Source: an uncultured cyanobacterium (GTDB taxonomy: Bacteria > Cyanobacteriota > Cyanobacteriia > Cyanobacteriales > Cyanobacteriaceae). From it: DNA of 64,000 bases. The translations under genes and the position numbers were made by a program. The notes beneath the pieces were generated by a model. The model was not told the DNA's origin and ran no database searches. It saw only the letters and a program-made list of their open reading frames with translations. This document shows, piece after piece, positions 1-64,000 of the stretch. The stretch lies in assembly GCA_963749915.1 (NCBI GenBank), contig CAVVOP010000005.1, forward strand, positions 64,001-128,000, given 5' to 3'. Position 1 is the stretch's first letter. Each line of letters starts with the position of its first letter.

Positions 1-145
1 GATTAATTTCTGCTAATACTGGGGGTGAAAGAAAGTCGGTTACTACTAATTCCCATATTTTGATTGCTTTTTCTGCTTTATCAAAAATATGGGCAATTTC
101 TTCTTTATTTTCTACTCTTTTTAATAATTCTTCTCTAGGTAACAT
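1..145 (-). CDS. Photosystem II S4-domain / YlmH-like RNA-binding protein (5' part only; continues off the window)
   Basis: Own translation from ATG at 145: MLPREELLKRVENKEEIAHIFDKAEKAIKIWELVVTDFLSPP, the typical N-terminus of the cyanobacterial Sll1252/YlmH family; not in ORF track. Confidence 0.8.
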   Translation of the reverse strand, partial: MLPREELLKRVENKEEIAHIFDKAEKAIKIWELVVTDFLSPPVLAEIN

Positions 146-181
146 AATTATCTATTAAACTTAATTCAGGTAATTACATTA

Positions 182-285
182 TATAGCAATCTTAAATCGG
201 TTTTAATATTTGACCTTCTTAAATCACAAAAAAAGGGAGATTAATGTCTGAAAAATATCATCATAAATTAAATAGGGTTGCCATA
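182..285. mobile_element. Degenerate MITE-like intergenic element
   Basis: Imperfect terminal inverted repeats TATAGCAATCTTAAAT ... AAATAGGGTTGCCATA, resembling common cyanobacterial TATAGCAATCC-ended MITEs. Confidence 0.4.
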
Positions 286-331
286 GCTTTTCTTGATCTC
301 TAGTAATGAATCATTGACAATTAATTTACCT

Positions 332-1414
332 TTAATTATCCTCGTTTAAATTATCCTCATTTTCAGGAAGAATAGCCATAGAGGAGTCCATAGGAGATCG
401 CAAATCATCAGCAATTTTTTTGATAACGCTAGCTAAAGGCACAGCTAAAAAGATACCTAATAACCCTCCTAATTTTGCACCGATAAAGAGAGAAATAATT
501 AACCAAATAGGATTTAAACCGATTAATTCTCCCATAAAACGAGGAGCAATAACGTTATCAGTAATTTGATCAATAATAGTAGAAGAAATGAAAAATAAAA
601 GAGCTAATTGGCCACTTTTAAAGATTAATAATAAAGTGCCTAAAAGAGTAAATAATCCTCCTATAAAAGGAATTAAACTTGCGATCCCAATGCCAAAAGC
701 AAATAGAATAGCTGAAGGAACGCCTAGGATAACAAAAACAATTCCTCTGGCAATACTAGCAAAACCAACTAAGATTAAACGACTAAAAAAATAATCCTTA
801 AAGGTTTGAGTGAAATAGTCAGGTACTTTATTATTCCATGGTTTAGGAAGCCAACCAAAAATTCCTTCCCAAAATTTGTCACCACCAATAAGTAAAAAGA
901 CGGTTAAAATTAAGATAAGTAAAACACTAAAAATACTATTAACAGTAGTAAATAGGATACTAATAGTTTGAGAACCAATAGTTTTTATAATCTCAGAAAT
1001 TTGACCGGTAATTTGTTGGATTATAGAATCAATATTTATAGAAAATCTCTTGAAAAGAGGTGTTTTCGATGATATATATTCGTTAGCTTGTTCAATCCAT
1101 TTGGGAAGATTAATTAAAAGTTCATCTAATTGTTGAATCAGAATAGGAACTAAGATAAAAGTGATTATCGTTGAAATAATTAAAGCTAATAATAAAACAA
1201 TTGTAATGGCTAATGCTCGTTCTACTCCTTTATTTACTAATAATTTAATTAATAATTCTAATAAAAAAGCGATAATGCTGGCAATAATTAAAAAACTAAT
1301 AAATGGTTGAAGATAGTCAAGTAAAAAAGCTAATAAAACCCCATTTAAACAAAGTATTGGAAAAAGAAAACTTAATTTTAACCAACGAGGAACATTTGAT
1401 AATATTTCTAACAT
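332..1414 (-). CDS. AI-2E (PerM/UPF0118) family transporter
   Basis: Multi-TM protein with IPFIG and 'PRFMGELIGLNP...GGLLGIFLAVP' C-terminal signature. Confidence 0.85.
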   Translation of the reverse strand: MLEILSNVPRWLKLSFLFPILCLNGVLLAFLLDYLQPFISFLIIASIIAFLLELLIKLLVNKGVERALAITIVLLLALIISTIITFILVPILIQQLDELLINLPKWIEQANEYISSKTPLFKRFSINIDSIIQQITGQISEIIKTIGSQTISILFTTVNSIFSVLLILILTVFLLIGGDKFWEGIFGWLPKPWNNKVPDYFTQTFKDYFFSRLILVGFASIARGIVFVILGVPSAILFAFGIGIASLIPFIGGLFTLLGTLLLIFKSGQLALLFFISSTIIDQITDNVIAPRFMGELIGLNPIWLIISLFIGAKLGGLLGIFLAVPLASVIKKIADDLRSPMDSSMAILPENEDNLNEDN

Positions 1415-1427
1415 AAATAATAGTAAA

Positions 1428-1626
1428 TAGTGTACTGCGCACTGTTAATAATGAGAAGTAAAAAGTGGATGTATCAGGGTATTTATAAAAAAATAGTAGT
1501 GATTTACCAATGGTGGCTTGGTAATTGCAGCCCCAAAAATCACTACTTGTAACTAACGGCTATTTTGATTTCCCAAAGCTTTTAAATCAATGTTTGATCC
1601 CACATAGTTGCTTTGACAGACCACTA
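1428..1626. mobile_element. MITE remnant of the TAGTGGTCTGTCAA-ended family
   Basis: TTGACAGACCACTA at 1613-1626 is the exact reverse complement of the 14-bp end of the elements at 23868 and 58706; possible degenerate other end TAGTGTACTGCGCA at 1428. Confidence 0.45.
1487..1547 (-). terminator. Possible terminator hairpin downstream of the 1624-1956 gene
   Basis: 11-bp inverted repeat AGTAGTGATTT/AAATCACTACT followed on the minus strand by a T-run; loop is long. Confidence 0.35.
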
Positions 1627-1956
1627 TTGCCCTCGTCTTAATTTTAAGCCTTCTTGATATCCGCGATCGTAGTCAGAAGAGTCGCGAGGATTATCGTATC
1701 TTAAACCATTAATACCATCTTGACGACCTCGGTAAAATTCTTGCTGTGGGCTTACGGGGCGGTATCTTTCTTCTCTCGCTCTTTGGTTACTCCGAATAAT
1801 AGCACCTGTTCCCACTGCTGCACCGACTCCTAACATAAAATCTCCAAAACTGGCTTGGGCGGGTTTAATAGAAGTAGTAGCGCCAGTAATTAAAGCGGTG
1901 GTGATAACAGTGAGAGTTAAAGTTGTTGATTTCATAGATTTATTTAAGTTGTTCAT
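1624..1956 (-). CDS. Hypothetical secreted small protein
   Basis: Signal peptide ending PAQA, Gly-rich hydrophobic helix, YxRGxxDG/EG repeats. Confidence 0.7.
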   Translation of the reverse strand: MNNLNKSMKSTTLTLTVITTALITGATTSIKPAQASFGDFMLGVGAAVGTGAIIRSNQRAREERYRPVSPQQEFYRGRQDGINGLRYDNPRDSSDYDRGYQEGLKLRRGQ

Positions 1957-1987
1957 AAAAGAGTAAAATGCGATATATTTATAAATA

Positions 1988-2539
1988 TTAAGGACGTTCT
2001 TCTAACCAACCTTTAATCTCTAAATTAATAATTTTTGGTTGATTATCTATCAAGGCAAAACGAATTTTATCGGTGCTGAGGGAAAGATATTTTTTGCTAT
2101 CTTCAGTGGTAATATTTCTGGCTCTAATTCTAGTTACTGTAGCCATTTGACCATCTTCAGTAATTTTAGTAGTCATATAAGACTCAATATCTTCTTTTTC
2201 GGCAACACTATCAAAGCTATTTTTCAAAAAATCTTCATGACTCTGTTTTCCTTCAATCATTTTAGTTACGGTGGTTTCACCGGATTCTACCGTCACGGAA
2301 GATAAAATATAAGGGGATAAAAATACCATAAGTTCCTCGACATTTTCTTCTTTTTCCGCTTTTTCGATAGATGCCATAACTGCACCAATAGCTTCTTCGG
2401 TTAACTCGGTGGTTTTTTGTACTGTTAAGACAGGTTGTAATCCATTGATAGGCTCTGCTTTTACCCTATTGGCTACCATGACGATTTGACTGGTAATCAA
2501 ACTGGCAATAATTAGATTGGTTAGGCTATGTTTTTTCAC
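1988..2539 (-). CDS. Hypothetical secreted protein, possibly NTF2/SnoaL-like fold
   Basis: GTG start, signal peptide (VKA), alpha-then-beta pattern. Confidence 0.6.
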   Translation of the reverse strand: MKKHSLTNLIIASLITSQIVMVANRVKAEPINGLQPVLTVQKTTELTEEAIGAVMASIEKAEKEENVEELMVFLSPYILSSVTVESGETTVTKMIEGKQSHEDFLKNSFDSVAEKEDIESYMTTKITEDGQMATVTRIRARNITTEDSKKYLSLSTDKIRFALIDNQPKIINLEIKGWLEERP

Positions 2540-2722
2540 TTTTTTATTCCCGTTTTATAATTAGTTAATAAATTTTCACCGACAATTATATACTCAGATT
2601 TTGTACCCAAGGCATAAATCTTTGTTAAGGGAAAGGAATAGGGAGCATTGATTATTTATATTGGTTGATTAGTTAATAGCAGATTATGAGAAAATAAAAA
2701 TAATGTTAGCATTATAAATAAA

Positions 2723-4411
2723 ATGACAGAAAATTGGAAAAGTAAAGCCATTACTCAAGGGATACAACGATCGCCTAATCGTGCTATGCTTAGAGCCGTT
2801 GGTTTTAGAGATAATGATTTTACCAAGCCCATTGTCGGGGTTGCTAATGGTTACAGTACTATAACTCCCTGCAACATGGGCTTAAATGAATTAGCCTTAA
2901 AAGCTGAAGCCAGTCTCAAAAAGGCTGGAGCAATGCCCCAAATGTTCGGTACCATAACCATTAGTGATGGTATTTCTATGGGGACAGAAGGCATGAAATA
3001 CTCTTTGGTTTCGAGAGATGTCATTGCTGACTCCATTGAGACTGTTTGCACTGGTCAAAGTATGGATGGAGTTATTGCCATCGGTGGTTGTGATAAAAAT
3101 ATGCCCGGTGCTATGATTGCCATCGCACGCATGAATATTCCCGGTATTTTCGTTTATGGTGGTACAATTAAACCCGGTCATTATAACGGCCAAGATTTAA
3201 CGGTAGTTAGTGCTTTTGAAGCCGTTGGGCAATATAGTGCTGGAAAAATTGACGAAACAGAATTAACAGCTATTGAGAAAAATGCTTGTCCAGGGGCTGG
3301 TTCCTGTGGCGGAATGTTTACTGCTAACACTATGTCGTCAGCCTTTGAAGCGATGGGGATGAGTTTGCCTTATTCTTCGACCATGGCGGCCGAAGATGCG
3401 GAAAAAGTGGAAAGTACCGAAAAATCCGCACAAGTTTTAGTAGAGGCTATCCGTCAACAAATTTTACCGAGTCAAATCCTCACTCGTAAAGCCTTCGAAA
3501 ATGCTATCTCCGTGGTTATGGCTGTAGGTGGTTCTACTAATGCAGTGTTGCACTTACTGGCGATCGCCAATACCATCGGCGTAGAATTAACCCTTGATGA
3601 CTTTGAAAACATCCGTCAAAGAGTGCCTGTTATCTGTGACTTAAAACCCTCTGGGCGTTATGTTACCGTAGATTTGCACAAAGCTGGGGGTATTCCCCAA
3701 GTCATGAAAATGTTGTTAGTTAACGGTTTATTACATGGTGATGGGTTAACAATCACGGGAAAAACCATTGCCGAAGTATTGGCAGACATTCCCGAAAATC
3801 CCCCTACAAATCAAGATGTAATTCGTCAGTGGGATAACCCTCTATATAAAGAAGGACATTTAGCCATTCTTAAGGGTAACTTAGCCAGTGAAGGATCCGT
3901 CGCCAAAATTAGTGGCGTTAAAACCCCGAAAATGACCGGCCCAGCAAAGGTTTTTGAATCCGAGGAAGAGTGTTTATCAGCTATTTTAGACGGTAAAATT
4001 CAAGCAGGAGATGTGGTAATAGTACGTTATGAAGGTCCTGTGGGTGGTCCGGGTATGCGTGAAATGTTAGCCCCCACGTCCGCCATAATTGGTGCAGGTT
4101 TAGGAGATAAAATCGGTTTAATTACCGATGGACGTTTCTCCGGTGGCACTTATGGGTTAGTAGTTGGTCATGTTGCACCAGAAGCCGCCGTTGGCGGGAA
4201 TATTGCCCTCGTCAAAGAAGGTGATAGTATTACAATTGATGCTCACGAAAAACTATTACAAATCAACGTCTCTGAGGAAGAATTAACCCGTCGCCGTCAA
4301 CAATGGCAACCACCTCAACCTCGCTACCGTCGAGGGGTTTTAGGTAAATATGCAAAACTAGTATCTTCTAGTAGTTTGGGTGCTGTAACCGATTTAAACC
4401 TGTTCCCTTAG
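2723..4411 (+). CDS. ilvD: Dihydroxy-acid dehydratase
   Basis: [25 protein letters not shown] and TDGRFSGG motifs. Confidence 0.97.
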
Positions 4412-4503
4412 GCGACGAAGTAATAAGTAATAAGTGATAAGTAATAAGTAATAAGTAATAAGTTAGTAATATATAACTTCAGATTTTGAGCCCAAAATCT
4501 TAC
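4412..4503 (+). repeat. Dispersed repeat with (AAGTAAT)n heptamers and an AGATTTTG-AGCC-CAAAATCT palindrome (copy 1)
   Basis: Matches the reverse complement of 7098-7159. Confidence 0.8.
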
Positions 4504-4679
4504 TCTGAAAGAAACTCAGAACTATACCCTCCCATCGCAGTATTGCCCCGCAATCTGCATAACTTTAGTGAATAATTAAATCCTCATTCCTTAACCTCAG
4601 AGTCTTCCTTGCATCTTGGCAAAAGATTTTTTCTATCTTGGTTCAGTAACAGAAAAAAAGTTAAAAAGTATATAATTAC

Positions 4680-5111
4680 ATGACCAAACATAAAAAATAT
4701 TATTACTTATTATTACTTGTTATTACTATTAATTTTAGCTTATCTGGATGTTTCGATGCTAAAGTATCTAATTGTCGTAAAATTATCGATATTAGTACGC
4801 AATTATCAGAAATTACTCAAACTAATTTAGCCACAAAAGACAAGGACAAAATATTAGAAATAGCTGACGATTTTGACAAATCATCACAACAAATATTAGA
4901 GAAAAAAATTAAAGATCAACAATTAAAAGAATATAGCCAAAAATTAGCCATAATCTACCAAAATTATGGAAGAATAACCCGTAGTTTTGTCGATGCTTTT
5001 CAAAACAAAGATACTGAAAAAGCTATTATTTATAAAGAGGAAGTTACCAAATTATCTCAAGAGCAAGAAAATTTAGTTAATAGTATTAATAACTATTGTC
5101 AGCAAAATTAA
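4680..5111 (+). CDS. Hypothetical lipoprotein
   Basis: Signal peptide with LSGC lipobox; helical body. Confidence 0.7.
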   Translation: MTKHKKYYYLLLLVITINFSLSGCFDAKVSNCRKIIDISTQLSEITQTNLATKDKDKILEIADDFDKSSQQILEKKIKDQQLKEYSQKLAIIYQNYGRITRSFVDAFQNKDTEKAIIYKEEVTKLSQEQENLVNSINNYCQQN

Positions 5112-5126
5112 TAACAATGTGATTGT

Positions 5127-6656
5127 ATGAATTTTATTTTACCCGAAGATGTCCAAAAAAGATTATTGATCGCCGATCAAATGTGGTATAACCTACGCCA
5201 TGATCAACCTAGTATTAAGTCGGTAATTAGCACCATTAAAGAAACAATTATCGATGTTGATTTTGATGTAATTATTTGTGGAGGCACGTTAGGAATATTT
5301 TTAGCCACAACTTTACAAAAAAAAGGATATAAAATCGCCGTCATTGAGAAAGGAATTTTACAAGGTAGAGATCAAGAATGGAATATATCGCACCATGAGT
5401 TAAACTGTTTATTAGAATTAGAATTACTTAGTCCCTCAGAATTAGAAACCATTATTTTTAGTGAATATAATCCTGGTAGAGTTAGTTTTTATCAAGGTTA
5501 TGAGTTGTGGGTTAAAGATGTTCTAAATGTGGGGGTTAGCCCAAAAACATTAATAGCTAAAATTAAAGAAAAGTTTTTAGAATTGGGAGGAGTTATTTTT
5601 GAAAATACCACTTTTAATAATGCAATTATTACCGAAAATGGAGTAATAGTAAAAACAGATAAACAGGAATTAAAAACCAGACTCTTAATTGATAGTATGG
5701 GGCATTTTTCCCCGATTATTAAACAAGTAAGAAAAGGAGAAAAACCTGAAGGAGTTTGTTTAGTTGCGGGTAGTTGTGGTGAAGGATTTACTAACAATGA
5801 AACGGGAGATTTAATTGTCTCCTTCACTCCTATTCAACATCAATGTCAATATTTTTGGGAAGCGTTTCCAGCTAAAGATGGACGCACCACTTATTTATTT
5901 ACTTATCTCGATGCTCATCCCGATAGAATTAGTTTAACAGAGTTTATGAATGAATATCTGCGGCTATTGCCAGAATATCAACAAATAGACTTAGAAACTA
6001 TCAATTTTCGGCGTTTTTTATTCGGATTCTTCCCCGCCTATCGTCAAAGTCCCGTTAAAATTACTTGGGATAGAATATTAGCTGTGGGTGATAGTAGTGG
6101 TAGTCAATCCCCCGTGAGTTTTGGCGGTTTTGGTGCGATGATGCGTCATTTGACCCGCTTAACCAAAGCCATCCACTCTGCCTTACAATGGGATAGTCTC
6201 ACAGCGAAAGATTTAGGCTTAATTCAACCCTATCAACCAAATATCTCCGTTACATGGCTATTTCAGAAAACCATGAGTGTTGGCATCGATACCCGTGCAA
6301 ATCCCAACCAGATCAATGACTTGATGAGTGGCGTTTTTCAGGTGATGGATAAACTGGGGGATGATGTCTTAAAACCATTTTTACAGGATGTAGTGCAATT
6401 TTCAGGCTTAACAAAAACCCTCCCCCTCGTCAATCCTAAATTAGTGTTACCTTTATTACCCCAAGTCGGCTTGCCGATTTTTCTTGACTGGTTAAAACAC
6501 TACGCCAACTTAGGCATTTATAGCGGTTTATATCCCCTTGCCAAATCTTTACAACCTCTTACGAAAAACCTTACCCCTCAACAAAAATATTATTATCATC
6601 GTTGGTTAGATATGTGGCAATATGGTTCAGGAAATGATTTTAAGGACGAAAAATGA
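5127..6656 (+). CDS. cruP: FAD-dependent oxidoreductase, CruA/CruP lycopene-cyclase family (CruP-like)
   Basis: GGTLG Rossmann motif, GRDQEWNIS, QYFWEAFP, QSPVSFGGFG; ~510 aa fits CruP rather than the longer CruA. Confidence 0.7.
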   Translation: MNFILPEDVQKRLLIADQMWYNLRHDQPSIKSVISTIKETIIDVDFDVIICGGTLGIFLATTLQKKGYKIAVIEKGILQGRDQEWNISHHELNCLLELELLSPSELETIIFSEYNPGRVSFYQGYELWVKDVLNVGVSPKTLIAKIKEKFLELGGVIFENTTFNNAIITENGVIVKTDKQELKTRLLIDSMGHFSPIIKQVRKGEKPEGVCLVAGSCGEGFTNNETGDLIVSFTPIQHQCQYFWEAFPAKDGRTTYLFTYLDAHPDRISLTEFMNEYLRLLPEYQQIDLETINFRRFLFGFFPAYRQSPVKITWDRILAVGDSSGSQSPVSFGGFGAMMRHLTRLTKAIHSALQWDSLTAKDLGLIQPYQPNISVTWLFQKTMSVGIDTRANPNQINDLMSGVFQVMDKLGDDVLKPFLQDVVQFSGLTKTLPLVNPKLVLPLLPQVGLPIFLDWLKHYANLGIYSGLYPLAKSLQPLTKNLTPQQKYYYHRWLDMWQYGSGNDFKDEK

Positions 6657-6726
6657 ACCTTATAAATACTAGAGGTCTCTTAGTCTTATTGAAATCGCAG
6701 TCGGCAGAAAAAAGGAGTAATAACTT

Positions 6727-7019
6727 ATGATCAAGAAAAAAAGTCTGATATTTATTCTTCTGGCAATACTGGGATTTCCCCAAATTGCATTCGCACAAAG
6801 CCTGATTAAAACTAGTACTCTTCTCAACAATAGTGATTCAGTTGAGATAACTGAAGATAATTTGCTCTTAACTCAACGTAATCGATCGCAGAATCTAATC
6901 GAAATAATGTACGAAGAACTCAAAGAGTAATTATTGATCGAGGAAATTCTCTAAAGGGTAGAAATTACTATGGTGATTTTTACAATCCTGATTTTTATCA
7001 AGGTGGCTATTATGATTAA
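6727..7019 (+). pseudogene. Small secreted protein, probably frameshifted
   Basis: SD (GGAG) and signal peptide (AFA); frame stops at 6930 but the -1 frame 6882-7019 continues with a Tyr/Gly/Arg-rich tail. Confidence 0.4.
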
Positions 7020-7097
7020 CCTGTAAATTATTTGGTAGTGCCCCAGATGTAAGGATAATGGATCGAGAAAGTGATAGTTTCATAGCCTAATATCCTT

Positions 7098-7159
7098 GTA
7101 AGATTTTGGGCTTAAAATCTCAAGTTATATGTTACTAACTTATTACTTGTTACTTCGTC
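7098..7159 (-). repeat. Dispersed repeat (copy 2, inverted, fewer heptamers)
   Basis: Reverse complement GACGAAGTAACAAGTAATAAGTTAGTAACATATAACTTGAGATTTTAAGCCCAAAATCTTAC aligns to 4414-4503. Confidence 0.8.
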
Positions 7160-7318
7160 CTAACGACAACGTTTTCGGCACGCTTCCGAGAAGTATTGGT
7201 TAAGAAATAACATTTTAAACCCCTGAAATGCTTGTATTATAGAGGTTTCATTTATCGGCATTTGCACAGGGCTTCTTTGTATTATACACATATTTTAACT
7301 TCTTACATAATAGGTACT

Positions 7319-9814
7319 ATGTTTACCCTTAGAATTAAATCATTATTATTGATTTGTCTTACTATCAGTTTTGGCACGGTTGCCTTGCCTCTAAAAGCCG
7401 CTGAAAAAATTAATTTTGTCTATGGTCCATTAAAACTTTCTTTATCGATAGAATCATTGAAAACATTTGTCGAAACAGGAGAAATTACCGGAAATTTAAA
7501 GGATTATCAGGCATTTATTGATGAAAAAACATTTGAGCAAATACGTAGTTTTTTAGCAAAATCCTATGATATAAACCAAGTCAATCTTTATAAAATCAGC
7601 CGCACTTCTCTTGCCCAAGACTTATTACAACAATTAGGTAAAGTAGTTTCCACCCACAGTCAACGTAATGGTTTTTATGCCATCAGAGGTGCTGTTTTAA
7701 CCACCGCAGGGAAATATGATTCTTGGACAATAGTGGATGTATTGAGGGAATTTCCTACTCCTGAAATTTACATTAGTTTGGAAGCATTACTGCAATTACA
7801 AGACGAAATCCTCTTCTATGAGAATTATAAAGAAGCCTCGGAAAAAGCGATCGCCATTCAAGCAAATCAACAGGCAGAAACGGAGAAGAATCCTAATCTT
7901 GAGCAATTAGCCGATTTAAGAAATAAAGGTAAATATACTTTTGAGAAAAAGACAATTACTTTAAAACGCGATGAATATCGTCAAACTCAAGATGGTTTCG
8001 TGAACGAATATAGTTTTGATGTGGATTTTTATATTCCCAATAACCTCAATCAATCAGCACCTGTAGTTTTAATCTCCCACGGATTTGGCTCAGTTAGGCA
8101 AAATTTTATTAGTTTAGGCGAACATTTAGCATCCTATGGCTTTATTGTGGGAATACCCGAACATGTTGGTAGCAATTTAGGTTATCGGCAAGAATTACTA
8201 GAAGGTAATCTTAGTAGTGCATTAAGCCCCATTGAATACCTCGATAGACCTAGAGATATGAGTTTTATTATCGATCAGCTAGAAAAATTAGTAGCAGAAA
8301 ATCCAGAATGGTCAAAAATACTTAATTTAGAACAAATTGGAGTGATTGGAGATTCCCTGGGAGGTACAACAGTTTTATCTTTAGCTGGAACACCTTTGAA
8401 CATAAACAGACTCAGACAAGAATGCCAACGAGAGAATGTCATTGTTAACACTGCATTGATTTTACAATGTCAGGCTAATAACCTACCTCCTGTTGAATAT
8501 AACTTAAAAGATTCTCGCATCAAAGCCATTATTTCAGCTCATCCTCTCAGTAGTGCTATTTTTGGTCCTGAAAGTATGGCCAAAATAGATATTCCCATTT
8601 TAATAACCGCTGGTAGTAATGACATTGTTACTCCAGTGATAACAGAACAAATATATCCATTTATGTGGTTAAAAAATGAGCAGAAGCATTTATTGTTTTA
8701 TCAACCTGGTACTCATTTTAGTTCTAGTCAACCTTCTGCGGAATATACTGCCGACTACATACCCGAATTTATTATCGGTAAAAATAGAGATATTACTAGT
8801 CGATATTTTCAGGGGATAGCTGTGGCTTTTATGGAAGCTTATTTACGAGAGAATAAAGACTATTCACCCTATCTTAGTGCCAGTTACGGTAATTTTATCA
8901 GTCAGAAAGATGAGCAACTAAATGTTAATCAAATTCAAAGATTAGATGAAGAAAATATCATTAGCGCTTATGGTGATAAAAAATTACCCATACAAATTAT
9001 ACCTGATTCTATAATAGCTAAAACTAGCTCAGAAAATCAAATTTCAATAGTAGAAGAAATTAAGGAAACAGGAATTTTGAAATTGGCTTATCCCAGAAAT
9101 ACTCAACCCTTTGGCTATTTGGAGGAGAATGGGGATTGGGGCGGTTTTTGTGCATTTTATGGGCAAAATTTAGCTAATTATTTAGAAAAAAAATTAGATT
9201 TAGATACCAAACTTAAAATTGTGGTTTTACCTTCTAATTTAAATAATCGTTTTGATTTAGTTGCTAATGGACAAGCACATTTAGAGTGCGGTGCGAATAC
9301 TATTGTCGAAAATAATACTCAGGTTAATTTTTCCTTCCCATTTTTTGTGACTGGTACTTATTTCTTAATTCCCAAAACAGCAGTTAATGACTTTAATCCC
9401 AATTTATCTTTAGCTCAATCTAAAATTGGCTTGTTAAAAGATACCAGTACAGCGTCTTTTTTTAAACAGAAATATCCTGAAGCACAAACAGCCTATTTTG
9501 AAGGTTTAGATGCCACTAAAGATGCGATCGCAGCACTAAAAAATCAAGAAATTAATGCCATTATTGATGACGGTATCTTATTGGAAAGTAAGTTAAATAA
9601 TGATCAATCTTTAGCTAATAACTATCAGATAGTACCCAAACTTCCTTTAGCCTGTGATTTTTATGGTTTATTACTACCAAAAAATGATCCCCAATGGAAT
9701 GATTTGGTCAATCAGTTTATTGATGAAGACTCTTCTATTGAGAAGTATTTTCCTCCTGAAACCTACACTAAATTACCTGAATATGTAAATTACTGCTTAA
9801 ATTATAATAAATAA
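7319..9814 (+). CDS. DUF1400 + alpha/beta hydrolase fused to a C-terminal family-3 amino-acid solute-binding domain
   Basis: Signal peptide then AEKINFVYGP (DUF1400), ISHGFGS, GDSLGG nucleophile elbow, GTHFS; C-terminal PFGY, NRFDLV, FSFPFFVTG, YGLLLP; ATG 7319 preferred over TTG 7232. Confidence 0.8.
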   Translation: MFTLRIKSLLLICLTISFGTVALPLKAAEKINFVYGPLKLSLSIESLKTFVETGEITGNLKDYQAFIDEKTFEQIRSFLAKSYDINQVNLYKISRTSLAQDLLQQLGKVVSTHSQRNGFYAIRGAVLTTAGKYDSWTIVDVLREFPTPEIYISLEALLQLQDEILFYENYKEASEKAIAIQANQQAETEKNPNLEQLADLRNKGKYTFEKKTITLKRDEYRQTQDGFVNEYSFDVDFYIPNNLNQSAPVVLISHGFGSVRQNFISLGEHLASYGFIVGIPEHVGSNLGYRQELLEGNLSSALSPIEYLDRPRDMSFIIDQLEKLVAENPEWSKILNLEQIGVIGDSLGGTTVLSLAGTPLNINRLRQECQRENVIVNTALILQCQANNLPPVEYNLKDSRIKAIISAHPLSSAIFGPESMAKIDIPILITAGSNDIVTPVITEQIYPFMWLKNEQKHLLFYQPGTHFSSSQPSAEYTADYIPEFIIGKNRDITSRYFQGIAVAFMEAYLRENKDYSPYLSASYGNFISQKDEQLNVNQIQRLDEENIISAYGDKKLPIQIIPDSIIAKTSSENQISIVEEIKETGILKLAYPRNTQPFGYLEENGDWGGFCAFYGQNLANYLEKKLDLDTKLKIVVLPSNLNNRFDLVANGQAHLECGANTIVENNTQVNFSFPFFVTGTYFLIPKTAVNDFNPNLSLAQSKIGLLKDTSTASFFKQKYPEAQTAYFEGLDATKDAIAALKNQEINAIIDDGILLESKLNNDQSLANNYQIVPKLPLACDFYGLLLPKNDPQWNDLVNQFIDEDSSIEKYFPPETYTKLPEYVNYCLNYNK
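9524..9531. repeat. HIP1 octamer GCGATCGC (representative; about 15 copies seen by eye, e.g. 11598, 20212, 23763, 37586, 62437)
   Basis: Recurrent GCGATCGC, a hallmark of cyanobacteria. Confidence 0.85.
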
Positions 9815-9922
9815 GCTAGATCATAATTTTAGCTTAAATGTCAAAAGCCTTGTATTCGGGATATAAATGCGGCAATTAATATATAAATAACTTTCAGTAG
9901 CTCATAAACATTTCTATTGGAT

Positions 9923-10576
9923 ATGAATAAATATTATCTTGTTAGTATGACCCCATCGATACTTGCTATTTTATTAAGTTCTCAGTCAGTGTTGGCTAGT
10001 CTATTTGACAGACCTGATTTTTTTGAACAAGGTCGAAAGCAGTTTGAACAAGAAATTCGTAGATTGCAAAGTGGACAATCTGTATCCGAGTCCCCTTTGA
10101 AAGTAAATATCGACTCTGTCTCTTGGATGAGGTTTATATTCCGTAAAGAGGGATTTACAACCATGATGCCAGCAGGAGCGATTACCCAAGAAACAGAAAT
10201 GGTTAAAACCCCAAAGGGACAAATTGAGTTTGATTTAATTGCAACCCACCCACCAGACTCTCGTTTTGTGGTCGCATATTCAGAGGTATTATCTGCTGAG
10301 CAAGTTGCCGAACCATCTGATGTCTTGGACTGGTCTAGTAACTATATTATGGAAAATACAGCTGGTGGATTTACTAAGACCTTAGAAGAAGATATTATTT
10401 TCAACAACTATCCAGGCAGAGATTTCACTCTCAAAAATCAAGGCGAAACGATTATGTTTCGACTGCTTTGGATTAAGCAACGTCTCTATGTTTTGGCTGT
10501 AAGTCAAGAGAAACAGGAAATATCTCAGGAAATGGTGACCAAATTCTTCGATTCATTTGAAATTTTACCGAAATGA
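9923..10576 (+). CDS. Hypothetical secreted protein (PsbP/DUF1795-like fold possible)
   Basis: Signal peptide; YPGRDF and 'KFFDSFEIL' C-terminal pattern. Confidence 0.6.
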   Translation: MNKYYLVSMTPSILAILLSSQSVLASLFDRPDFFEQGRKQFEQEIRRLQSGQSVSESPLKVNIDSVSWMRFIFRKEGFTTMMPAGAITQETEMVKTPKGQIEFDLIATHPPDSRFVVAYSEVLSAEQVAEPSDVLDWSSNYIMENTAGGFTKTLEEDIIFNNYPGRDFTLKNQGETIMFRLLWIKQRLYVLAVSQEKQEISQEMVTKFFDSFEILPK

Positions 10577-10653
10577 TCTCCTAAGGGTTTTATTGTAGGA
10601 AAAGATAATTTTTAACTGATTCATTTTGGGTACAAGCCCCCACTAATTGTCTT

Positions 10654-10693
10654 TAATTTTGAATTGATAATTTTGAATTTGGAATTGTTTGAA
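10654..10693. repeat. Degenerate heptamer tandem repeat (TTTTGAA-like STRR)
   Basis: ttaattttgaattgataattttgaatttggaattgtttgaa. Confidence 0.45.
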
Positions 10694-10803
10694 AGTGAGA
10701 TCCTAACTATTCAAACCGCACAACTTCTGATAATATACGATCGATACTGTGCTATTCCCCACAGAGACTATCTAAGACCCATTGTAACTAGGAAGAACTA
10801 TTG

Positions 10804-11721
10804 ATGCCCAAAATCGGCGTTATTTACAACGATATTAAACCGATTGCTTGTAAAGTGACAGAAGACTTACAAAAGCAATTAGAAGGTAAAGGTTATCAAG
10901 TGTGTTTAGCAACTGGTTACGCTGGTATTTTAGGATATTCTTATCCCGATCGCCCAGTGTGTCATAGTCCTATTGAACAAATCGCCCCAGCAGGATTTGA
11001 TGGGGACATGAGTTTTGCTATCGTCTTGGGAGGTGATGGTACAGTTTTGTCGGCTTCTCGACAAGTTGCACCTCATGGTATTCCCCTTTTAACGGTCAAC
11101 ACAGGACATTTGGGGTTTTTGACGGAAATTTATCTAAATCAACTTGCTGGGGCATTGGAGCGGGTTTTAAGTGGTAAATATGAAGTAGAAAAACGCTCGA
11201 TGATGAAAGTTAGGGTTGTTCGACACCAGACTTCTTTGTGGGAGGCTCTATGCTTGAATGAAGTCGTCGTTCATCGAGAACCATTGACAAGTATGTGTCA
11301 TTTTGAAATTGCCATCGGCAGACACTCTCCCGTTGATATTGCCGCCGACGGGGTGATTATTTCGACTCCAACAGGTTCAACGGCCTATTCTTTGAGTGCT
11401 GGAGGTCCGGTTGTTACACCTGATGTCCCTGTCTTTCAACTGGCCCCTATTTGTCCTCATTCTTTGGCTTCTCGCTCGTTAGTTTTTTCTGATCAAGAAC
11501 CTGTTACTATTTATCCTGCCACTCCTAATCAAATGGTGATGGTGGTAGATGGTAATGCCGGTTGTTATATCCTACCAGACGATCAAGTCCAAATTGTGCG
11601 ATCGCCTTATGATGTTAAGTTTATCCGTTTACAATCCCCAGAATTTTTCCGTATCCTCAGAGAAAAACTAGGTTGGGGTTTGCCACATATAGCGAAACCG
11701 ACATCGGTAGAATTACCTTAA
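10804..11721 (+). CDS. nadK: NAD(+) kinase
   Basis: GGDGT, NE, GHLGFL and [20 protein letters not shown] motifs. Confidence 0.95.
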
Positions 11722-12791
11722 TTGTTAATTGTTATAGATCGCTTAGGTTTCAGATACAAATTTTCTAAGATCACTCCTGCCGCCGCAACCCAAGGGGGCA
11801 CAATTAAAGCTCCCAGAATACCTATTACCTGAACTCCCCCTAACACCGCTAAGAGTTGATACAGTGGTTGTATTTTGACACTAGATCCCACTAATAAAGG
11901 ATCTAACACATAAGTTTCTACATTTTGAATGATGACAAATAATAAAAATACCCACCAAAAAGTCCAACCGCCCTGTGCGATCGCCACGATTAAAGCGGGG
12001 ATTGAACCCAAAACGGGACCAAAAAAGGGAATTAAATTGGTAAAACCGGCAATCACCCCTAAACCGACTGCAAACTCTGTAATGCCAATAAATTTTAGGC
12101 CGACAGTGATAGCAATTCCCAAAATTAATGATACTAATAACCTACCTTGGATATATCTTCCCATGCGACTAGCCATAAAAGGAAATTGAGCTTCTAGTTT
12201 AGTATCCCAAGGGGAAGGAAAGATACTGACAAAATCCTTGATTAATGTTCTCGAACCTGCCAACATATAACCAGAGAAAATAATAGAGAGTAGGATATTG
12301 AACACTGCACCAACAAGGCCTTTAGTGACACCTAAAGAGCTGACAATTAACTTTTGACTCCATCGTGCTGCCCATGCGGTCAAAGCCTGTAAATCTAGCC
12401 ATTGATCAATTAAATTTAAGGCTTTCGGTTCGGTAATACCAAAACGAATAATCAATGACTGGGTTAAATTAGTAATAATATCCAAATAAGTCGGCAATTT
12501 TTGTAATAATCGTTGAATTTGAGTGATTACCGTGGGTCCAATAATTAATCCTCCTCCTGTAAAAATCAAAACTATTAGTAAATAGGCTAAAATAACCGCT
12601 AGCCAACGAGGAATCCGTATTTTTTCGCCATAGTCAACAATGGGTGCTAAAGTGGCCGCTAAAACAGCAGAAATCATTAAAACAACCAGTAAGCCTCTTA
12701 ATTGCCATAACAGAATGATAGATAATACCGTTACAGTCACTAAGGCTATACTACCCAAAGAAATAGAAATCAATCCCCTTGATTTATTCAT
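11718..12791 (-). CDS. AI-2E family transporter
   Basis: Multi-[13 protein letters not shown]; convergent 4-bp overlap with nadK. Confidence 0.85.
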
Positions 12792-12862
12792 TACATTTGA
12801 TCGCAGATAAAGAAAATTTGAGCAAATATAATTCTAAGACTTTAATTAGCATTTGCAAAAAA

Positions 12863-13567
12863 TTAAGACTCAAGGGAATCCGTAACTTTAACTCCATTTT
12901 TCTTAGAAAATCCCCAGGTAAACATACCGATAATGACACTAATCATTAACCATTCGGGGGGTACAATATTGGGATCGATTACTTTCAGGATTAATCTTAA
13001 ACCCACTAAACCCACTGTAATAAATCCAGCATCTTGCAAATAAATAAATTCTTCAATCCAACGAATAAATAGTTGAGCGAGAAACCGTAAGGCGATGACT
13101 CCGATCGTACCACCAGCAATAATTAACCAAATTTCATCGACTACGGCAATGGCAGTGGTGACGCTATCCAATGAAAAGGCTAAATCCGTAAAAGCAATGG
13201 TGGGGATGGCCTGCCATAAGTTGGGAAAGTTTAGTTTAGCGACATTTTCTTCTCCTTCATTATCATTACCTGTAAAATATTGAAAGGTCAACCATAATAA
13301 ATATAATCCCCCAAACAAAGAAAATTGCCAATATTTAATAACCCAAGTTGCTGTAACAATCAACGTAACTCTTAAAAAGTACGCCATTAATAAACCAATA
13401 TTTAAAGCATGATTTTGTTGTTTTTCCTCTTTTAAGCCTTGAGCAATAGAGGCTAAGGCGATAGCGTTATCTGCGGATAAAACGGCTTCCAAGGCAACGA
13501 GAATAATTAAAATAAAAACTGTATCAATACCAAAGTCAATAGAAGGGTGTAAAATTTGCTCAAGCAT
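12863..13567 (-). CDS. TerC family membrane protein
   Basis: LEAVLSADNA and DLAFSLDSV motifs. Confidence 0.9.
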   Translation of the reverse strand: MLEQILHPSIDFGIDTVFILIILVALEAVLSADNAIALASIAQGLKEEKQQNHALNIGLLMAYFLRVTLIVTATWVIKYWQFSLFGGLYLLWLTFQYFTGNDNEGEENVAKLNFPNLWQAIPTIAFTDLAFSLDSVTTAIAVVDEIWLIIAGGTIGVIALRFLAQLFIRWIEEFIYLQDAGFITVGLVGLRLILKVIDPNIVPPEWLMISVIIGMFTWGFSKKNGVKVTDSLES

Positions 13568-13785
13568 TCAGATTCTTTACCTTGTTCAATTTATGTTACT
13601 ATGCGATTAATAATTTACCGGGTGAAGATAATATCCGTTAGATTCCCAGTCTAAGTTAGCTTTAATTGATATGGTGTCATGGTTTCTGGCCATTTTTTCA
13701 TAGCTGATGATCTTTTTCCATACCAATAGTCCCAATAAATCTACTTCTATTTTATTCTGAAAGTATCTCTTTAGTATATATAATT

Positions 13786-14184
13786 ATGATCCTTGGATTT
13801 GATCCCGGTAGAGATAAATGCGGTTTGGCCATTTTAAATAATAATAAGCAAATTTTATATAATGAAGTCGTCCCTAGTGAAGAAGCGATAGCTGTGATCA
13901 CAAAACTAATCAATGAATATAAGCCTTTTAAGCTAATAATGGGCAATCAAACCACTTCTAAGCAGTGGGAAAAGCAATTAAAAGATAACTTAAAATTATC
14001 AGTAGAAACAATATTAGTAGATGAAAGAAATAGTACAGTAGAAGCAAAGCAAAGATATTGGAAAATGTATCCCCCTCAAGGATTAACCCGATTAATACCT
14101 CAGGGTTTAAGAATTCCCCCTCGCCCAGTAGATGATATTGTCGCGATCATATTGATCGAACGATATTTGAACGATACACAATAA
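13786..14184 (+). CDS. YqgF/RuvX-like RNase H-fold nuclease
   Basis: ILGFDPGRDKCG, VDERNST, PVDDIVA. Confidence 0.85.
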   Translation: MILGFDPGRDKCGLAILNNNKQILYNEVVPSEEAIAVITKLINEYKPFKLIMGNQTTSKQWEKQLKDNLKLSVETILVDERNSTVEAKQRYWKMYPPQGLTRLIPQGLRIPPRPVDDIVAIILIERYLNDTQ

Positions 14185-14263
14185 ATGGGTGCGACCTTTT
14201 TAAAAATAAGGTATGCCTAGTTTTTATTGATAATAGATTTTGACATGAGGGAAGATGGAATGG

Positions 14264-14548
14264 TTAATTGTTTTCCCTGTCTTCCCAAAGATATAAGAAA
14301 ATCATTAGGGCAACGACTGCTATTTGAATTAATAAATTGAGGATGTTATTAGAGATATTTTTCCCGGCAATTAACTGTATAAAAAAGATAAAAGCACCAA
14401 TGGCACCAGAGGCACCGATACCAAAATAAATAAATTTTCTCAACCCTTTATAGGGAGCTTCTGCTTCTGCTTTTAAATAGGCGTATTTTTTGGCATCTAA
14501 ATTATTTTTGTTATTGTTATTTATCTTATTTTTAAAATTATTATTCAT
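14264..14548 (-). CDS. DUF3493 (LPA1-like) membrane protein
   Basis: LKAEAEAPYKGLRKFIY followed by two TM helices. Confidence 0.75.
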   Translation of the reverse strand: MNNNFKNKINNNNKNNLDAKKYAYLKAEAEAPYKGLRKFIYFGIGASGAIGAFIFFIQLIAGKNISNNILNLLIQIAVVALMIFLYLWEDRENN

Positions 14549-14622
14549 GTTTATTGATATTATTGAAATTATAAAATATTCAAAATTAGATGCTAGTTAT
14601 TAAGTTGAAAATAATTAATTTC

Positions 14623-15012
14623 TCAAGTTTTTTTGATAACAAAATGTTGTTTAATCATATCCCATAATGAGCAATCCCAATAATCATAATGACCGATGAT
14701 TAAGTTATCTTTTAATTTTAACTCACTTCTGCCAGAAACAGAAATAAATGGTTGCCAGGGTAAAGGACTATTCCATGACATTGTCCAACGGGTATCTATT
14801 TGGCTTTGATTTTCGTCTAGTTTTATTTCGTGCAATTTTAAGTTTAAATTTTTAAACCATTTTTTTAGAAAAACAATCATTTCTTGATATTTTTTTAAGC
14901 CATAAAAATTATAAATTGGATCTTTAAAATGAACATCTTCTGCATAGATACTGTAAGTTTGATTTTCTGGAAAATTTTGGTAATCTTGTTTAATAATTTC
15001 AACTAAGTTCAT
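14623..15012 (-). CDS. DUF2358 (SnoaL-like) protein
   Basis: YSIYAEDVHFKDP, TRWTM, PLPWQP, HYDYW. Confidence 0.8.
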   Translation of the reverse strand: MNLVEIIKQDYQNFPENQTYSIYAEDVHFKDPIYNFYGLKKYQEMIVFLKKWFKNLNLKLHEIKLDENQSQIDTRWTMSWNSPLPWQPFISVSGRSELKLKDNLIIGHYDYWDCSLWDMIKQHFVIKKT

Positions 15013-15085
15013 ATTTTTATCGTTAATTTAATGGATGGTAAATAAATAAGTGTTATATCTTTTATTATTTTCGTAATTTTATTGT

Positions 15086-16597
15086 CTAAAAATGAAGCTC
15101 TTGGGTGTGACTTTTTTCAATTTCTAAAATAATTTTCGGTTTTAATTCTTCCAAATCTAGTTTCAGCTTTTTTCTACTAATAACTGCTTCTTCATTATGT
15201 TTTACGCTTATCATATTGCTTACCGATGCCCATTGTTTCAGGTTGGTTCGTTGTTTAAGCATCACTTTTAAGGACAAGAAATCAATGCATTTTTCAGGTT
15301 TTTCGAGGGCAAAAAAGAGAATAAAATATTCTTTATAATCGCTTAAAGCATTGACCACTTGTTGACCAATGTTAGTTTTTAGGTCTAAATAACAGGGTAA
15401 CCAACGAGCGCCATATTCAGGGCTATATAATACTGTTAGCCATAAAATCATCGGATGGGGATAACTTTGAAAGAAAAATTGATTGTAACGAATATTATTT
15501 TTTCTTTTCTTAATATCTTCCTCCTCTAACATAGTGCAAATAGTGGGTAAAATTTCCTTTTTATAGATAAGAATACGAGGAAAAACTATTTTTTGAATAG
15601 GTTTATTCCCAGGCCATTTACTAGCTAATAAAAATTTTTCTAAGGTTGATTTATATTGATTTTCAGATTTATTTACTTGAACGTTAACAAAAGAAGTGTC
15701 ATTGTCATTTGAAGTAATTTTACTAGCAATCATACCTAATTTTTGGAGAATTTCACCGGCACTTTGAGGACGATTAGAAGGAGATTTTTCCAGACAACGT
15801 AAAACTAATTTTTCTAATTCCAAAGGGATGTTTAATTCGGGAGGAAATTTGGCCGGTGTTAACTCTGTATGAGCCTTATACCAATCCGCCATGGTGTCTA
15901 TTTCTAAATTCCAGGGGTATTTTTTGCTCAACATTAAATACATCACCATGCCTAAACTATAAATATCTGAACGATTATCTAACTTTTTTTCCAGCAGTTG
16001 TTCTGGGGAACAATATCGGGGAGTACCGACGAAACTCTCTGTTTCTCCTTCTTCATTTTTAATTAATTTAGCAATACCAAAATCTAATACTTTGATTGTT
16101 GATTTTCCTGTTTCTTCTTCTTCAACAACATAAATATTGCTAGGTTTAAGATCTCGATGGATAACAGGACTAATTTCTCCTTCAAAAAAAATACCATTAT
16201 GGGCAATTTCCATAGCACGACAAATTTGACAGGAATAATCCAGAAAATCCGTTAAAGAAAGATCGTGAATATCAATCATGTCACCCAGATTCTCACCATT
16301 AAGATACTCCATAACATAGAAAGGAACGTTATTTTCATCGACACCATAATCAGTTACTTTGATAATATTTTGACTTCTTTCAGAAAGCAAGGTGCTGATG
16401 GTGGCCTCTCTCTGAAACCTTTTGATCATTTTTACATCATCTAAAGCACGGGAGAGGACTTTTACGGCTACATTGTGATTTTTTGAGAGGGTATCTTCTG
16501 CTAGATATACTATCCCCATCGCCCCTTGACCGATTACTTCTTTTAATTTATAGCGTTGGATTAATAGTTTTTCGTTATATAAATCACTTTGATTCAT
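15086..16597 (-). CDS. Ser/Thr protein kinase, SpkA-like
   Basis: GQGAMG, VAVK, HRDLKPSN, DFG, GTPRYCSPEQ; C-terminal HPMILW...WLPCYLDLK domain. Confidence 0.9.
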   Translation of the reverse strand: MNQSDLYNEKLLIQRYKLKEVIGQGAMGIVYLAEDTLSKNHNVAVKVLSRALDDVKMIKRFQREATISTLLSERSQNIIKVTDYGVDENNVPFYVMEYLNGENLGDMIDIHDLSLTDFLDYSCQICRAMEIAHNGIFFEGEISPVIHRDLKPSNIYVVEEEETGKSTIKVLDFGIAKLIKNEEGETESFVGTPRYCSPEQLLEKKLDNRSDIYSLGMVMYLMLSKKYPWNLEIDTMADWYKAHTELTPAKFPPELNIPLELEKLVLRCLEKSPSNRPQSAGEILQKLGMIASKITSNDNDTSFVNVQVNKSENQYKSTLEKFLLASKWPGNKPIQKIVFPRILIYKKEILPTICTMLEEEDIKKRKNNIRYNQFFFQSYPHPMILWLTVLYSPEYGARWLPCYLDLKTNIGQQVVNALSDYKEYFILFFALEKPEKCIDFLSLKVMLKQRTNLKQWASVSNMISVKHNEEAVISRKKLKLDLEELKPKIILEIEKSHTQELHF

Positions 16598-16723
16598 AGT
16601 AAGTTTAGATGGTTTTCTTTAATTCATTATAGGGTTCTCTTCGGTTGGTCTGACTAAGCTTTTTGGCATCACGTCTGTTAATAATTAACAAGTGCTAACT
16701 AATTTAAATTCTAACCTCACTAT

Positions 16724-17797
16724 TCAAAACCAAGAAATGGAAAACTGTTCATCTTGGTAAAGTTTGCCTAATTCCTGAATATTCATTCTCGATGTTACTC
16801 CTAATGATAAAGGAGATCGCATATTATGATTAAAATGATCACAAGCCGCACAAGCAATCATAGCCGCATTATCAGTACAAAGTTTTAGAGGGGGGAAAAA
16901 CACCTGTAAATTGTGCCTATGGGCTTCTTGGTGTAAATGTTGCCTTAAACCACTATTAGCCGCCACGCCACCCCCCACAGCAATTTTTGTTAAATTTAAG
17001 TGTAAACAAGCCTTAATAGATCGTTTTGTCAAGGCTTTAGCCACAGTAGCTTGAAAACTAGCACATAAATCTGCAATGGGTAAACTATCAGGGTTTTCTT
17101 CTTTTAATCTCGTAATTAGTCTTAACATTGCCGTTTTTAACCCGCTAAAACTAGAATCATAGGGGTGAAAACCTTGATTATTAGGCAATGAAACCTTACC
17201 CTCCGGAAGTTTGAAAGCCTTTGGATTTCCCTCTTTTGCCAGTTTATCAATTACAGGACCTCCCGGATAAGGTAAACTCAACAACCGTGCCACCTTATCA
17301 AAAGCCTCCCCCGCCGCATCATCACGGGTTGAACCGATATTTTCATATACCCCGCGGGCCTTCACATGAATTAAGCTAGTATGCCCCCCAGATACTAATA
17401 AAGAAAGAAAAGGCGGTTCTAAATCAGCATTATTAAGATAACTGGCGTAAATATGACCTTCAAGATGATGAATTCCTAAAAATGGCTTATGATGAACCAT
17501 CGCCAAAGTTTTTGCCGCCGTTACTCCTACAATTAATGAGCCTACTAATCCCGGTGTCACTGTGGAGGCGATCCCATCAATATCAGTCCAGGATAAACCC
17601 GAATCATCTAAAGCCTTATCAATACAGGGATTAACCATTTCTAAATGTTGACGGGAAGCTAACTCAGGCACAACACCCCCATACTGTTCATGTAGATTAA
17701 TTTGTGACGCTATGACATTAGATAAAATATTACGATTTTTTACAATTGCGACGCTAGTTTCATCACAACTGCTTTCCACTGCTAAAATGACACTCAT
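16724..17797 (-). CDS. tsaD: tRNA N6-adenosine threonylcarbamoyltransferase
   Basis: ESSCDET, HHLEGH, LLVSGGHT, DDAAGEAFDK, TDNAAMI. Confidence 0.97.
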   Translation of the reverse strand: MSVILAVESSCDETSVAIVKNRNILSNVIASQINLHEQYGGVVPELASRQHLEMVNPCIDKALDDSGLSWTDIDGIASTVTPGLVGSLIVGVTAAKTLAMVHHKPFLGIHHLEGHIYASYLNNADLEPPFLSLLVSGGHTSLIHVKARGVYENIGSTRDDAAGEAFDKVARLLSLPYPGGPVIDKLAKEGNPKAFKLPEGKVSLPNNQGFHPYDSSFSGLKTAMLRLITRLKEENPDSLPIADLCASFQATVAKALTKRSIKACLHLNLTKIAVGGGVAANSGLRQHLHQEAHRHNLQVFFPPLKLCTDNAAMIACAACDHFNHNMRSPLSLGVTSRMNIQELGKLYQDEQFSISWF

Positions 17798-17947
17798 TAT
17801 TTAAGTAATTTGTTAAGAATAATAAATTTTCTTCTTATTACTTTACTCCATTTACTAATCACAGTAAGATCGCATTTGAAGCCATTTTTCAGCTTCATTT
17901 TTTGTAACAAAAACTTATTGTTTCGACAAAAATAAGGAAACAATTCT

Positions 17948-18454
17948 ATGGGTAAAATATTCAGTTTAGTATTAGCATTCGCTCTTTCCGTGACTTTGTG
18001 GGCAAATTTCCCTCCTACCGCACAAGCAGATTTATCACATTTAACTCCTTGTAGTGAATCTGCGGCATATCAAGCTAAAGCCAAAAGCTTCCGTAACACT
18101 ACCGATGATCCCACATCTGGCAAAAAACGTGCTGAAAGCTATAGCCAAGCACTTTGTGGCCCTGAAGGCTATCCCCATTTAGTGGTAGATGGCAGATTAG
18201 ATCATGCCGGTGACTTTATCATCCCCGGTGTATTATTCCTTTATATCGCTGGTTGGATTGGTTGGGTAGGCCGTGCCTATCTCATCGCCATCAGAGAAGA
18301 AAAAGATACAGAAATGCGTGAAATCATCATCGATGTACCTCTCGCCATCAATAAAATGTTATTTGGTTTCTTGTGGCCTTTACAAGCATTCAAAGAGTTT
18401 ACCTCTGGTGAATTAACAGTAAAAGATTCGGAAATTCCCGTTTCTCCTCGTTAA
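17948..18454 (+). CDS. psaF: Photosystem I subunit III
   Basis: [32 protein letters not shown]-terminal VSPR. Confidence 0.97.
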
Positions 18455-18496
18455 TTTTTGCTGTTCATTTTTAACTAATTATTAGGAGAAATTTTG

Positions 18497-18625
18497 ATGA
18501 AAGATTTAACAACCTTTTTATCTACTGCCCCTGTTTTAATAACTGCTTTGTTGGTTTTTACCGCAGGTTTATTAATCGAATTTAATCGTTTTTACCCTGA
18601 TCTTTTATTCCATCCTATGGGCTAA
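18497..18625 (+). CDS. psaJ: Photosystem I subunit IX
   Basis: Own translation [49 protein letters not shown]; follows psaF; not in ORF track. Confidence 0.97.
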
Positions 18626-18652
18626 ATTTTTAACTAAAAATAGATTAATATA

Positions 18653-18708
18653 GAGGTACGATCCATTTTTGGCGATGGCTGAAAGCGCCACTGTGGGATC
18701 GTGCCTTT
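18653..18708 (+). terminator. REP-like hairpin / probable psaFJ terminator with an inner stem-loop
   Basis: AGGTACGATCC...GGATCGTGCCT outer stem enclosing TGGCG...CGCCA. Confidence 0.55.
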
Positions 18709-18776
18709 GTGATCAATGAACAATTAATTATTTTCTCCTAGTCTCCCCTGTCTTTTTTAAGACCTAACTCACTGCA

Positions 18777-19229
18777 ATGGCCAATTTTTTTGAATTTGAA
18801 ACAGATTTTGTCGATTCTTTGCGTTGTATTCCTATGATTGTCAGGTTTAAACTTGATACCTGTGGGGTAAAATTAAAACTTAATCACTGGCATAATTTCA
18901 ATCAAATTGAGAGGGAGTCCTTAGTTCATAAACCTTGTTTAACTCCCCAAGAAATAGAAGAATATCGTCAACATTTGCAAGAATTAGTATTGTTTAAAAC
19001 AGGAGAATATGCTAAGGAATTAAATATTGATCCTCATCCTGAATGGTTAGACATAGAAAAAATTCCCATTGATTTACAGGAAAAAGCTCAAGAATTTGAT
19101 TTTCAACTAAATTTATCTCAATGGCAAAACTTGACACCTTTACAGAGATTTGTATTAATAAAATTGAGCCGTCCTAGTCATGAAAATCGTAATTTTTTAC
19201 CAGCTTTACAAGAGTTTAATTTAGTTTGA
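18777..19229 (+). CDS. narM: Nitrate reductase-associated protein
   Basis: FFEFETDFVDSLRCIPMIVRFKLDTCGVKLKL and SRPSHENRNF. Confidence 0.85.
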   Translation: MANFFEFETDFVDSLRCIPMIVRFKLDTCGVKLKLNHWHNFNQIERESLVHKPCLTPQEIEEYRQHLQELVLFKTGEYAKELNIDPHPEWLDIEKIPIDLQEKAQEFDFQLNLSQWQNLTPLQRFVLIKLSRPSHENRNFLPALQEFNLV

Positions 19230-19309
19230 TATCAAATCCGGTTAATTGCACATAGATGCAATTTAGTTACTACTATTCATAAAGGACCTTTTGAGATACT
19301 TGCGTACGA

Positions 19310-20602
19310 CTAATAACTGACTGCTTGATAATAATCTCTTGTACCTTTAGCAGACATCGCCTCATTTAAACGATTAAGGGCATGAATATAAGCAGAAGTG
19401 CGCATATTAACCCCAAATTCTTGAGAAATACGCCAAACTGCTTCAGTTTCTTCGATCATTCTGACTTTTAATCTTTCCTGTACTTCTATTAAACTCCAAT
19501 ATAAACCGTTACGATTTTGTACCCACTCTAAATAGCTTACTGTCACACCCCCTGCATTGACCAAAATATCAGGAAAAACATGGATACCTTTGGCATCTAA
19601 AATGGCATCTGCGGAAGAGGTTATAGGACCATTAGCAACTTCAAAGATATATTTTGCTTGAATTTGATCAGCGTTATTTTCTGTTATTTGTTTTTCTAGG
19701 GCTGCGGGAATTAAAACATCGACATCAAGGGTTAATAATTGTTCATTGGTAATTACTTCGTGCTCAACAATATTGCAAACACTATCTTCACAGTAAACCC
19801 CCTTAACGCTAGAGTTATTTCGTTTATATTGACGAATACTCGGTATATCTAAACCCTGTGGGGCATAAATACCCCCTTGAGAGTCACTGACAGCAACGAC
19901 TTTATAACCCGCTTTGCCTAACAATTCCGCAATTTCTGCCCCCGCATTCCCAAAACCTTGTACTGCTATTGTAGTTTTTTGGGGGGGTTGACCAAATTTC
20001 GGCAAAGTCGTATTCATGACATGAAATGCTCCCGTAGCCGTTGCGGTATCTCTACCTTGACTGCCTCCCATAGTTAAAGGTTTCCCTGTTACTACACCGA
20101 GAGAAATCCGACGGCAAATGATACTATATTGATCCATCATCCAACCCATAATCATCTCATTGGTGTAAACATCAGGTGCTAAAATATCGACATCTGGACC
20201 AATAAAATCGGCGATCGCCTCAATATAACCTCGACTTAATCTTTCTAATTCTGCTTTAGATAATTCTTTAGGATTAACAGTAATCCCCCCTTTTGCACCA
20301 CCAAAGGGAAGATTTAACAAAGCACATTTGAAAGTCATCCAAAAAGCCAGAGATTGAACTTCATCAAGGCACACAGACGGATGATAACGAACTCCTCCCT
20401 TACCTGGTCCTCTGGTGTCATCATATCTTACTCGATAACCCTGAAAAATTCGCAAAGAACCGTCATCCATGCGCACAGGAATAGAAACATTAAGACTAGC
20501 TTTAGGGTATTTCAGCCTTTCACTAGCATCTTCAGAAATTGATACATATTTCAACGCCTGTTCTAATCTGACACTAGCATCTGCCAATAAGGACCGAGAC
20601 AT
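19310..20602 (-). CDS. gdhA: Glu/Leu/Phe/Val (glutamate) dehydrogenase
   Basis: GPGKGGVRY, GGAKGG, VQGFGNAG, NAGGVTVSY. Confidence 0.9.
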   Translation of the reverse strand: MSRSLLADASVRLEQALKYVSISEDASERLKYPKASLNVSIPVRMDDGSLRIFQGYRVRYDDTRGPGKGGVRYHPSVCLDEVQSLAFWMTFKCALLNLPFGGAKGGITVNPKELSKAELERLSRGYIEAIADFIGPDVDILAPDVYTNEMIMGWMMDQYSIICRRISLGVVTGKPLTMGGSQGRDTATATGAFHVMNTTLPKFGQPPQKTTIAVQGFGNAGAEIAELLGKAGYKVVAVSDSQGGIYAPQGLDIPSIRQYKRNNSSVKGVYCEDSVCNIVEHEVITNEQLLTLDVDVLIPAALEKQITENNADQIQAKYIFEVANGPITSSADAILDAKGIHVFPDILVNAGGVTVSYLEWVQNRNGLYWSLIEVQERLKVRMIEETEAVWRISQEFGVNMRTSAYIHALNRLNEAMSAKGTRDYYQAVSY

Positions 20603-20715
20603 AATTTTAATCCCTTAAAACTTTCTTGTACTATTTTTATTTAAGCACCTCAGGAGAGCAAAAAGCAATGTATGGGAGAATGGCATTTCCCCAAGTAATT
20701 AATAACAATCAATAA

Positions 20716-22530
20716 TTAAAAAGGAATATCATCATCTTCAAAATTCTCAAGTTGAGGACGATTAACAATCTGAACATCAGGGGTTTTCGCTTCAATCAAA
20801 ACAATTTCACCATTAAGGCTTTTCGCTAAAATTTCCGCTGCCTTTTTGGCACTGAGATTTCCCTTTTGTTGAACAGATGTAGGTATTTGTGGAGGAGATA
20901 TCGGAGATTTGCTGTCAGATTGTATTAAAGGAATCACATCGTTTATTGGTGGATTCTTTTGGGTATTGTTAGGGGGAGGAATAGTAGATTTGGGAGGTTC
21001 ACTAGGTTTTGTCTTGGAAATATTTCCTCCAGATTCTTCTTTATTTGACTTTAAGTTTTTATCCTCAAAGAAAAATACTGTCATTGTTTGCCTAAACACT
21101 TTTTGAAAACCAGCCTCTATATCTTTTTTGTTTTTATTCCCCACTTCTAAGAGAAATTTACTCGCCACACAAATTTTTACAGCGTTACCTTCGATACTAG
21201 AAATGTGGCAATTTTGACGGAAAAATGATTTTGTGGTCATCAAATTAATGGCATTGACAACTTTTTCTTTCACGTCAGAAAAGGAAGTTAAATCAACTTT
21301 TTCTCTGTTTTCTAAGGGGGTTTCTGCCCCTATGTTAGTTTGTTCAGGGAGAACAACGGAAGAGACTGCAGGAGTTGGGCTATTTACCGCTGAAGACATG
21401 GTAACTTGATTGCTAGTCACCGTCACAGTGTTAGTCGCATTTGCTGAAGGTAAAAGACTCAATAAGGTAATTTCTAACCATAATCGAGGTTGAGTTGTAT
21501 TTCTAATTTGTAGTTCACTATCTTTAAGTTTTTTTTGACCCTGTAAAATGGTGCTTAATGGCCAATTATGAGCTTCTTGGGTCAATTTTAACCATGTATC
21601 GGCGGTAACAGCCACTAAATCGTTTCTTTCCGGTGCTGTTTTCCCGATTAAGAGGTTTAGGTAAAAGTTTGCTAAATTTTGTAATACAATTAGAGGCTCT
21701 CTACCTCGATCCAAGAGTTTACGACATTGAGTAATTACCGTTTCGGGATTGTCAGTGGCGATGGCCTGTATCAATTCCCATAAATCTTGTTCAGATACGG
21801 CACCAACCAAATCCCAGACTTTTTGAGATGTAATGGTATCGGATAATAAGCTAAGTTGATCTAATAAACTTTGAGCATCCCTCATTCCTCCATTAGATAA
21901 TTGTGCTATTAAAGTCAAGGCTTCGGCGGTAATATCAATATTTTCTTTAGTGGCAATATCCCGTAAATGATCTACCATGGCCTCTAAGGGAATACGGCGG
22001 TAATCGAATCTTTGACACCGAGAGATAATGGTAGGCAATACTCTTTGAGGATCTGTGGTGGCTAAAACAAAAATAACCCTTGGGGGAGGTTCTTCTAAGG
22101 TCTTTAAAAGAGCATTAAAAGCCGCTGTACTGAGCATATGGCACTCATCAATAACATACACCTTATAACGACACTGAACGGGGGCAAATTGTGCTTTTTC
22201 GATGATTTCTCGAATATTATCGACACCCGTATTACTGGCAGCATCAATTTCAATCACGTCTAAAGCTGAACCATTGGTAATACTTCGACAGGCTTCACAA
22301 ACTCCACAGGGACTATCCGTAGGGCGATGGCTTTCAAGACAATTAAGAGATTTAGCCAAAATTCTGGCACTGGAAGTTTTACCAGTACCACGAGGACCAC
22401 AGAAAAGATAAGCAGGGACAATTTTTTCACTTTTGATGGCATTGATAAGAGTTTGAGCGATGGCTTCTTGTCCGGCCAATTGAGCAAAAGTTTGGGGTCG
22501 GTATTTGTGGTGTAAAGGCTCGTAACTCAT
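20716..22530 (-). CDS. dnaX: DNA polymerase III subunit gamma/tau
   Basis: Likely start MSYEPLHHKYRP at 22530; GPRGTGKTS Walker A, Zn-binding cysteines, IDECH, SRC. Confidence 0.96.
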   Translation of the reverse strand: MSYEPLHHKYRPQTFAQLAGQEAIAQTLINAIKSEKIVPAYLFCGPRGTGKTSSARILAKSLNCLESHRPTDSPCGVCEACRSITNGSALDVIEIDAASNTGVDNIREIIEKAQFAPVQCRYKVYVIDECHMLSTAAFNALLKTLEEPPPRVIFVLATTDPQRVLPTIISRCQRFDYRRIPLEAMVDHLRDIATKENIDITAEALTLIAQLSNGGMRDAQSLLDQLSLLSDTITSQKVWDLVGAVSEQDLWELIQAIATDNPETVITQCRKLLDRGREPLIVLQNLANFYLNLLIGKTAPERNDLVAVTADTWLKLTQEAHNWPLSTILQGQKKLKDSELQIRNTTQPRLWLEITLLSLLPSANATNTVTVTSNQVTMSSAVNSPTPAVSSVVLPEQTNIGAETPLENREKVDLTSFSDVKEKVVNAINLMTTKSFFRQNCHISSIEGNAVKICVASKFLLEVGNKNKKDIEAGFQKVFRQTMTVFFFEDKNLKSNKEESGGNISKTKPSEPPKSTIPPPNNTQKNPPINDVIPLIQSDSKSPISPPQIPTSVQQKGNLSAKKAAEILAKSLNGEIVLIEAKTPDVQIVNRPQLENFEDDDIPF

Positions 22531-22682
22531 GATTTTTGAGAAAAAATTAGGGGAGAATGCTTGACAAAATCGGGAGATTTGGGGACTGATATTTAAGTCT
22601 TGTTTATTTGATTCTTTCATTGATAAGATCAATTATCATTAGATCTTAGAACTTAAAAAACCGCTTTCAATAAAGAAAAGCA

Positions 22683-23870
22683 ATGATCAGAAAATTACGG
22701 CAGTGGCTTAATCTTATTCCCGACAACACTATTGAAGCCCACAATCCTCTCGAGAATGATAGGGATCATAATTCCAAGGAGGCAAGTTCATTATCTCACA
22801 ATTCAGAAAAACCTGTCAAAGATGCCGATCTAGAATTTCTCTTTCATCAACTGTTAGAAGGTGTCGTTAATGGTTGGCAAGAAAATCGCATTGAGCAGTT
22901 TTTTGAAAAATTAGAGCCGAGAATCACCGTAGAAACATGGCTTGATTGGTTGCACCGTTATCGTAATCAGTTAATGTCTTCTCCTGCCCCTCATTATCAT
23001 TTTGCTGCTAGAATGATTATCTTGGGGGAAATAACTGCTTCTTTACCCTTTCTTCGTGCCGTTGGTGATTTAGCCTATGAAATTGGTAAAGAGTTATTAA
23101 ATCGGGCGGAGAATAATCCTTTAGTGGAGTCTTTACTACCTCGAACCGCTAATATTTCATTTGATATTAGCCAAGATGCTACAATTAACGATACAGATCA
23201 AGATCCTGAAGTGGCGGAAATTCCCACTTCTTTAGGTGATATTCTCTCTTTATTACAAAATGATGTGAACTTTGCTCAAGATACCGCCCGTCAATTAGGT
23301 ATCGAGACCCTTGATCCGGGTGTAATTATGGAGAAAATAGTTCAAGAAACTGAGTTAACTTCTCTTGTCACCTCAACAGATTCCATTTCTCCTGAAACTG
23401 TTAATGAATTGTTTCATCTCGGTTTGGAAAAAGCCGCAGGGGGAGATTTGGAGGGGGCAATCACCTATTGGGATCAAGTCTTAGCCGCCGATGAGAACTT
23501 TACCCAAGCATGGCATAATCGAGGTAGTGCACTTGCTTACTTAAAGCGTTTTGAAGAAGCAGTGAGAAGTTTTGATCACGCTATCGCTTTAGATGTTAAT
23601 TATCATCAGTCATGGAATGATCGTGGTAATGCTTTATATAGTTTACAATGTTGGCAAGAGGCGATCATTAGTTGGGATCGCACTTTGGGACTACAACCAA
23701 ACGATTATCAAGCATGGTATCATCGAGGTTTAGCGTTGGAAAAATTAAATTTATTCCCAAAGGCGATCGCTAGTTTTCAAAGATGCCTTAGCATTTATGA
23801 TAATTACACCCCTGCCAAAAATGCCTTAACAAGAGTTTCAAGGTTGCTTGAGAAAAAAATAGATAACTAG
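22683..23870 (+). CDS. TPR-repeat protein
   Basis: C-terminal TPRs (AWHNRG, SWNDRG, AWYHRG); its TAG stop is the first bases of the adjacent MITE. Confidence 0.85.
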   Translation: MIRKLRQWLNLIPDNTIEAHNPLENDRDHNSKEASSLSHNSEKPVKDADLEFLFHQLLEGVVNGWQENRIEQFFEKLEPRITVETWLDWLHRYRNQLMSSPAPHYHFAARMIILGEITASLPFLRAVGDLAYEIGKELLNRAENNPLVESLLPRTANISFDISQDATINDTDQDPEVAEIPTSLGDILSLLQNDVNFAQDTARQLGIETLDPGVIMEKIVQETELTSLVTSTDSISPETVNELFHLGLEKAAGGDLEGAITYWDQVLAADENFTQAWHNRGSALAYLKRFEEAVRSFDHAIALDVNYHQSWNDRGNALYSLQCWQEAIISWDRTLGLQPNDYQAWYHRGLALEKLNLFPKAIASFQRCLSIYDNYTPAKNALTRVSRLLEKKIDN

Positions 23871-24081
23871 TGGTCTGTCAAGATAGTTTTGAGGGACTGG
23901 GAACGGATAATTTTGGATCTCTTGGTCGGCATTCCCTCTCTTGGTGGACGTTCCCTTGCGACTTCCGTCGTCGCGGGCTTCCACCGCTTGCGCCTTTCGG
24001 CGGCGCGGGGTCCGACCGCTTTTGGATTTTGGATTTTGGAGGATTGTTTTATCCCTCATTTCAAAATTGGCAGACCACTAG
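23867..24081. mobile_element. MITE (non-autonomous element) carrying a nested 102-bp insert
   Basis: TIRs CTAGTGGTCTGTCAA / TTGGCAGACCACTAG; body nearly identical to 58706-58810 apart from the insert. Confidence 0.85.
23919..24020 (-). mobile_element. Two nested copies of a 51-nt structured small dispersed repeat
   Basis: Inner copy 23938-23988; outer copy 23919-23937 plus 23989-24020; 41/51 identical with compensatory changes; absent from the empty MITE copy. Confidence 0.8.
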
Positions 24082-24116
24082 TTTATTTTTTTATCCCTAG
24101 ACTAAAATCAAAATAA

Positions 24117-24947
24117 ATGACTCACTCATTCCTTTTTTTAATCATGGTTAACCCGGTGAACTCGACTCAATGGCAGTGGCAAGAAACAGAAAAGGGAACT
24201 TATCTCGCCTGTAAATTATTGGCGGATTGGCAACATGGCTTTTTTTCTAGCCATTTTCACCAACAACCGCCAGAAATTTTGGTTAAATATCTTGACCCTT
24301 CCGCTTCCAGCTATCGAGTCAAACAAATCCACAGTAATATAATGGTCACAACAGATACTATTGATTATCATATTCTTAGGGATGCTAATGAGAATTTAGT
24401 GGAAGGAGATGGAATTATTACCGAAAAATCTTTGCAATCCGTTTGGTGTGCTAGTGCCGACTGTACACCTGTCTTAATGGCCGATATGGAAAGCGGTAAA
24501 GTGGCAGCTATTCATTCCGGTTGGCGTGGTACATCTACTAAAATTGTCCCTAATGCCATCACTTTTTTTCAATCTCAAGGTTGTAAGTCGGAGAATTTAT
24601 TATTTGCCTTAGGTCCTGCCATTGATGGTAAGGTTTATCAGGTAGAGACACAAGTAGCGGTTAAAGTGTTAAATACTGTCATCCCTAACTCTGAAAATTT
24701 GGATGTTGATAGTATTTTAGCGGAAGGTTATCTGTTACCTAATCAAGTCATTCTCCCCGATAACGAACCGAATAAAGTAAGGTTAAACGTCACTCAGGTA
24801 ATTAATTTACAAATTCAACAACAAGGCATTTCCCCCGATAATATTGCGATCGCTCCTTATTGTACCTATCAAGTCCCTGAATATTTCTTTTCCTATCGCC
24901 GTACAAAAGAGAAAAATATACAATGGTCTGGTATTGTATCCTCTTAA
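24117..24947 (+). CDS. pgeF: Peptidoglycan editing factor PgeF / YfiH laccase-domain protein
   Basis: QIHS, ADCTPV, HSGWRGT, GPAI, FFSYRR. Confidence 0.9.
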   Translation: MTHSFLFLIMVNPVNSTQWQWQETEKGTYLACKLLADWQHGFFSSHFHQQPPEILVKYLDPSASSYRVKQIHSNIMVTTDTIDYHILRDANENLVEGDGIITEKSLQSVWCASADCTPVLMADMESGKVAAIHSGWRGTSTKIVPNAITFFQSQGCKSENLLFALGPAIDGKVYQVETQVAVKVLNTVIPNSENLDVDSILAEGYLLPNQVILPDNEPNKVRLNVTQVINLQIQQQGISPDNIAIAPYCTYQVPEYFFSYRRTKEKNIQWSGIVSS

Positions 24948-25135
24948 AATAACCTGAGTATTGGATAAGGGAATCAGCTCTAACTGAGGTTAAAATATAT
25001 TCGGTTAGTGCCGACAACATTACTGTTCCTCACTTTTAAGATGCGTTTGCTTCTCCTTGATGCACTAACTTATTGACTAGAAAAAAAAAAATGATACAGT
25101 TTATATGTTAAAACAAGGTATGAATAGGAAATATA

Positions 25136-25333
25136 ATGACTCTTAACTCGGATAGCTTAACTCAGTCAATGAAAGATGATCTAAGTGATTATGTTGCTCA
25201 CTTACAACTACACATGAGTCTTCAATCCCGTAATCTTTTACCATCTATGAGCCAAGTTAATGATAGCCGTGACAATTTACTTTACCAGACTCAAGCCACC
25301 ATCGAAAAATATACTTCCCGCGAGTTGGCTTAA
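25136..25333 (+). CDS. Small hypothetical protein (65 aa) immediately upstream of the 6S RNA
   Basis: AGGA SD, ATG start; AHLQLHMSLQSRNL resembles a conserved cyanobacterial small protein (recollection). Confidence 0.65.
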   Translation: MTLNSDSLTQSMKDDLSDYVAHLQLHMSLQSRNLLPSMSQVNDSRDNLLYQTQATIEKYTSRELA

Positions 25334-25344
25334 TACTTAATTAA

Positions 25345-25517
25345 GCGTTACTGGGAACCATGTTTGCTGGGGTAACTACCAGGATGATTTGAACTTAAAG
25401 CAAGAAATTCAGGAGACTGATTACCAATTAACCAATTTTCAGAAGTAATTACCACACTAGTGGCTTGATCTTGTCTTGGGTAAAAACGCCCGTTAGTACA
25501 AAGGTTTCTGGTAACTC
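25345..25517 (+). ncRNA. ssaA: 6S RNA (SsrS/SsaA)
   Basis: ~175 nt intergenic; termini GTTACTGGGAACC and GGTTTCTGGTAAC pair to close a long rod with internal bulges, as in cyanobacterial 6S RNA; boundaries approximate. Confidence 0.75.
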
Positions 25518-25541
25518 TATATTAACTTATCAACTGTTAAC

Positions 25542-26402
25542 ATGTGGTCAGAAATTATTAACGCAATCAATAAACATACTGCTTCAAAGTTTGAATTAGT
25601 CAATCATAAATCCATCGGTGGGGGTTGTATTAATCAGGCTTATCAAATCACGGGCAAGAACAAAAGTTATTTTGTTAAGTTAAATAGTGCTTCACAGGTA
25701 GAGATGTTTTCCGCCGAAGCCATGGCCTTAGAAGAAATTTACGATACGAATACCATCACAGTGCCAAAACCTGTTTGTTACGGTATGTCACATAAAAATA
25801 GTTACCTAGTTTTAGAATATATTGGTTTAGGGTTTGGTAATAATCAATCATGGGCCTTGATGGGACAAAAATTAGCTTTCTTACATCAAGCAAAGGTAAC
25901 AAAACCCTTCGGTTGGCACGTAAATAACACCATAGGCTCAACCCCACAAATTAACGATTGGGGTGATGATTGGGCGGATTTTTTTGCGAAGAAAAGAATC
26001 GGTTATCAACTCAAATTAGCCAATGGTCGAGGGGGTAACTTTACCAATGTGCAACAGATTATCGAGAAAGTTAGACAAAGTTTATCCAATCATAAGCCAT
26101 CACCTTCTTTAGTACATGGTGATTTATGGTCAGGAAATGCAGGGTTTACCGAGGAAGGAGAAGGGGTTATTTTTGATCCTGCGTGTTACTATGGCGATCG
26201 AGAAGTAGATATTGCCATGACGGAACTATTCGGTGGTTTTCCTTCCGCCTTTTATCAGGGATATAACCAACAATGGGCCTTAGATGACGGTTATAACCAA
26301 AGAAAAACAATTTATAACTTGTACCATATCCTCAATCACTTTAATTTATTTGGCGGTGGATATGAGTCCCAAGCAAAGAGAATGATTCTGTCTTTGCACT
26401 AA
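25542..26402 (+). CDS. Fructosamine kinase family protein
   Basis: GGGCIN, YFVK, HGDLWSGN, FDPACYYGDREVDIAM. Confidence 0.92.
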   Translation: MWSEIINAINKHTASKFELVNHKSIGGGCINQAYQITGKNKSYFVKLNSASQVEMFSAEAMALEEIYDTNTITVPKPVCYGMSHKNSYLVLEYIGLGFGNNQSWALMGQKLAFLHQAKVTKPFGWHVNNTIGSTPQINDWGDDWADFFAKKRIGYQLKLANGRGGNFTNVQQIIEKVRQSLSNHKPSPSLVHGDLWSGNAGFTEEGEGVIFDPACYYGDREVDIAMTELFGGFPSAFYQGYNQQWALDDGYNQRKTIYNLYHILNHFNLFGGGYESQAKRMILSLH

Positions 26403-26541
26403 TTCGCATCTAGAGTTAGTTACTTCTGGGGAAAGAGAATAGTTAAGAGACTTATTCTTATTCAACTCTTTCTTAGCCGTTAATTTTAAACTTGGTGGAA
26501 GATCTAAGTTATAATTGACAAAAAATAGCCCAGAAAAAGGC

Positions 26542-27102
26542 ATGAAGCGCAGATCAAAAAATCCTTATTCTTATGATAACTACTCTGAGCCTGACCGTCG
26601 AAAAGGAGGAAAATCATCTTCACCATTAGAAGGCATTAACTATACTTTAGCCGCTATTTGTGCAGGTATTTTTATTTTAGGTATTGGCGTAGGTATTGCT
26701 TTGAGTTCAGGACAAGTTACCACAGGAAAAAATGTCGCGTCCAGTGAAGTAATTGATCGTAGTGCCCCGAATCCAGAAATTTGCGTACAATTTGGGGCAA
26801 GTGCTATTGTTTCCGATTTGCGAATATTTCTCACTCTTAATCCTTTTAACGTATATGTGAGTCAACCGAGTATGCGTCCGGGATGCGTATTGAGAAGGAA
26901 TAACTGGTCAATATTAGAACAACAAAAATTGGTTACGGATAATCAAGTTAGAGAGTGCAAAAATCGCATGAATACCTTTGGCTTTACAGGAACTTTAGAG
27001 AGTTCTCCTAAGATAGAATGTATTTATCAAAACGATGCCGCCGGAAATCTATTTCTTAATCGACCTGGTGCAGTTGAACCACCACCCACGGAAGATTTCT
27101 AA
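26542..27102 (+). CDS. DUF3172 family protein
   Basis: Single TM, CVQFGASA, PGCVLR, RMNTFGF; ATG 26542 preferred. Confidence 0.8.
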   Translation: MKRRSKNPYSYDNYSEPDRRKGGKSSSPLEGINYTLAAICAGIFILGIGVGIALSSGQVTTGKNVASSEVIDRSAPNPEICVQFGASAIVSDLRIFLTLNPFNVYVSQPSMRPGCVLRRNNWSILEQQKLVTDNQVRECKNRMNTFGFTGTLESSPKIECIYQNDAAGNLFLNRPGAVEPPPTEDF

Positions 27103-27211
27103 TAATAGCGGTAAGCAAAGGCATTTTTATTTTATTCAGTTTTTGATAATGATTACTATGAAATAATGGTGGTTAAATTTACTGAAAAATCAGTAACAAA
27201 TTTTATATTCA

Positions 27212-28732
27212 TTAAGTTTTATAAATAGTAGATAAAATATTACTTTTGACAGATTCAAATTTTTTCTTAAGACTTATTTTACTTAACTCTGGTTGGCTTT
27301 TTCCCTGCCATGAAGCACTTCTAACCATAAAATTTTGTAGTTGATTAACTTTTTCCTCATGGATTTTAACTGTTAATAACTGCCGATATTTGTGAGGTTT
27401 ATTTATTTCAAATATGATGATATGATATAAACTTTGAGAAACTAAATTACTACTAATTTCATAACCAATTTTGGTTTTTAAATCTAAATAACAGGGCAAC
27501 CATTTTGGTTCATATTGACGACGATAAAGTAAATTAACCCATAAAATCATCGGATGGGGTGCAAGTTGATAGATAAAATGATTAAAACAAAAGGTAGATT
27601 TAGGTTGAAAAACATTAATCTCTTCAGATTCCAACATGGTCCATAAACTGGAAAATGTACCTTCTTGTGCCTCTGTTAAACAAGGAAACACAATTTTTTT
27701 CCGGGGTTTATCCCTAGGCCAACCACTTTCTGAATATACTTGTTGTAAAAGTAGATTTTTACTATGATTTTCAACATTTGCCGTCCCTGGCAGAGGGGGT
27801 TTTTCTGTGGTCTTCTGTCTATTATATTCTCTTTCCAAGGAAGTGATAATTGTCAAGATTTCACCTATACTTTGAGGGCGATCCCCTGGAGACTTAGCAA
27901 GGCACCTCATAATCATATTTTCCAAGTTTTTTGGTAAATTTAGATAACTAGGAAGGGGTTGAGGTATATTTTCTTGATGAGCCCGATACCATGCTTGAAA
28001 GGTATAAGATTCGGCGACTATGGGGTTTTTTTGGGTTAACATTCGATACATTAAGACCCCTAAGCTATAAATATCCGATGTGGGTCCTAAGTCATCTTCT
28101 GCCATTTGTTCGGGGGAACAGTATTCAGGAGTACCCATGAAGCGTTTTTGTGTTGTTCCTTGTGCTGAATCATTAATTTGAGCAATACCGAAGTCTAATA
28201 TTTTGACGATGGTTTCCTGATCGAGGGTTTTTACCAAAAAGATATTACTTGGTTTAATGTCTCGATGAATAATGGGAGCTAATTTTCCATCGACAAAAAT
28301 ACCGTTATGGGCACATTTTAAACCCAGACAAATTTGACGGATTAAATATAAAAACTTACTAATAGAAATAGCTTTTTTTTTCACTAAATCATCTAAGTCA
28401 TTCCCTTCTAAATATTCCATCACATAAAAGGGTATTTGATTATTTCCTAAACCATAATCTTTTACCTTAACAATATGGTTACTTTGTTCTCCCAGTAAAG
28501 CACTGATTTTAGCTTCGGTTTGAAATCGGTGACGCATTTTTTCATCTAATAATGCCTGAGATAAAAATTTAATGGCAACAATAGCATTCCCCGACGACTT
28601 ATCGATCGCCTTATAGACTTGTCCCATTGCCCCTTTGCCCACTGAATGAACGAGTTGATAACGATTTACTAACAAATCACTGGAGTTTTTACCAAAAGAT
28701 TTTGCCAGAAGATCTGATAATGGTTTAAACAT
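27212..28732 (-). CDS. Ser/Thr protein kinase, SpkA-like paralog
   Basis: GKGAMG, HRDIKPSN, DFG, GTPEYCSPEQ; same C-terminal domain as 15086-16597. Confidence 0.9.
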   Translation of the reverse strand: MFKPLSDLLAKSFGKNSSDLLVNRYQLVHSVGKGAMGQVYKAIDKSSGNAIVAIKFLSQALLDEKMRHRFQTEAKISALLGEQSNHIVKVKDYGLGNNQIPFYVMEYLEGNDLDDLVKKKAISISKFLYLIRQICLGLKCAHNGIFVDGKLAPIIHRDIKPSNIFLVKTLDQETIVKILDFGIAQINDSAQGTTQKRFMGTPEYCSPEQMAEDDLGPTSDIYSLGVLMYRMLTQKNPIVAESYTFQAWYRAHQENIPQPLPSYLNLPKNLENMIMRCLAKSPGDRPQSIGEILTIITSLEREYNRQKTTEKPPLPGTANVENHSKNLLLQQVYSESGWPRDKPRKKIVFPCLTEAQEGTFSSLWTMLESEEINVFQPKSTFCFNHFIYQLAPHPMILWVNLLYRRQYEPKWLPCYLDLKTKIGYEISSNLVSQSLYHIIIFEINKPHKYRQLLTVKIHEEKVNQLQNFMVRSASWQGKSQPELSKISLKKKFESVKSNILSTIYKT

Positions 28733-28787
28733 TGATTAAGTGTCAGGGAGCCATAGCATACGAAGTTATTGATTATAACATTTTAAT

Positions 28788-28832
28788 GGTTGACACTTGA
28801 CCGTTGATAGTTGACAGTTGTTAATTGTTAAT
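28788..28832. repeat. Heptamer tandem repeat (GTTGACA-like STRR)
   Basis: ggttgacacttgaccgttgatagttgacagttgttaattgttaat. Confidence 0.55.
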
Positions 28833-28836
28833 TTAT

Positions 28837-29874
28837 TTAGTATCTTATTTGTTTTGCTGTTTCAAAAAACACTCTCACGCTTTCTTCTGGTGTACCCACT
28901 AACACTCCATGACCAAGATTGAGAATATGCCCACCTTTGCCAGCTTTATTCACGGTATCATGGATTCTTTGTTTAATAAACTCTGGTGAACCAAATAAGA
29001 CACCAGGATCTATATTTCCCTGTACTTTCATTTGTGATCCGAGTCTTTGTCTAGCCTCAGCCATATCTACAGTCCAATCAACGCTAATTATATCAACCCC
29101 AGACTGCCCCATTCTTTCTAAAACCCCTGCACTACCACTAATATAAAGGATTAAAGGGACATCGGGATGAGTGGCTTTGACTTGTTCAACTACTCTTTTT
29201 TGATAGGGTAATGCAAAGGTTTCGTAGTCTTGAGGACTTAATTCCCCAGCCCATGAATCGAACATTTGTACGACTTGAGCTCCACAATCGATCTGATAAC
29301 GAACATAAACGGCGATGGCATCGGCAACTTTACCTAAGAATTTATGTAAAATATCAGGCTGAGAAAAAGCCATACTTTTAATAACAGCGTAATTTTTCGA
29401 GCTTTTGCCTTCGATAGCATAAGCGGCTAAAGTCCAAGGTGCACCAACAAAACCTAACACAGTGGATTGATTGCCTACTTCCTGTCGTAAAGTACTAAGA
29501 ATAGTTTTAATAAAGGGTAGGGATTTTTCAGGGTTTAAAGGGTGTAATTTTTCAACTTGCTCCAAACTACGGACAGGTGGATCGATAATAGGTCCTTTAC
29601 TTTCAATAATATCAAAGGGAATGCCGATACCGGGCAACGGGGTTAAAATATCAGAGAACATAATCACGCCATCTGGTTGAAACGCACGCCAAGGTTGAAG
29701 AGAAATTTCAATAGCTAAATCAGCATTTTCCGAACGCTCACGAAATTCGGGGTATTTATCTCTTAAATCACGATATACTTTCATATAACGTCCGGCTTGA
29801 CGCATCATCCATACAGGAGGACGATCCAATATTTCACCGCGGGCAACCCTTAATAGACAAGGCAAATCGCTCAT
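28837..29874 (-). CDS. hemE: Uroporphyrinogen decarboxylase
   Basis: [22 protein letters not shown]. Confidence 0.97.
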
Positions 29875-29945
29875 TATATAATATATTTTATTTCTTATTT
29901 AAGTGCCTTTTTTAGCTTATCATCACACCTATGCACACACCAAAA

Positions 29946-29963
29946 AATGTAACAATGTGTGAA
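29946..29963 (-). promoter_or_regulatory. Possible HLR1 (RpaB) direct repeat upstream of hemE
   Basis: Minus strand TTCACACA-TT-GTTACATT, 10-bp period. Confidence 0.3.
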
Positions 29964-30130
29964 CAATGAATAAGTTCAAAACAGAATTTGAGCTCACTAT
30001 CAAGAAACACAATCACTACCCTCTTGCAGAAGTCGGGGAACAGGGAACTTTGTCTCCCTAAGAAAAAAAACCCCTTTTCATTATATTTGCTAATATTAGT
30101 TAGTCCCCATCTAAATTTGGATTTATCCGT

Positions 30131-30670
30131 ATGTTAGTCCATGACATCCCACCTCGCAGACCAAGTAACTCCCCAATGGAAAAGATAAAATCTCTTCCTC
30201 AAGGAAATTTTACTGCCAACAAAAAATATCTCAGAAACAAACCTTCTTCCGGAAGACGCATCGATTTACCCTCGAACAATGAACTGTCAAAGCTTCGCTA
30301 TCAAAATCGACCTTTTTGGCTTAAAAGTCTGATTGTACTTAGTAATGGTTCTTCTCTGGTATGTTATCTGAGCGTGGCGATCGCTTTTGTAATGTATAGC
30401 ATGACGGTTCATGCACCAAAGTTATGGACTCAGAAATATGAGCAATTACAAAATTTACAAAAGCAAGAAAGACAATTTAGTTTCACCGATGAGATTGTTA
30501 AAAATCAATTAGGAGAATCAGCGAAAAAATCTGGTTCCGGTTTAATAAATCCCGATCCCACTCAGATGCCAATTTTCTTACCTGATAGCAACCCAAAACC
30601 GATAGAATTAAAATTGTCTAATACTCCTACGCCCAGACAGATTGAAAAAATTTCCCCCATCGCATATTAA
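30131..30670 (+). CDS. Bitopic coiled-coil membrane protein, FtsL-like
   Basis: Single TM followed by coiled coil; 6 bp upstream of ftsI. Confidence 0.55.
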   Translation: MLVHDIPPRRPSNSPMEKIKSLPQGNFTANKKYLRNKPSSGRRIDLPSNNELSKLRYQNRPFWLKSLIVLSNGSSLVCYLSVAIAFVMYSMTVHAPKLWTQKYEQLQNLQKQERQFSFTDEIVKNQLGESAKKSGSGLINPDPTQMPIFLPDSNPKPIELKLSNTPTPRQIEKISPIAY

Positions 30671-30676
30671 CCAAGG

Positions 30677-32503
30677 ATGAACGTCTTTAAGCCCAACAAC
30701 CCCCATAAAATCTTCCAAAAATCGGCTTTGTCGAAGAATTGGTTTAATCAGTCTCAAAATCAAACAAAAAATCCAAACTCCTCCATTAAATCTCTTAATT
30801 TTGATTCTGTTATCCGATTAGTGGCCATTTGGCTGGTGTTGATTTTGGGTTCAACGGGGTTAGCATTCAAACTTTATCAATTGCAAATTGAACAGGGAGA
30901 TGAGTTAAGGGAAAAAGCGAGACAACAACAAACCTATAATTTCCGCCCCTATATTCCTCGTCGTTCTATTGTAGATAGTAGTGGAAATGTAATTGCCCTA
31001 GACAAGGTGGTTTATACTATCTATGTTCATCCCATCATGTTATCGGAAGATAATCAGACTGTAGCGGAAAAATTAGCTAATATTCTAGTGGATCGTGATA
31101 AAAATGAGATTTTAAAACTATTAAGCAGTAAAAAATCAGGGGTTTTATTAGGCAAAACTATCAGTGAAGATCAGGGTAATAAAATTCGACAACTGGGATT
31201 AGAGGGAATTGATCTCGAACGTCGTTATGCCCGTTTTTATCCCCAGGGAGAATTATTTTCAGATATTGTTGGCTATGTGGATACGGAACATTCGGGACAG
31301 GCAGGAATCGAATATAGTCAGGAAAAAATGTTAGAAAGAGATCTTTCTACAGTGCAAATGCAATCTATGTTAACGGTGAAAAGAGATGGACAGGGGGCAG
31401 TTATTCCCGTATCTTTGCCTGAAGGCATTGTGGAACTAGATGATCTGCAATTAAAACTAACTTTAGATTTAAGATTACAAAGGGCAACACGAGACGCACT
31501 CAAAGCTCAACTTAAAAAGTTTAACGCCAAAAGAGGGGCTGTTATTATCATGGACGTTCATACAGGGGGTATTATTTCCCTAGTTTGTGAACCGACTTAC
31601 AACCCCAATGAATATTCTCTTTTCGATTTTGCTTTATATAAGAATTGGGCGGTAACAGATAGTTACGAACCCGGATCGACTTTTAAACCTATAAATGTGG
31701 CCATCGCCTTAGATGAAGGGGTAATTAGTGCCAATTCGAGTGTTGTAGATGCCGCTAGTACGGTAATCGACGGTTGGCCTATTGCTAATGCCTCGAAAAG
31801 TGGTAAGGGTTGGGTAAGTGTAACGAAAGTACTCGAAATTTCTAGTAATACAGGAATGATTCACATAATGCAGAAGATTAGTAGATTAAAATACTATCAA
31901 AGATTAGAAGAATTAGGACTAAATAGACTCATGGGATTAGATTTACCTTTTGAGGCAACGGGGTATCTAAAACCGAAAGAAATTTTTACCGCTAGAAATA
32001 TAGAACCGGCGGTATCCGCTTTTGGCCAGGGATTTTCTCTCACTCCCCTCAAATTAGTGCAATTACACGCAGCCTTAGCTAATGGTGGTAAATTAGTGAC
32101 TCCCCATGTAGTCCAAGGTTTAGTTAATGCCGAGGGCAAATTAGAATCAGTGCCAAAACGAGAGAGTAAACAAATTTTTCAAGAAAGTTCTGCCAATAGT
32201 GTGGTGAAAATGATGCGATCGGTGGTTGATAATGGTACGGGAAAAGTAGCACAAATTGACGGTTATCCCATCGGCGGTAAAACCGGTACTGCTCAAAAAC
32301 ATGACGGTAGAGGTAGATACCAAGCCAACGCTAAAATTACTAGTTTTATTTCGATATTACCTACAGATGAACCTCGCTATGTAGTTTTTGCTGTAGTTGA
32401 TGAACCAAAAGGAGCAAATACTTACGGTTCAACAGTTGCCGCCCCCGTAGTTAAAGAAGTTATGAATGCCATTATTCGCTTAAAAGGTATACCCCCTTCT
32501 TAA
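30677..32503 (+). CDS. ftsI: Class B penicillin-binding protein (FtsI/PBP3)
   Basis: N-terminal TM, RFYPQG, EPGSTFK (SxxK), SSN, KTGT. Confidence 0.88.
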   Translation: MNVFKPNNPHKIFQKSALSKNWFNQSQNQTKNPNSSIKSLNFDSVIRLVAIWLVLILGSTGLAFKLYQLQIEQGDELREKARQQQTYNFRPYIPRRSIVDSSGNVIALDKVVYTIYVHPIMLSEDNQTVAEKLANILVDRDKNEILKLLSSKKSGVLLGKTISEDQGNKIRQLGLEGIDLERRYARFYPQGELFSDIVGYVDTEHSGQAGIEYSQEKMLERDLSTVQMQSMLTVKRDGQGAVIPVSLPEGIVELDDLQLKLTLDLRLQRATRDALKAQLKKFNAKRGAVIIMDVHTGGIISLVCEPTYNPNEYSLFDFALYKNWAVTDSYEPGSTFKPINVAIALDEGVISANSSVVDAASTVIDGWPIANASKSGKGWVSVTKVLEISSNTGMIHIMQKISRLKYYQRLEELGLNRLMGLDLPFEATGYLKPKEIFTARNIEPAVSAFGQGFSLTPLKLVQLHAALANGGKLVTPHVVQGLVNAEGKLESVPKRESKQIFQESSANSVVKMMRSVVDNGTGKVAQIDGYPIGGKTGTAQKHDGRGRYQANAKITSFISILPTDEPRYVVFAVVDEPKGANTYGSTVAAPVVKEVMNAIIRLKGIPPS

Positions 32504-32591
32504 TCCCATGAGCTTAAAAAAATAATTAGCAATAGATATTCCTCCTAACTCTTAGGTCCGAACCCTGATATTGTTTATTGGTCAACATTTT

Positions 32592-33380
32592 ATGATTAAT
32601 GTTTATGATATTTTAAATCAAATCGAAAGAGTGCGAATTAGTGATGGGGCAACTGTTCCCATTCTCAGGGGTTGTGAATCTGCCCATGGCTTACTTGTCC
32701 TTGTTTGGCCACAACTAGGAGATTTTGATAGTTTAGAATATGCTTGGTGGTTGCAACGGGAATTTGCCAAAATTCAAGATAAAGGGATAATAATTCGGGC
32801 GATTGGCATAGGCGATCGCCATTCAGGTTTAAAATTTTGTGAATATACGGGGTTTTCTGAAGATTGTTTATTTATAGACCCCAAAGCTCAATTACACCGG
32901 CAATTAGGACTTTATCAGGGCTTATCGCTAAAATTACCGTTTTTAAGTGCTGGCCAAAATGCTTGGCTAAATTTAATGTTAATGTGTGCAGGAATTGGTA
33001 GTCCGGGGACACTTAAAGAAGTTCTTCGGGGATATACAGGAAATAAACAAGCACCGCAGTTAATTGCTGACGAGGAAACCATCCATGCAAAACCTTTACC
33101 TCCTTTGAAGGGTTCATTTTTTAAAATGGCTGGAGGCGGGGGTTTTCAACGTCCTTTTGAATTAGCAACTTTAAGACTGAGGAATATGACTGAGGTTCTT
33201 AGTAATTGGTCAACCTATGTGCCAGATTCAGTCTATTTAACCCAAAGAGGGGGCACTTTTTTATTTGATGGGGAAGGGAATTTACTTTATCAATATCGGG
33301 ATCGCAACATTCTTGGTTTTGCTGAAAATATGACTAATCCTTTATCTTTTTTATCTCATACTTTAAATGTGGAAAAATAG
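32592..33380 (+). CDS. Peroxiredoxin-like (AhpC/TSA-2) family protein
   Basis: QLGDFDSLEY, MCAGIGSPGTL, QRPFELATLRL, TQRGGTF. Confidence 0.75.
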   Translation: MINVYDILNQIERVRISDGATVPILRGCESAHGLLVLVWPQLGDFDSLEYAWWLQREFAKIQDKGIIIRAIGIGDRHSGLKFCEYTGFSEDCLFIDPKAQLHRQLGLYQGLSLKLPFLSAGQNAWLNLMLMCAGIGSPGTLKEVLRGYTGNKQAPQLIADEETIHAKPLPPLKGSFFKMAGGGGFQRPFELATLRLRNMTEVLSNWSTYVPDSVYLTQRGGTFLFDGEGNLLYQYRDRNILGFAENMTNPLSFLSHTLNVEK

Positions 33381-33392
33381 TGGACTAGAGTA

Positions 33393-33827
33393 TTAACTTG
33401 CGAGGTCTAAAAAATCAAGTAATATTTTTCGGTGAATATCCGCAAATGGTTTTATTTGTTTTGCTTTTTCCGAATAGTAACTGCCAAGATGAATTATTTG
33501 GGGAGAAACAAGGGCAAAATCCCATCCTTCTCCAAGGGTTAAATTCTCAATTCCAACAGTTAATGGGAGAGAATAAACATGGCGAATAACTCGTTTATCC
33601 TCATAACGACCAAATTCAGAAAAAGTTGAAATATCATAGTTAATTTCTTCTTTGATTTCTCGTCTTAATGCGGATTCTGGTTTTTCCCCTTTTTCCAGAT
33701 GACCACCAAATAATGCCCAACATCCGGGGTGAACGATTTTTGGAGTATTATCTCGAAGTTGAACAAGAAACTCTCCCTGTCGATAAATAATAGCGATCGC
33801 TACCGCAACAAGTTGATTTTGACTCAT
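33393..33827 (-). CDS. NUDIX hydrolase
   Basis: GGHLEKGEKPESALRREIKEE Nudix box. Confidence 0.9.
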   Translation of the reverse strand: MSQNQLVAVAIAIIYRQGEFLVQLRDNTPKIVHPGCWALFGGHLEKGEKPESALRREIKEEINYDISTFSEFGRYEDKRVIRHVYSLPLTVGIENLTLGEGWDFALVSPQIIHLGSYYSEKAKQIKPFADIHRKILLDFLDLAS

Positions 33828-33890
33828 TGTGATTTCTTGATTTAAAAAAAGTAATTTATGTCATATTGTCATAATTTCCGCATCAATCTA

Positions 33891-35330
33891 TTAATCCATT
33901 CTTAAGCCTAATTCGAGGTTCTCCGATGATCCTTCATGAACAGTTTTAACCCATTTTAGTTGTTTTTGACGGACGGACATTCTAGCGGTAGTAACGGGCA
34001 TTACTATAAACCAGTGGGTCATATAAATCATTCCCAAAATACTTTTTATAACCATGTTAAAGCTATCACCAATGCTTGATTTATCGCCTGTTTTTGTCCT
34101 TTTTAACCCTGTGAACATTCCCCAAAATGCCAATATTAAGGTTAGGCTTGTGAGAGGTGCAATTAAGGGTATATGATGACGGGTAACTACCATGACTAAA
34201 TCGGGTATTGCGGCAGTAGGGAAAATATATTGTACCAAAAAGAAATAGAGTAAATCAAATTTTTTGTACCAATTTAGGCGATTACTAAGGATAAACCGCC
34301 AATAGTCGAAATAACGTTGATAACCACCTTCTGCCCAACGACTTCTTTGATGCCACAATGCGATCGCCTTTTTTACTCCTTCTTCTTCTACGGCAGGATT
34401 TTCTAGGATACCAATATCCCAATTATCTAAGTGTAAACGGATGGTTAAATCAAGATCATCGGTGATGGTTTCTTCATTCCAACCGCCACAACTATCTAAG
34501 GCTAGACGGCGCACAAATTGGCCGTTACCCCTTAATTCTCCCATGCCACCACAAGCGATTCTCTGTTGTTGAAAGTAGCTATCTAGTGCCATTTCTGTCC
34601 ATTGTCCTCGGGCCCAAAAATTTTCATCAGCGTTAGAAATTGATTTTCTGACTTGGATGGCACCAATATTCTCGGCTTCAAATAAAGGTACTATTTTTCT
34701 TAATAAATCGGGAGAGGCGACGGCATCCGCATCAAATACCCCGACAATATCCCCAGTGGTTAAAGCCAAAGCTTGATTTAATGCACCAGATTTACCTCCT
34801 TTTGCGGTACCATCTCGATGTAAAACTTTTAATTGGGGGTGTTTTCGTGCTAACTCATCTAAAATTATTCCCGTGCGATCGCTACTATTGTCGTTGATAA
34901 CCCAAAATTCATATAAATCTTGAGGGTAATCAAAACTCAACAGCATTTTTACCAATTTTCCCACCACTGCTTCTTCATTTTTTGCCGACACCATGAGGGA
35001 CATTTTCGGTAAATTGACGATATCTCCAGAGGAAATAACGGCAACAGGGGGAGAAACAAACATTAATCTTAAGGCTTGAATCGTAACAAAAATGCCTAAG
35101 CCTAAGACAAACCAAATACTCCAGGAAACTAAATGCAGAGTAATGGTCACCATCCAAATTATACTTAAAGCAAAAGCGGCTTTTTTCCTTCTTCCTGATA
35201 AACCCTGAAAAAAATCGTTTCTAAATTCTTCCTCTTCTATCTGGGGATCAGAAAACTCTGCTATTAATGAGGTAATGGGATCTAATTCTGTATTCACATT
35301 TGAACTATTAAGTCTATCTTTTTCTGGCAT
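33891..35330 (-). CDS. mgdA: GT2 glycosyltransferase, monoglucosyldiacylglycerol synthase
   Basis: N-terminal TMs, GGKSGALN, FDAD, GELRGNGQF, TDDLD, QRSRW; ATG 35330 preferred. Confidence 0.8.
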   Translation of the reverse strand: MPEKDRLNSSNVNTELDPITSLIAEFSDPQIEEEEFRNDFFQGLSGRRKKAAFALSIIWMVTITLHLVSWSIWFVLGLGIFVTIQALRLMFVSPPVAVISSGDIVNLPKMSLMVSAKNEEAVVGKLVKMLLSFDYPQDLYEFWVINDNSSDRTGIILDELARKHPQLKVLHRDGTAKGGKSGALNQALALTTGDIVGVFDADAVASPDLLRKIVPLFEAENIGAIQVRKSISNADENFWARGQWTEMALDSYFQQQRIACGGMGELRGNGQFVRRLALDSCGGWNEETITDDLDLTIRLHLDNWDIGILENPAVEEEGVKKAIALWHQRSRWAEGGYQRYFDYWRFILSNRLNWYKKFDLLYFFLVQYIFPTAAIPDLVMVVTRHHIPLIAPLTSLTLILAFWGMFTGLKRTKTGDKSSIGDSFNMVIKSILGMIYMTHWFIVMPVTTARMSVRQKQLKWVKTVHEGSSENLELGLRMD

Positions 35331-35445
35331 GATTAGTTTTGGCCTTTTAATAAAATTTACCAATGGTTTACACTATCTTAAACATTATTGAGAAAAAATT
35401 ATAGGGGAGTTGCTTACAAGGGTAGGTTTTTTATAATTAGGTGTT

Positions 35446-35486
35446 GACAGGACAAGGAGGACAAGGAAGGAAAGTAGACAAGGGAG
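35446..35486. repeat. GACAAGGAG-type purine-rich tandem repeats
   Basis: gacaggacaaggaggacaaggaaggaaagtagacaagggag; similar tracts at ~55870 and, complemented, ~55960-56015. Confidence 0.5.
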
Positions 35487-35643
35487 TCAAAAGCCTATTC
35501 TTTGGTTGAGGAATCTTCCCTCTCCTCCCAATACTGCTGGGTTAAGCCCGAAAAAGTTATTCGCGCATTCGCGCATTCCCCTCTTATTAGTTTTCCCTAT
35601 TGCTGACTCTCTTTGTTCCTTAATTGTTAATCGTTAATTATTC

Positions 35644-36348
35644 ATGAAACCATATCAAGTTATACCGATAATAGAGTGTAATGAGCCCTTAGTGCCGATT
35701 CCCGATGATCAATTTATCTTAGAAAATCCTTCGGCTTATGTGAAACTCGGTGCAAATTATCAGGGTCAATCACCTTATTTTCTGAGGAAAGGAGTATTGA
35801 ATAGGTTGTTAATGGCTAAGGCAAAACTAAAAGAGATAAAACCCCATTGGCACATCAAGATTTTTGACGCTTATCGTCCTGTTAGTGTACAGCAGTTTAT
35901 GGTTGATTATACTTTTAACTCTATTTGTCTCGATCGTCAACTGGATTCTAAGATGTTAACCCCTTGGGAAAAAGCCTCTATTTATGAGGAAGTTTACCAA
36001 ATTTGGGCCATGCCTAGCGATCATCCTTTAACTCCCCCTCCCCATAGTACCGGATCTGCCATTGATTTAACTCTTTTAGATGACAATGGTCTTGAAGTGG
36101 ATATGGGAGGGGAAATTGACGAACTTTCTGAGCGATCGCAACCTAATTATTACATAAGTTCTACTAACTCTGAAAAAAAAGTGTTTCACGAAAATAGAGA
36201 AATATTGTTAAAAATCATGACTTACGGGGATTTTCGTCGACATCAGGGAGAATGGTGGCATTTTTCCTACGGTGATCAAATGTGGGCATGGTTACAAAAT
36301 CTTGATAATCCCAAGAGAAAGGCGATAGCCAAATATGCCGGGATATAG
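35644..36348 (+). CDS. D-Ala-D-Ala dipeptidase (M15D, VanX/DdpX-like)
   Basis: FDAYRP, PPHSTGSAIDLTL, EWWHFSYG. Confidence 0.9.
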   Translation: MKPYQVIPIIECNEPLVPIPDDQFILENPSAYVKLGANYQGQSPYFLRKGVLNRLLMAKAKLKEIKPHWHIKIFDAYRPVSVQQFMVDYTFNSICLDRQLDSKMLTPWEKASIYEEVYQIWAMPSDHPLTPPPHSTGSAIDLTLLDDNGLEVDMGGEIDELSERSQPNYYISSTNSEKKVFHENREILLKIMTYGDFRRHQGEWWHFSYGDQMWAWLQNLDNPKRKAIAKYAGI

Positions 36349-36510
36349 GTAACACTCTCAGAAGGAATTATGCATTTGAAGGAGATGTTGTCCTTTCAGC
36401 CATAGGTTTTAAGGGATAAATTAATGATTTTAGACCTATCGTGGATAAGTCCTGTCTCTTTTGGCACCTTATGGTTCAAAATAAAAAGAGCCAATATTTA
36501 ATTTAAGATT

Positions 36511-38673
36511 ATGACTTTCAGACGCCGAGAATTTTTAACCTTTTTAGGAATTGGTATTGCTAGTACTGCTTGTAGTTCCATATTAAAAAATAATTTACAA
36601 GCCAACACACCTTCTAGTATTAGTAAACCTTCTTTCAATAATTTTAAACCGATAAAATACCCAATTCCTCTGGATATTAATAACCTTTCTAGTGAAAAAC
36701 AAAAACAAATTTATCAAACCTATCAGGTAGAAGATGATTTAATTTTACCAGAAGGTTTTAAATATGATGTGATTGCCTCTTGGGGTGATAAAGTGGGAGA
36801 TTCTCGTTTCGGTTATAACAATGATTATGTCTCTTTTATTGAAACTAGTCCCAATGAGGGTTTTTTGGTGGTAAATTTCGAATATGTAAGTCAGACTCCT
36901 TGGCTACAAACTTACGAAACTGTCGTCGGTAAATCCTTGGATGGTCAGGTTTTAAAAACTTTAGCAGAGGCGAATCAAAATCAACAAGCTTTAAATCTTT
37001 TTGCCCTCCCCGAGGACAACCCTGCCAAATTAAAATTTCAGGAATTTTTCGCTGAATTATTAATAGATCAAGGTGTAGGTATAATTTCTGTGAGTCTTGA
37101 TAGTAAGGGTAAATGGCAACGCACTTATAGTAAAAACGATCGCCGTATTACGGGCATTTCTGGCTGGAAAGATAACCATTATTTATCTGTCACTGGTCCT
37201 GCTACGGCTATCTTTAAAAAAGCCGAAGGACTAGGATATATCGACAATCTAGGGGATAAAATTATCGGTACTTTTGCTAATTGTGCAGGGGGTACTTCTC
37301 CTTGGGGTACGATTTTTAGTGCCGAAGAAAATTTCCAGCATTATGTTCCAGAGGGTATTATGGCTGATGGTACTTCTTTGCCCCCAGAATTTGGACCTGT
37401 ATTCGGTTTAATTGGTCAAGGTAATCCTTTTGGTTTGGCAGGTAATAAATACGGTTGGATGGTAGAAATTGATCCTGCCAATAGTAATGATTATGGCAGA
37501 AAACATACATATTTAGGGCGTTTTCGTCATGAGGCGGTAGCTATTCGAGCGGAAAAAGATCAACCTGTAGTATTTTATTCTGGTTGCGATCGCACAGGAG
37601 GACATTTGTATAAATTCGTATCAAAGGGAAAAGTTATTAATCCCACCGACAAAAAAAACTCGGAATTGTTGCAAGAGGGAATTTTATATGTGGCGAAAAT
37701 GGAAGCCGATGGTAAGGGGGAATGGATACCGTTACAAGCTGATACCCCCATTAACCCCACAGCTTTACAACATTTAGAAGGGGGACTGTTAAACATCCCT
37801 AACCCCGATAGGAAAAAAGGCTCATTTATCCCCGTGCAAGATCAGGGAGAATTAGACAATTTTACGGCTAAATATGGCAAATTGGGGGATTTATATGTGG
37901 GCAACACAAAAGAAGAAATACAGGGGGCGATCTTGATTGATGCTCATTTTGCCGCTAGTGTGGCAGGGGGTACTTGTGGTGCTCGTCCTGAAGATGTAGA
38001 ATTGAGTCCCATAGATCGATCGTTAGTAATTGCTTTTACCGCTGGAGTTGCTGGTAGTGATGGCAGTCCTGACAAACGTATTTTTAGTGATCGACAAGGA
38101 AAAATGTATCAATATGGTTGTTTAATGCGTCTCAAAGAAACTGATAATAAACCTGACGCCATAACATTTACATGGGAGATTCTCGGTGTGGGTGGTGAAC
38201 CTTCAAAAGGTGGTATGGGATTTGCTTACCCTGATAATATTGAATTTGACGCTAACGGTGATTTGTGGATGGTTACGGATATGCCTACAGCCACGCAAAA
38301 TCAATCATCTAATGGTGATAGAAATACAACAGGTGCATTAGGAAATAATTCCATTTGGTATATACCTTTATCGGGAGAAAATGCAGGAAAAGCTTATCCT
38401 TTTGGCATAGTTCCCATGGAAGCCGAAGGTACTGGGATGTTCTTTACAAAAGATCAAAAAACCCTTTTTTTAGCGATTCAACACCCGGCAGAAATAAATG
38501 GTATTAGGAAAGATATGGAGGAGAAAAAAGCAGAAATTTCCGTTTTAACCACCGATGGAGAGGAATTTATCCAAAAAAGGACGATTCCCCAAGGCTCAAA
38601 TTGGCCTAGTTTAAAACCCAATCAACCTCCTAAACCTTCTGTTGTTGCTATTTATCATAGTGAAACAATTTAG
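36511..38673 (+). CDS. phoX: PhoX-family (DUF839) alkaline phosphatase, Tat-exported
   Basis: RRREFL Tat signal; NCAGG, PWGT, EEN, LGRFRHE, RPED, PDN, IQHP. Confidence 0.88.
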   Translation: MTFRRREFLTFLGIGIASTACSSILKNNLQANTPSSISKPSFNNFKPIKYPIPLDINNLSSEKQKQIYQTYQVEDDLILPEGFKYDVIASWGDKVGDSRFGYNNDYVSFIETSPNEGFLVVNFEYVSQTPWLQTYETVVGKSLDGQVLKTLAEANQNQQALNLFALPEDNPAKLKFQEFFAELLIDQGVGIISVSLDSKGKWQRTYSKNDRRITGISGWKDNHYLSVTGPATAIFKKAEGLGYIDNLGDKIIGTFANCAGGTSPWGTIFSAEENFQHYVPEGIMADGTSLPPEFGPVFGLIGQGNPFGLAGNKYGWMVEIDPANSNDYGRKHTYLGRFRHEAVAIRAEKDQPVVFYSGCDRTGGHLYKFVSKGKVINPTDKKNSELLQEGILYVAKMEADGKGEWIPLQADTPINPTALQHLEGGLLNIPNPDRKKGSFIPVQDQGELDNFTAKYGKLGDLYVGNTKEEIQGAILIDAHFAASVAGGTCGARPEDVELSPIDRSLVIAFTAGVAGSDGSPDKRIFSDRQGKMYQYGCLMRLKETDNKPDAITFTWEILGVGGEPSKGGMGFAYPDNIEFDANGDLWMVTDMPTATQNQSSNGDRNTTGALGNNSIWYIPLSGENAGKAYPFGIVPMEAEGTGMFFTKDQKTLFLAIQHPAEINGIRKDMEEKKAEISVLTTDGEEFIQKRTIPQGSNWPSLKPNQPPKPSVVAIYHSETI

Positions 38674-38844
38674 GTAGAATGAAGATGAAAATTTTAGTTT
38701 ATTGATCGTCATTCCTGATTTATAATGGCGGTAATAAATTGACTTTTATCCTTGGTAAGGAATAAAAAGTTTTTTCACAGCACCACAAATAGGACAAAAT
38801 AGGGATTTTATGATTTAAGGCAACAAAACTATCATCAATTATTC

Positions 38845-40890
38845 ATGACAAATCATCTAGTCAACACCCAAAGTTTATATCTCCGTAAACACGCTCATAA
38901 CCCCATTAATTGGCACTTTTGGGGGGAAGAGGCCTTAAATCTCGCAAAATTGCACAACAAGCCCATTTTTCTCTCCATTGGTTATTCTAGCTGTCATTGG
39001 TGTACAGTTATGGAAGGAGAGGCTTTTTCTGATACGGCGATTGCGGAATACTTAAATAAATATTTTGTAGCGATAAAAGTTGATCGAGAAGAACGTCCGG
39101 ACATCGATAGTATATATATGACAGCGTTGCAGATGATGACAGGACAGGGGGGATGGCCATTGAATATATTTCTCACTCCTGACGATTTAGTACCCTTTTA
39201 CGGTGGCACGTATTTTTCCATGGAACCCCGTTATGGTAGGCCCGGATTTTTACAAATATTACAATCTCTTCATGATTTTTACCATCAACAAAAAGATAAA
39301 GTTTCGGCACTAAAAAGCGAAATTGTTAAGGGTTTGAGCAGTCATTCTCAGGTAACTTTTGCCCCTGATAGTCAGTTAACCACTGAATTATTAAACCAAG
39401 GCATTGATAGTAATAGTAAAGTCCTCGCCCGTGATGATTATGGTTCGCCTCGTTTTCCCATGATGCCTTATAGTAATCTTATCCTCGAAGGATCGATCTC
39501 GAATAATGAGTGTCATGGTTTGGCCATAAAAAGAGGTCTGGATTTAGTTAACGGAGGTATTTATGACCATGTTGGCGGCGGTTTTCATCGTTATACCGTT
39601 GATGCCACATGGACAGTGCCCCACTTTGAAAAAATGCTTTACGATAATGGTTTAATCATGGAATTTTTGGCTAATTTATGGAGTAGTGGTGTAGAAGAAC
39701 CAGAAATTAAACTTAGTTGTGAGGGAATTTTAAGCTGGTTAAAACGAGAAATGACAGCTGATAAAGGTTATTTTTATGCTTCTCAAGATGCGGATAATTT
39801 TAGCAATATAAATGACACTGAACCAGAAGAGGGCAATTTTTATGTATGGAATTATCAACAGCTAAAGCAAATTTTATCAAAAGAAGAATTTAATGCTTTT
39901 GAGGATACTTTTATTATTAGTAAAAGTGGTAATTTTGAAGGTAAAAATGTTTTACAAAAGCAAAAGGAAAAATCTATTAATAACCTTATTAAAAATTCCT
40001 TAGATAAACTATTTACTATTCGTTATGGCGAAAATTCAACTAAGTTAACTAAATTTACTCCTGCTAAAGATAATCAAGAGGCAAAAAGTATTCATTGGCA
40101 AGGACGAATTCCTCCCGTTACTGATACAAAAATGATTCTCTCCTGGAACAGTTTAATGATTTCGGGATTGGCCAGAGCTTATGGTATTTTTGGTGATCAA
40201 AATTACTTAAAATTAGCACAACAAGTAACTAACTTTATTTTAAATAATCAGTGGCAAAAAAATCGTCTATACCGTCTTAATTACGATGGAAAAGTTAGCA
40301 TTTTAGCACAATCGGAGGATTATGCTTTTTTCATCAAGGCTTTATTAGATTTAGCCCAAAATTCTGATGATAATTCTCATTATTATTTAACTCAAGCCAT
40401 CAAAGTACAACAGGAATTTGATCATCATTGTGGCGATGTCCAAGAGGGGGGTTATTATAATAATGCTAATGATAATTGTGACGATTTATTAATCAAGGAA
40501 AAAAGTTACATCGACAATGCCACTCCTTCCCCCAATGGCGTTGCCATCGCCAATTTGGTAAGATTAGGATTTTTAACCGACAATTTAGAGTATTTTGACA
40601 AGGCAGAAAAAACCTTAAAACTCTTTGGCGACATTATGAAGAAATCTCCCGTCAGTTGTCCGAGTTTATTTGTTGCCTTAAACTGGTATTTACAAGGTAC
40701 AAGTGTTAAAACTACAAAAGAAGTTAAATCACAAATTAACCAACAATATTTACCGACCACAGTGTATCGAATAACAGAAAAATTACCTTCGAATAGTATC
40801 GGTGTTGTCTGTAGTGGTTTGTCTTGTTTTGAACCCGCTATAACTATAGATCAATTGTTAAAACAAATTAAAGAAATTAGGGTGAGTTAG
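38845..40890 (+). CDS. Thioredoxin-domain protein YyaL/SSP411 (DUF255)
   Basis: SIGYSSCHWCTVME, VDREERPD, GGWPL, PHFEKMLYDN. Confidence 0.92.
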   Translation: MTNHLVNTQSLYLRKHAHNPINWHFWGEEALNLAKLHNKPIFLSIGYSSCHWCTVMEGEAFSDTAIAEYLNKYFVAIKVDREERPDIDSIYMTALQMMTGQGGWPLNIFLTPDDLVPFYGGTYFSMEPRYGRPGFLQILQSLHDFYHQQKDKVSALKSEIVKGLSSHSQVTFAPDSQLTTELLNQGIDSNSKVLARDDYGSPRFPMMPYSNLILEGSISNNECHGLAIKRGLDLVNGGIYDHVGGGFHRYTVDATWTVPHFEKMLYDNGLIMEFLANLWSSGVEEPEIKLSCEGILSWLKREMTADKGYFYASQDADNFSNINDTEPEEGNFYVWNYQQLKQILSKEEFNAFEDTFIISKSGNFEGKNVLQKQKEKSINNLIKNSLDKLFTIRYGENSTKLTKFTPAKDNQEAKSIHWQGRIPPVTDTKMILSWNSLMISGLARAYGIFGDQNYLKLAQQVTNFILNNQWQKNRLYRLNYDGKVSILAQSEDYAFFIKALLDLAQNSDDNSHYYLTQAIKVQQEFDHHCGDVQEGGYYNNANDNCDDLLIKEKSYIDNATPSPNGVAIANLVRLGFLTDNLEYFDKAEKTLKLFGDIMKKSPVSCPSLFVALNWYLQGTSVKTTKEVKSQINQQYLPTTVYRITEKLPSNSIGVVCSGLSCFEPAITIDQLLKQIKEIRVS

Positions 40891-40909
40891 AAGTTAGGAG
40901 TTTTTTTCT

Positions 40910-40958
40910 GTTGAACACCGATTTTCATGTTACGAAAATCGGCGTTCAACTGTTTTTT
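40910..40958 (+). terminator. Strong hairpin / intrinsic terminator at the left edge of the sugar island
   Basis: GTTGAACACCGATTTTC-ATGTTAC-GAAAATCGGCGTTCAAC followed by TGTTTTTT. Confidence 0.75.
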
Positions 40959-41074
40959 GATCATGGTTTTCCTGATTTATTCGAGTAGGTTGTTGACTAT
41001 ATGAATGAACTCCCTATAGTGCCAACGCTCATCAAAAGTATAACAAGCCAATCCTTTACCTCTAGCTCTTTTTT

Positions 41075-42169
41075 TCAGCTTAAGTTGGTACCCGAAAAAC
41101 CTATTATCGCCTCCGGCGGACGGAGCGGGGGGCGCCGACCTGCCGCCTCTTCGATTTCTGCGGTGGTAATTACCTCGACGTGCCTGCGGCTGCGTGGCAC
41201 TTTGTGCTGGGGATCCTCTTTCCCACACTTGGAAATTCCAAGCCAGTCAAGAAGAGCTGGCGTATAATCGGACAAGAAGTACTTGAGCCTGGCAGCGAAT
41301 TTAAGGGCCAAGAAATCGAGTTTGATCTTGACGGATTCAAAAAAGGATGGCTGCTCCACGAATTCATCCCAGCCCGTATCTGCTAGTTGCTGACGATACC
41401 ATTCTGAGGCAGCTTTCCAGATCGAGTACCTACTGCGGGACCAAGGCTTGGATGATGTATAGTGCTCGATAAATGCCTTGTGGTCGGAAGCGTACATTAG
41501 ATAAGACTCGTGGAGATTCCAACGGGGATCGAGGGGAGTCCATCGGTTCTTTAGCACCGCATTCAATGCGTCCTGATCTGGTGCCTCCACACACCTTTCA
41601 GGATAGTGCTCCAGAAATTGACGGGCCTCGGCGAGAATGCCAAGTTCGAGGACGGCTGGCCAGTCGAACACCATCACCCCGGACTGTAAGTAGGGTGCGT
41701 CGGGGTCGAGAAACAGCATCTGCCGCCGCTCGCCGATTTTATTTGTGAGGTAGTAGAACATATCGTGGACCGCCCCCACCGGTTTTCCGTGCAAATCGAC
41801 GTTCAGAAGCGGGGTCAGATCGGTGAGAACCCGGGTATCAGCATCCAAATACACCAGCCGCCCGACATCTGAGCCAAAGATTTCGTCAAAATAGAGCCGC
41901 AGGTAAGCCGCCCGCGGCCATCGACGGTCTTGGATAGTCTTGATTTTTTCTGCAATCTCGGTTGCAACCACGATCTCAACTTCCATTTGCCGTGCTGCAA
42001 ACATGCCCTTTGCTTTAGTAAGATCTGTCTCATCTACATCGCAACATACGAGAAACAATGAGGCGTCGAGTTTATGCCGAAGATTTTCGTACGAAGAGTA
42101 GAGCTGGCAACAGGCTGCAGGTAGATAACCTCGATCCGTAGTAGAAACGATGATAGTATTATTAGTCAT
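41075..42169 (-). CDS. Glycosyltransferase family 8
   Basis: YLRL, YLDADT, SGVM, DQDALN, HY...KPW; visibly GC-rich DNA. Confidence 0.88.
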   Translation of the reverse strand: MTNNTIIVSTTDRGYLPAACCQLYSSYENLRHKLDASLFLVCCDVDETDLTKAKGMFAARQMEVEIVVATEIAEKIKTIQDRRWPRAAYLRLYFDEIFGSDVGRLVYLDADTRVLTDLTPLLNVDLHGKPVGAVHDMFYYLTNKIGERRQMLFLDPDAPYLQSGVMVFDWPAVLELGILAEARQFLEHYPERCVEAPDQDALNAVLKNRWTPLDPRWNLHESYLMYASDHKAFIEHYTSSKPWSRSRYSIWKAASEWYRQQLADTGWDEFVEQPSFFESVKIKLDFLALKFAARLKYFLSDYTPALLDWLGISKCGKEDPQHKVPRSRRHVEVITTAEIEEAAGRRPPLRPPEAIIGFSGTNLS

Positions 42170-42255
42170 TTTTCACTCTATTAAATAAATTACTACTGTG
42201 TGAGGGCATTTTTTACTTTTAAAATATTATTCTGATATACTCTTTGATATCTCAA

Positions 42256-43212
42256 CTATGCAATGCTTTTTTTGTGTTGTTTCGTCGAAATATTAAATAT
42301 TTCTTTGACTAATTCCCACCAATTATTCCAATCAATTAACCAGCTTATCAATATCCATAGACACTTGAATCGCTCAGACAAGGAGAGAGGGTAAGTAAAT
42401 ATACTGCGATAATACCCTTGGACGCATTTAAACCGTGACGTAAATTTGCCATAATTTAAATTAGGGGAAATCCAGCTTGCTCGCTCTTTTGCATCCCGGA
42501 TCGATTGCGATTGTTCGGCATGAAGTCGAAAATAGCCGATGGCATTCGGAACTTCTTGTAATTTACCCATCAAGCTAAGTTCAGTTAGAAGCACTTTATC
42601 TGAACCATAGTAAGCATCATGCTGAGAAGTTCGTTTAATTATGTCTGTACGAGACAAACCAAAAAACTCATAACATTCGGTTACCCTAAACAAGACCTCT
42701 GAGTAGCGCTCACTAGGGGAACTTGATCTAAAATTAAGCTGTTGGTTTATTAGTATAATCTTTCCTTCAGAAGTTTGGTAGGTATTTTCTGCAATTAAAG
42801 GAAGAGGTTTATTATCCTTGTCGATAAGCGATACCCTTGGGAAACTCATCACGACCGAAAGATCGGCCTCTAAAACCCTGACACATTCTTCTAAATAATT
42901 TGAAGAGCACATATCATCATGAGCCATCCATTTGAAAAATTCTCCTCTTGCTAACTGGAATACTTTCTTGTAATTAGAGGCAGCTCCTAAGTTAATAGGA
43001 TTCCTATAATAACGAATTCTCCCATCTTGAGATTGAAAAGATTGACAAATTTCTTCAGTCTTATCCGTTGAAGCATTATCCGAAATAATGATTTCAAAAT
43101 CTTTAAATGATTGTTGAAGCAAAGAATTAATAGCATACTCAAGATAATTTTCACCGTTATACACTGGAATGCCAATACTAACTCTTGGATGTTTAACATT
43201 TAGTTCAACCAT
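42256..43212 (-). CDS. Glycosyltransferase family 2
   Basis: SIGIPVYNG, SDNASTD, WMAHDD. Confidence 0.9.
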   Translation of the reverse strand: MVELNVKHPRVSIGIPVYNGENYLEYAINSLLQQSFKDFEIIISDNASTDKTEEICQSFQSQDGRIRYYRNPINLGAASNYKKVFQLARGEFFKWMAHDDMCSSNYLEECVRVLEADLSVVMSFPRVSLIDKDNKPLPLIAENTYQTSEGKIILINQQLNFRSSSPSERYSEVLFRVTECYEFFGLSRTDIIKRTSQHDAYYGSDKVLLTELSLMGKLQEVPNAIGYFRLHAEQSQSIRDAKERASWISPNLNYGKFTSRFKCVQGYYRSIFTYPLSLSERFKCLWILISWLIDWNNWWELVKEIFNISTKQHKKSIA

Positions 43213-43238
43213 AATACAAGTTATTCTTTACATAAAGT

Positions 43239-44747
43239 TTACTTCAATTTAGTTTTCAGCCACAATTTAGCTGTCACTTTGACTACCATCATAGTAATAG
43301 AAATAATCACTATGCTAAGTAGAAAATTAGCTAAATTTATGTTTCTCCCACTTGCAGTTGCCAAAATCGCCTCTAAGAGTAAAGCTGGTAAGACAACACC
43401 ATTAAATATTAATAATATGACGAAAGAGAGTCTTCTCCTCTTCATTATAGTGATAAAAGCTAAAAGGAAACCTAAAGGGATAAAAATACTACTGTAGTAT
43501 AAAAAGTTTAAAATTCGTAAGTTATAAGATTTTACAGGCAATAAATAACTTAAAATTGCTTTTGCTGGTATTAGCTCTAGATAATATGAATTATCGACTC
43601 TATCTACATAGACTTGAACAAGTGAATTAGTATAGGTAATAACTAGATGATGGGGTTTAGTGTCTGCAAAAACACCGGGAACAATTAGTTCAGGCCGCGT
43701 TCCATTGTCTCCAGTCAAGGGAGTTCGCAGGCGAAAGATTAAGTTAGATTCTTCCTGCCCCAAAGTAAAATTCCGCTGGTGAAGGTTGCCTGAAAGTGAA
43801 ATAATTCGGGCAGGGCCAGTCTGTTTAGTGTTAGCGGTGGCAACAGTAGTAATCAGAGTAAATTGGGAGGTTTGATGAACCTTTTCCGTTATAAAACTTG
43901 CTGGTATTTCTGTTGCCAGCCAATGACTAGAACTCAGAAAAGCATTTTCCCTCATTGGAAGATTCGGCTGTTTTCCCTGCCAAGATAAGTTTGGTAAATG
44001 TCCCACTGAATCTTGGTAATTTCCTTTCCCTCTCAACTGATAGAAAGCAACTAAAGAGTCTTTGCTCTCTGCAATGGGAATTTGACCTGAAAGAACTTGT
44101 GCTACTTCTGCCTTTGGTATAGCCTGATCAGCAAGATAAACTTCAGAAATATATCCCTCCCAGGGACGGTCTTCTGTTCTTTCATTACCCAGTATTAAAG
44201 GAAAATTTGCATCCCAATTATTAAGATTCGTTGTCTTTGGCACAGGGATCGAAAGGAGAAAGGTTAAAGTGACATAGCCGACAAAGCAAATGGTTAATCC
44301 CCTAGGAGAAATAAATCTCCTCAAATTTGAGAGGTAAAAACCAAGAAAACCCAAGAAACCCCCCAGACTATTGGCCAGAATATCGCTGATAGTAGAAGAC
44401 CTTAAAGGGAGAAATATCTGTAGGGATTCAACTGTAAATGATAAGCTACAACTAGCCAACAGCAATATTATTAGCGTTCCTATCCATTTCAGTTTTCCTT
44501 GAGACAGTAGATAGGTCAAGCTGAAGCCAAAAGGAATAAACAAAATGATATTGAGAAGAAAGTCGCTGAAATTACTTGGATGATAGAAATAGAGGGTAAT
44601 ATTCCTAAAAGCAAAACCTTCTGGGTGAGTAAAATTAAACGGAAACAGTGTCATCAATAGCACCAGCAAAAGGCTGCAAGTCACTAGGCCGACAGCTATC
44701 CACCTTTTTTTCAGATTACCCAATTTAAAAATAGAGTGCTTACACAT
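43239..44747 (-). CDS. VanZ-family membrane protein with a LamG/ConA-like extracytoplasmic domain
   Basis: NIILFIPFG, ESLQIFLPLR, DILANSLG; GPARII, NFTLGQ, HHLVITY. Confidence 0.75.
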   Translation of the reverse strand: MCKHSIFKLGNLKKRWIAVGLVTCSLLLVLLMTLFPFNFTHPEGFAFRNITLYFYHPSNFSDFLLNIILFIPFGFSLTYLLSQGKLKWIGTLIILLLASCSLSFTVESLQIFLPLRSSTISDILANSLGGFLGFLGFYLSNLRRFISPRGLTICFVGYVTLTFLLSIPVPKTTNLNNWDANFPLILGNERTEDRPWEGYISEVYLADQAIPKAEVAQVLSGQIPIAESKDSLVAFYQLRGKGNYQDSVGHLPNLSWQGKQPNLPMRENAFLSSSHWLATEIPASFITEKVHQTSQFTLITTVATANTKQTGPARIISLSGNLHQRNFTLGQEESNLIFRLRTPLTGDNGTRPELIVPGVFADTKPHHLVITYTNSLVQVYVDRVDNSYYLELIPAKAILSYLLPVKSYNLRILNFLYYSSIFIPLGFLLAFITIMKRRRLSFVILLIFNGVVLPALLLEAILATASGRNINLANFLLSIVIISITMMVVKVTAKLWLKTKLK

Positions 44748-44791
44748 ATAAAAATTACTTTAAGTGATATTTCTTATTAATGATGAAATAT

Positions 44792-44833
44792 GTATCAATG
44801 TATACTTAACTCTATTTACTTTATTATTATTAT
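44792..44833 (+). promoter_or_regulatory. Putative NtcA-activated promoter of the rfbF operon
   Basis: GTA-TCAATGTA-TAC, 22-nt spacer, TATTAT. Confidence 0.4.
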
Positions 44834-44954
44834 TGTATTTCTTAAAGATTCTATAAAGTATAAAAAAGTATAAAGGTTCGATAAAGTACTTGATTTTAAA
44901 AAAAAACGAGTTACACTCGGGTGTAGATTCGGTGCAGAAAAAAAGGGGTAGTTT

Positions 44955-45821
44955 ATGAAAGTTGGAATTCTTGCAGGGGGTCTTGGCACTCGCCTTTCAG
45001 AAGAAACAGTTGAAAAACCGAAGCCGATGGTAGAAATCGGCGGTAGGCCCATTCTTTGGCATATAATGATGCATTATCATTACTATGGCTTCAAGGATTT
45101 TGCCATCGCTCTTGGCTATAAGGCCGAAGTAATCAAAAGATATATGGTGGACTATTGTTCCCTCAACAGCAACCTCGCCGTCAACTTGCGTAACGGTGAA
45201 GTGAAAATGTATGGAGGCTACAAGCCAGACTGGAACGTTGATTTGATCGATACTGGACTGTATACCAATACGGGGGGCCGTATCAAGCAGTTGATACCTT
45301 ATATGGGCAGTGAAACCTTCATGTTGACTTGGGGTGATGGTGTTTCCAATTTGGATTTACACGATTTATTGGCGTTCCATCGCTCTCATGGAAAATTAGC
45401 TACCCTAACGGCAGTGCGTCCGCCAGCACGTTTCGGTCACTTAGAACTAGATGGTGATCAGATTACCGAGTTCTCCGAAAAGCCCCAAACCCGTGAAGGT
45501 TGGATTAATGGGGCCTTCTTCGTATTGGAACCAGGCGTGTATGATTACATTACAGGCGACGATACCCAATGGGAAAAAGAGCCCCTAGAGCGATTAGCCA
45601 AAGATGGTCAATTAATGGCTTATAAGTATGATGGATTCTGGCAATGTATGGACACCTTGCGCGATAAGCAGAGGTTAGAACGCCTTTGGCAGAGCGGCAA
45701 TGCACCTTGGAAAATTTGGAATGAAGAAAGAGAAAATGAAGAAAATGAAAGTATTAGTAACGGGTCACAAGGGTTACATCGGGACGATTCTAGTACCTAT
45801 GCTGGTAGCCAAAGGATATGA
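44955..45821 (+). CDS. rfbF: Glucose-1-phosphate cytidylyltransferase
   Basis: [46 protein letters not shown]. Confidence 0.92.
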
Positions 45822-46806
45822 AGTTGTAGGAGTAGATAGCGATCTGTACGCAGGCAGTACTTTTGGCAACGGGATTCTAGAGATACCAGAATGGAAACAG
45901 GATATCCGTGATGTGGAAGCCTCTGCGTTAGAAGGATTTGATGCAGTACTGCACCTAGCGGGACTATCCAACGATCCCCTTGGGAACCTCAATCCTAATT
46001 TAACTTATGAGATAAATCACCTAGCCTCTGTGCGCCTAGCCAATTTAGCCAAAGAAGTAGGAATCGAGCGCTTTATCTTCTCCTCTTCCTGTAGTAATTA
46101 TGGTGCAGGTGGGGAAGATTTGCTCACTGAGCAATCCCCCTTTAATCCCGTCACGCCCTACGGAATTTCCAAAGTTCGGGTAGAACAAGATGTGGCTCAA
46201 CTAGCGGATGACAATTTCAGTCCGACCTTTTTGCGCAATGCCACGGCTTACGGGGTATCTCCCCGACTGCGCTTTGATCTAGTTCTTAATAACTTAGTTG
46301 CCTGGGCTTTTACTACGGGACGGATTTATATCAAAAGTGACGGCACTCCTTGGCGACCCATTGTCCACATTGAGGATATCTCCCGTGCCTTTATCGCCGT
46401 GCTAGAAGCACCTCGAGAATTAGTACACAATCAGGCATTCAATGTGGGACGCAATCAAGACAACTATCAAATTCGAGAGATAGCTGAAATTGTCAAAGAG
46501 ACAGTTCCTGGTTGCGAGATTGAGTATGCCAAGGATGGCGGACCAGATAAGCGTTGCTATCGTGTTGATTGCAACAGGATTGCTCAAACCCTGCCTGAAT
46601 TTCAACCCCAATGGAACGCTTGTAAAGGGGCACAGGAACTATATGAAGCCTATCAAAAAATAGGGTTGACTCTCGAAGAGTTTGAGGGTTCTAAATACCA
46701 GAGAATTGCTCACATCCGACACTTACTGAGTGATGGGTTGCTGGATCAAACTCTTCGCTGGCAAAAACCTAAAGCCCCAATCAAGAAACAAATTGTATTT
46801 TCTTAG
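45745..46806 (+). CDS. NAD-dependent nucleotide-sugar epimerase/dehydratase
   Basis: [33 protein letters not shown]; alternative ATGs at 45721 and 45736. Confidence 0.88.
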
Positions 46807-46896
46807 CCGAACAGTATTGATCTGCGACCGGATTTTAGATGCGATTCTGGACGCTCCTATGTAAATTATTTTAAATTATCTCTTTGACGTAGTAAA

Positions 46897-48126
46897 ATGC
46901 ACGATCCCAAGATAACTTGCCGCTCTTGCGGCAATCCTAACCTAGACTTGATCATCGATTTCGGCTATACTCCTCTGGCAGATGGACTCTTAACCAGAAA
47001 CCAGCTAGATCAACCAGAATATACTGCTCCCCTGGACTTGGCGTTTTGTCCTAATTGCAGTCTAGTCCAGATTACCGAAACTGTCCCCCCAGAAATTCTC
47101 TTTTGTCGAGACTATCCATATTTTTCTTCAGTTTCTCCATCTCTGCTTAATCATTTTGGCGACAGTGCTAAAGCCATTATCAAGTCCAGACAACTCAATC
47201 GTAATAGTTTGGTTATTGAAGCTGCCAGTAATGATGGCTATATGCTGAAGAACTTTGTCGAGAAAGAGATTCCCGTCTTGGGAATTGATCCAGCCTCTGG
47301 TCCAGCTGAAGCAGCTCAGAAAGCGGGGATTCCTACTCTGTGTACTTTCTTCACCCAAGATTTAGCCCAGCAGCTACAAAATGAAGGCAAAAAAGCAGAT
47401 GTTTTTCTGGCTAATAATGTCTTAGCTCACGTACCCGACCTCAATGGCTTTGTCGCTGGAATTGGCACTCTCTTAAAAAATAGTGGGGTAGCGGTAATCG
47501 AGGCTCCTTATGTGGTTGATTTGGTTGACCACTGCGAATTTGACACCATTTATCACCAGCACTTGTGCTATTTCTCAGTCACTGCTTTGGATAAGTTGTT
47601 TAGGAGACATTCATTGTATCTTAACCAGATTGAGCGCACTAGCATTCATGGTGGTTCCTTACGCCTATTTGTCGAGCCCAATGAATCCGTCCAGGATTCA
47701 GTCAAATCTTTACTAGCAGAAGAGGCAAAACAGAAAGTTGATCGTCTAGATTACTATCGGGAGTTTAGTGATCGGGTGTTAGAGATAAAGCACTCTTTAC
47801 TGGATATTCTGTGGGATTTGAAAAAACAGGGCAAACGAGTAGTCGGTTATGGGGCGGCTGCTAAAGCAACCACTATGTTGAGTTATCTCGGAATTAACAA
47901 AACTCTACTCGATTATGTCGTAGATTTAAACCAATTTAAACATGGTCGTTATATGGGCATCAATCACTTCCCCATTTTTCCTCCCAGCAAACTATTAGAA
48001 GACAAACCTGATTATGTCTTGATTTTGGCCTGGAATTTTGCAGAAGAAATTATCCGACAACAAGCAGCTTATCAAAAACAAGGTGGTCGATTTATCGTAC
48101 CCATACCTTTTCCTTATATTGCTTAG
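46897..48126 (+). CDS. NDP-sugar C-methyltransferase
   Basis: Zn-binding CRSC...[43 protein letters not shown]. Confidence 0.88.
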
Positions 48127-48210
48127 AGAGAGAGTGTGACAATCTAGCAATTTGAATTTGTTTTTACTACAAGATGCCAAACCAAATTAGTCAAATATTT
48201 AATAAAAAAA

Positions 48211-49437
48211 ATGATTGAATCCCAATTATCCCTCGATAGTAAACCACAGATCGGTGATTTTATCGAAGATTGTCCATGTCCTAACTGTGGCAATCATGGA
48301 CTGTCTATCTTTTATGAAGTTAGAAATGTTCCTGTCCACAGTTGTTTAATGATGCCCAGTCGAGAGGAAGCTCTTGATTTTCCTTGCGGAGATGTCGTAC
48401 TTGGTTTTTGTAATAGTTGTGGTTTTATTACTAATGTCGAGTTTGATTCTCGTTGGTCGGCTTATGCCCCTAATTATGAAGACCAACAAAGTTTTTCGCC
48501 TACTTTTAATAAATTTGCTCTAAATTTAGCCCATAAATTAATCGACAAATACGACTTACACGAAAAGAATATTTTAGAAATTGGCTGTAGTAAAGGGGAT
48601 TTCTTACTATTGCTTTGTGAATTAGGGAATAACTCTGGAGTAGGCATCGATCCCAGTGTTGTTCCCGGAAGAGTTAAAAGTGAAGCTGCCAGTCGGGTTA
48701 AGTTTATTCAAGATTATTATGGCGAACAGCATGCAGAATATGTTGGTGATTTCATTTGTTGTCGTCATACTTTAGAACACATACAACCCGTAGCAGAGTT
48801 TATCTCTACAGTCCGCAAATCGATGGGAGATCGCCAAGTTCCGTTTTTCTTAGAGATTCCTGATAATACTAGGGTTCTTAAAGATTTAGCTTTTGAAGAT
48901 ATTTATTACGAACACTGTTCCTATTTTTCTCCTGGGACATTAGCTCGATTATTCCGCGCTTGTGGGTTTGAGGTAACCGATGTCTATCGCGATTATGGCG
49001 ATCAATATTTGTTTATTGAAGCTTTACCAATTGAAATTCCTTCCAGGAAAATTCACCCCTTTGAAGAAACTGTCGCCGAAGTCGCTCAGGATGTTAAGCA
49101 TTTTGCCAGTAGAATTCAAGATAAGTTGGACCATTGGAAGCAATATTTAGAAACGGCTCAAGCACAGGGAGAAAAAGTGGTAGTTTGGGGATCTGGCTCG
49201 AAATGCGTGGCTTTTTTAACCACCTTAGATACTGTTGATAAAATTCAATATGTAGTCGATATTAATCCCCACCGTCACGGTAAGTTTATTCCCGGTGTAG
49301 GTAAACAAATCATGTCCCCAGAATTTCTCAAAGAATACCAGCCTGATTGCTTAATTGTAATGAATCCTATCTACTGTGAAGAGATCAAAAAAATGCTCAA
49401 AAACATGAATTTATCTCCAGAGGTTATAAGTCTTTAG
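48211..49437 (+). CDS. Second C-methyltransferase-type SAM-dependent methyltransferase
   Basis: CPNC...CNSC, EIGCSKG, RHTLEH, IYYEHCSYF, WGSGSK, VDINP. Confidence 0.85.
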   Translation: MIESQLSLDSKPQIGDFIEDCPCPNCGNHGLSIFYEVRNVPVHSCLMMPSREEALDFPCGDVVLGFCNSCGFITNVEFDSRWSAYAPNYEDQQSFSPTFNKFALNLAHKLIDKYDLHEKNILEIGCSKGDFLLLLCELGNNSGVGIDPSVVPGRVKSEAASRVKFIQDYYGEQHAEYVGDFICCRHTLEHIQPVAEFISTVRKSMGDRQVPFFLEIPDNTRVLKDLAFEDIYYEHCSYFSPGTLARLFRACGFEVTDVYRDYGDQYLFIEALPIEIPSRKIHPFEETVAEVAQDVKHFASRIQDKLDHWKQYLETAQAQGEKVVVWGSGSKCVAFLTTLDTVDKIQYVVDINPHRHGKFIPGVGKQIMSPEFLKEYQPDCLIVMNPIYCEEIKKMLKNMNLSPEVISL

Positions 49438-49548
49438 AGAGCCATGGAACAGCAATTCTCATTTTGAAGAAGAAAAGAGAAGATTCTCTTGTGTTCCTAT
49501 CTTGTGTTTCTTGCATGGGTTTTTGAAAAGCTGAAAAACTTGATCAAA

Positions 49549-49640
49549 TGAGGAGTGTGGGGAGTGTGGGAAGTATTGGATTTTTCTTCCCTCTCCTCCC
49601 CCTCTTCCCCCTCTTCCCCCTCTTGCCTATCCTTGTCACC
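49549..49640. repeat. Purine-rich / pyrimidine-rich short tandem repeats
   Basis: (GGAGTGTGG)x2-3 followed by (CTCTTCCCC)x3. Confidence 0.55.
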
Positions 49641-49725
49641 ACACATAATTATTCAAATCCCTCGCACTATTGGGTTGGGTGTTAGGTTAGAGATTTTTAG
49701 CTATTTTTAAAAGTTGAGACAAGAA

Positions 49726-50877
49726 TTAAGGGGACTTTTCCCGGTGAATTAATTTTCCCCTTTCAACTTGAATTATTTGTGCTTCTTTTAATAATTTGTG
49801 ATCAAAATAACGCAAATGAGTCGTGGTGATCAAGGTTTGAAAACGATTACCCAATGAATCTAATAATTGTTGTTGTCGCTGTAAATCTAACTCTGCCATG
49901 ACATCATCTAATAATAACAAAGGGGGCTCACCAATGACTTGCTCAATTAACTGTAACTCTCCTAACTTTAATGATAGAACTAACGTTCGTTGTTGTCCTT
50001 GAGATCCGTAATTTCTAGCCGTTGCCTGATTAATGATAAAATCAATCTCATCTCGATGGGGTCCCACTAATGTAGTTCCCATATTGATTTCAGCATTGCG
50101 TTTTTGTTCTATCTGTTCTTTGATTGTTATATGTATTTTTTCTACTTCGTCATTTTCATATTCCACATTGGGAAGATAAATAATTTCTAATTTTTCACTT
50201 TTATTACTAATTTGGTTATGCCAAAATCTAGCAAAAGGTTCTAATTTATTTAAAACTCGCCTTCTTCTCCTCATTATTCTACAAGCAGTTTCTACTAATT
50301 TATTATCCCATAAAGTTAATTCTAATTGTGAGGATTTTGCCAGATCTAAATAGTTACTTATTCCTTGTTTTTTAAAGATTTTTAATAAAGCATTTCTTTG
50401 TTTTAAAACTTGATTATATTGTTTGATAAGATAAGCATAAACTGGTTCTAGTTGTACTAAAAGATTATCAACCCAATTCCTTCTGTATTCTGGAGATCCC
50501 CTTACTAAATCTATATCTAAACTTGAGAATAAAACGGTGTTAACTATTCCTAAAAAATCTAAATTGCGGGAGAGTTTTTCATAGTTAACTTTTAATTCCC
50601 TTTTTCCCTTAAGCGGTAAAATAATTTCTAAACCATAATCAGTGAAACTACGACTAATATCAGCCTTTATTTGGGCATAAAGTCTTTGTTTATATACTAA
50701 ATCTTGGTCTCTACTGGTACGATGACTTTTTAAAGTTGATAAGAACCCAATAGCTTCCAATAAATTAGATTTACCCTGAGCATTATTACCTAATATAATT
50801 ATTTTATTACTATAAAAATCGACTTCTTCTTGAATATAATTGCGAAAATAACTGAGCTGTATCTTATTTAAAAACAT
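49726..50877 (-). CDS. recF: DNA replication/repair protein RecF
   Basis: GNNAQGKSN, GPHRDE, GSQGQQR, LLLDDVMAELD. Confidence 0.96.
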   Translation of the reverse strand: MFLNKIQLSYFRNYIQEEVDFYSNKIIILGNNAQGKSNLLEAIGFLSTLKSHRTSRDQDLVYKQRLYAQIKADISRSFTDYGLEIILPLKGKRELKVNYEKLSRNLDFLGIVNTVLFSSLDIDLVRGSPEYRRNWVDNLLVQLEPVYAYLIKQYNQVLKQRNALLKIFKKQGISNYLDLAKSSQLELTLWDNKLVETACRIMRRRRRVLNKLEPFARFWHNQISNKSEKLEIIYLPNVEYENDEVEKIHITIKEQIEQKRNAEINMGTTLVGPHRDEIDFIINQATARNYGSQGQQRTLVLSLKLGELQLIEQVIGEPPLLLLDDVMAELDLQRQQQLLDSLGNRFQTLITTTHLRYFDHKLLKEAQIIQVERGKLIHREKSP

Positions 50878-51135
50878 GGAAAAATAATTGAAATTGATGA
50901 TCAGTTAAAATGTAAGGAAAGACAGATATACGCTTAAAGAATGACTATTCTCTATTCTTTCTCTAGGGTAGCAAAAGGGTAACGGAAAATAAGCAATAGT
51001 CAACAATAGCAAGACTTTGGGAAGTTTTTGTTGTCAATTCATTTATTACAAATTATTTAGCTATACTATACTTTATAATTAGCTTCAAAATATGATATAA
51101 AGCTCTTAACAACGCTAAGTTTTCTCTATTCTTTT

Positions 51136-52053
51136 ATGAACAAAAAAAATAATTTACTATCAATAGCTTTGTGTTTAGTGACTATTATAACAGTTTGCCT
51201 GAGCTATATTCCTCCAGCTAATGCTTATAGCAAAGATGATATTTCACAATTAATTAAACAGAATAAATGTATTAAATGTGATTTATCTAACTATCATTTT
51301 GCCAAAAATAAGTTTAATTTAGAAAAGGCTAATTTGTCTAAATCGAACCTTTATAAAACTAACTTTAAAAATCAAGATTTGAGTAAAACTAATTTTTCTG
51401 ATACAGATTTAAGTTTTAGTGATTTAGAAAATATTAGGGGGATTAAGGGTGAATTTAAACGAGCAAATTTAACCCATGCTAATCTTAAAAATAGTAACTT
51501 TAGTCGAGCAGATTTTTATAAGGCTACCCTTAACCATGCCAATTTTAGTCATAGTATCTTAGAAAAAACTAATTTTGAGAAAGCCGATTTATCCGACAGT
51601 AACCTTATTCAAGCTACCTTAACCGGTGCAAATTTTACTAAGGCTAATCTCTCAAAAGCTGATTTAGATTTAGCAGATTTGAGTAGTAAAAGCAAAAAAC
51701 GTCTTACTAATTTCTCCAACGCTAATTTAACTCAAACACAATTAATTAATGCTAAATTATATAGAGTGAATTTTAGTAATGCTAATCTTTATCAGGTGGA
51801 CTTTGACGGTAGTGATTTAACCGAATCAAATTTAGAAAAAGCCAATTTGGCCGAGGCAAATTTAAGTCATGTTAACTTAAGTAATGCTGATTTACGTAGT
51901 GCTAATTTAATTAATTCTTCTCTAGTTTATGCTAATTTAACTAATGCTAATCTTAGAAAAGCAAATCTTGAAAAAGCAAATTTAACAGGGGCGAATTTAA
52001 CTAATTCTAAGTTAAAAGGTGCCATCATGCCTGATGGGTCGATTCACAATTAA
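51136..52053 (+). CDS. Secreted/lumenal pentapeptide-repeat protein
   Basis: Signal peptide, CIKCDL, many A(N/D)Lxx repeats, MPDG end. Confidence 0.92.
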   Translation: MNKKNNLLSIALCLVTIITVCLSYIPPANAYSKDDISQLIKQNKCIKCDLSNYHFAKNKFNLEKANLSKSNLYKTNFKNQDLSKTNFSDTDLSFSDLENIRGIKGEFKRANLTHANLKNSNFSRADFYKATLNHANFSHSILEKTNFEKADLSDSNLIQATLTGANFTKANLSKADLDLADLSSKSKKRLTNFSNANLTQTQLINAKLYRVNFSNANLYQVDFDGSDLTESNLEKANLAEANLSHVNLSNADLRSANLINSSLVYANLTNANLRKANLEKANLTGANLTNSKLKGAIMPDGSIHN

Positions 52054-52068
52054 CGATAAATAATTACC

Positions 52069-52097
52069 GTAGGGGCTTAATAATATTAAGCTCTTAC
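52069..52097. repeat. GTAG-type REP-like palindrome / bidirectional terminator
   Basis: GTAGGGGCTTAAT-AAT-ATTAAGCTCTTAC between convergent genes. Confidence 0.55.
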
Positions 52098-52194
52098 CCA
52101 TTGGCAATTAATAAATCTTTGGCTCTAATAAAATTCGAATTAATTAATTGATATAAAATAAATAAACCTTAACCCCTTAAAAAAAATCAGCATT

Positions 52195-52824
52195 CTAGCG
52201 AACAAAATTACTTGCTAACCATAAAAAACAAAAAGTAAATAAAGTGGCAAATTGCTCCGACGTTAAACTAATATTTAAACCTGCACTTATGAGTACATTA
52301 AATAAAATATTCGCTATACAAATTCCTATAATAAAAGCAATAAAAGTAATGGAAACCGATCGCCAAAACCTTTTTTGTTTACGATATAAAACATAAAAAC
52401 TTGTGCCAACCCCAACGGTTAATAAAAGTGGTAATATTTCGCTATTGGTATTAAAACTACTAATGGTAATTAATACAAAAAAAACAACTCCACTAAAGGA
52501 AATCTCCTTAGGAGAGGGTTGATCTAACAAATCTCTCAACCATAAAGAAACTTTTTGAGAAGTAGGATTTTTCGCTATCAGTGATGGTTTTTTTATTTCT
52601 ACCGTCTTCTCGGGAAACCTAATTTGTTCGGGAACTTTTATTTTTCCTTCTTGTCGAAGTTTCAATCGTTGCATAATTATTGCATCATAAGCAATTTCAA
52701 TACTTTCGATAATAGGGGGATCATTTTGATATTTTTCCTTGAGATTTTGTTTTGCGGTTTGTATCTCTTCAAAAGAAGCATTTTCAGTTACTCCCAATTG
52801 TTCATAAGGATTTAACTCAGTCAT
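52195..52824 (-). CDS. CPP1-like (DnaJ-like, DUF3353) membrane protein
   Basis: NPYEQLGV..ASFEEI, AYDAIIMQRL, EGKIKVP; ATG 52824 preferred. Confidence 0.85.
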   Translation of the reverse strand: MTELNPYEQLGVTENASFEEIQTAKQNLKEKYQNDPPIIESIEIAYDAIIMQRLKLRQEGKIKVPEQIRFPEKTVEIKKPSLIAKNPTSQKVSLWLRDLLDQPSPKEISFSGVVFFVLITISSFNTNSEILPLLLTVGVGTSFYVLYRKQKRFWRSVSITFIAFIIGICIANILFNVLISAGLNISLTSEQFATLFTFCFLWLASNFVR

Positions 52825-53074
52825 TTTTGCCTTATTCCTCCGATTCTCAATAATTCTTAATAACCTTAACTTCACTAGATTTGATCAGTTTGCACCAACT
52901 AACAAATATTATATTAAACTCAGACGATTAATTTTGATGATTAGTTTTCAGGATCACGGGGAATAGTTTAATATATAAGAGATTTTCAATTTGATATATT
53001 TTTAGCACACGGTTAAAATTCATATACTAAATTGGATCTTGAAATTTCAGTGCCTATCTTCACCAGTAACTAAC

Positions 53075-53773
53075 ATGGAAGTCCCTTTAGCTAAAGTATT
53101 AATCGTTGATGATGACGTTCATATAGCCAATTTAATCACTCGTTTTCTTAAACGAAAAAATTATCAGGTGAAATCTGCTTCTGATGGTAGAACTGCCAAG
53201 GAAATCTTTCAGCTTTTTAGACCTGATTTAGTTATTCTTGATATAAATTTACCCGATACCCTCGGTTATAATCTCTGTGAAGAAATGCAGAACAATAATG
53301 ACGTATTTATTCTCATGCTTACCAGTCGTGACGATGTAGAGGATAAGAAAAAAGGCTTTTTAACAGGTGCTGATGATTATTTAACCAAACCTTTTGACCT
53401 GGAAGAATTAGAATTTCGACTACAAGCCATTTTGCGACGCAGACGGGTCATTAACTCTGAGGATCTTACCATTGTTCAATTAGATAATTTAATCATCAAC
53501 CCCGAAACCAGAGAAGTTAAATTACAGGATGAAATTATTACCTTTACGAGTTTGGAATTTGATCTCCTCTATTTTCTCGCCAGTAATCCGGATAAAGTTT
53601 GGAGGAGGGAAGACCTAGTAACTAATGTATGGCAAAATAACCCTATGGGAGATAATCGAGTGGTAGATGTTCATATTGGGCAAATTCGCAGGAAAATAGA
53701 ACTAGATCTCAATAATCCCCAATATATAGTTACTGTTAGGGGCGTTGGTTATAAATTTGAGACCCAAAAATAG
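53075..53773 (+). CDS. OmpR-family response regulator (no adjacent kinase)
   Basis: VDDD, ILDINLP, GADDYLTKPF, VDVHIGQIRRK, TVRGVGY. Confidence 0.92.
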   Translation: MEVPLAKVLIVDDDVHIANLITRFLKRKNYQVKSASDGRTAKEIFQLFRPDLVILDINLPDTLGYNLCEEMQNNNDVFILMLTSRDDVEDKKKGFLTGADDYLTKPFDLEELEFRLQAILRRRRVINSEDLTIVQLDNLIINPETREVKLQDEIITFTSLEFDLLYFLASNPDKVWRREDLVTNVWQNNPMGDNRVVDVHIGQIRRKIELDLNNPQYIVTVRGVGYKFETQK

Positions 53774-53847
53774 ATGATTTTTTTTCAATTTACCCAAAAA
53801 GATATGATATAATCGTACATTGCAGTATTTAAACTTTTACCCAAAAA

Positions 53848-54117
53848 ATGAGCTTAACTTTAGAAAAAAAACAAGAAATTATTGATCAATATCAAGTACA
53901 CGAAACCGACACAGGATCGTCTTCTTTGCAAGTGGCATTGCTTACTGCCAGAATTACTCAACTTACCGAACACCTAAAAGTTAATAAAAAAGATCATTCT
54001 TCCCGTCGTGGACTTTTAAAAATTATAGGTCAACGTAAACGTTTATTAAGTTACATTAAAAAGAAAAATATCCAAAGTTATCAAGACCTAATTAAAAAGT
54101 TAGGTATCCGTGGTTAA
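53848..54117 (+). CDS. rpsO: 30S ribosomal protein S15
   Basis: [20 protein letters not shown]. Confidence 0.98.
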
Positions 54118-54138
54118 CAACCCTATTCAGAAATAATC

Positions 54139-54615
54139 ATGCCATTTTCATCTAATCGAGATTCCTTACCTTTTGAACCCAAAAAGAATAAAAAAATCAC
54201 CAAAAAACCTACTGATAATTCGTTAGAAAAAGCGAAAAACATCTCTAACAATGATTCTCAAGGGAAAAAACAACGCTCATCCTTGAAGGAAATTCCTGAA
54301 GTAGTCAGCCAGAGAATGATCAGAAGAATGGCTATTTTTAGCGGTATTCCTACTGGTATGGGTATCCTTTCCTTTTTTGTTTTTTATGTTGTCGTCAACC
54401 AAGAATGGTTTAAAGTACCAAATACAGCCGTTTTGCTCGTGAGTATGGGTTTATTTGGGTTAGGTGTGTTAGGTTTAAGTTATGGCATTCTTTCCACATC
54501 ATGGGATGAAGAAAGAGTTGGTACTTGGTGGGGTTGGTCAGATTTTACCATCAATTTTGGCAGATTTACCTCTGCATGGAGAAACGCACGACAAGAGTCT
54601 ATTAATAACAAATAA
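54139..54615 (+). CDS. pam68: PAM68 photosystem II assembly factor
   Basis: IPEVVSQRMIRR, LSYGILSTSWD; rpsO-pam68 synteny. Confidence 0.88.
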   Translation: MPFSSNRDSLPFEPKKNKKITKKPTDNSLEKAKNISNNDSQGKKQRSSLKEIPEVVSQRMIRRMAIFSGIPTGMGILSFFVFYVVVNQEWFKVPNTAVLLVSMGLFGLGVLGLSYGILSTSWDEERVGTWWGWSDFTINFGRFTSAWRNARQESINNK

Positions 54616-54736
54616 TTAGCCGTTTTGTGTGACTTAATCTCTAAGAATTATTTTAATTTATTATCCGTCAGTCAAAATTTAACAACAACAACCAAATATC
54701 AGCCTCACTATATTAATCAATCAGGATAAATTAAGT

Positions 54737-55795
54737 ATGATAGTTGTAATGAAAATAGGTACTCCCGAAACCGAAATCAGTCGTGTGGGAGACGAGTTAA
54801 GAACATGGGGTTTAACACCTGAGAAAATTGTTGGACAACATAAAGTGGTGATCGGTTTAGTCGGGGAAACGGCTTCTCTTAATCCCGAACAAATTCAAGA
54901 AGTTAGTCCTTGGATTGAAACTGTTTTAAGAGTTGAAAAACCTTTCAAACGTGTTAGTTTAGATTATCGTCACGGACAACCTAGCGATGTAGTTGTACCT
55001 ACTCCCAATGGTGATGTTGTTTTTGGACTTAATCACCCTGTCGTTATCGTCGCGGGTCCTTGTTCGGTAGAAAACGAGGAAATGATCATCGAAACCGCTA
55101 AAAGAGTTAAAGCAGCCGGGGCGAAATTTTTAAGAGGAGGGGCTTATAAACCTCGTACTTCTCCCTATGACTTTCAAGGACATGGTGAAAGTGCTTTAGA
55201 ATTATTAGCCGCCGCTAGAGACGCTTCTGGCTTAGGTATTGTCACTGAGGTCATGGACACCGCCGATTTAGATAAAATTGCCGAAGTTGCGGACATCGTC
55301 CAAGTTGGGGCGAGAAATATGCAAAACTTCTCTCTCTTAAAAAAAGTGGGTGCTCAATCTAAACCTGTATTGCTCAAAAGAGGTATGTCGGCCACTATTT
55401 CTGAATGGTTAATGGCGGCGGAGTATATTCTTGCGGCGGGGAATACTGATGTTATCCTTTGTGAAAGAGGTATTCGTACTTTTGATCGAGAATTTGCCCG
55501 TAACGTTCTCGATTTATCTGTAATTCCTGTGTTACGTTCTTTAACTCACTTACCAATTATGATAGATCCTAGTCATGGTACTGGTAAGGCCGAATATGTT
55601 CCCAGTATGGCTATGGCTGCCATCGCCGCGGGGGCGGATTCCTTAATGATAGAAGTTCACCCCAATCCTGCTAAGGCTTTATCTGACGGGCCACAATCCT
55701 TGACTCCCGATGCTTTCGATCGCTTAATCCCAGAATTAGCGGTAATCGGCAAAGCCGTTCAACGTTGGGAAACCCCCGTTCCCGTGTTAATATAA
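54737..55795 (+). CDS. aroF: DAHP synthase (class I-beta)
   Basis: AGPCSVE, GGAYKPRTSPY, GARNMQNF, CERGIRTF, DPSHG. Confidence 0.95.
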   Translation: MIVVMKIGTPETEISRVGDELRTWGLTPEKIVGQHKVVIGLVGETASLNPEQIQEVSPWIETVLRVEKPFKRVSLDYRHGQPSDVVVPTPNGDVVFGLNHPVVIVAGPCSVENEEMIIETAKRVKAAGAKFLRGGAYKPRTSPYDFQGHGESALELLAAARDASGLGIVTEVMDTADLDKIAEVADIVQVGARNMQNFSLLKKVGAQSKPVLLKRGMSATISEWLMAAEYILAAGNTDVILCERGIRTFDREFARNVLDLSVIPVLRSLTHLPIMIDPSHGTGKAEYVPSMAMAAIAAGADSLMIEVHPNPAKALSDGPQSLTPDAFDRLIPELAVIGKAVQRWETPVPVLI

Positions 55796-56095
55796 TAATC
55801 TCCCCAAACTCAACTAATTGTTGTCCCCTCACAGGGTAAGGTTTCTTACAATGGCGTTCTGGTGGGGGATAGACAAGGTGGACAAGGAAGAAGGAAGAGA
55901 GAAATTCTCTAAGAAATATTTGTTTATAAGTAACACAAGAATTGCTGAAAAGACCATTTTCCCCTTGTATTCTCTTCCTTGTCAGCTGTCCCTCATTCCT
56001 TCCTTGTCTTGTCTCAACCCAAATGTTAAAAACCTACCCTTGTCAGCTGCCTCCCGCCCTCTGGCTTCGCTCCGTCAGGAGCTTATTACTTAATA

Positions 56096-56227
56096 TTACA
56101 GGTCTCCACGCAAGGCATAGAGAATGAAAACGATTACTGGACCTGCAATTAAAATCAAACCCACGGAGGTTAATTGTAAAATAACTTGAAAATCTAAACC
56201 GCTAAAAAGATTTGTAATAAAATCCAT
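56096..56227 (-). CDS. psb30: Photosystem II reaction centre protein Psb30 (Ycf12)
   Basis: Own translation MDFITNLFSGLDFQVILQLTSVGLILIAGPVIVFILYALRGDL; AGGAG SD; not in ORF track. Confidence 0.92.
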   Translation of the reverse strand: MDFITNLFSGLDFQVILQLTSVGLILIAGPVIVFILYALRGDL

Positions 56228-56338
56228 ACTGACTCCTAGTTCTTTAAATAATAATCTTAAATGTTTAATTTCAAATCTAACAAGATATATGATACTAGGA
56301 AAGGTTGCTTTATTTATTGAAAAAATCGTTCAAATATT

Positions 56339-56356
56339 ATTAAGTTTTGTTACAAA
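56339..56356 (+). promoter_or_regulatory. Putative HLR1 (RpaB) site between psb30 and the YkgJ gene
   Basis: ATTAAGTT-TT-GTTACAAA, 10-bp-period direct repeat. Confidence 0.4.
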
Positions 56357-56368
56357 TTTTCTTGCTTT

Positions 56369-56716
56369 ATGAGTAAATGGCGTTGTCTTGAAAAATGTGG
56401 TGCTTGTTGTCATTTAGATCCCAGTGATCGCCCAGATTTAGAGGATTATCTTACCGAATCGGAATTAGAGTTATATCTCGGGATGGTGGGGGAAGATGGT
56501 TGGTGTCTTAATTACGATAAAGACTCAAGAAAATGTCAAATATATGACGATCGCCCCCGTTTTTGTCGGGTAAAACCAGATATTTTCCATGAGATGTATG
56601 ATCTACCCCTAGAAGAATTTGAGGAATTTGCCATCGATTGTTGCCATCAGCAAATTGAAGGGGTTTACGGAAAGGACAGTGAGCAAATGAGTCGTTATCG
56701 AGTACAAGTGGGATGA
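56369..56716 (+). CDS. YkgJ family cysteine-cluster protein
   Basis: CLEKCGACC, CQIYDDRPRFCR, DCC. Confidence 0.9.
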   Translation: MSKWRCLEKCGACCHLDPSDRPDLEDYLTESELELYLGMVGEDGWCLNYDKDSRKCQIYDDRPRFCRVKPDIFHEMYDLPLEEFEEFAIDCCHQQIEGVYGKDSEQMSRYRVQVG

Positions 56717-56824
56717 GTTTGAGTTTGTTCTATGATAGGCATAACTTTAACTAAAGTAAATCATGTCTTGCCGTCGAGGCTGAAACTGACCCCAAGGCTT
56801 CCATAGCATAAAAGCATTATCTAC

Positions 56825-57868
56825 TTAATTCTCTTCTTTACTGCTACAACCCGACAACAAAGGCAATTTTTCGCGGAGGATAGGCATTAACTTCGCCAGT
56901 GCATGGTCATCTGTAGGGCAAATCCCTGGAATCCCTGTCAATTTCTCCACTAATTCCACTCCCGCAGTGGTACTGGTGACAATACCACTAATCAGATCCG
57001 GAGTCAGATGGAAATTTTGGGTTATACCCAACACCCCATAAGGATCACTAGCACATAAAACCGTCAGGCAAATTTGTGGTTTAATCTTCTCTAAGACAAT
57101 TGAACCATTATAAGGTTCAAAAGGGGAAGCTCCAATTTCAGCAATCACTACATCAGGCTTGTCTTGAGCTACCAAGGATAATAGGCGACTCATCGCAATT
57201 TGATATTCTTCTGCCGGGCAAATCGTTGAAGGTAGTCCCACATCAACAAAATCAAAGATAACATCCGCACCCGCATCTTGCATCGAGAGAATATCGTGAT
57301 ATTGACCAGCACCGGCTAATTTAACCCCTACAACCTTCAAATTTAAGTCTTTGAGTAATTTAATTAACAAGCGTGACATGGTGGTTTTACCCGAGGACAT
57401 GGAAGTACCAAGCATCATGATTGTCGGACAACTATAGTCTTTTTCAGGGATTTGGGGAACAAAATCCTTCATACACACCTTTTGTCCTCCCCGCATGACA
57501 TGACCTCGATAAATCATCTGCGGTAAATTAGTTACTGTCTCCGCCACCGAAGTTGCTTTCCCAAAAAGTCCTCCCTCTGTTAAAGCCTCCATCTGACCAT
57601 CTTCTCCAATATTTTGCCAAGTTCCCACCGCCTCCAAAGTAGCACAACGTATTCCTAAAGCTCCGATGACCTTAGTCCCTGTACTTATCTCTACCATGCG
57701 ACCATGACAATCTTCAAGGATCGCCTTTTGAGATAAAGGCGTTATCATTCCACCAACCACATAATCCCCCGTAGCCCACCGAGTTTCGGGTAAGGTATTA
57801 ATATCAAAGGATTGTTGCTGAAGATTGGAAATACGAGTTACAGAAGTAAAAAAATAACGTTCAGACAT
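56825..57868 (-). CDS. DUF1611-like P-loop protein
   Basis: GTSMSSGKTT, KLAGAG, DFVDVGLPST. Confidence 0.7.
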   Translation of the reverse strand: MSERYFFTSVTRISNLQQQSFDINTLPETRWATGDYVVGGMITPLSQKAILEDCHGRMVEISTGTKVIGALGIRCATLEAVGTWQNIGEDGQMEALTEGGLFGKATSVAETVTNLPQMIYRGHVMRGGQKVCMKDFVPQIPEKDYSCPTIMMLGTSMSSGKTTMSRLLIKLLKDLNLKVVGVKLAGAGQYHDILSMQDAGADVIFDFVDVGLPSTICPAEEYQIAMSRLLSLVAQDKPDVVIAEIGASPFEPYNGSIVLEKIKPQICLTVLCASDPYGVLGITQNFHLTPDLISGIVTSTTAGVELVEKLTGIPGICPTDDHALAKLMPILREKLPLLSGCSSKEEN

Positions 57869-58043
57869 AATTATTACCTCATCGTGATCGTTTATTCAAT
57901 TTCGTTAAAACTTTTATTATTAATAAATTTTTGTATTTTCATATACATTCTATCATGGTATTCAGTGTTAAGACTTGGTAACTACAAACAAAAAACAAAT
58001 CAATGGAGAAGTAAACAAATAAAAAAAAGAGAAAACTGCTTAT

Positions 58044-58682
58044 CTAGTCCTTTAATATTTTGATTAATTTATCGCTAACTTTTCTCAAAACACCGTTAAT
58101 AAAACGATAACCGTCGTCGTCAGAATAATTTTTGGCAATTTCAATCGCTTCATTTATGGCCACTTTATGATCTACATTTAGAAAAGCCATCTCAGCAACC
58201 GCTAAACGTAAGATGTTTGCGTCTATTTGGGTTAAACGGTTTAAAGTCCAATCTACCATTACTTCATTTAAAATAGCTTCAATTTCAAGGCGACGGCGAT
58301 CGACTGTACCAATTAATTCCAAAGCATATTCCCTCACTTCATGCTGACGGGATAATTGAACAAATTCAGGAATTTCAATGACACTACCAAGACGATTAAT
58401 AGCTTTTTGAGTTAGGATAATGGCATCCTTAAGCATACTTTTGGCAGTACCCAAATTAGTGGCACGGGTTTCACTTTTAAATAACTGATCATTACTGCGA
58501 TTTAATTCATCCGATGCGGTTTCAATAGCACTTTCAATTTCTATCGATAAAGTACGAATCGCACCGAGAATCAGATCATTAATTTCTAGATCCCCAAGTT
58601 GTTCTGATTTGCCCCTAATTTGACTCAAGCTAAGTAAGGACAATATTCTAGCTGTTCTCCTCGGTTGTTGGCGAATGGACAT
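58044..58682 (-). CDS. nusB: Transcription antitermination factor NusB
   Basis: RRTAR, IDANILRLAVAE, AINEAIEIAK, FINGVL. Confidence 0.93.
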   Translation of the reverse strand: MSIRQQPRRTARILSLLSLSQIRGKSEQLGDLEINDLILGAIRTLSIEIESAIETASDELNRSNDQLFKSETRATNLGTAKSMLKDAIILTQKAINRLGSVIEIPEFVQLSRQHEVREYALELIGTVDRRRLEIEAILNEVMVDWTLNRLTQIDANILRLAVAEMAFLNVDHKVAINEAIEIAKNYSDDDGYRFINGVLRKVSDKLIKILKD

Positions 58683-58705
58683 TTTATTCGATTCTTAAAT
58701 ACCAG

Positions 58706-58810
58706 TAGTGGTCTGTCAAGATAGTTTTGAGGGACTGGGAACGGATAATTTTGGATTTTGGATTTTGGAGGATTTTTTTATCCCTCATTTCAAAATTGGC
58801 AGATCAGTAG
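58706..58810. mobile_element. MITE, empty copy
   Basis: TAGTGGTCTGTCAAGATAGTTTTGAGGGACTGGGAACGGATAA(TTTTGGA)3...TCCCTCATTTCAAAATTGGCAGA matches 23868-24081 minus the insert. Confidence 0.85.
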
Positions 58811-58869
58811 TAATAAATAATGAATCATTAATTAATAATTAATAACCAACGTTCCAATATACACTAACA

Positions 58870-58943
58870 CGGGACTGACGGGACTCGAACCCGCGACATC
58901 TTGCGTGACAGGCAAGCACTCTAACCAGCTGAGCTACAATCCC
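58870..58943 (-). tRNA. trnD: tRNA-Asp(GTC)
   Basis: Cloverleaf GGGATTG...CAGTCCC-G; anticodon arm CTTGC-CTGTCAC-GCAAG; TTCGA loop; CCA not encoded. Confidence 0.96.
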
Positions 58944-59147
58944 ATTTGATTTGATCCACGTACTCGATGATAACTAATAATAAAAAAATTGTCAAGATAA
59001 ATGGCAAAATTCGCTTAAATATTCGACAAATGAGAGATAATATCGGAGTTATCAAGAAAAAGTATGCAAATCTTGACTTTTAATTGGTTAAGAATACTCT
59101 TATTGTTACAATAACCACTTAGTTCTGTCGATAGTAGAGTAAATTGT

Positions 59148-60353
59148 ATGAGTCGTGCTAATAAAGTAGTTTTAGCTTATTCTGGAGGGGTTGATACCTC
59201 CGTTTGTATTCCTTATTTAATCAAAGAATGGGGTGTTAAGGAAGTCATCACCCTAGCGGCAGATTTAGGACAAGGGGAAGAATTAGGTCCTATTCAAGAA
59301 AAAGCCTTAAAATGTGGTGCGGTAGAATCCCTGGTAGCTGATGCTACGGAAGAATTTGTGACTAATTATGCTTTTCCTGCCATTAAAGCCAATGCGTTAT
59401 ATGAAAATCGCTACCCCCTGTCTACCGCTTTGGCCCGTCCTTTAATTGCTAAATTGTTAGTAGAAGCAGCGGAAAAATACGGTGCTGATGCAGTGGCACA
59501 TGGTTGTACAGGAAAAGGAAATGATCAAGTTCGTTTCGATGTCGGGATTACCGCTTTAAACCCCAATATTAAAATTTTAGCTCCTGCTAGGGAGTGGGGT
59601 ATGAGTCGGGAAGAAGCTATTTCCTACGGCGAAAAATTCGGTATTGAAGCCCCTGTGAAAAAATCTTCCCCCTTTAGTATCGATCGCAATTTGTTGGGAC
59701 GTAGTATTGAAGCAGGTCCTCTGGAAGATCCCATGACTGAGCCACCAGAAGAAATCTATGCTTTGACCAAATCAATCGTTGATACTCCTAACGAGCCTGA
59801 ATATGTGGAAATTACCTTTGAAAAAGGTGTCCCCATTGCAGTAGATGATCAAAGTTTATCTCCTGTTGCCCTTGTCACCAAAATCAATGAAATTGCTGGT
59901 AATCATGGTGTCGGTAGAATTGACATGATCGAAAACCGAGTAGTGGGCATTAAATCAAGAGAAATTTATGAAGCACCAGCTTTATTAGTCTTAATCAAGG
60001 CTCATGAAGATTTGGAAAGTCTAACTTTAACCAGCGATGTCAGCCACTATAAACGGGGTCATATTAATGAAATATATAGTCGTTTAATCTATGAAGGTTT
60101 ATGGTACAATCCCCTTAAAGCGGCTTTGGATGCTTTTATTAATGAAACTCAAGAACGGGTTAGTGGTACTGTCAGAATTAAATTCTTCAAAGGTAATGCT
60201 ACCGTGGTAGGAAGAAGATCCCATTATTCTTTATATAGTCCTGATTTATCCACCTATGGCGGTGACGATCAGTTTGATCATAAAGCGGCGGAAGGATTTA
60301 TTTACATTTGGGGATTATCTACGAGAGTTTGGGCTGAAAAAATCAGATCTTAA
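59148..60353 (+). CDS. argG: Argininosuccinate synthase
   Basis: [34 protein letters not shown]. Confidence 0.97.
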
Positions 60354-60446
60354 ACGAAACTTAGGTTAATTAAGGCATTACGGAAACAAAACCCAGGTAA
60401 TGTTAGAATTAACCTATATTTATCGAATTTTTAGGAGCATAAACAA

Positions 60447-61292
60447 TTGGATCGTCAAGCAACCGTCAGTATTTCTAATTTAATTGCCGGAATTTTGGCC
60501 GCTTTACTGGTATTTGTAGGTTTTAATTCTTTCGTCATCATCAATCCCGGACAAGCAGGAGTATTGAGTATTTTAGGAAAAGCTCAAGATGGTGCTTTAT
60601 TAGAGGGTATTCATTTCAAACCACCTATTATCTCTAACGTGGATGTTTATGATGTCACTGTGCAAAAATTTGAAGTACCGGCCCAAAGTTCTACCAAGGA
60701 TTTACAAGATTTATCTGCAAGTTTTGCCATTAATTTCCGTCTCGATCCGTTAAAAGTTGTGGAGATAAGGAGAACACAAGGTACTTTGCAAAATATTGTC
60801 GCTAAAATTATTGCTCCACAAACTCAAGAATCTTTTAAAGTTGCCGCGGCTAAACGTACCGTGGAAGAAGCCATTACTAAACGTACGGAATTGAAAAATG
60901 ATTTTGATAATGCCCTTAATAGTCGTCTGGAAAAATACGGTATTATTGTTTTAGATACCAGTGTCGTCGATTTAACTTTTTCTCCTGAATTTGCTAGGGC
61001 GGTAGAAGAAAAACAAATTGCCGAACAACGGGCACAAAGAGCAGTTTATATTGCTCAAGAGGCAGAACAACAGGCTCAAGCTGATATTAACCGTGCTAAG
61101 GGTAAAGCTGAGGCTCAAAGATTGCTTGCTGAAACTTTGAACAATCAAGGTGGTAATTTGGTACTACAAAAAGAGGCGATCGAAGCATGGAGAGAAGGAG
61201 GTGCACAGATGCCCAAAGTATTAGTAACCAATGGGAATGGTAGTGGGGGGAATGTACCCTTTATTTTTAATCTAAGTAATATGGAGAAATAG
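60447..61292 (+). CDS. Prohibitin / SPFH (band 7) protein
   Basis: TTG start after AGGAG; N-terminal TM, TKDLQ, FSPEF..AVEEKQIAEQ. Confidence 0.92.
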   Translation: MDRQATVSISNLIAGILAALLVFVGFNSFVIINPGQAGVLSILGKAQDGALLEGIHFKPPIISNVDVYDVTVQKFEVPAQSSTKDLQDLSASFAINFRLDPLKVVEIRRTQGTLQNIVAKIIAPQTQESFKVAAAKRTVEEAITKRTELKNDFDNALNSRLEKYGIIVLDTSVVDLTFSPEFARAVEEKQIAEQRAQRAVYIAQEAEQQAQADINRAKGKAEAQRLLAETLNNQGGNLVLQKEAIEAWREGGAQMPKVLVTNGNGSGGNVPFIFNLSNMEK

Positions 61293-61294
61293 AC

Positions 61295-61663
61295 ATAGAT
61301 AATTTACCCCCTCTTAATCACGATACTATTAGGCAAATCATCGATGAAAAATTGGAGGATCATACTGTTAATAAATTGATCTGGTATTATCTAGGTTATC
61401 GTTATGATTCTGTTAACAAAAAATGGGATAATTCCCAGGTAGAAGAATCCTGGAGAAAAGAATACCCAGAGCCTCCTGATTTTATCGCCCATCGTCCACC
61501 CAACGTCAAGTTAACCCGTTCTATTCTTCCTGAAAATAAACAACTATTAAAAGAAGAATTAGGTTTTAAGGGTTACAAAATCGGTGAATTTAGTCCTCGT
61601 CAAACTCGTCGGGCAACTATAGCCAATTGGTTATTAGGCTATATAAAAACTAATGGTTTATAA
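61295..61663 (+). CDS. DUF1823 family protein, probable ATA start
   Basis: NLPPLN...LIWYYLGYRYD...KQLLKEELGFKGY...TRRAT; homology-like N-terminus extends upstream of TTG 61352. Confidence 0.75.
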   Translation: MDNLPPLNHDTIRQIIDEKLEDHTVNKLIWYYLGYRYDSVNKKWDNSQVEESWRKEYPEPPDFIAHRPPNVKLTRSILPENKQLLKEELGFKGYKIGEFSPRQTRRATIANWLLGYIKTNGL

Positions 61664-61700
61664 TAGTTTATTTGCTTAATAAATACTGTTAACAATTTAA

Positions 61701-62045
<345 letters not shown>

Positions 62046-62060
62046 TTTTTTCAACCTATG

Positions 62061-62087
62061 GTAAGGGCTGGGTAATTCCGCCCCTAC
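62061..62087. repeat. REP-like palindrome / terminator between convergent genes
   Basis: GTAAGGGC...GCCCCTAC. Confidence 0.5.
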
Positions 62088-62108
62088 CAAATTCATTGTT
62101 AAACTTAC

Positions 62109-63350
62109 TTAGGGTTGAGAGAAAATACCAAAAACGGAAGTATAACCGTGCAAAAAAGTGTTACCTGACACGGGTCCTATTTCACCGTTACAGAAAAAAC
62201 CAGCTAAAGGAATATCCCTTACATAGTCAAGGAATAGTTGAGAGTCAAAATTAGGTTTGCCATACAATCCTTCTCCTCTACCCATACAAGAAAAAAGAAG
62301 AGCACCTACAGGAGAAGCAGAATCGGATTTGCTGTTACAGTAATTCGTTAATAAAGTTTCCAAGTCATCGGCGGAAGCCTTTGCATCTCTTAAGTGAAAA
62401 CGGATTCTCTGCCCTGCTCTGATTTTGTCACCTACTGCGATCGCTCCATACTTAGGATCGACTCCCACAAGATTACGAATTAAAAAATCACCGGCTTTTA
62501 ACTGTAATTTAAACTCATCCATAGCAATACCCATAAAGAGAGAATATTGGGCTAAACTTTGATCTTCTTGACTAAGACTAGCAATTAACTCTCTTAACAA
62601 ACTCAAAGGATTATCGGTTTTACCCGCATTATCCCTCATTTCTAAGATGATATTTCTTTCCCCCTGGGTAACTTGATAAGTATTACCGATAGGGCGACAA
62701 CCCTGAGCTACAATAGACTCGACCCGAAGATTTCCACTAAGGGCAACTCCGACTGTGCCTTCGGTGAAAAATAAACCGTCGGATTCTGTGCCACTAAAAT
62801 AAAATAATCCACTACCAACACCCATAGTACTAGCACTAGCTAAACCGCCGACTTTAATCGCTCCTGCATAGGCAAAATCCAACCCTTCTAATAACTCATT
62901 GATCTTAGTAGAAAAAGGATCGGATAATAAAATGAAATTGGGTTGTTTCTCCATGGCGACGCCAATCATTTTGCACCACTCATCAGGCGCACTGTCTGAA
63001 TCAGGTAAATCTTTAGCGGTGACATGAAAAGGGGTTACCTCTACATCAGGCAGACTAGCAACCGTCAAACTTAAACCAGGATTTCCTTCAATTTCTACGG
63101 GTTGATAATCATTTTTCATGCCCACAATGCCACCACCACCCCCACCAATGACACAAGGTAAAGGCAATTTTTCCAATAAAAGAGGCATTAATCGAGGATA
63201 ATCACTGGCAAAAACAGAAGAAATGAAGACTATACCAATATCAGGAGTGGTAGTTAATTTTTCTTGTATTTTAGCTACTACTTCATCAATGGCTTTCTCT
63301 AAAGAAGATTGAGTCGATAAGGCGTTAATCCATTGAATTTGATTTGACAT
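62109..63350 (-). CDS. FIST-domain signal transduction protein
   Basis: VGGLAS, VAQGCRPIG, FSCMGRG, GFFCNGEIGP, LHGYTS. Confidence 0.92.
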   Translation of the reverse strand: MSNQIQWINALSTQSSLEKAIDEVVAKIQEKLTTTPDIGIVFISSVFASDYPRLMPLLLEKLPLPCVIGGGGGGIVGMKNDYQPVEIEGNPGLSLTVASLPDVEVTPFHVTAKDLPDSDSAPDEWCKMIGVAMEKQPNFILLSDPFSTKINELLEGLDFAYAGAIKVGGLASASTMGVGSGLFYFSGTESDGLFFTEGTVGVALSGNLRVESIVAQGCRPIGNTYQVTQGERNIILEMRDNAGKTDNPLSLLRELIASLSQEDQSLAQYSLFMGIAMDEFKLQLKAGDFLIRNLVGVDPKYGAIAVGDKIRAGQRIRFHLRDAKASADDLETLLTNYCNSKSDSASPVGALLFSCMGRGEGLYGKPNFDSQLFLDYVRDIPLAGFFCNGEIGPVSGNTFLHGYTSVFGIFSQP

Positions 63351-63490
63351 AAAACATTCACCTAATTGATTGTAATGGGATAGTTCCTGATATTATCGTA
63401 GAAGATATAGCATATTGACAATTGACCATAGCTTTGTTGCATGAATAATGCAGGCTAGAATCTCGAAGGGTCGGGTCTGAACTTCCTGTC

Positions 63491-64000
63491 TTAGCTTTTA
63501 TCCTCCTTCTCAGCAGCAAGGCTATCTTCTACATCAACAAATTTTTGATTATAAAGACTCATAGCTTTTTCAACTCCATCCCTTAAACTTAGACAAATAG
63601 CATCATAGGTTAATACCATCAATTCTTGAATCACTTTAGTTTCGCTTTTAGAAAACTTACCTAAAACATGACCAATAGTCGCTTCTTTTTCTCCTGATTT
63701 ACCGATACCGATACGAAAACGGGGGAATTTTTGACCGCCTACATGGGAAATAATTGATTTCATGCCGTTATGACCACCAGCAGAACCCGATAACCTTAAT
63801 CTGATTTTTCCAAAGGGTAAATCCATGTCATCATAAACCACTAAAATTGAGTTGGCATTTAATTTGTACCAGTCTAATACTGCCCTCACACATTGACCCG
63901 ATCGATTCATATAAGTTAAGGGTTTTACTAATCTAATTTTGCGGTGATTTGGTGCCATTCCTTCACAAAATAAAGCGTGAAATTTAGTATTTTTTTGCCA
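63491..64000 (-). CDS. pth: Peptidyl-tRNA hydrolase (5' end outside window)
   Basis: KPLTYMNRSG, YDDMDL, GSAGGHNG, RFRIGIG; frame open to window end. Confidence 0.95.
   Translation of the reverse strand, partial: WQKNTKFHALFCEGMAPNHRKIRLVKPLTYMNRSGQCVRAVLDWYKLNANSILVVYDDMDLPFGKIRLRLSGSAGGHNGMKSIISHVGGQKFPRFRIGIGKSGEKEATIGHVLGKFSKSETKVIQELMVLTYDAICLSLRDGVEKAMSLYNQKFVDVEDSLAAEKEDKS

What the first reader, a model, noticed from the sequence alone, without database searches (positions are those of the whole stretch)
23919..24020. Self-nested 51-nt structured mobile element with covariation and a minus-strand GNRA loop
Seen: the inner unit CTCTTGGTGGACGTTCCCTTGCGACTTCCGTCGTCGCGGGCTTCCACCGCT (23938-23988) sits inside the outer unit CTCTTGGTCGGCATTCCCT|TGCGCCTTTCGGCGGCGCGGGGTCCGACCGCT. 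Both are 51 nt with 10 differences. Seven differences are compensatory: GGTGGA/TCCACC vs GGTCGG/CCGACC, and GCGAC..GTCGTCGC vs GCGCC..GGCGGCGC, where one position co-varies with two alternative partners. An eighth swaps one GNRA tetraloop for another on the minus strand (GGAA vs GAAA). There is no ORF, TIR or clear target duplication, only 1-2 nt junction ambiguity (T or CT). Established: tiny structured SDR repeats that insert into tandem repeats and into each other are described in Nostocaceae, with the mechanism unresolved. Inference: structure is selected at the RNA or ssDNA level, pointing to a minimal mobile element moved in trans by an unidentified enzyme. I do not recognise this family.
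Basis: partly seen in the sequence, partly recalled or inferred. Interest (0 to 1): 0.8.

Follow-up and report, generated by a model that had tools for sequence, protein, structure and literature searches.

The report
Self-nesting 51-base cyanobacterial hairpin element
A 51-base, gene-less piece of hairpin-forming DNA has inserted into a copy of itself inside a larger jumping element; it belongs to a real family of tiny mobile DNAs in many cyanobacteria, and the enzyme that moves it is still unidentified.

Summary
An empty copy of that MITE is in the same window. The unit has 24 strong matches in this genome, mostly passengers of MITEs and an IS1-like element. It occurs in 11 of 301 phylum genomes, in plasmids and in a phage, and exceeds 100 matches in three genomes. 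Covariation holds: 8 of 14 pairs change on both sides. The minus strand is the folded one. GNRA is not required: 36 GNRA and 25 GNYA among 61 tetraloop-type cores, and 42 cores have a triloop. Insertion adds 51 bases without duplication, mostly at N^T, and often stays in frame. No mover was found. IS110 and group II reverse transcriptase are missing from some high-copy genomes; Y1 (HUH) transposases are in all 14 carriers but also in 11 of 13 non-carriers. Best guess: single-strand HUH cut-and-join in trans (0.4). SDR-like, but longer and outside Nostocaceae. The scan noted this family before on other DNA.

The parts
23937..23987 (-). Inner 51-nt element. On the minus strand: 2-nt lead, 6-bp stem P1, 2x4 internal loop, 3-bp stem, 2-nt bulge, 5-bp stem, 7-nt loop, 6-nt purine-rich tail
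   Evidence: 65.9 bits with model R1, which was built with this copy in it
23918..23936 (-). Outer element, plus-strand left part (3' part on the folded strand), cut at its 2-nt bulge by the inner copy
   Evidence: intact solo copy of this variant on contig C30
23988..24019 (-). Outer element, plus-strand right part (5' part on the folded strand)
23911..23917 (+). One TTTTGGA heptamer left of the nest
24020..24040 (+). Three TTTTGGA heptamers right of the nest (STRR-like tract)
23868..24080 (.). Carrier: 213-nt MITE-like element (111 nt without the nest) with terminal inverted repeats, TA at both ends; its left end supplies the stop codon of the upstream gene
   Evidence: 36 signature hits: 28 empty, 7 with this nest or a derivative, 1 with a different triple nest
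58706..58809 (.). Empty 104-nt copy of the same MITE in the window (three heptamers, no element)
22683..23870 (+). Upstream gene, 395 aa, TPR repeats; no sign of a role in mobility
24117..24947 (+). Downstream gene, 276 aa, PgeF/YfiH family; no sign of a role in mobility

Best explanation
A non-autonomous micro-transposon of 51 nt. SHOWN: it inserts whole, without target duplication, at weakly specific sites (plus strand N^T, mostly C^T), which include its own bulge; one strand's fold is conserved; it also travels as a passenger in MITEs, insertion sequences, tnpB genes, plasmids and a phage. INFERRED: the folded minus strand is recognised as single-stranded DNA by a host- or IS-encoded HUH (Y1-type) transposase acting in trans, is cut 3' of its A-ending tail and at the A-ending target upstream, closes to a 51-nt circle, and is joined into another single-stranded site that ends like its own tail. 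The 17-codon length and lack of stops in most frames let copies persist in genes. The pair in this window arose by two such insertions (outer into the MITE heptamer tract, inner into the outer's bulge) and was then copied with the MITE.
For: Empty vs filled sites differ by exactly the unit: MITE tract (27 empty matches), a second repeat (8), an IS1-like A-run (1), self sites. At a C^A site the leading T is absent from the empty target (all 150 listed of 161 matches; filled copy L035), so there is no duplication. In 94 non-repeat events the base after the cut is T in 85% (background 30%) and the base before is C in 50% (21%); C^T is 40 of 85. The element's own end-to-start join also reads C^T, as cut-and-join at like sites predicts. 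Stems are almost purely Watson-Crick (848 of 896 cells) with wobble on one strand only (31 vs 5); loops are GNNA or a triloop, not strictly GNRA, which I take to suit DNA at least as well as RNA (own knowledge). Strand-specific recognition of bulged ssDNA hairpins and cleavage at CT or CA are shown for TnpA-REP (PMC8266576, passages). Y1_Tnp is in 14 of 14 carriers; IS110 in 5 of 14; Xenococcus PCC 7305 (110 matches) has no group II maturase match and one reverse transcriptase, below every NCBIfam cut-off.
Against: No enzyme is linked to it. Y1_Tnp is also in 11 of 13 non-carriers. The two RAYTs of this genome do not track with the element (7 of 14 carriers vs 4 of 13 non-carriers; 4 of 14 vs 0 of 13) and their flanks carry other repeats. 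There is no GTAG tag or other guide 5' of the stem. The C^T match to TnpA-REP is on the plus strand, whereas the folded strand reads A^G. The free base in the tail does not covary with the target. The tail end is ragged: many copies in G007 are 50 nt, which fits reverse transcription better than a precise cut. With RNA parameters the conserved fold is strand-specific (86 vs 18 of 112 cores), with DNA parameters hardly (85 vs 73). The phage with 13 matches showed no Y1 or RT among 76 ORFs scanned.
Confidence: 0.4

Rival explanations
1. An RNA-mediated element: the minus strand is released from read-through transcripts as a small (perhaps circular) RNA and is copied into DNA by a borrowed reverse transcriptase, primed at a nick in the target.
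For: The RNA fold equals the covariation structure, is 75% of the ensemble and is strand-specific. One end is exact and the other ragged by 1-2 nt. Head-to-tail arrays of 2-3 copies with partial units at four sites of one phage could be rolling-circle products. Group II maturase matches in 12 of 14 carriers. An RNA route was proposed for SDRs (Elhai 2008, recalled, not read).
Against: Maturase matches also in 10 of 13 non-carriers; none in G326 with 110 matches (draft genome). Few wobble pairs, no GNRA requirement. No splice joint in RNA contigs of 4 of 4 runs over one copy (contigs drop rare forms). None of 12 RT loci carried the element. Arrays can also come from slippage or repeat insertion.
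Confidence: 0.27
2. A substrate of a recombinase (IS110 bridge type, integron-like or other) that recombines a 1-2 nt core with no duplication.
For: No duplication; 1-nt junction ambiguity at most sites; stem, asymmetric internal loop, bulge and variable tip recall attC sites (recalled).
Against: IS110 found in 5 of 14 carriers, not in G007, G325, G327, G329, G330, G332, and broken in this genome. The crossover lies in unpaired ends, not in a stem as in attC (structure; attC recalled). Integron integrases were not searched.
Confidence: 0.13
3. No dedicated enzyme: hairpin fragments are captured at stalled forks or breaks, spread by gene conversion and by carrier elements, and double changes come from template switching between the arms, not from selection.
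For: In this genome most copies are passengers; the same nest sits at the same tract position in two different MITE families; slippage deletions and small rewritten blocks occur in nests.
Against: 134 independent sites with exact ends and a biased target; nests at one fixed position in 25 of 119 loci; length held at 48 core bases in 112 of 134 variants; one-strand wobble bias.
Confidence: 0.12

Closest known systems
Small dispersed repeats SDR1-8 of Nostocaceae (Elhai et al. 2008, Genome Res 18:1484). Paper not held; details recalled, plus citing passages in PMC5861425 and PMC4390886
   Same: Gene-less, structured with compensatory changes, precise insertion, found in heptamer tracts, minitransposons and copies of itself (recalled); mover unknown.
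   Different: 51 nt against 21-27 nt (recalled); found in Okeania, Moorena, Xenococcus, Crocosphaera, Spirulina, Baaleninema and others, whereas PMC5861425 states that no SDR-like repeat was found outside Nostocaceae; not targeted to HIP1 as SDR5 is; sequence identity to any SDR could not be checked.
REP/REPIN elements and TnpA-REP (RAYT) (PMC8266576, PMC3733652: passages)
   Same: Bulged hairpin, one active strand, non-autonomous, CT/CA dinucleotide at the cut.
   Different: No GTAG tag, no paired inverted units, no copy flanking a RAYT here; it inserts into GTAG-type repeats as a guest.
IS200/IS605 ends and their palindrome-associated miniature derivatives (recalled; guide logic from PMC8266576 passages)
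   Same: No duplication; target end resembles the element's own 3' end.
   Different: One hairpin spanning the unit instead of two end hairpins; weak target instead of a fixed 4-5-mer; no ORF-bearing parent found.
Rickettsia palindromic elements (recalled, no call)
   Same: In-frame hairpin insertions into protein genes.
   Different: Much shorter; mostly in repeats and transposase genes.

Membership tests
SDR1-8 (Nostocaceae) | Length 21-27 nt (recalled) | tested here: not met
   51 nt in most copies, 49-50 in some
SDR1-8 (Nostocaceae) | Confined to Nostocaceae | tested here: not met
   Named carriers span many other genera; one Rivularia record among 119 loci; 0 of 37 genomes of unnamed family f7
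SDR1-8 (Nostocaceae) | Inserts in heptamer tracts, minitransposons and itself | tested here: met
   31 of 134 events in heptamer tracts; MITEs; 25 of 119 loci nested at the bulge
SDR1-8 (Nostocaceae) | Structure backed by compensatory change | tested here: met
   8 of 14 pairs, 133 double-change cells, 0 of 500 shuffles
SDR1-8 (Nostocaceae) | Sequence match to a named SDR consensus | not testable with these tools
   Paper not held
REP / RAYT substrate | GTAG tag 5' of the stem | tested here: not met
   Absent on both strands
REP / RAYT substrate | Copies flank a RAYT gene | tested here: not met
   Both RAYT loci of this genome carry other repeats; other genomes not checked at locus level
REP / RAYT substrate | Cut at CT or CA | tested here: inconclusive
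   C^T 40 and C^A 5 of 85 events, but on the strand opposite the folded one
IS200/IS605 miniature derivative | Ends shared with an autonomous element | tested here: not met
   20 left ends fetched from G007 (12) and G326 (8) were nests, truncations or contig ends; none framed an ORF
IS200/IS605 miniature derivative | ssDNA cleavage by TnpA | not testable with these tools
   Needs an in vitro assay
IS110 substrate | Cognate recombinase in carriers | tested here: not met
   5 of 14 carriers
MITE | Terminal inverted repeats and target duplication | tested here: not met
   The 51-mer has neither; its carrier has inverted repeats
Self-splicing intron | Removed from RNA | tested here: inconclusive
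   No joint in 4 of 4 RNA contig sets over L126; contigs drop rare forms and may hold DNA
Any Rfam 15 family | Score at gathering threshold | tested here: not met
   None; best E-values 5.8 and 9.5

The most novel reading that the evidence does not exclude
The 51-mer is the prototype of a distinct class of gene-less single-strand micro-transposons: one hairpin carries both ends, a borrowed HUH enzyme (or an undescribed one) joins it wherever the target ends like its own tail, its 17-codon size lets it add peptides to proteins, and plasmids and phages carry it between distant cyanobacterial families. It would give a 51-base substrate for solving how SDR-type repeats move.
Probability: 0.3. Interest if true: 0.75.

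Novelty: new variant of a known kind. Interest (0 to 1): 0.48.

Why it matters
How SDR-type repeats move has been open since 2008 (recalled). This family makes the question testable: defined ends, 134 sequence variants that mark what is fixed and what is free, a target bias, empty and filled sites in one genome, and named cultured carriers (Moorena producens 3L, Xenococcus PCC 7305, Crocosphaera watsonii WH 8501). It also extends SDR-like elements beyond Nostocaceae and shows 17-residue in-frame insertions in TnpB, P450, MetH and Uma2 frames. It is not a new kind of behaviour, no mover was found, and the scan has reported this family and several similar ones before.

Tried and rejected
Rfam at two thresholds: nothing. 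GNRA as a rule: rejected. One-base target duplication: rejected at a C^A site; a second such test found no empty site in 3 genomes. ORF-bearing parent: not found among 20 fetched left ends of 148 listed. Link to reverse transcriptase: the copy near an RT on C8 is inside an IS1-like element; one copy lies upstream of a group II RT in G128, but 0 of 12 other RT loci hold one. IS110, group II maturase, Y1_Tnp and two RAYT queries over 27 genomes did not single out a mover; these genomes are related and several are drafts, so this is not a statistical test. Phage G324: no RT or Y1 among 76 ORFs of 130 aa or more. Element-to-target covariation: one pair just over the 95% null (0.243 vs 0.217), not trusted because of relatedness. 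Splicing: no joint. INPHARED phages: no match. Dropped before counts: 8 non-cyanobacterial loci and viral locus L130, whose arms do not pair; own-genome duplicates; also L131-L134 and L024 as duplicates of fetched regions, and L175-L187. Hammerhead, hairpin ribozyme, group II domain V, k-turn, attC and tRNA-end resemblances were considered by eye from memory and set aside. Paper searches listed no description of this family; most subscription papers are not in that library. Not tested: integron integrases, IS91-type Y2, IS607 serine recombinases, replication-strand bias, the metagenome collection.

Full report
Observation. The two units and their 10 differences are as described. The host is a cyanobacterium of about 36% GC (gene types recognised from memory); the nest is 65-70% GC. 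It lies between a TPR gene and a PgeF-family gene, in a TTTTGGA tract inside an element with terminal inverted repeats at 23868 and 24080. An empty copy of that carrier is at 58706-58809. Rfam has nothing.

Copies in this genome. A covariance model (65 solo units chosen from the 134 variants) gives 30 matches at E up to 10, 24 of them below 1e-8. Most are passengers. The carrier MITE has 36 signature hits: 28 empty, 7 with this nest or a derivative, 1 with a different triple nest. A second MITE family has 19 hits: 6 nested, 1 with the solo outer unit, 12 empty (two of these were mislabelled 'single' by my script). Four copies of another variant sit in a third repeat (4 of 13 rows), and four in the A-run between the two frames of an IS1-like element, of which one empty copy exists. 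So about 24 copies reflect roughly seven or eight insertions (my count). Whether the 102-nt nest moved between the two MITE families as a unit or by conversion between their shared tracts is not resolved.

Distribution. The pattern is in 5 of 41 related genomes and 0 of 6 congeners, and in 11 of 301 genomes across the phylum, with 0 matches for the reversed control. Model matches: 149 in Okeania SIO2C9, 129 in Moorena producens 3L, 110 in Xenococcus PCC 7305, 13 in Crocosphaera watsonii WH 8501 (each capped at 150 scored candidates) and 13 in one phage contig. Four plasmid records match; no INPHARED phage does.

Structure. From 211 units came 134 distinct cores, 112 of them 48 nt. On 63 distinct sequences 99.7% of cells pair, 8 of 14 pairs change on both sides, and 0 of 500 shuffles reach the covariation score; slid controls score 0.10 or less against 0.45. 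The covarying columns were free in my search pattern. The six invariant pairs and the tail were fixed by it, so their invariance is not evidence, and the shuffles ignore relatedness. Wobble pairs fall on the minus strand 31 times and on the plus strand 5 times. Loops: 61 tetraloop-type (36 GNRA, 25 GNYA), 42 with two more pairs and a triloop, 9 other. The fold is strand-specific with RNA parameters (86 vs 18 of 112) and nearly symmetric with DNA parameters (85 vs 73). RNA vs ssDNA is therefore not settled.

Ends and target. Empty sites give an insertion of 51 nt. At a C^A site the leading T is not in the target (with L035), so it belongs to the element and nothing is duplicated. The other end is fixed by my pattern; no base next to it was gained or lost at the empty sites found. 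Many copies in G007 lack the leading T (50 nt), and two copies here are 49 and 50 nt. Of 134 independent events, 94 are in non-repeat DNA, 31 in heptamer tracts, 6 in the element and 3 in tandem; self-nests are undercounted because like ones were merged. Nests at the bulge occur in 25 of 119 loci. The target is weak: T after the cut in 85% (background 30%), C before it in 50% (21%). In 28 events a reading frame spans the empty site, and 21 stay open (some frames may be chance). Of 23 such frames scanned, 10 are TnpB-like, 5 other transposases, 3 host genes (P450, MetH domain, Uma2) and 5 unassigned. I read the excess of mobile genes as neutral space plus carrier amplification (inference). RNA contigs from 4 of 4 runs keep one such insertion with no joint.

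Mover. None was identified. Over 14 carriers and 13 non-carriers: Y1_Tnp 14 and 11, group II maturase 12 and 10, IS110 5 and 1, two RAYT queries 7 and 4, 4 and 0. Xenococcus PCC 7305 has one RT, not of group II type by cut-off. No parent with the same end and an ORF was found. The phage has head-to-tail arrays of 2-3 units, some in frame in its genes, and no RT or Y1 match.

Mechanism. Shown: precise insertion without duplication, target bias, self-nesting at one site, one conserved folded strand, passenger spread. Inferred: an enzyme in trans. I favour single-strand HUH cut-and-join (0.4), because the target end resembles the element's tail, there is no duplication, and IS110 and group II RT are missing from some high-copy genomes. 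Against it stand the missing guide tag, the ragged tail end and the lack of any linked gene. An RT route is second (0.27), then a recombinase (0.13) and no dedicated enzyme (0.12).

Known systems. It works like the SDR repeats of Nostocaceae but fails their length and range. Elhai 2008 was not held and is recalled; its supplement could bear on identity. Seen as passages only: PMC5861425, PMC4390886, PMC3116915, PMC2884548, PMC3733652, PMC8266576. All other papers were seen only as search listings with abstract starts. Seven searches listed no description of this family. Earlier scan notes describe a 51-base element in a tnpB gene and a family of about 50 bases in cyanobacteria; these are AI notes and not independent support, but I confirmed the same behaviours here.

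Verdict. Real, mobile, well defined, a new variant of a known kind, mechanism open. Interest 0.48.

Noticed in passing
G000:C32:94360-94510: Triple nest in the same MITE: a 51-nt unit holds a sister variant with a different tail, which holds an unrelated 45-nt hairpin element, each at the same bulge site.
   Followed up: partly
G000:C5:328420-328466, C26:33120-33166, C8:279207-279253: Sister or chimeric family that keeps the tail and outer-stem arm but has a rewritten middle block; weak model scores.
   Followed up: partly
G000:C31 near 15755 (empty) and C8:889706, C8:291049, C16:327, C31:13176 (filled): The element sits in the run of seven A between the two frames of an IS1-like element, the likely frameshift site (recalled); four of five copies seen carry it.
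   Followed up: partly
L186:1192-2349 (G000:C8): A 385-aa reverse transcriptase that looks DGR-like (recalled motif; below the group II cut-off) directly beside that IS1-like element; a similar 356-aa RT lies on C1.
   Followed up: no
L182:1330-1998: RAYT gene flanked by GTAG-type repeats and with a further GTAG-type hairpin inserted near its start.
   Followed up: partly
L206-L210 (phage contig G324): Several independent insertions of different variants, four as tandem arrays, some in frame in phage genes; one copy holds further nested hairpins.
   Followed up: partly
L212, L215, L221 (G007): Another small hairpin element of about 45-50 nt is nested at the bulge region of the 51-mer, in one case with a further insert in its own loop.
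   Followed up: no
L213, L214, L152, L220 (G007); L032, L060, L125: In nests, the bases beside the inner copy are often rewritten to the complement of nearby sequence, as template switching would give.
   Followed up: no
window 23868-23870: The MITE's left end supplies the stop codon of the TPR gene.
   Followed up: no
window 58870-58943: tRNA gene on the minus strand, 60 bases from the empty MITE copy.
   Followed up: no
NC_019749.1:51185-51215 (hit H4): Partial match inside an annotated DNA adenine methylase gene on a Stanieria plasmid.
   Followed up: no
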